A stretch of 26,626 nucleotides of DNA, taken from an uncultured Clostridia bacterium. Lineage in GTDB: Bacteria; CAYTYR01; UBA6262. The position numbers and the translations under genes are program-made. The notes beneath the pieces were generated by a model. It was not told where the DNA came from. It saw nothing but the letters and a program-made list of their open reading frames with translations, and did no database searches. Shown here in pieces: positions 1-26,626 of the stretch; position 1 is the first letter of the stretch, and the number at the start of each line of letters is the position of its first letter. The stretch spans positions 1-26,626 of the forward strand of contig CAZFDO010000001.1 in assembly GCA_964517965.1 (NCBI GenBank), given 5' to 3'.

Positions 1-341
1 AAGAAATATTCCTTAAACTTCTCTATACCGACCTTTCTAATTAATTGAATTACTCTTCCTTTCTCTTCGAGCAATGTTCTTATATCAGGAGCGCTTTTAT
101 CACTAATTATATTCTCATTAAGTTCAATAAACCTTGATGACCAACTAGTTTTTGGAAATCTTTTAAACTGTATCACCTTAGAGCCAACTAATTTTATGAA
201 TAAATCGTCCTGCTCAAGCTTTACAATATATTTTCTAAAATCCTGCTCTGCCAGATTTATAAAATTGCATAGCATTAATCTTCCTGTCAACTTCTGCCGT
301 AATTTAGTAACTGGCTTAGCTATTAACGATAAAGTATTCAT
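1..341 (-). CDS. Partial gene (runs off window start), N-terminus of a possible divergent sigma54 (RpoN)-like protein
   Basis: Not in the ORF track (no stop in window). ATG at 341 with GGGTGG upstream (351-356); open for 113 codons: MNTLSLIAKPVTKLRQKLTGRLMLCNFINLAEQDFRKYIVKLEQDDLFIKL...IRKVGIEKFKEYF. The pattern loosely resembles RpoN region I; product is inference only. Confidence 0.55.
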   Translation of the reverse strand, partial: MNTLSLIAKPVTKLRQKLTGRLMLCNFINLAEQDFRKYIVKLEQDDLFIKLVGSKVIQFKRFPKTSWSSRFIELNENIISDKSAPDIRTLLEEKGRVIQLIRKVGIEKFKEYF

Positions 342-360
342 TTTATTTTACCACCCATAC

Positions 361-398
361 AATAAAAACCCCAGATTTATTATAAACTAAATCTGGGG
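361..398 (-). terminator. Intrinsic terminator-like hairpin just upstream of the 1-341 gene
   Basis: Perfect 11-bp stem CCCCAGATTTA (369-379)/TAAATCTGGGG (388-398), 8-nt loop, followed on the minus strand by TTTTTATT. Confidence 0.65.
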
Positions 399-663
399 AA
401 AACAAATCCATATTTTTATTCAATATAGCTCTTTGTATTAGCCTCATAATAGATCCCGCAAAGTTTAATCTCTCATTATTTTTGAGGCTATTAAAAAACA
501 TATTATTAATTAATAAATTTAAATATTAGCTAATAATATCTTTTCTAATAATCTCTCTACTATTCATTACGATTAGAACTTATATAATAGTATCTTACTT
601 ATAATACAATAAGTTAAAATTAGTCAAGATAATTATACAAACAAACCTTGTCCTGTTTTCAAC

Positions 664-692
664 TTGACAATCCCCTTTCCCCAGAGTAAAAT
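664..692 (+). promoter_or_regulatory. sigma70-type promoter for the lipoprotein pair
   Basis: TTGACA (664-669), 17-nt spacer, TAAAAT (687-692); AGGAGG at 721-726 before ATG 733. Confidence 0.75.
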
Positions 693-732
693 GATAAATA
701 AGTGAATATAGAAATTTAAAAGGAGGCTCGTA

Positions 733-1179
733 ATGAAGAAAGAATTAGTTATTTTGCTTGGTTTGAGCTTATTATTATTGAACGCCTGCAGCGGCGTACA
801 AACCCACACCAAAGGTGGGGAACTGAAAAAAACCATGGCTGCTGAAACCCAGGGCACTGATTTTATCCAAACCATCGGGATTGGAGCCGCTGACCAGAAG
901 ATGGACAACAAGACCCAAAAAATGGCCACCAGCCGGACCGCAGCCATTGTCATGGCTCAGTATGAAATGGTCGGTATTATCAAAGGCCTGCAGATAGAAG
1001 GCGGGATCACGGTTTCTCAGGCAATGGAAAAAGACTCCAAGATATCCGCCCTGGTCAACGAGTCAGTTAAGGGCGCGGAGGTTCTCAAGACCGAATGGAC
1101 GGCCGATGAAGGCTGCATCGTAACACTGCGTCTTTCTAAGAAGAGACTGACCCAGATGACCAAGATGAATTTCAAATAA
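733..1179 (+). CDS. LPP20-like lipoprotein (148 aa)
   Basis: Signal peptide with lipobox LNA-C; IGIGAA...ATSRTAAIVMAQYEMVGIIKG resembles LPP20-family proteins; strong RBS. Confidence 0.75.
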   Translation: MKKELVILLGLSLLLLNACSGVQTHTKGGELKKTMAAETQGTDFIQTIGIGAADQKMDNKTQKMATSRTAAIVMAQYEMVGIIKGLQIEGGITVSQAMEKDSKISALVNESVKGAEVLKTEWTADEGCIVTLRLSKKRLTQMTKMNFK

Positions 1180-1216
1180 TCGGGTATTAGGCAACTAGGT
1201 CTTAGGAGGGAATAAT

Positions 1217-2386
1217 TTGAAAAAGGGACTATCTATACTCATATTAAGTGTTTTGGCATTAGGCGCCTGCGCGACCAGCCGGCCTAATATCAAGGATTAT
1301 GCCAATAAAGGTAAAGAAGAAAAAGAAATTACCGAAGTGGTTCAGGCTGAAGGCCTGGTAGCGGTGCTCAACAATGATATTCTGGATGCCAAAAAGCGCG
1401 CCTTAGGCGAAGCGCAGCGCAATGCCGTAGAAATGACCGTAGGAGTATATGTCAACGCTGCTACCCGGGTAGAAAAAGCCATTATGGTGGATCAGCAAAT
1501 TCTTTCTAAGACCAATGGGTATATTAAAAAATATAAAATCCTCTCTGAAGGACGCGAAGGCGATTTTTATAAAACCAAGATCGAAGCCCTGGTAAAAATT
1601 GAAGCAATCAACAAGGATCTCAACATCCTCGGGTTGACTGCTCCGCCAACGCCGGCTACCACCAATTTGCGGATCGGGGTAGTGATCATGGATCGGATAG
1701 ACGGCGTACCGGACAATGACGGGGTCAGTGAAGTCACTCTGGGCGACCGTTTACTAAGCCTGCAATATAAATTAATAACGGTTAACGAACTAGCCCAGGC
1801 AGCTAAGAACTTGAATGCCGACGATTTCCTGAACAACCTGGATCAGCAGAAAAAAGTTGGAGAAATGGTCAAAGCCGATGTTTTGATCATTGGCAAAGCT
1901 ACTGCTTCCTTTAATACAGATCAAGGACTCGGGGGAATGATCTCTTACCGCGCCAATATTTCATTTAAGGTGCTCAAGATCAAGCAGTCAGCTCTGATCT
2001 ACAGTAATTCATTCTCCAGCGGCGGAGTAAGCACTACCCGGGAGGCAGCAGGAAAAGAAGCCTTAAAACGCGCCGCGTCCATTGCTGCCGAAGATCTAGT
2101 CAGGGTATTGGATCAGCGCTTGAAAGCATTTAATTTTATTTCCGTCACGGTAAAGAATGTTTCTACCCTGAACCAATTGAACGCCGTGATCAAAGGGCTG
2201 CAGAACATGATCGAAGTAAAATACACCCAGACGGAAAATTTTGGGAATGGGGTAGCTAACATCAAGGTAGGAGCAGAGATTGAAAATATTCCCTCCATTG
2301 CCCAAAAATTAGAGGCCAAAGTCGAAGGAATCAAAGTAAAAGTGTCCGCAGTCACCAATAGTAGCATAGCGGTAGAAATACAGTAG
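1217..2386 (+). CDS. Lipoprotein with FlgT N-terminal-like domain and CsgG/TolB-N-like middle domain (389 aa)
   Basis: TTG start, AGGAGG at 1204-1209, lipobox LGA-C; VQAEG...AKKRALGEAQRNAVE...GVYV...ILSKTNGYIKKYKILSE is typical of FlgT_N/LPP20-type domains. Confidence 0.7.
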   Translation: MKKGLSILILSVLALGACATSRPNIKDYANKGKEEKEITEVVQAEGLVAVLNNDILDAKKRALGEAQRNAVEMTVGVYVNAATRVEKAIMVDQQILSKTNGYIKKYKILSEGREGDFYKTKIEALVKIEAINKDLNILGLTAPPTPATTNLRIGVVIMDRIDGVPDNDGVSEVTLGDRLLSLQYKLITVNELAQAAKNLNADDFLNNLDQQKKVGEMVKADVLIIGKATASFNTDQGLGGMISYRANISFKVLKIKQSALIYSNSFSSGGVSTTREAAGKEALKRAASIAAEDLVRVLDQRLKAFNFISVTVKNVSTLNQLNAVIKGLQNMIEVKYTQTENFGNGVANIKVGAEIENIPSIAQKLEAKVEGIKVKVSAVTNSSIAVEIQ

Positions 2387-2504
2387 TACAGTCGCTAGTT
2401 TCTAGTAACTAGTCGCTAGTAAAAACAAAGAAACAGGCTCTTTATCGAGGCCTGTTTCTTTTATTATTAACCAGCTACCAGCGACTAGCGACCAGTAACT
2501 GCAT
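2386..2504. repeat. Heptamer-periodic inverted-repeat element A
   Basis: Left units gtacagt cgctagt ttctagt aactagt cgctagt (2386-2420); right units accagct accagcg actagcg accagta actgcat (2470-2504), approximate reverse complements. Confidence 0.85.
2427..2461. terminator. Bidirectional intrinsic terminator between convergent transcripts
   Basis: AAAGAAACAGGC / GCCTGTTTCTTT 12-bp stem, A-run on the left and T-run on the right, between convergent genes. Confidence 0.85.
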
Positions 2505-2613
2505 TTTCGGATAGTTTTTCCTTAGGAGCTACCTGTAACTGTACCCCTCCGCATCCGGCCAGCATAGCTATGAGTAACAGCAATACTACAATCACTCCAT
2601 ATCGCTTATTCAT
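2485..2613 (-). CDS. Small lipoprotein (42 aa) or truncated lipoprotein remnant
   Basis: Below ORF-track cutoff. AGGGGG RBS, ATG at 2613; MNKRYGVIVVLLLLIAMLAG-CGGVQLQVAPKEKLSENAVTGR*; basic N-region, hydrophobic core, lipobox LAG-C. Confidence 0.7.
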   Translation of the reverse strand: MNKRYGVIVVLLLLIAMLAGCGGVQLQVAPKEKLSENAVTGR

Positions 2614-2641
2614 AATTACCCCCTGCTTAAGGTTATACCTA

Positions 2642-3868
2642 CTAACCCTTAAGTATAATATTACATTTAGCCGCGGCCTCTTCGGTTTTTTCCTTTAATA
2701 CCTGCCGGGTATAGCTCTTGGACCTGATGGCAATAAAGATCTCATAGACATAATCTATGAGAATATCTTCGACCTGCGCCCAGTAAGGGCTATTAGGGAA
2801 ACACCGGCCATAACGCACTGATTCTTTAAAAACTTTGTTGCGCGTCGTATCCATAAGATACGTAGGCGTATAGCAATCCAGCAAACTAGGCAGCTGGTTA
2901 TTAACAGCACAGAATTGTTCCTGGACTTTGCGCTGCATTAGAAATTCGATAAAGATCCAGGCCTCGTCAGGATGATGCGCAAAGGAAGAAATAGCTAAAT
3001 TACTGCCACCCATAAAGGTAAAACGTCCCGCCGGACCTGCCGGCATGATTACAGGATGGATATTGGCGCCAATTTTATTATAGGTCGGAGATTTTGGATC
3101 CAGGTGCGTATTGTTCAGCCAGGGCCCTAAATAAGCAAAAGTATAGTCCCCTTTACCGGCATAAGAATCAACAAAGGAATCATAATTCTGCCCTAACAAT
3201 TCCGGCTTACTATAGATATTTATCAGATTAAAATATATTTCCAGGCCCTTGAGCGCCGCGGGTTCATGAAAAGCTGCTTCTTTTCCATCCGCCCGTAAAA
3301 AATGGCCGCCAAAGTTCCAGATCCAAGGGGCAATATTATGTACGATTTGCGAATCCTTACTGCCAAATACGCCAAAAGCAGCGACTTCTTTATTATCAAC
3401 TCGGGTATTATGCACTTTCTCACAGGCCTGGATCAAATCATCCAGTGTTGCCAGATCATGGCTGGAGATCAAATGATCAGCTAGAATGTCTTTACGGAAA
3501 TATAAGGCCCGCACATCGACATACCAGGGCACTGACGATATTTTATTACTATGCGGGAAATTACATAATCTCCCGCTGGCGGGAACAAAACTATTCAGGC
3601 CGCCAATTTTATTGACCTGACTGGTTAAGTCACGCAATGCTCCTACCTGTGCCAGCGCGCCGTTCCAGGTACTGCCGAATTGCAGCACATCCGGGCCCTG
3701 TTTTTTCCTGGCAAACATGGCCACCTTTTCCCATAAAAAGCGCCAGCCGGTCGCAGTAAGCACTACGTCAATATTAGGATATTTTTTCTTAAAATCAGGC
3801 AGGATAGTATTACGCACCAGCTGTTCGTGTTCGTGCGTTAACCAGACGCTGATAACTGCTCTTGTCAA
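2642..3868 (-). CDS. Sugar-type (family 1) solute-binding-fold protein without signal peptide (408 aa)
   Basis: GPDVLQFGSTW, VPWYVDVRALYFRKDIL, FMGGSNLAIS motifs; TTG start with AGGAG RBS, overlapping the upstream stop by 4 nt. Confidence 0.85.
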   Translation of the reverse strand: MTRAVISVWLTHEHEQLVRNTILPDFKKKYPNIDVVLTATGWRFLWEKVAMFARKKQGPDVLQFGSTWNGALAQVGALRDLTSQVNKIGGLNSFVPASGRLCNFPHSNKISSVPWYVDVRALYFRKDILADHLISSHDLATLDDLIQACEKVHNTRVDNKEVAAFGVFGSKDSQIVHNIAPWIWNFGGHFLRADGKEAAFHEPAALKGLEIYFNLINIYSKPELLGQNYDSFVDSYAGKGDYTFAYLGPWLNNTHLDPKSPTYNKIGANIHPVIMPAGPAGRFTFMGGSNLAISSFAHHPDEAWIFIEFLMQRKVQEQFCAVNNQLPSLLDCYTPTYLMDTTRNKVFKESVRYGRCFPNSPYWAQVEDILIDYVYEIFIAIRSKSYTRQVLKEKTEEAAAKCNIILKG

Positions 3869-5118
3869 TTTTTCTCCTTATGCCATTGTTCTTCCTGGGC
3901 CAACAGGAGCTTGCTTTTATCGGCTGCTTCCTGAATAGTTTCCTTCAGCAAGTCTACTGTGTATATGCCCTCCGCGATGCTAACCAAAATACGGTGAATA
4001 TACTCTATGAGAATGTCTTCGATCTGCGCCCAATGCGGGCTATTGGGCAAGCTTCTGGCATGCTGGATAGCATCCCGGAATATTTTCTGCGGGCTATTAT
4101 CTATGCAGATTTTTGCTTTATAAGCTTCGGTTAAACTTGGCAACTGATGATTCACGGCACAAAAATTTTCCTGTATTGGCAGCTGCGTCAGGAAATTGAC
4201 CAGCTCCCAGGCTTCATCAGGATGCCTGGAGAACTCCGAAACAGCCAAATTACTGCCTCCTAAAAAAGTAAACCTTCCACCCGGTCCTCCGGACATTAAA
4301 GTAGCTTCTATATGGGGGCTGAGCCGGTTATAAGCCTCATGCTTAGGATTAAGATAAGTATTATTCACCCAGGGACCGGTATAGGCCAGGCAATAATTAC
4401 CTTTATGAAAGAAATTATCCAGGAAAGTTTCATAACTTTGCATAATTGAGGGTTTATCGCCATATTGATTAATGAGATTAAAATAAGCTTCTATACCGTG
4501 GAAAGCTTCCGGAGCGTCAAAACAGATTTTTTTGCCGTCGTGGCTCATGAAATCCCCGCCATAATTCCAAATCCAGGGAGCCAGCGAGTGAACTAATTGG
4601 GCGTCTTTCTGGCCCGATATGCCAAAGGCCGCTACTGTCTTATCCCCGGCTTTAAAGTTATGTACGGCAGCGCAAACTTTTTCTAATCCTTCTAAAGAGG
4701 CTAGATCATGCGCGGTAAAACCGTGAATATCTAATATTTCCTTACGGTAAAATAAAGCCCTGGCATCTAAATACCAAGGTACTGAAGAAACTCGCAAAGT
4801 CCCGGGGAAAACACAGGGTTTGGCCGCTTCTTTGATAAAAATATCCAATCCGCCTGATGCTGCCAGATGTCCGGTAATATCCTTCAACGCCCCTATTTCG
4901 GCCAGCACCCCATTCCAGGTGCTGCCGATTTGCAAGACATCCGGCCCTTGTTTCCTTTTAGAGAACATGACTACTTTGTCCCACAAGAAATGCCAGCTGG
5001 TAGTAGTTAAAATAAGCTCTATTTCCGGATGTTGCTTGGCAAATTCAGGCATGATGGTGTTCTTAAACAGATGTTCATGTTCCTGCATCAGCCAGATATT
5101 GATCATTGCTTTAGCCAT
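3865..5118 (-). CDS. Sugar-type (family 1) solute-binding-fold protein without signal peptide (417 aa), paralog of 2642-3868
   Basis: Same motifs (GPDVLQIGSTW, VPWYLDARALFYRKEIL, FLGGSNLAVS). Start moved to ATG 5118 (MAKAMINIW) because GAGG precedes it and it aligns with the paralog N-terminus. Confidence 0.85.
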   Translation of the reverse strand: MAKAMINIWLMQEHEHLFKNTIMPEFAKQHPEIELILTTTSWHFLWDKVVMFSKRKQGPDVLQIGSTWNGVLAEIGALKDITGHLAASGGLDIFIKEAAKPCVFPGTLRVSSVPWYLDARALFYRKEILDIHGFTAHDLASLEGLEKVCAAVHNFKAGDKTVAAFGISGQKDAQLVHSLAPWIWNYGGDFMSHDGKKICFDAPEAFHGIEAYFNLINQYGDKPSIMQSYETFLDNFFHKGNYCLAYTGPWVNNTYLNPKHEAYNRLSPHIEATLMSGGPGGRFTFLGGSNLAVSEFSRHPDEAWELVNFLTQLPIQENFCAVNHQLPSLTEAYKAKICIDNSPQKIFRDAIQHARSLPNSPHWAQIEDILIEYIHRILVSIAEGIYTVDLLKETIQEAADKSKLLLAQEEQWHKEKN

Positions 5119-5190
5119 AAAAACCTCTTTGAACCCGGAATTTGCAATAGTCTTTGGCATTCAACGAAAAATCTCTTTGGATTTCCTTCT

Positions 5191-5232
5191 AAAAAAGTTC
5201 TTAAATACTGTATAGTATTCATGAACTTTTTT
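5191..5232. promoter_or_regulatory. 42-bp imperfect palindrome in the leader of the solute-binding operon
   Basis: AAAAAAGTTC (5191-5200)/GAACTTTTTT (5223-5232) plus inner AATACT (5204-5209)/AGTATT (5214-5219), 4-nt loop. Confidence 0.5.
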
Positions 5233-5309
5233 GTGCGAAACTCCTGCGAGCTTTTTCGTTTCGATGCTCAAACCTATTTCAAAATCAGGGTTTAATAATA
5301 TATATTTTT

Positions 5310-5338
5310 ACTATATAGCAAAGCCAAGGAATTTGCAA
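5310..5338 (-). promoter_or_regulatory. Putative sigma70 promoter for the solute-binding operon
   Basis: Minus strand TTGCAA (5338-5333), 17-nt spacer, TATAGT (5315-5310). Confidence 0.5.
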
Positions 5339-5345
5339 GAAAATC

Positions 5346-5374
5346 TTGAGGTTTCATCAACTCTGTTGTATAAT
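5346..5374 (+). promoter_or_regulatory. Putative sigma70 promoter giving a leaderless HD-GYP mRNA
   Basis: TTGAGG (5346-5351), 17-nt spacer, TATAAT (5369-5374), 6 nt, ATG at 5381; no SD. Confidence 0.6.
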
Positions 5375-5380
5375 AGAATC

Positions 5381-6475
5381 ATGGAAAATAAAAATAACGA
5401 TGCTTTAGAACAGCGTATCTATGAATTATCCATGTTGTTGGAGCTGAACAAGATCATTATCTCCACCCTGGACCTGGATAAACTGCTTAATCTGATCATG
5501 ACCCTGGCTGCTAAATTGGTGCACTCGGAAGCTAGCTCCCTGATGTTGATGGATGAAGCTTCCCAGGAACTATATTTTGACGTAGCCCTGGGTGAAAAAG
5601 GCGAGCAAATCAAGCAAATTCGCATTAAAGCAGGCGAAGGTATCGCCGGGCATGTGGCCCAGACCGGCTTGCCTCTTATCATCAATGATGTTTCCAAAGA
5701 CCATCGTTTTGCCTCTAAATTTGACGACTCCACCCAATTTAAGACTAAAAGCATACTTTGTGTGCCGCTGAAAGTAAAAAATACGATCATCGGAGTTATG
5801 GAAGCGATAAATAATAAAGATAAAGGTTATTTTGATATGGATAGCCAATATCTCCTGGAGATCTTCGCTTCCCAAGCGGCAGTAGCCATTGATAATGCCC
5901 AGTTATTCAAAAAGTTACGGGAGGCCTATCTCGGAGCGATCAATGCCTTGACCGCAGCGATCAATGCCAAAGATCATTATACCGCCGGACATGTAGACAG
6001 GGTGGGAGAGTATGCCCTGGCGATTGCGCATATGATGAACCTGGATGAGGACTCCGTAGAAGTGATCAAACAAGCCGCTTTATTGCATGATGTAGGGAAG
6101 ATCGGGATCTCGGAAGCAGTGCTGAACAAGCCGGGCAAATTAACAGATGAAGAATTCGCACTCATGAAAAGCCATTCCATGATGAGCGCCCAAATAGTAC
6201 AACCGCTCGGCCTCTCCCCAAAAATTGTTGAAGTTATAAAACATCATCATGAACGGATCGATGGACGCGGCTATCCAGACGGACTAAAAGGAGATATGAT
6301 CAGCCTCGAGGCCAGGATCCTCTGCGTAGCTGATACTTATGATGCCATGATCACTGATCGTCCTTACCGCAAGGGATTGGGTAAGGATACTGCTATCGCT
6401 GAACTAAAAAAATGCAGCGGCACCCAGTTCGATGCCGCTGTCGTTGAAGCCTTCTTGAAAGTACTTTCCAAATAA
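5381..6475 (+). CDS. GAF + HD-GYP domain cyclic-dinucleotide phosphodiesterase (364 aa)
   Basis: GAF (SSLMLMDE...GEGIAGHVAQTG), then KDHYTAGH, LHDVGKIG, HHERIDGRGYPDGL, DTYDAM..DRPYR. Start moved from 5231 to 5381. Confidence 0.9.
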   Translation: MENKNNDALEQRIYELSMLLELNKIIISTLDLDKLLNLIMTLAAKLVHSEASSLMLMDEASQELYFDVALGEKGEQIKQIRIKAGEGIAGHVAQTGLPLIINDVSKDHRFASKFDDSTQFKTKSILCVPLKVKNTIIGVMEAINNKDKGYFDMDSQYLLEIFASQAAVAIDNAQLFKKLREAYLGAINALTAAINAKDHYTAGHVDRVGEYALAIAHMMNLDEDSVEVIKQAALLHDVGKIGISEAVLNKPGKLTDEEFALMKSHSMMSAQIVQPLGLSPKIVEVIKHHHERIDGRGYPDGLKGDMISLEARILCVADTYDAMITDRPYRKGLGKDTAIAELKKCSGTQFDAAVVEAFLKVLSK

Positions 6476-6482
6476 AACAGTT

Positions 6483-6566
6483 TGCGAGTTTCGGGTTAAC
6501 GAGTTTCGGGTTAATTGATTATAAAAAATCTAAACTCGGGACTCGCCAACTCGTAACTCGTCAACT
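6483..6566. repeat. Heptamer-periodic inverted-repeat element B, probably acting as terminator between convergent genes
   Basis: CGAGTTTCGGGTTAA twice (6485-6514); right arm aaactcg ggactcg ccaactcg taactcg followed by a T-run. Confidence 0.8.
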
Positions 6567-7367
6567 TTTTTGCAATGTTTCATTCAGACTCCCCATCCTA
6601 TACCCTGCCAGATCCAAGGTCACAAAAAGATATCCTAACTTTTTAAAATAGGCCACTATCTGTTCGTTATTTTTTAAGATCTTCTTAAAATCTGCCGGCA
6701 GAACCTCGATCCGGGCCAAGACGCCATAATCCCTTACTCTTACCTGCTGCAATTTAAGCGCCCGCAATAATTCTTCGGCTTGCTCTATTTTCCGCAAGGT
6801 CACAGTATTTATCTTATTACCATATGGCACCCGTGACGCCAAACAAGCCTGGGCGGATTTGTTCCAGGTAGGCAATCCAGAGAGCCGGGATAAATAGCGA
6901 ATATCCTGCTTGGTAAAACCCGCTTCCTGTAATGGGTGGCGCACTCCTAATTCCTGACCAGCCCTGGAACCAGGCCGATAATCCTGCAAATCATCTATAT
7001 TAGCAGCGTCAGCGACATAATTCAGTTTATACTTTTTAGCTATTTGCTGCAGTTTACTGAATAATTCTTTTTTACAATAATAACAGCGTTCAGCATTATT
7101 GGCAGCAAAATCTCTATTTTTTAATTCCCTGGTCTTAATGACCAGGTGCTTAACCCTTATTTTCTTGGCCAAGGCTATGGCCTCTCGCAATTCCCGGGCC
7201 GGATATGTTTCTGAAACCGCAGTTACGGCCAGAACATTTCCAGGTAAGATCTGCTGGGCTATATAAACAAGAAAGGTGCTGTCCACTCCTCCGCTGAAAG
7301 CGATCAGCACTTTGCCCATCTTCTTAATTATAGTTTCTAATCTTTCCCGTTTGTCTTGCTCTGACAT
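6561..7367 (-). CDS. larE: LarE-family ATP-dependent sulfur transferase
   Basis: PP-loop AFSGGVDS, RCYYCK, DYRPG, ACLASRVPYG, QVRVR, VTLDLAGYRMGSLNE; 268 aa. Confidence 0.9.
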   Translation of the reverse strand: MSEQDKRERLETIIKKMGKVLIAFSGGVDSTFLVYIAQQILPGNVLAVTAVSETYPARELREAIALAKKIRVKHLVIKTRELKNRDFAANNAERCYYCKKELFSKLQQIAKKYKLNYVADAANIDDLQDYRPGSRAGQELGVRHPLQEAGFTKQDIRYLSRLSGLPTWNKSAQACLASRVPYGNKINTVTLRKIEQAEELLRALKLQQVRVRDYGVLARIEVLPADFKKILKNNEQIVAYFKKLGYLFVTLDLAGYRMGSLNETLQKS

Positions 7368-8248
7368 ACCAATCCTTCCCCACAGGCTTCAGATTCTAAC
7401 TGTAATGTGGTATGGGTGATACCGAACTTATGCTCCAATACTTCTTCCACTTCCTTCAGGATGGCGGTGCCAACGCTGATCTGCTGGTCAGCGATCAATA
7501 TATGTCCGCTCAAAGCGTGTAATCCGCTGGTAATGGTCCAGACATGCAAATCATGCAAATCCCTGACCCCTTTTACTTTCTTAACCTCTGCCACAACTTC
7601 TTGCAATATCAAGCCTCGTGGCACGGCTTCCAGCAATACTTCCCCGCTTTCAAATATAAGCTGGAAAGCGCTGCGTATGATAAACCCGCTAATTAAAATA
7701 CTGACTATCGGATCGACCATTTTCCAGCCAGTGAACATGATAAATATGCCGCCAATGATCACTCCTACGCTGGAAAGAGTATCACCCAGCATATGAAGCA
7801 GGGCTCCCCGCACATTCAAATTATTCCGGCTGGATTTCTGGAGAATAGTCATGCCGATGAAATTGCCAATCAGCCCGATGATAGCGACAATCAGCATTAA
7901 ACCGCTTTTAATTTCCGGGGGATTAAAGAACCGTAGATACGCTTCATAAAATATCCAGATACTGATCAGGATCAGTAGAATTCCATTAGCCAGCGCCGCC
8001 AGGATCTCCAACCGGTGATAACCGAAGGTTTTGTGATGGGTAGCTGGTTTCTGCGCCATTTTAATGGCCCACAAACTCAGGCCTAAAGCAAATGTATCGG
8101 TGAACATGTGTCCCGCATCGCTTAACAGCGCTAAGCTATTGGACACTAATCCGCCAATAATTTCTGCAATCATGATCACAAAAGTAATCACGAGGGCAAT
8201 GACCAACCCCTGCTTATTTACTTGTCGTTCTTCATTATGATTATTCAC
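7337..8248 (-). CDS. czcD: Cation diffusion facilitator (CzcD/ZitB-like Zn/Co/Cd exporter)
   Basis: SLALLSDAGHMFTD, TFGYHRLEILAA, NVRGALLHMLGD, HDLHVWTI, HTTLQLE; GTG start with GAGG. Confidence 0.9.
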   Translation of the reverse strand: MNNHNEERQVNKQGLVIALVITFVIMIAEIIGGLVSNSLALLSDAGHMFTDTFALGLSLWAIKMAQKPATHHKTFGYHRLEILAALANGILLILISIWIFYEAYLRFFNPPEIKSGLMLIVAIIGLIGNFIGMTILQKSSRNNLNVRGALLHMLGDTLSSVGVIIGGIFIMFTGWKMVDPIVSILISGFIIRSAFQLIFESGEVLLEAVPRGLILQEVVAEVKKVKGVRDLHDLHVWTITSGLHALSGHILIADQQISVGTAILKEVEEVLEHKFGITHTTLQLESEACGEGLVCQSKTNGKD

Positions 8249-8265
8249 AAAACCTCAAATTCTAA

Positions 8266-8386
8266 ATACAGTCGTTAGTCGCCGGCTGCCAGTCGCTAGT
8301 AAATAACAGATAAATAAACCTTCTATACCAGTGACCAGAAACTAGTACCCAGCGACCGTATTTAAACTAGCGACCAGAAACTGCCT
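8266..8386. repeat. Heptamer-periodic inverted-repeat element C
   Basis: Left atacagt cgttagt cgccggc tgccagt cgctagt (8266-8300); 26-nt spacer; right accagtg accagaa actagta cccagcg accgtat (8327-8361); extra units 8366-8386 overlap the mnmA stop. Confidence 0.85.
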
Positions 8387-9482
8387 TTATGATTGTTCCT
8401 CCGCCAAGAACTTTATTCCCTTGATAAAATACTACTGCCTGCCCCGGTGTTATAGCCCATTGTCCGGAGCTAAATTCCACCTTGACTTTATCCCGGCCAG
8501 CCGGTGAAATAGTACAAGCTGCTGCTTTATGCGCTGAGCGGATCTTAGCTTTGGCGCTTATTGGTTTTGATAATTTCTTTATAGTTATAAAATTAATCTT
8601 GCCAGCTAATAATGTATTCCCGTAAATATCCTGTTTAGGGGCAATTACTAAAATATTGCGTCTCTGATCGATCTCTTTTACATATAAAGGATGCGCCGCA
8701 GCTAGCCCCAATCCTTTGCGTTGGCCGATTGTATAAAACGCGATCCCCTTATGTGTTCCTAATACCTTTCCTGCTTTATCCGTTATGCCTCCGGACTTAA
8801 AATCCGTCTGCATCCTTGTTTTAAGAAAGCGATGATAATCATTATCAGGGATAAAGCAGATTTCCTGGCTCTCTGGACGATTGGCTGTAGCTAGTTCACA
8901 ATCCCGAGCTAAAATACGCACCCTGTCCTTGGTATAGATCCCTAAAGGAAGCAGGATGTGGGCTAATTGCTGCTGGGTCATAGTATATAAAAAATATGAT
9001 TGGTCCTTTTTGGCGTCTTTGGCTTTTAACAAGTGGTATCTTTTGGTTCTGCGGTCATGCTTTATTTGCGCATAATGCCCGGTAGCTAAATAATGCGCCC
9101 CTAAACTTTCGGCTTTTTTCAGGAGATAATCAAATTTAATTAAATCATTACAACGGATACAGGGGTTAGGCGTTTGCCCGGCCAGATATTGACTACAAAA
9201 AGGGATGATAACTTTTTTTTCAAACAACTCGCGGCAATTCATTACATAATGGGGAAGACCCAGCTTGGCCGCTACTCTTTTGGCGTCTTCCACCGCGCCG
9301 ATGCCGCAACAGCTGGTTTCAGATTCAGCGACCTGCTCCCTCGGCCATAACTGCATGGTCAAGCCGATAACTTCATATCCCTGCTTTTGCAGTAGCGCTG
9401 CGGCCACAGATGAGTCCACTCCCCCGCTCATCGCTACCGCTACCCTAATTTTATTCTTTATTTCTTTTTGAAGAATAGCCAA
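8367..9482 (-). CDS. mnmA: tRNA 2-thiouridylase MnmA
   Basis: AMSGGVDSSV, TPNPCIRCN, ATGHYA, KDQSYFL, ESQEICF, YTIGQRKGLG, AITPGQAVVFY; 371 aa. Confidence 0.95.
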   Translation of the reverse strand: MAILQKEIKNKIRVAVAMSGGVDSSVAAALLQKQGYEVIGLTMQLWPREQVAESETSCCGIGAVEDAKRVAAKLGLPHYVMNCRELFEKKVIIPFCSQYLAGQTPNPCIRCNDLIKFDYLLKKAESLGAHYLATGHYAQIKHDRRTKRYHLLKAKDAKKDQSYFLYTMTQQQLAHILLPLGIYTKDRVRILARDCELATANRPESQEICFIPDNDYHRFLKTRMQTDFKSGGITDKAGKVLGTHKGIAFYTIGQRKGLGLAAAHPLYVKEIDQRRNILVIAPKQDIYGNTLLAGKINFITIKKLSKPISAKAKIRSAHKAAACTISPAGRDKVKVEFSSGQWAITPGQAVVFYQGNKVLGGGTIIKAVSGR

Positions 9483-9949
9483 TTATTTTTATCTTCCCCT
9501 GGTTTTAATTTTACCAGATAAAATAAACCTTTTAATTTTTTTCCAATAATTTCCAGGCTATAGGCCTTTTCACTTTTCTCCAGCAATTGATAGGTTCCCT
9601 GATCCCAGATCTCTACCGTACCGGCGCCATATTCGCCGGTCGGGATTGTGCCTGAAAACTTTTCATAACCAAGCGGGTGGTCTTCCACTGCTACAGCCAG
9701 ACGTTTCACTATCGGGTCACTCGATGGTTCTTTCGGCACAGCCCAACTCTTCAATACCCCGTCCATCTCCAGCCGCAGGTCATAATGCAAATGGCTCGCG
9801 TTATGCTTCTGGATCACATAAATCATTCTTTTACTGCCATCTGCCATCCGCGACCCGCCAACGAACTTTGGCGGGGGCCCGCCATCCGTCCCCACTGGTT
9901 CCTTGGTCTTCTTAAAATCCCTTTTTTTCTTATATTCTTCCAAAACCAT
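9458..9949 (-). CDS. Stand-alone DNA ligase D 3'-phosphoesterase (PE) domain protein
   Basis: EEYKKKRDF, QKHNASHLHYDLRLE, LKSWAVPK, AVEDHP, GEYGAGTVEIWDQGTY; 163 aa, no ligase or polymerase domain. Confidence 0.9.
   Translation of the reverse strand: MVLEEYKKKRDFKKTKEPVGTDGGPPPKFVGGSRMADGSKRMIYVIQKHNASHLHYDLRLEMDGVLKSWAVPKEPSSDPIVKRLAVAVEDHPLGYEKFSGTIPTGEYGAGTVEIWDQGTYQLLEKSEKAYSLEIIGKKLKGLFYLVKLKPGEDKNNWLFFKKK
9854..9875. repeat. GC-rich palindrome inside the LigD-PE coding sequence
   Basis: CCCGCCAA-CGAACT-TTGGCGGG, 8-bp perfect stem; GCCATCCG direct repeats at 9843-9850 and 9881-9888. Confidence 0.65.
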
Positions 9950-9987
9950 CGCAATTATTCCTCAACATAAAAATCCACAACAGATTA

Positions 9988-10323
9988 AGTATTCAGGTAA
10001 CTGTAATATTTTTTCGCTAAGGTGTCGATTTTCAGGGCGCCAAAGGTCTTTTGACAACTCATGATGCTTCAGCCAGAGGCTGATCCGCCAATCTTTTAGG
10101 CGGAAAAACCGACAATGCCGCTCAAAAATATTAGCAGTTCCCTGATGCTCTACCCAAAGCCAAACGCGGCCGCTGATGCCGTGTAGAAAACCTACGGATG
10201 CTTGAGTTGGCACGGACTCTTTTCCTCCCGCCTGGCGGGAGAACTCAAGCGAGTAAGAGCGCGTTTTCCTCGCCGGGGAAAACGACGCGTTTTTCGGAAC
10301 GGCGCAGCGTGACAGTGAGGCTA
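9988..10323 (+). ncRNA. Unclassified ~340-nt highly structured element (ncRNA candidate or non-autonomous mobile element)
   Basis: Two multibranch domains with long-range helices found by eye (9988-10033 with 10103-10149; 10171-10182 with 10299-10309) and several internal hairpins; wobble pairs are G-U on the plus strand. Family not recognised. Confidence 0.5.
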
Positions 10324-10336
10324 TACCTTATATCTT

Positions 10337-10612
10337 TCAAGGAAAGAACTTTAAATAGCTTGGGCAGAGTTTATTTAAGACACATTTTGGGCATTTAGGT
10401 TTTTTGGCATCACAGATCTTCCGGCTAACGTTCTTATATTTATTAAAAACTACCGGCGTTACTTTATTAACCGTCACATCCGTAGATTGGGCCGAAAGGA
10501 TCGTCGCTACCAGCAATTCCATTGGATTAGAATAATTCAGCGCAATTTTTGCCTGCGGATATTCCCGCTGTAGTATATTAATTATTTTACCAGTTTTATC
10601 TTTGGCCCTCAT
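10337..10612 (-). pseudogene. nth: Endonuclease III with large in-frame internal deletion (91 aa)
   Basis: Nth N-terminus (LNYSNPMELLVATILSAQSTDVTVNKVTP) joined directly to the C-terminal Fe-S motif C-x6-C-x2-C-x5-C; HhH motif and catalytic Lys/Asp absent. Confidence 0.8.
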
Positions 10613-11550
10613 TTAGTTTTCTGTCCGCTGTCTTCTGTCCGCTGTACGCTGCTTCCTTTGGCCTTAATTTTATCAATGGCCGTAGTAGCCGAGGAACTCA
10701 CCCAGCTGTCATTATCATTAGCAGCCGCTACCAAGACCGGGATAACGGCAGAATTGCCAATCTCACCGAGCACTTCTACAGCAGCCCGGCGCACCCATAC
10801 ATCGTCATCTTGAACCATCCTTGACAGGAGCGGTATATCCTCAGGAGTACCGATATCAGCAAACATCCTGATGATAAAACAGCGCGTCCAGCCATAATTT
10901 GTCTCCAGCAGTTTTAGCAAAGTCGTTTTCGCCTCTTTATCCTTAGATCTAGCCAAAGCATAAGCGGCAAAGAGCTTTTTATAGAGATCGGCTGATTTAA
11001 GGTCACCTTGCAATGCGCTGGCACTATAACTAAAAAATATTTTATTGTCTTTTATTCCCTGCAAGATAAGAGGAATAGCGCCTTTAACGCCAATTCTGGC
11101 TAAAGCGATCGCCGTAGCCAGGCGCACTACCAGTTCTTCTTCTTTAATATGAGTGACTAGAGCAGGAGTAGCGCTTATATCGCCGATCTTACCCAATATT
11201 TCAATGATCTGGGCGCGCTGCTCAAACTCTTCATGCTTCAAATCTTCTACCAGAATAGGCACAGCTTCTTTACTGCTACGGACCAGAATATTGGAAGCAG
11301 CTATATTAACCATCCGGTTGGGATCTTTTAAGGCCGTAACAAACAAGGGGATAGCGGCTTTTAAGCCCAGGCGGCTTAAACTCTCCAGGGCTAATATCCT
11401 AATTTCCTGATCCTCGCTTTTCACTGCCCGGGAAAGGGCATTAAAGGACAAATTATCCCGATAATTGCCCAGAGCCCGTACTGAATCCTTATTATTGGCA
11501 AATACCATCAAGCTGTGAAATAATATTAATATCTTATTTTCTATCCCCAT
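10609..11550 (-). CDS. HEAT (PBS-lyase-like) repeat protein (313 aa)
   Basis: Repeated R..A..AL..IG...A.P.L...L.D units (e.g. DDVWVRRAAVEVLGEIGNSAVIPVLV); stop overlaps nth start. Confidence 0.85.
   Translation of the reverse strand: MGIENKILILFHSLMVFANNKDSVRALGNYRDNLSFNALSRAVKSEDQEIRILALESLSRLGLKAAIPLFVTALKDPNRMVNIAASNILVRSSKEAVPILVEDLKHEEFEQRAQIIEILGKIGDISATPALVTHIKEEELVVRLATAIALARIGVKGAIPLILQGIKDNKIFFSYSASALQGDLKSADLYKKLFAAYALARSKDKEAKTTLLKLLETNYGWTRCFIIRMFADIGTPEDIPLLSRMVQDDDVWVRRAAVEVLGEIGNSAVIPVLVAAANDNDSWVSSSATTAIDKIKAKGSSVQRTEDSGQKTK
10617..10651. repeat. Heptamer tandem run D encoding the HEAT protein C-terminus
   Basis: ttttctg tccgctg tcttctg tccgctg tacgctg; translates as part of SSVQRTEDSGQKTK. 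Confidence 0.8.
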
Positions 11551-11580
11551 TCTCTTGTTCCTTTCCTAAGTTAGCTTATA

Positions 11581-12231
11581 CTACACTTTCTTAAGATATA
11601 TACTTTTGGCTACTTCCTTCTCTAAAGCTAGCTGGGTTTCGCCTACCTGTATTACATATGACGGGAATATCTGGTGCACCTTGATGACTGTCCCCGGCAT
11701 AACTCCTAAGGACATCAGTTTGTGCAATTGAGGATGATCCTTAGTCAGGACATAAAGTATTTTCCCTTTTTCTCCCACCCTAAAGGTATCCAGCGAGCTG
11801 ACAATGCTGGGCAATGAGGTCGCTGCGCGCCGGCAGCAATCCCCTTCTGGCAAGACAGTCCCATGCGGACATTGCCGGGGATGCCCTAACAGGGTACAAA
11901 TACTCTCCTCTACCTCTTTAGAAATGATGTGCTCAAATGCGCAGGCCTGCGAATCGCTCTCGGTAGGCGGTACTTCGAGGACATCATACAGCAACCGTTC
12001 CGCCAAACGCTGCCGGCGGATGATATCCTTACCTAATAACCGTCCTTGTTCAGTAAAAGAGATCTGTTCACCGGCAATATTTATCAGGCCCGCCTTACCC
12101 ATTTCGTCCAGAATATCACCGTAGGCTTGCGGCTCTATCTTTTCTTTTATTTTCTCCAGACTTTTATTACCGCGTTCTTCCTCTTCCCAAATAATACTTA
12201 AGACTTCTTCAATATCATTCTGTCGAGCCAT
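11581..12231 (-). CDS. DtxR/MntR-family metal-dependent regulator with C-terminal FeoA domain (216 aa)
   Basis: FTEQGRLLG..IIRRQRLAERLL, ACAFEH, LLGHPRQCPHG, then FeoA-like LMSLGVMPGTVIKV; start at ATG 12231 after GGAGG. Confidence 0.9.
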   Translation of the reverse strand: MARQNDIEEVLSIIWEEEERGNKSLEKIKEKIEPQAYGDILDEMGKAGLINIAGEQISFTEQGRLLGKDIIRRQRLAERLLYDVLEVPPTESDSQACAFEHIISKEVEESICTLLGHPRQCPHGTVLPEGDCCRRAATSLPSIVSSLDTFRVGEKGKILYVLTKDHPQLHKLMSLGVMPGTVIKVHQIFPSYVIQVGETQLALEKEVAKSIYLKKV

Positions 12232-12242
12232 GTTAACCTCCA

Positions 12243-12336
12243 AAGACGCTTATGGCCAATGGCTTATGGCGTATGGCAGAAGCATTGTCTTCTTTGCTTT
12301 TGCCATTAGCTATATGCAATATGCTATATGCGTTCT
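12243..12336. repeat. Heptamer-periodic inverted-repeat element E between feoB and the DtxR-FeoA gene
   Basis: Left ttatggc caatggc ttatggc gtatggc (12250-12277); inner stem agaagca/tgctttt; right gccatta gctatat gcaatat gctatat (12302-12329). Confidence 0.85.
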
Positions 12337-14296
12337 ATATTTTAATTATTCCAGTGCTCAAAATATAATTCAAAACTGTTCCGCCGAGAATCGCGTACAG
12401 GAAAACAAAGAAAATGATCATTGAGGCTTTTTTCCAGCCAAATTCGCGGTAAGTTACCAGCGCCTGGGCCAGGCAAGGCACAAACAAAGTGATCACTACC
12501 ATGCTAACTACTACCTGTTGATCACTTAGCAGGCCCTGTTTCTGCATCACATACAATCCGGCGGCGCCATAATCCCGCCGTAAAAAACCGATCAGAAAAG
12601 ATTCTACGGCTTTTCCCGGCAAGCCCAACAGGTTGATAATGATCGGTCGGCCGATATCCTGAAGCAAGGCTAAAAATTTGATTTTATCCAGAATAAACAG
12701 TACAAAAGTACTGATCATGAACAAGGGAACCGCTTCCCGCAGATACCATTTTAAACGCGCCCCGGTCTTAACCAGAATATTAGATAACTGGGGTAGTCTA
12801 AGAGGAGGAATTTCCTGGATAAACAGTGAGCCGCGGCCGGGAATTATCCGGTTGGATATTAAACCTACCAAAGTCAGGCTGGCAATTATACTCAGGAACC
12901 AAACCATTAACGCCTTAGCTGAGATACCGCCGACCATACCCAAAACAACTCCCAGCTGTGCCGAGCAGGGCACTCCCAGGGCCAGTAATAGCGCTACCAG
13001 TAATCTTTCCTTGCGTGTATCCAGAATACGGGAAGTTAGCACGGCCATGGTACCGCAACCAAGGCCGAGCACCATCGGCAATATTGCTTTTCCGTTCAAC
13101 CCTATAACTTTAAAAACACGATCACTCAAGACCGTCAGGCGCGGCAGGTACCCGCTGTCTTCCAGTAAACCGAAAAATATGAAAAACGCGCCGACAATAG
13201 GGAAAATTATCGCCAAGGCATAGGTTAGAGCCATGCTTAATATCCCATACTGACCAACCAGGAGATCCCTGATAATTACCCAGGGAACAAACTTAGTAAT
13301 CAGGTTATCCAGCCAAGGCAACAGCCAAGCGCCAAAAAAAGTATTTTGCAAAAAATCAACCATCGTACCAGCGGCAAATTTACCGACGAATACATACATG
13401 GCCAAGACCACCAGCAGCATAATTGGTATTCCGGTAAGCGGCTTTAGGGCCAAGGCTCCGATCTTTTCCTGCAAAGTCCGCTGTTTGACCTGGTGCTGAT
13501 GAAAACTCACTGCGATAATTTCCGCCGCTTGGCGATGTATTTCTTCCAGAATAATGATTTCTATCGGCTGATTGAACCGGGCTTTGATGCTGGCTGCTGC
13601 TTTTTGCAGATTTGGCACCAGTTCCCGGGGAAGCACATTGTAAACTTCAGTATCTTCTGTTAATAACATTAAGGCGATCCAACGCTGATAACGGATTCCT
13701 AAGGGCAACAGACGCTGTATTTCTGCGAACGCTGCTTCAATTTCCCGGCTGTAGGTGATACGCTTTTTACTAACCTTACTATTGATCACCGCCTCTTTCA
13801 GCGAACCAATACCCTCCCCGGTAATGGCTACGGTATTAACCAAGCCTATATCCAGTAACTGGGCAATTATATTACCATCAATATGATAACCGCGCGCCCT
13901 GGCTTCATCGCTCATATTGAGAGCCAGCACCAGCGGCAGTTCCAGGCTTAATAACTGTAAAGTCAATAAGAGAGACCGTTCGAGGTTCTTGGCATCGGCA
14001 ATTTGGACCAATGCTTTGGGCTCTTCCTGCAAAAGAATATTCCGGGTAACCAGTTCATCCTCGCTTTTAGGCAGTAATGAGTTGGTCCCTGGAGTATCGA
14101 TCACCACGTATTCCTGGTTAGCATACGTCATTGAGCCGCGGGAAACATCTATGGTCGTACCGGGATAGTTGGAGACCGTGACATATTTCCCGGTCAGGGT
14201 ATTAAATATCACGCTCTTGCCGACATTAGGGTTCCCGACCAGAACAATTTTTTGCTTATGCAGGTAATCTATTTTAACCTTTTGTTCGTCTCTCAT
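12335..14296 (-). CDS. feoB: Ferrous iron transporter FeoB
   Basis: [22 protein letters not shown] GTPase motifs; [22 protein letters not shown] gate motifs; 653 aa. Confidence 0.95.
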
Positions 14297-16644
14297 AGTT
14301 TTACTTTCTTTAGCCGCAGTGAATTACCCACAACATTCAGCGAAGATGCAAACATGGCTACTTCTGCTACAACCGGGTGCAATAGGCCCATCACCGCCAG
14401 AGGAATACACAATACATTGTAGAAAAAAGCCCAGAATAAGTTCTGCCGGATTTTCTGGAATGTCGCTTTGGATAATTGGATAGCTCCCAGTACAGCTTGC
14501 AAATCCCCTTTGACCAGGGTAACATCGCTGGCGGAAATCGCAATATCAGTCCCTGTCCCCAGGGCTATCCCGACATTTGCCTGTTTTAAAGCCGGCGCGT
14601 CATTGATACCATCGCCAACCATGGCCACTAATCTGTTCCCTTGCTGCAGTTCCCGTATTTTTTGTACTTTCTGTTCAGGAAATACCTCAGCCACTACTTC
14701 ATCAATACCCACTTGTTTAGCGATAGACTGGGCAGTTTGCCGATTATCTCCGGTCAGCATCACGATTTTAATACCCCAGGCCTTTAACTGTTTTATGCTC
14801 TTTGCGGAATTCTCTTTTAGCGGATCGCTGATCCCAAATCCGCCAAGTACTTTATCCGCAAAAGCCACCAGGACGATCGTCCTGGCCTTTTGTCCCAAAC
14901 GATTGACTTCGTTATGCAAAGCCGGCTCATCACAATTATTTTCCTGTAAAAACCTCTGACTGCCAACAAATACTTTTTTACCTTCAATTTCTCCTTTGAT
15001 CCCTTTGCCAATAACCGCGCTAAACTTATCTACGGACAGTAAATTTATATTTTTATCTTGTGATTTTACTACTATCGCTAAACCCAAAGGGTGTTCAGAA
15101 TAATTTTCCACGCTGGCGGCGATGCCCAGCATAAAATCAGGTAAAACCCCGGCGGCAGTGAATATATCGGTTACTTCAGGCCGGCCTTTCGTAATAGTGC
15201 CGGTTTTATCAAAAACTATGGTTTGGATCTTGCCCAGGGTCTGGATGGCTTCGCCGTTCCTGATCAGGATGCCGTGCTGGGCTCCCAAGCCACTGGCCAT
15301 CATCAGGGCCGTCGGCGTAGCTAACCCCAAAGCACAGGGGCAGGCGATCACCAATACTGCCACGGCGCTGTATACCGCTGTTGAGACATTAGCTATAACC
15401 AGCCAGGTTATAAATGTTATTAGGGCAATGCCAAAAATGACCGGCACAAAATACCCGGTCACTTTATCAGCTAATTCCTGGATCGGGACTCTGGATCCCT
15501 GGCATTCTTCTACCAGCTTAATAACCTGGGCCAGAAAAGTGGCCTGGCCGATTTTTGTGGCTTTGATTTGCAGCATACCCTCCTGGTTAAGGGTCGCGCC
15601 GATCACTTTATCACCGCTGGTACGGGTTACCGGCATGGGCTCCCCGGTAGCCATAGATTCATCAACGCTGGAAATACCGGATAAAACCTCTCCATCAGTG
15701 GGGATTTTCTCACCTGGTTTTACCAGCATAATATCCCCTATTTTAACCACGCTCAAGGGCACTTCCTGCTCCTGGCCATTGACCAGCAGCCTGGCAGTCT
15801 TGGCCTCCAATTTTATTAACTTTTTAATAGCTTGCGAGGCTTTCCCTTTGGTCAGTGTTTCCAAATATTTCCCCACCAGGTGGAAGGACATGATCATGGC
15901 AGCAACCGGCGCATAAGAATGCATCTGCGGTATTACCAAATGGACCAAGCCTGTCCCATACGATACCAACGTGCCCAGAGAGATCAGGCTGTCCATCCCC
16001 AAATTAAGGAATTTTATGGAGTTATACGCCCCGCGGTGAGTGCGCCAACCAACGATAAAAACCGGAGTAAAAGAAAGAGCTAGATACCACCAATTCAAAA
16101 CTGGGTCTTTAATTTTAAAAACCATTTCCAGGATCATCAACAGGATTATCGGAATGGTAAATCCCCAAGCCACTACCAGACGTCTCTTGGCCTGCCGGAA
16201 ATAGATATCTTCTATGTCTGCGAGCTGTTCTTCCTTGACTGCCCCATAACCAGAATCTTCAATTGCCCGGTACAATATTTCTTTATCAGTTTTAGCAGCA
16301 TCATATTCTACCAGGGCTTTTTCACTGGCAAAATTTACATTGGTCAGGGTCACGCCAGGGACAGCGAGTAGAGCTTTAGTAATAGTCCTCGCGCAGGAAG
16401 TACAGGTCATACCAGTTATGCCAATATTGATCTTATTCAGGGAGGCGGGATTAATTTTACTATCAACTTTAACGCCAAGATCCGTTGATTCTTTCAACCC
16501 ACTGGACAGATACTGTTCTGGATCCTGTTGGAAACTTTTTTTGCAGCCGGGGGAGCAGAAATAGTAGGTCTGGCCTTTATATTCAAGTTGCAGAGATGAA
16601 GGGTTTTCCGCCACTTCCATAGCGCATACCGGATCCTTCGCCAT
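14293..16644 (-). CDS. copA: P1B-type ATPase, Cu(I)/Ag(I) exporter, with N-terminal YHS and HMA domains
   Basis: KDPVCAM...YYFCSPGC (YHS), GMTCTSC (HMA), TGE, ACPCALG, DKTGT, SEHP, GDGIND, YN and MFASS; 783 aa. Confidence 0.93.
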
Positions 16645-16662
16645 ATATACGTCCTTATTGTT

Positions 16663-17901
16663 TTATTTACTAAAGACCTGGGCCATATCAAAATTCTCGC
16701 TTAAGATGGAATCTCTGAACCGGCCGATATTAATCCCCTGATTAATGATCTTGGTCCAGGATAAAACATCTTTCCTATCCCCGATCAATATTACTCCGGC
16801 AACCTTGTTGGCCTTGAGCAGAAGCTTTATATATATCCCTTTTCCCTGATCTGTTTTGCGCATAATCTCATAAGCACTAGCCGGTGGATTGGAATCGCCT
16901 AAACAAGTAAGATCAATGCCGGCAATTTTTAAGGTACTATTGGGCAACACCCCTTTATAAACCAATTTCGGGCCATTAAGCGCATTAAAAGCAACAGTCT
17001 GGGCCTGGGCTAAAGCTATCGGGATGATACCATATACCTGGCCCTCGAATTCGGCTACATCGCCGCAGGCATAAATAGATTCATCATCAGTCTGTAAAAA
17101 TTTATTGACCACTACGCCTTTGTTGACTTTCAATCCAGCGGCCTGGGCCAATTCGAAATTCGAACTGATGCCAGCCGCCATAATGACTATGTCCGCCGGA
17201 ATTACCTCTCCGCCATTGAGAGTAATACTTTCCACTTGGTCGTTACCATTAACCGCTATACATTCAGCTTCAAACTTAAATTTAATACCCAGGCTTTCCA
17301 GTTTGGATTTTAAAATATCGGAACCCTGTTCATCAATCTGTCGGGACAGGAGACTTTTATTACGTTCAAGAACCAGCGGCTCTAATCCTGCGCCTAACAT
17401 GGCATAAGCGGTCTCCAACCCTAAAAACCCTCCACCCAAAATAACCGCTTTTCTTTTATCGGTATCATTAACTGGTTTCAGAGCGCTAAGATATTCCAGC
17501 ATACTTTGCGCATCATCAATAGTGCGCAAGCTAAAAGAGCCTTTTTTCTTAAATCCTTCCAAGGCCGGGATATTACTTCTGGCCCCATTAGCCAGCACCA
17601 GGCAATCGTAGGGGTGCTGCTCCCCATTTTCCAACTCTATCTTTTTTAATTTTTCATGTACTTTTACTACTTTTTTGCCAAACACCACCTTGATTTTCTT
17701 TTCTGTATACCAGTCCCAGTGATAAAAATATATTTCTTCATGCTTTACGCGGCCAGCCAGGAACTCTATCAGTATCGGCCGTGGATAATAATGGTCGTTT
17801 TCTTCAGTAAAAATAGTTACCTCTGCGTCTTCGCTCTGGGTCCGGAAGAATTTCGCCACAGTTATCCCGCTTACGCCATTTCCTACAATTATCAATTTCA
17901 T
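16663..17901 (-). CDS. NAD(P)/FAD-dependent oxidoreductase (rubredoxin reductase / NirB N-terminal-like)
   Basis: IIVGNGVSG, VLANGA, VILGGGFLGLE, IYACGDVAE; 412 aa. Confidence 0.85.
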   Translation of the reverse strand: MKLIIVGNGVSGITVAKFFRTQSEDAEVTIFTEENDHYYPRPILIEFLAGRVKHEEIYFYHWDWYTEKKIKVVFGKKVVKVHEKLKKIELENGEQHPYDCLVLANGARSNIPALEGFKKKGSFSLRTIDDAQSMLEYLSALKPVNDTDKRKAVILGGGFLGLETAYAMLGAGLEPLVLERNKSLLSRQIDEQGSDILKSKLESLGIKFKFEAECIAVNGNDQVESITLNGGEVIPADIVIMAAGISSNFELAQAAGLKVNKGVVVNKFLQTDDESIYACGDVAEFEGQVYGIIPIALAQAQTVAFNALNGPKLVYKGVLPNSTLKIAGIDLTCLGDSNPPASAYEIMRKTDQGKGIYIKLLLKANKVAGVILIGDRKDVLSWTKIINQGINIGRFRDSILSENFDMAQVFSK

Positions 17902-17932
17902 GAATCCTCCGCCTAAAAGCTAAATTATCTGC

Positions 17933-18427
17933 TTATTTTTTAAGTTGTTTAAGACTGATCAGCCGCTTGATCAAAATATTCAAGTGCCGGCGTTCTTCCA
18001 GCAGTATCTTTTTGAAAGCCTTTTTGCCTTTGCTGTGGGTACAGTTCTGCCAGGCTTCTGTATAAAAAAGGATAGAATCTTTTTCTGTCTGGATACCGAT
18101 ATGCATCACTTCATATTCGTTCAAGGCCCTGATACTTTCCCGGGGAATGCTTTTGACATCATAAAAAATACCCGGTCGCACCAGGCTGGCCAAATATTGA
18201 CGCACTTCTTCATCATTGCCCAGTGGTTTAACCGCAGCTTTGCCCATTTCGTCATGTAATTTTTTGAATGTATCAAAATGTTCCCGCTCTTCACTGGCTA
18301 ATTGGGAAAAAATATGTTTGGTCTCGGTATTTTTAACCTGCCGAGCACACTCTTCATAAAACCGCTGCCCTTCCTCTTCCAGGTTCATGGCGACCTTAAA
18401 GGCTTCATCCTCACTCAGGTATTTCAT
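17933..18427 (-). CDS. Ferritin-like (rubrerythrin-fold) di-iron protein without rubredoxin domain
   Basis: AMNLEEEGQRFY, EEREH, GIQTEKDSILFY, EERRH; start moved to ATG 18427 after GAGGAG. Confidence 0.85.
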   Translation of the reverse strand: MKYLSEDEAFKVAMNLEEEGQRFYEECARQVKNTETKHIFSQLASEEREHFDTFKKLHDEMGKAAVKPLGNDEEVRQYLASLVRPGIFYDVKSIPRESIRALNEYEVMHIGIQTEKDSILFYTEAWQNCTHSKGKKAFKKILLEERRHLNILIKRLISLKQLKK

Positions 18428-18489
18428 TTCTTGATCTCCTCTTCTTTTAATCTGCATAACCCACCGGTATAATGTATAAGGGCCTATCT

Positions 18490-18951
18490 TTACTTCCGGG
18501 CTTTACCTACATATTCCGCGATCTGATTATAATCTGGGGTCGGGTCTCCAATCATCTGCCCCTGTTTATCATAGACCCGTACATTAGGCACAAACTGTAT
18601 TTTATATTGCTTAGCTACGGCACTACCCCAATCAACGATGTTTATTTTACGTAGCAATACATAATCATACTTATTGACCAATTCTTCTATTTTTGGGCCC
18701 AGGATATGACAGGGCCCGCACCAATCAGCATAAAAATCAAACACTACCACATAATCCTTGACCAGATGTTTATTCAGGTCAACGCTTTCTCCGTTGGAGA
18801 TCACCTTTATCTTTTCAGTACTGCCACCCGCGCCGCCGGCAGATACCGCCGGCATAGTCGCTGCTGTTTGGGCATATTTATTATTGAGATGCAGCACGGT
18901 AATTATCAAACTGATAATAACCAGCACTCCTATAACAATAAACTTTTTCAC
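18490..18951 (-). CDS. Thioredoxin-family protein with N-terminal membrane anchor or signal
   Basis: DFYADWCGPC; hydrophobic N-terminus; GTG start after AGGAG. Confidence 0.88.
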   Translation of the reverse strand: MKKFIVIGVLVIISLIITVLHLNNKYAQTAATMPAVSAGGAGGSTEKIKVISNGESVDLNKHLVKDYVVVFDFYADWCGPCHILGPKIEELVNKYDYVLLRKINIVDWGSAVAKQYKIQFVPNVRVYDKQGQMIGDPTPDYNQIAEYVGKARK

Positions 18952-18961
18952 CCTTGTCTCC

Positions 18962-19525
18962 TTATTTCAATTGGCCGGCATATTTAAACTTGATCGTAAC
19001 CTTGGCTAACTTACTGTACAGTTCAAGCTCCTGGGTTAGTCTTGGTGCTGGTTCGATGATCCTGGAGAATCCTTCCCAGATGCCAAACCAGCCCAAGGGC
19101 ACTAAGACGATCCCCAATAATTCTATTTGTATCTGGTTCAATAGTTTATAAAAAGTTACCATAGACATTGAGCCCAGAGCTCCCACACCAAGGACAATAA
19201 ACAATCCTCCCTTAGCCCGGTGATTATTCAGTTCTTTAGTTAACGATAAGAACTTGAATTTGAAGTATTGTTTCAACCGCTTAATTACGATCCGTTCCGT
19301 ATTATCATCCTTGAGCGATACTGGAGCATAAATAGTGATCACATAATTGCCTTGTTGCGTTTCACGATATCTCTTCCGTAATTCAGCCAGAAAATCTTCA
19401 GAAAGCACCCTTTTTTCCAGTGGGCTGGGGTCGAAATCAGAAAAGATATCATCCCAGCAATCAATGGCAATGGAGATTTCCTGAATATCCCGTATATGTT
19501 CATTTAAATCAAGCACTTCGTTCAT
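18962..19525 (-). CDS. Hypothetical membrane protein (two C-terminal TM helices, 187 aa)
   Basis: Intact ORF in operon; DIFSDFDP..LE.R.LSEDFL motif-like N-terminus; hydrophobic GGLFIVLGVGALG and LLGIVLVPLGWFGIWEG segments. Confidence 0.75.
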   Translation of the reverse strand: MNEVLDLNEHIRDIQEISIAIDCWDDIFSDFDPSPLEKRVLSEDFLAELRKRYRETQQGNYVITIYAPVSLKDDNTERIVIKRLKQYFKFKFLSLTKELNNHRAKGGLFIVLGVGALGSMSMVTFYKLLNQIQIELLGIVLVPLGWFGIWEGFSRIIEPAPRLTQELELYSKLAKVTIKFKYAGQLK

Positions 19526-19537
19526 AATTTATCAGTC

Positions 19538-20378
19538 CTATTTTGATTGCTTCCTTTTCTTAAAAAATGTCCCAAAATAAACCACTTTATCACCCACGCG
19601 CAAGCCATTGCGCAATTTACCTAAAGGTAATCCTATTTTTTCCTGGAAGGTTATCCTTCTTACCCGCTCTCCTGTTTTATAAGCTTCGAGCATCTCTTCA
19701 CCGCCGGTATAGATCAAGACATGCTGGATCTCATTATTTTTGCTGGCGTTAGCCAGGAAAACCAGATTCCCTGGCAATAACTGCTGCTGGCTAATAGGCC
19801 GGGCTTTCTTGAACTGGTCTCTAGCATCGCGGGGGGTAATCACCCCGATCCTCCGGTAGGCCCAATTTACTAAACCTGAACAGTCCACCCCCGGTCAGGG
19901 TATCTTTATAATCAGGATCATGCAGTGAGCAACCACCCCATAAGTACAGGGAATCCAGGTGCTGGGCTGCCTTAACCAGAATGATTTTTCGCAGTTGCTT
20001 TTCCGGCAGATCATAGGCAACTACTTTTTTCATTTTACTGAGATCTTCACTTAACTGGTCAGCCCTGACCCAACCACTGCAGGGTTCCCACCGCCGCTGA
20101 CGATAATTATAGACTAATTGGTCAGGACACTGCACTCTGGCCCATTCTTCTTCTACTTCCCAGACAAAGACCGCTTCCCCTTCTTCCAATTGGCTGTTTT
20201 GAAAAGGATCTTGCCAGTATTTGTTGTTATGTTCAACCGGCTTGGCCCGGATATTCGCGACTGCTACTTTGACGACCATCGGCTTCGGATCTTTATAGCT
20301 GGCTCCTAAAAACATAGAACTAAATAAAAGAATCAAAATAACATAGGTTTTATGAGTTCTTAAAACGTTTTCTCCCAT
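19538..20378 (-). pseudogene. SH3-NlpC/P60 cell-wall peptidase split by a +1 frameshift
   Basis: ORF 19821-20378 carries signal, SH3-like and YLWGG parts; ORF 19538-19888 carries DCSGLV and HVLIY. Removing one G from the G5 run (19888-19892) gives a continuous 279-aa ORF reading TLTGVDCSG. Confidence 0.85.
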
Positions 20379-20384
20379 TTTTAT

Positions 20385-20413
20385 ATTATACCGCTTTTAT
20401 AGTTTACTGGCAA
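20385..20413 (-). promoter_or_regulatory. Putative sigma70 promoter giving a leaderless NlpC/P60 mRNA
   Basis: TTGCCA (20413-20408), 17-nt spacer, TATAAT (20390-20385), 6 nt, ATG at 20378; no SD. Confidence 0.6.
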
Positions 20414-20435
20414 TTGTATTTATCCAATCCTTTTT

Positions 20436-20465
20436 AAAATAAACAAGGGCCGCTTTTGGCAGCCC
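20436..20465 (-). terminator. Intrinsic terminator after the HAD gene
   Basis: Minus strand GGGCTGC-CAAAA-GCGGCCC (7 bp with one G-U) followed by TTGTTTATTTT. Confidence 0.65.
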
Positions 20466-20491
20466 CTGGGTACATATTCCGTTTCCTTATT

Positions 20492-21163
20492 TTATTCACC
20501 TTGGCTACAAACTTTTTTAATAGCAGTGACCACTTCACTAAAATCTTTAGTGCGGCAGTTATAATCCGCAATATCTGCCAGTCCGCTATGGGAGGCGTTG
20601 AAAGCGATCGCATAGCCGGCGATTCTGGCAGCCGGCACATCCGTGGCTGAATCTCCAACAAATATTGCTTGCCCAGGCTTTATCCCTGCTTTTTTTAGTA
20701 ATCTTTTGAATATTTTACCTTTTTCCCCATGAGCAATATCTATTTTCACCCGGCCGGTTAACCGGCCCTTACTCACATATAACTTATTACAGATACAATA
20801 ATCTATCCCTAAATCCTTTTTGACCTTAAAAGCCAGCAGATCCAGCCCGGTAGAGATAATCGCCAGTTTGAAGCCCAGTTTTTTTAATTTTATGAGAGCT
20901 TTTTTTACATTCTGGCTATACGGAATAGCATGCAGATGGCTGGTAATATCTGCTGCCGGTAGCCCTTTCCAGCGTTGGGCGTCTAAGGCACAGAATTTTC
21001 TATAGCTTATCTTCCCTTTAAGAAATTGCGCCTGGTAATGGCAGGCATCCTCATCCCACATACCCAGTTTCTCATGAATTAATTGCCAGGAACTTACATG
21101 CTGGGTCAAAGTGCCGTCCATATCAAACACCACTATTTTGTACTTCTTAGCTTTTCCTTTCAA
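20492..21163 (-). CDS. HAD-superfamily hydrolase, phosphoserine phosphatase-like (223 aa)
   Basis: VFDMDGTL, IISTG, GEKG, FVGDSATD motifs; TTG start overlapping rlmN stop. Confidence 0.85.
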   Translation of the reverse strand: MKGKAKKYKIVVFDMDGTLTQHVSSWQLIHEKLGMWDEDACHYQAQFLKGKISYRKFCALDAQRWKGLPAADITSHLHAIPYSQNVKKALIKLKKLGFKLAIISTGLDLLAFKVKKDLGIDYCICNKLYVSKGRLTGRVKIDIAHGEKGKIFKRLLKKAGIKPGQAIFVGDSATDVPAARIAGYAIAFNASHSGLADIADYNCRTKDFSEVVTAIKKVCSQGE

Positions 21164-22218
21164 CTCCCGACTCCCTGTCCGCTGTCCTCTGAACGCTGTC
21201 CGCTGTTATTCGCCGCCAACTGGCCGCACGCTGCAAAAATATCCGCCCCCCGTGATTCCCTGACCGTGACCGGCACTTTACTGCTCTTAAGCCACTTTTC
21301 GAACTGCTCTATTCCGGCTTTCTTTACTGGCTGGTATGGTAATCCTTGTACCGGGTTAAAAGGTAGCAAATTTACTTTGCCTTTCAAGCCATGCGTTATG
21401 GTTGCCAGCCGCTGGGCATCGATCAGGGTATCATTAATACCTTTTAGTAATATATATTCCAGGGTGACGATGCGTCCGGTATGCTGAAAATAATCAAAGC
21501 AGGTTTTCAAAACCTCTTTCATCGGATATTTTTTATTGATCGGCATGATCCTGGTGCGTTGTTCATCAGTTGTGGCATGTAATGAAAGGGATAGATTAAC
21601 CTGCAGGTCAAAATCAATAAGTTTCTTAATGCCTGGCAGATACCCGGCAGTAGAAATAGTAATTCTGCGCGCGGCTATTGCCGGGCCCTCTTGGCTATTG
21701 ATGACCCTGATAGCTTGAGTGACATTTTCATAATTCTCCAGCGGCTCTCCCATACCCATAAAAACAATATTGGTTATTTTGGCTTGCGCTTGTCGTTGCA
21801 CATAAAGGAGTTGATCTATGATCTCTGCCACGGCAAGATTGCGCACATAACTTTTCAATCCGCTGGCGCACATTCCGCAGGAGAATTTACAGCCCACCTG
21901 GGTAGAGATACAAATGGTCTTCCGGACGCCGGCAGGAATAAAGACAGATTCCACCTGATTTCCATCATGTAATTTGAGAAGATACTTACGTGAACCGTCC
22001 TGGGAAATAAACTCGCGGTCACCGGGAAAGGCGCACAGTTCATAATTCTCGGCTAAGGTCTTTAATAAGACTTTGGGCAAATTGCCCATCTGTGCAAACT
22101 CAGACGCTCCTTTTTTATAAATCCAGTGAAATACCTGGCCGGCGCGATAGCCAGGCAGGCCCAACCGTTTAAAATCTTCCTTTAATTCCGGCAAAGAATA
22201 GTTTTTCAATAACTGCAA
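21160..22218 (-). CDS. rlmN: 23S rRNA/tRNA m2A methyltransferase RlmN
   Basis: ISTQVGCKFSCGMCASG (CxxxCxxC), VFMGMGEPL, SLSLHA, VNLLPFNP, GADIFAACGQL; likely TTG start at 22218 after GGAG. Confidence 0.93.
   Translation of the reverse strand: MQLLKNYSLPELKEDFKRLGLPGYRAGQVFHWIYKKGASEFAQMGNLPKVLLKTLAENYELCAFPGDREFISQDGSRKYLLKLHDGNQVESVFIPAGVRKTICISTQVGCKFSCGMCASGLKSYVRNLAVAEIIDQLLYVQRQAQAKITNIVFMGMGEPLENYENVTQAIRVINSQEGPAIAARRITISTAGYLPGIKKLIDFDLQVNLSLSLHATTDEQRTRIMPINKKYPMKEVLKTCFDYFQHTGRIVTLEYILLKGINDTLIDAQRLATITHGLKGKVNLLPFNPVQGLPYQPVKKAGIEQFEKWLKSSKVPVTVRESRGADIFAACGQLAANNSGQRSEDSGQGVGS
21164..21205. repeat. Heptamer tandem run F encoding the RlmN C-terminus
   Basis: ctcccga ctccctg tccgctg tcctctg aacgctg tccgctg; translates as SGQRSEDSGQGVGS. 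Confidence 0.8.
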
Positions 22219-22290
22219 ATTAGCTCCCGGCAAAATAATTACCAGCAAAAGATCTATTCAACTTTTTGTCACTCTGTCACTTACTACTGT

Positions 22291-22869
22291 TTAATAATTT
22301 TCTGCCAGAATTTCGTAGTAGGCTTGCGGATGCTTGCAGGCTGGGCACATATCCGGAGCATTGGCTCCTTCATGGATATAGCCGCAGTTGCGACAGCGCC
22401 AGCACACCGGCTGATTTTTTTTAAATACTTGTTTACTCTCGATATTCTTAGCCAGGGCCAGGTAACGCTGTTCATGCCCTTTTTCCACTTTGGAGATATT
22501 ATTGAAGGCTACGGCAATTTCTTTGAATCCTTCCTCTTCGGCTACTTTGGCAGCGTTCGGATAAAGCATACCCCATTCCATATTCTCTCCTGTAGCTGCG
22601 GCTTTTAGGTTTTCCAGAGTTGTCCCGATCTTGCCCGCCGGATAGGCAGATGTGATCTCTACGTCCCCGCCTTCCAGGAATTTAAAAAAAACCTTGGCGT
22701 GCTCTTTCTCATTGTCCGCCGTATCCTGGAAAATAGCTGCTATCTGTTCATAACCTTCTTTCTTGGCCGCGCCGGCAAAATATGTATACCTGTTCCGGGC
22801 TTGCGATTCCCCGGCAAATGAAGCCAGCAGGTTCTTCTCTGTCCTGGTTCCTTTTAATGATTTGCTCAT
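22291..22869 (-). CDS. rbr: Rubrerythrin
   Basis: AGESQARNRY, NEKEHAK, GENME..LYP, VEKGHEQRY, WRCRNCGY...CPACKHP; 192 aa. Confidence 0.95.
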   Translation of the reverse strand: MSKSLKGTRTEKNLLASFAGESQARNRYTYFAGAAKKEGYEQIAAIFQDTADNEKEHAKVFFKFLEGGDVEITSAYPAGKIGTTLENLKAAATGENMEWGMLYPNAAKVAEEEGFKEIAVAFNNISKVEKGHEQRYLALAKNIESKQVFKKNQPVCWRCRNCGYIHEGANAPDMCPACKHPQAYYEILAENY

Positions 22870-22909
22870 AATATTGCTCCTTTCATTGCGATTTATGTTC
22901 TTTATTGTA

Positions 22910-22942
22910 GACTATTATAGTCCTATTTAATAAAATTGTCAA
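22910..22942 (-). promoter_or_regulatory. Consensus sigma70 promoter of rbr with overlapping 6-1-6 palindrome
   Basis: TTGACA (22942-22937), 17-nt spacer, TATAAT (22919-22914); GACTAT-T-ATAGTC (22910-22922) covers the -10. Confidence 0.8.
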
Positions 22943-22985
22943 TCATTATTATCTCTTATTTTATAATACCAGCTTAAGTTAACAA

Positions 22986-24662
22986 TTAGACTAAAAGCCT
23001 CTTTTGCTTTTCTTTTTTACCCGGTTCTTTTTCCACAAAAATATTCCGGCCGGAAAAGGGATCCTGCCCGCTATAATACATCAAGGCCGAATAAGTTGAA
23101 GGCAGAGGGGTAAAAATCTGCACCTGCTCAGGCCTGATTTTTAATTCGCGCCGCGTAAAGTCTTTGAGCTCTTCCATCTCCTCAATACTACAGCCAGGAT
23201 GAGCAGCAATAAAATAATAAGTCAGAAATTGTTTTTTGCCTGCTTCTTTACTGAGCCGGTTAAATTCTGTCCGGAATTTATTAAGAGCCCCTGTTCCAGG
23301 CTTGCCCATATAATTCAGTACTTTTTCCGCCGTATGCTCTGGCGCTATTTTTAACTGCCCGGAAACGTGATTCTGCACAATTTCCCGGAGATAGTCTAAC
23401 CCTGATTCCTTATCAGCTAAGATCATATCATACCTAAGTCCAGAGGCCACAAACACTTTCTTCACCCCTGGTATCCGGCTGATCTTCTGTAGCAGTTTTA
23501 TCTGATTGCGGTGTTTTATCGGCAACTGCGGGCAGTTCACCGGAAATAAACATCTTTTATCTTTACACCCGCCAAATTTAAGCTTCCGGGCACATTCAAT
23601 ATCGTACATATTTGCTGTCGGGCCGCCTACATCAAGGATATAGCCTTTGAAATCAGGCAGCTTGGTAATCGCTGTGGCCTCCTTGATGATCGATCTTTCA
23701 CTGCGGGAAACAACAGTCCGGCCTTGATGTACGCTGATAGAGCAGAAATTACATTCACCGTAACAACCCCGGTGCGAGGTGATAGAAAACCTGATCGTTT
23801 CCAGGGCTTTAACCGGGCCTTGTTTTTTATAGAAGGGGTGCACTTCCCGCTGATAATCCAGGTCAAAAACCCTATCCAGTTCCTGCTGACTCACATTTTC
23901 GCTCGGAGGATTATGCACCAGATACCTGGTATCATGCAGTTGGCACATCCCTTGTGCGGTCAAGGGGTCATTATTCTGGTAGAAGAGGTGAAACATGTCT
24001 ATGAATTTTTGCTTATTGCCAGATACTTCTTCAAAAGAAGGCAGATTTATATATCCGGGAGGTGGTGTCTTGGCGATATAACAAATACCTCTTACCTTAC
24101 TAAAATCCTCATGATTTTTAATTTTTGCGGCAAGTGCCAGGATACTTTTCTCGGCCATGCCGTAGGCCAAAATATCAGCTTTGGCGTCAAAAAGAATGGA
24201 TTTACGGATCTTATCATCCCAATAATCGTAATGCGCGACGCGGCGCATGCTGGCTTCCACCCCGCCGAGCACTATGGGTTTGGTATTTTTGAAATAGCGG
24301 CGGAGCAGGTTGGCATAAACGATAGTGGCGCGGTCCGGGCGGCGGTTATTGATACTACCAGGGGTAAGGTCATCCTGCCGCCTTCTTTTTTTGCTGGCAG
24401 TAAAATTTGCCACCATGGAATCAAGCGACCCGGCGGTTACGCCCCAAAACAGGCCAGGCTCGCCCAATCTGGCAATATCATCATTATCAAGATCAGGCTG
24501 GGCGATGACCCCCACCTTATATCCTTCAGCCTGCAATAAATTACCAATGACCGCCACCCCGATATACGGGCTGTCAATATAGGTATCGCCAGTCACGAGG
24601 ATAATATCTAAAGTATCCCAGCCCAGCTGCCGCATTTCTGCTTTGGTTGTAGGTAGAAACAT
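22986..24662 (-). CDS. ygiQ: YgiQ-family (UPF0313) radical SAM protein
   Basis: MFLPTT..EM..LGWD..DIILVTGDTYIDSP, SHRGCYGECNFCSI, GGPTANMY, SGQLKIAPEH, QVQIFTP; 558 aa. Confidence 0.9.
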   Translation of the reverse strand: MFLPTTKAEMRQLGWDTLDIILVTGDTYIDSPYIGVAVIGNLLQAEGYKVGVIAQPDLDNDDIARLGEPGLFWGVTAGSLDSMVANFTASKKRRRQDDLTPGSINNRRPDRATIVYANLLRRYFKNTKPIVLGGVEASMRRVAHYDYWDDKIRKSILFDAKADILAYGMAEKSILALAAKIKNHEDFSKVRGICYIAKTPPPGYINLPSFEEVSGNKQKFIDMFHLFYQNNDPLTAQGMCQLHDTRYLVHNPPSENVSQQELDRVFDLDYQREVHPFYKKQGPVKALETIRFSITSHRGCYGECNFCSISVHQGRTVVSRSERSIIKEATAITKLPDFKGYILDVGGPTANMYDIECARKLKFGGCKDKRCLFPVNCPQLPIKHRNQIKLLQKISRIPGVKKVFVASGLRYDMILADKESGLDYLREIVQNHVSGQLKIAPEHTAEKVLNYMGKPGTGALNKFRTEFNRLSKEAGKKQFLTYYFIAAHPGCSIEEMEELKDFTRRELKIRPEQVQIFTPLPSTYSALMYYSGQDPFSGRNIFVEKEPGKKEKQKRLLV

Positions 24663-24666
24663 AAAT

Positions 24667-25293
24667 TTATTCGTTAATAAGAGCTTTTAAATATTGGCTG
24701 ATCCGCCGGTTAATACTCGGGAATTCTTTATTAGCCAGCCAATCCGGGCGGAAAACACTAGCCCCAAAGGATACTGCGCTGGCACCGTTGCCTATATAGA
24801 TCTTCAGATTTGCCGGAGAAACACCGCCGCAAGCCAGCAGCTCGATATTATTAAAAGGACCTTTAAGCTCTTTGAAATATTCCGGGCCGAATGTTTTAGC
24901 CGGGAAAACTTTGACCATGGTGGCGCCAGACTGCCAGGCATTAAATATTTCCTGCGGAGTTAAAGCACCGGGAAACACGGGAATCTTATGAGTGACGCAA
25001 TATTTTACTACTTCAGGCACCAATGTCGGCAGCACTATAAAAGTAGCCCCGGCTTTAAGCGCGAGTTGCAGGCTTTTTAGATCCAGTACCGTACCGGCGC
25101 CAATTGTTAACCGCCCGGCAGATTTTTTAATAGCCTGCCGGATCAACTGCTCCGCTCCATCAGTATTCATGGTAATTTCAATTGTCTGTAAACCTGTGTC
25201 AATAATGGTTTCCAGTAATTGATCAAGAATATCCATGCCTATGCCGCGCATAATGCCGATGATCGGCTGTTGCTTAAATTTAGCTATTTCCAT
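24667..25293 (-). CDS. eda: KDPG/KHG aldolase
   Basis: IEITM, IGAGTV, GATFIV.P, PGALTPQEI, VKVFPA, GGVSPAN; 208 aa. Confidence 0.88.
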   Translation of the reverse strand: MEIAKFKQQPIIGIMRGIGMDILDQLLETIIDTGLQTIEITMNTDGAEQLIRQAIKKSAGRLTIGAGTVLDLKSLQLALKAGATFIVLPTLVPEVVKYCVTHKIPVFPGALTPQEIFNAWQSGATMVKVFPAKTFGPEYFKELKGPFNNIELLACGGVSPANLKIYIGNGASAVSFGASVFRPDWLANKEFPSINRRISQYLKALINE

Positions 25294-25302
25294 GTCAGTG
25301 CT

Positions 25303-26253
25303 CTACTCCTCATCCCCGCCGACCAGGCTTTCGTAAAACTCCCGATAATTTTCTTTTTTGTCACCATCGCGCAAGGCCATTGCCGCCCGAGGATGTTCAT
25401 CCAGTATCCCGGTGATCATATAGGGAATAATATAGCCCCATTCAATTTTTTCACGCAAAGGTATAAATTCCTTGGAGATCACATCCAGTATCGGTCGGAT
25501 GTCAAACTTGGGATTTTTCAGAAATCCCATGATCAGCTCCAGCGGACAGTTGCCCGCCGCCCGGCCGAGACCATAAATAGTCGCATCCACATAATTGGCA
25601 TCATGGATAATAGCCTCGATAGTATTGCCGAAGCCTAATTGCTGGTTGTTATGAGCATGGATACCTACTTCTTTGGTTTTTAGGATACTCTTGGCTTTTT
25701 TGATCAGGAGTTCGGTCGTTTCCTGGTACAAAGCGCCATTACTGTCTACAATATAAATCACCTGCGCTTTACACTCTTTTTCCAGCTGTTGCAGGGCTTC
25801 AGTCAGCTCGTTATCCAGCGCCCGGGAAACAGCCATTATGTTCACTGTTGTCTCATAACCTTTATCGGCAAAATGATTTACTAAATAAATAGCTTTGTCG
25901 ATATCTTTGACATAGGAAGCTACGCGGATCATCGCCACCGGACTTTCTTTGCGCGGTTTAATATCTTCCACCTCCACCCGGTCCACATCCACCATCACCG
26001 AGATCTTGGTATCTGACTCAATCCCGTCGATGACTTTTTTGATATCATCATCTTCGCAGAATTTCCAGAGACCATAATCTTTAGTATTAAAAAGTTTCTT
26101 GGAATTCTTATAGCCAATTTCCATGTAATCGACTTTAGCTGCGGAAAGGGCTTTATACACTTCCCGTACGAAACGGTGGTCAAACTTATGGTTATTGATC
26201 AATCCCCCATCCCTGATGGTACAATCCAATACTTTAATTTTATCTCTGAACAT
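25303..26253 (-). CDS. DRE-TIM metallolyase, 4-hydroxy-2-oxovalerate aldolase-like (316 aa)
   Basis: VLDCTIRDGG, MEIGY, VDSNG, HAHNNQQL, GRAAGNCPLE; start at ATG 26253 after AAGGAG. Confidence 0.85.
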   Translation of the reverse strand: MFRDKIKVLDCTIRDGGLINNHKFDHRFVREVYKALSAAKVDYMEIGYKNSKKLFNTKDYGLWKFCEDDDIKKVIDGIESDTKISVMVDVDRVEVEDIKPRKESPVAMIRVASYVKDIDKAIYLVNHFADKGYETTVNIMAVSRALDNELTEALQQLEKECKAQVIYIVDSNGALYQETTELLIKKAKSILKTKEVGIHAHNNQQLGFGNTIEAIIHDANYVDATIYGLGRAAGNCPLELIMGFLKNPKFDIRPILDVISKEFIPLREKIEWGYIIPYMITGILDEHPRAAMALRDGDKKENYREFYESLVGGDEE

Positions 26254-26283
26254 TTGTTTGATCTCCTTTAAGTTATTATGGAC

Positions 26284-26335
26284 ACCCCAAGGGGTAATCC
26301 CCCCTAGTTTTGCTACGCACAACTGGCAGGGGGGA
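26284..26335. repeat. GC-rich intergenic hairpins (REP-like)
   Basis: ACCCC-AA-GGGGT (26284-26295) and TCCCCCCT (26298-26305)/AGGGGGGA (26328-26335) with inner AGTTTTGC/GCACAACT stem; no U-tract. Confidence 0.5.
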
Positions 26336-26351
26336 CAGGCAGTGAGCCAGT

Positions 26352-26626
26352 TTACTTGATCATTCTCTTCTTCATGCGCCAGACACTCCAGTAAAAGAAC
26401 CCAATACTGGGGACAATAAGAAATACTATATTAGTTAAAGGCCGCTGCGGCACAGTACCCATGACCAAAGCTCGGGACAACTCTACCGCATGGGTCAAGG
26501 GGAAAACACCAGAAAGCGCTTTCAACCAGCCCGGTGACTGGCTCAACGGAAAAAAAATGCCGGAGAAAAAAAATAATGGCGTGATCACCAGTTCCAGGAA
26601 ATAGCTAAAATAGTCAAAGTTCGTGG
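26352..26626 (-). CDS. ABC-2 type transporter permease (NodJ/DrrB-like), 5' end outside window
   Basis: Frame open to window end: ...TNFDYFSYFLELVITPLFFFSGIFFPL....WL...S..FPLTHAVELSRAL. Confidence 0.85.
   Translation of the reverse strand, partial: TNFDYFSYFLELVITPLFFFSGIFFPLSQSPGWLKALSGVFPLTHAVELSRALVMGTVPQRPLTNIVFLIVPSIGFFYWSVWRMKKRMIK

Follow-up and report, generated by a model that had tools for sequence, protein, structure and literature searches.

What occupies the largest non-coding gap in the window, i.e. in the whole 26,626-nt stretch of DNA analysed here? The genes around this gap (9950–10336, 387 nt) all lie on the minus strand, and most of it is taken up by a highly structured stretch at 9988–10323. 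A sequence-only reading had described this stretch as one unrecognised two-domain element of ∼340 nt, sitting in the only large gap, between two DNA-repair genes, and folding best antisense to its operon. It had offered three options: a new large ncRNA, an orphan guide-like RNA of an IS200/IS605-type element, or a folded non-autonomous element. We compared the window's own assembly (G000; 1.71 Mb, 247 contigs, 45% GC) with five congeners (G001–G005), which together make up the six genomes of the genus set. The collection searched holds nine species-level genomes for the whole phylum, and the lineage is a poorly known one from groundwater.

The description of the neighbouring genes as two DNA-repair genes is correct on one side only. 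Downstream lies a gene for a stand-alone LigD 3′-phosphoesterase (LigD-PE; 9458–9949, minus strand; Pfam LigD_N, 6.3e-38), which has orthologues in all five congeners (5/5); its relatives outside the genus share ≤60% identity and are taxonomically scattered. The upstream 91-aa gene (10337–10612, minus strand) is only a remnant of endonuclease III (nth). It aligns to residues 1–63 and 185–213 of the 214-aa congener protein, the difference being an in-frame internal deletion of ∼121 codons (residues 64–184). The HhH motif and the catalytic core (HhH-GPD core) are missing from the remnant, and the C-X6-C-X2-C-X5-C cluster loop is retained. In the congeners nth is intact (214–242 aa); G000 itself has just one more HhH-GPD gene, a paralogue on contig C82 with 25% identity. 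The deletion junction (∼10424) is covered by an exact 185-nt contig of a groundwater metagenome run. Two ORFs of 83 and 66 aa that run across the structured stretch had no Pfam match.

The proposed pairings were borne out: all the quoted strings (10/10) were found in place, and the arms of the inner hairpins are present. The 336-nt stretch folds at −126.2 kcal/mol on the plus strand (z −4.46 relative to dinucleotide shuffles) and at −123.8 kcal/mol on the minus strand (z −4.00); no shuffle was as stable on either strand, and coding control sequences gave z-scores of −0.3 to −2.0. Searches against Rfam 15 agreed with the label "unrecognised", as the window produced no match at the gathering score, and a threshold of E ≤ 10 for 9800–10500 on both strands also produced none. 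The statement that the element folds best antisense has to be limited to domain 2 (−72.2 kcal/mol on the plus strand vs −63.9 on the minus strand), because domain 1 is more stable on the minus, i.e. the sense strand (−58.6 vs −50.7 kcal/mol on the plus strand).

The stretch is, however, not one element. A search of G000 with the 387 nt gave 29–30 matching pieces, many of them at contig ends, and the two domains turned out to be two separate repeat families, each of which occurs elsewhere without the other. We call them A (domain 1) and B (domain 2). A new large ncRNA in the form of a single two-domain gene is unsupported, given that the two families are independent of each other and that domain 1 has no preferred orientation relative to genes. 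We concluded securely that 9988–10323 consists of two dispersed intergenic repeats lying side by side and not of one single-copy RNA gene. The long stems that had drawn attention to the stretch are the inverted ends and the internal palindromes of A and B.

Element A extends over 9993–10145 on the plus strand. Its left end (9993–10034, ∼42 nt) begins with TCAGGTAACTG and its right end (10105–10145) finishes in CAGTTCCCTGA; the interior carries the hairpins TCAGCC/GGCTGA (10069–10083) and TCCGCC/GGCGGA (10084–10104). The two ends are imperfect inverted repeats of ∼40 nt with the terminal 11-mer consensus TCAGG(T/G)AACTG, and left and right ends are conserved as distinct from each other (GGT vs GGG). 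Exact terminal 11-mers occur 12 and 15 times in G000, where <1 is expected, and ∼30 termini there have the extended end sequence. Complete copies are 150–230 bp long and have the same ends, and their interiors differ from copy to copy (contigs C56, C57, C87, C64, C59, C50 and C164). A is a mosaic MITE-like superfamily whose interiors are interchangeable hairpin modules. All complete copies in G000 (11/11) are intergenic, mostly 8–40 nt from the nearest gene end; in the window, the LigD-PE start lies 44 nt from the left terminus. Relative to co-directional neighbours, three copies point one way and five the other, which amounts to no preference. A weak outward-facing promoter-like match in the left end (10000–10028, minus strand; TCGACA, 17 nt, TACAGT) points at the LigD-PE gene. 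It agrees with the consensus at 9 of 12 positions and, with 4 such sites vs 1.9 expected in shuffles, is not evidence of function.

The near-palindromic 11-mer CAGTTCCCTGA at 10135–10145 does double duty: A ends in it on the right, and the long form of B has it as its left terminus. It is followed on the plus strand by a spacer (10146–10157) that is conserved among the G000 copies (window, C31, C23 and C43); congener copies have a different spacer of 18 nt, conserved among themselves. This junction of terminus, spacer and B recurs on C23 and C43 of G000 and in at least eight congener copies. The B core (10158–10323, plus strand) is a multi-helix structured repeat of 165 nt, and the covariance model R1 scores the window copy at 187.9 bits. 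Its outer helices pair 10159–10184 with 10296–10322; further inside, also on the plus strand, the helix GCTTGAGTT/AACTCAAGC encloses CTCCCGCC/GGCGGGAG, and CGTTTTCC/GGAAAACG forms a hairpin. B was found in three settings: with the 11-mer on one or both sides (contig C31), joined to an A-type end through the conserved spacer (11 of 24 copies), or solo, in which case it has no terminal inverted repeats. Its GC content is 59%, vs 45% for the genome.

The B alignment comprises 20 copies from six genomes over 164 positions. Its consensus of 45 pairs in seven helices agrees with the pairing scheme proposed earlier, and standard pairs fill 98.6% of the cells. Both sides of a pair have changed in a compensatory manner at 10 of the 45 pairs; one pair, for example, is U-A in 10 copies, C-G in 5 and A-U in 5. 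We counted 51 compensated cells, as against 15.1 ± 3.8 in shuffled alignments, and none of the 500 shuffles reached 51. When partners were slid by 1–3 columns, at most three compensatory pairs were left. The single B copy of the sister genus retains the helices with different sequence. These data give solid grounds to regard the B fold as kept by compensatory substitution across two genera. No conserved ORF was found in the alignment of B copies, because indels between the copies break the frames.

The B interior is nevertheless not fixed, as some copies keep the ends and have unrelated modules in place of the interior, and others have 20–30-nt hairpins inserted. A pattern scan picked out a putative terminator-like hairpin followed by a T5 run inside B (10262–10294, plus strand; a consensus match only), and the T-run is invariant across the copies (columns T134–T137 of the alignment). 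No conserved promoter-like box precedes B(+): the left flanks of solo copies differ, and the G000 copies have no −10-like box.

B also has a preferred position and a preferred strand. The reverse complement of B begins within −4 to +18 nt of the stop codon of a same-strand ORF (≥60 aa) in 17 of 29 copies, among them the one in the sister genus, and in 5 further copies such an ORF ends within 115 nt. In the window, the TGA stop of the nth remnant is 13 nt from the B match and 15 nt from its conserved end GCCTCAC. As rc(B) starts right after the stop codon, the transcript of the upstream gene must run into it. Yet it is the opposite strand, B(+), antisense to the upstream gene, that folds more stably in 25 of 28 copies; the difference averages −8.8 kcal/mol in energy and −0.94 in z. 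Counting wobbles on the alignment points the same way (G-U at 9 pair positions vs A-C at 4), a count that is weak alone, two of the G-U positions being near-fixed and maybe unpaired; the per-copy energies are the clearer strand test. Covariation, stop-codon anchoring and the antisense-favoured fold are solid observations.

Both repeats are restricted to a narrow lineage. BLAST with the whole region gave ∼20 matches in each of four congeners and 1 in G005, and none in the sister genus or in 34 more distant genomes. The covariance model built from the B alignment detected 5, 6, 5, 5, 9 and 1 copies in the six genus genomes and one diverged copy in the sister genus, and no B in two other genomes of the phylum.

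Comparison of orthologous sites showed that some of them are without an element. At the nth/LigD-PE junction, G004 and G003 have only a 45–70-nt spacer, G002 has a single A-type element, and G001 has B and A with three termini, in the order and orientation seen in the window. In G001 and G002, nth terminates (ATC AGG TAA) within the inserted element, whose terminal 11-mer TCAGGTAACTG provides the stop codon (loci L097 and L098). G005 has an unrelated 1.1-kb insert at this junction, with a PIN-domain toxin gene and a PIF1-like helicase fragment (L136, G005:C64:12400–13700). The occupant of the sites C87 and C50 varies among species between an A-type element, a B-type element and heptamer-periodic inverted repeats, and at C50 G003 has a YhcG/DUF1016 nuclease gene (L135, G003:C30:1250–3650). 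The large inserts of G003 and G005 were considered as transposases and rejected on their gene content. Intergenic spacers thus compared appear to be sites of repeated gain and replacement. Public runs that hold the window locus are only DNA metagenomes (groundwater and biofilm); among their contigs, which break inside the repeats, no allele without the elements was found.

A flanking direct repeat was no better than random at 10 of the 11 complete copies. The missing duplications are not decisive, because old duplications can decay. The sole exception is C87 (G000 C87:5092–5346; G004 L131), where an A-type element with a 20-nt B-end fragment is bracketed by a direct repeat of 12–15 nt, GTACTTAAAA(T/A)AAGG. 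The upstream gene ends inside this repeat, which covers its final codons and its stop; G001 and G003, both of which are without the element, have the repeat only once. We found no recent transposition event and no precise pair of an empty and a filled site.

Among the transposase families searched, Y1_Tnp is the only one present in all six genus genomes (6/6, 2–8 matches each). Of the DDE-type families, DDE_Tnp_1 was found in 2/6, DDE_3 in 1/6, DDE_Tnp_4 in 0/6 and rve in 2/6 of these incomplete assemblies; none of the four is in G000, and the copy-rich genomes G000, G002 and G004 are without all of them. No pair of termini >600 bp apart encloses a transposase in G000, and the DDE loci of G003 and G005 have no A/B termini. 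The TnpB-type domain (PF07282) was absent from all six genomes (0/6), the search controls being positive.

G000 encodes four Y1_Tnp proteins (contigs C24, C71, C158 and C37), the best NCBIfam match of which is REP_Tyr_transpos at 59–68 bits, below its 80-bit cut-off. Three of them are paralogues of 330–338 aa with an N-terminal Y1 (IS200-like) domain and a C-terminal DnaA-C-like HTH (C24:3565–4581, C71:3698–4693 and C158:320–1312; L121–L123). Inverted TAGGGGACG boxes stand on both sides of each of these genes, a TTGACA promoter-like site precedes each of them, and C26 and C80 carry partial copies. The fourth is a RAYT-like gene of 217 aa (C37:4469–5122; L124) with the hairpin GTTCCACC...GGTGGAAC on both sides. 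This hairpin, GTTCCACCTC(C/G)GAGGTGGAAC, occurs only at these two places in G000, which makes it a RAYT-style arrangement without an amplified REP family.

The stretch thus combines two intergenic repeats that are non-coding, present in many copies and confined to this lineage. We consider it likely that both are non-autonomous mobile DNA, moved by Y1 transposases. A and B would spread into the short intergenic spacers of a compact genome and turn over there. The likeliest route would be that a transposase acting in trans moves them as folded single strands of DNA, in the manner of REP/REPIN and IS200/IS605-type elements, because target-site duplications are missing, the fold covaries, the strands are asymmetric, DDE transposases are near-absent and a Y1 (HUH, RAYT-like) transposase is present in every genus genome. 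Once inserted, the elements would necessarily be transcribed together with the upstream gene and form its 3′ tail, where they would probably be passive stem-loops that affect the stability of the mRNA 3′ end or read-through. Of the three options offered earlier, the folded non-autonomous element comes closest: the multi-copy state, the restriction to the genus and the presence/absence differences at orthologous sites fit it, and for the mobilisation itself we have to infer.

We infer the Y1 link in particular because duplications are missing, structure is conserved, the strands are asymmetric and alternatives are absent, and not because of any direct association. None of the Y1 genes examined in G000 adjoins A, B or the CCGCC-loop-GGCGG hairpin described below. 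Common flanking sequence was considered as a connection and rejected, the Y1 gene flanks being unrelated to A/B. Copy number does not track Y1 presence, because the counts in G005 (five Y1 matches, one B copy) and G006 (one Y1 gene, one B copy, no A) disagree, and co-occurrence of Y1 and elements across G005–G008 was uninformative. The better-folding B strand is antisense to the adjacent gene; wherever gene and replication run in the same direction, it does not coincide with the lagging-strand template, the one that IS200/IS605 elements use. Against ongoing mobility, the shared occupancy of sites could reflect old insertions together with recombinational exchange of modules. We treat the mechanism of mobilisation, like any RNA role of the repeats, as a hypothesis.

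B may have a role at the level of RNA or of single-stranded DNA, because its fold is supported by covariation and is better on the antisense strand. It is possible, though we would put it forward only tentatively, that B is an RNA element selected by the host: either an independently transcribed small RNA on B(+), which would converge on the upstream gene from its 3′ side, or a domesticated 3′-UTR module (terminator, insulator or stabiliser) after stop codons, the repeat spread being only the way in which B arrived. Such selection would account for seven helices kept by compensatory change in two genera, for a strand asymmetry that consistently favours B(+), for the invariant hairpin and T5 on that strand, and for a short fixed distance to the stop codon at ∼15 independent sites, the sister-genus copy included. 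On the other hand, no conserved promoter lies upstream of B(+), and a transcript that ended at the internal T5 would be too short to form the covarying outer helices. Interiors that are swapped while the ends are kept, as well as small inserted hairpins, are the behaviour of a selfish repeat, and the copy number varies from 1 to 9 among the genus genomes.

It is rather doubtful that A, together with those B copies that lie between the same termini, represents classical MITEs of a DDE transposase whose autonomous IS is lost or was left unassembled in the MAGs, the stems being the inverted repeats to which the transposase binds. The structure of A suits this explanation well, with its 11-nt near-perfect and ∼40-nt imperfect inverted repeats, left and right distinct (GGT vs GGG), its length of 150–230 bp, its intergenic location without coding capacity and its empty orthologous sites; an assembly in 247 contigs with repeats at contig ends could also have hidden an IS. 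But 10 of 11 copies have no flanking duplication, paired termini >600 bp apart enclose no transposase in G000, and the four DDE Pfam families are absent from the very genomes that are rich in copies (G000, G002 and G004). A DDE enzyme would also have no need of the covarying internal helices of B.

We think it fairly unlikely that B is a structured nucleic-acid family new to science that acts antisense to the preceding gene. It would do so either as a convergent small RNA or terminator of antisense transcription at gene 3′ ends, or as the folded single-stranded DNA substrate of the proteins that combine a Y1 transposase with a DnaA-C HTH, i.e. as the 165-nt branched recognition element of a new REP-like system. 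That the stretch is an orphan omega RNA or the remnant of an IS200/IS605 end, as the guide-like RNA option would have it, is highly improbable: it is highly structured, 150–200 nt in size and without flanking duplications in a genome with Y1 transposases, but the genus has no TnpB-type domain in any of its six genomes, Rfam gave no match, and the element exists in many copies, sits at the stop codons of genes and is mosaic inside, with Y1 gene flanks that are unrelated to it.

A and B are accompanied by smaller repeats. The motif CCGCC-(3–14 nt)-GGCGG was counted 212 times on both strands of G000 (∼106 sites) vs 14 times in shuffled sequence (∼7 sites). These hairpins are found nested in A and B (e.g. 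window 10084–10104) and solo, with recurring loop classes such as TCCGCCTCAGGCGGA (8 copies). Mini-hairpins of 20–25 nt, CTGCCTGCCGGCAGGCAG (5 sites in G000) and TCCGCCAACGCTTTAGTGGCGGA, lie inside some A/B copies and not others (L147 in G002:C55; G000 C56:6908, C107:62 and C43:8390), and may be very small elements nested in the larger ones. The LigD-PE gene itself contains a palindromic repeat of 20 nt, CCGCCAACGAACTTTGGCGG (window 9855–9874, minus strand), and identical copies were found on contigs C17 and C62. Read in frame, it encodes PPKFVGG in the N-terminal linker of the protein, and the congener proteins are 2–12 residues shorter exactly there. A mini-palindrome seems to have inserted itself into the coding sequence without breaking the frame, as is known of the Rickettsia palindromic elements. 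Heptamer-periodic inverted-repeat elements occupy other gene junctions of the window (2386–2504, 6483–6566, 8266–8386 and 12243–12336; loci L132 and L133). At the C50 site of G002 and G005 the heptamer unit is ATCAGGN, with the letters of the A/B terminus ATCAGG, and the heptamer elements of the window end in CAG(T/A)AACTG; the heptamer and A/B families may share a recognition motif.

This analysis removes a candidate large ncRNA and puts in its place a documented repeat system of a poorly known groundwater lineage. The system is a mosaic superfamily with a common near-palindromic terminus, in genomes that are nearly without DDE transposases yet always have RAYT-like Y1 transposases. Its repeats supply stop codons and 3′ tails to genes, and they account for many of the contig breaks in the assemblies. 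If the Y1 link is true, the REP/RAYT idea would extend to much larger, branched elements.

Among the known systems, bacterial MITEs are short, intergenic and stably folded and have inverted ends; examples are Correia of Neisseria, RUP of Streptococcus pneumoniae and QMITE of Coxiella (PMC10969869). A and B are likewise small (150–230 bp), non-coding, multi-copy and intergenic, with very stable stem-loops and some empty orthologous sites, and A has terminal inverted repeats as well (TCAGGTAACTG...CAGTTCCCTGA). They differ in that 10 of 11 copies have no target-site duplication, no related IS or DDE transposase was found, their sequence is GC-rich and not AT-rich, and their interiors are interchangeable modules.

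REP, BIME and REPIN sequences with their RAYT transposases (PMC3116915, PMC3337134 and PMC3733652) are similar in being extragenic palindromic units arranged in mosaics at gene 3′ ends without duplications; every genus genome has a RAYT-like Y1, and an abundant short GC-rich hairpin, CCGCC-loop-GGCGG, is embedded in A and B. However, the RAYT-like genes here are not flanked by A/B repeats, and no GTAG/CGTC tag is evident by eye at the feet of the CCGCC hairpins. A REP is a 20–40-nt palindrome or a simple doublet, whereas A has long inverted ends and B is a branched structure of 165 nt.

The repeats resemble IS200/IS605-derived elements and omega RNAs in that solo B needs no inverted repeat, duplications are lacking, the single strand is structured and the orientation relative to genes is biased. 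They differ in that the genus has no TnpB and the better-folding B strand is antisense to the genes, and no conserved 4–5-nt target could be defined beside one end.

BOX, RUP and SPRITE of Streptococcus pneumoniae are modular, co-transcribed repeats with terminator-like modules and are enriched downstream of genes (PMC3049150). Here too, variable modules lie within conserved ends, predicted RNA structure is extensive, co-transcription with neighbours is expected, one module has a terminator-like stem with a U-rich tail, and copies are enriched downstream of coding sequences. There is, however, no sequence relationship and the phylum is different; moreover, the B fold is backed by compensatory changes, is better antisense to the upstream gene and is anchored ≤18 nt from stop codons. 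No single family can take in A and B, because MITEs would call for a duplication and a partner IS, REP sequences for a repeat-flanked RAYT and IS200/IS605 for TnpB. A and B are new interspersed repeats that resemble MITEs, BIMEs and BOX elements and stand beside these described families.
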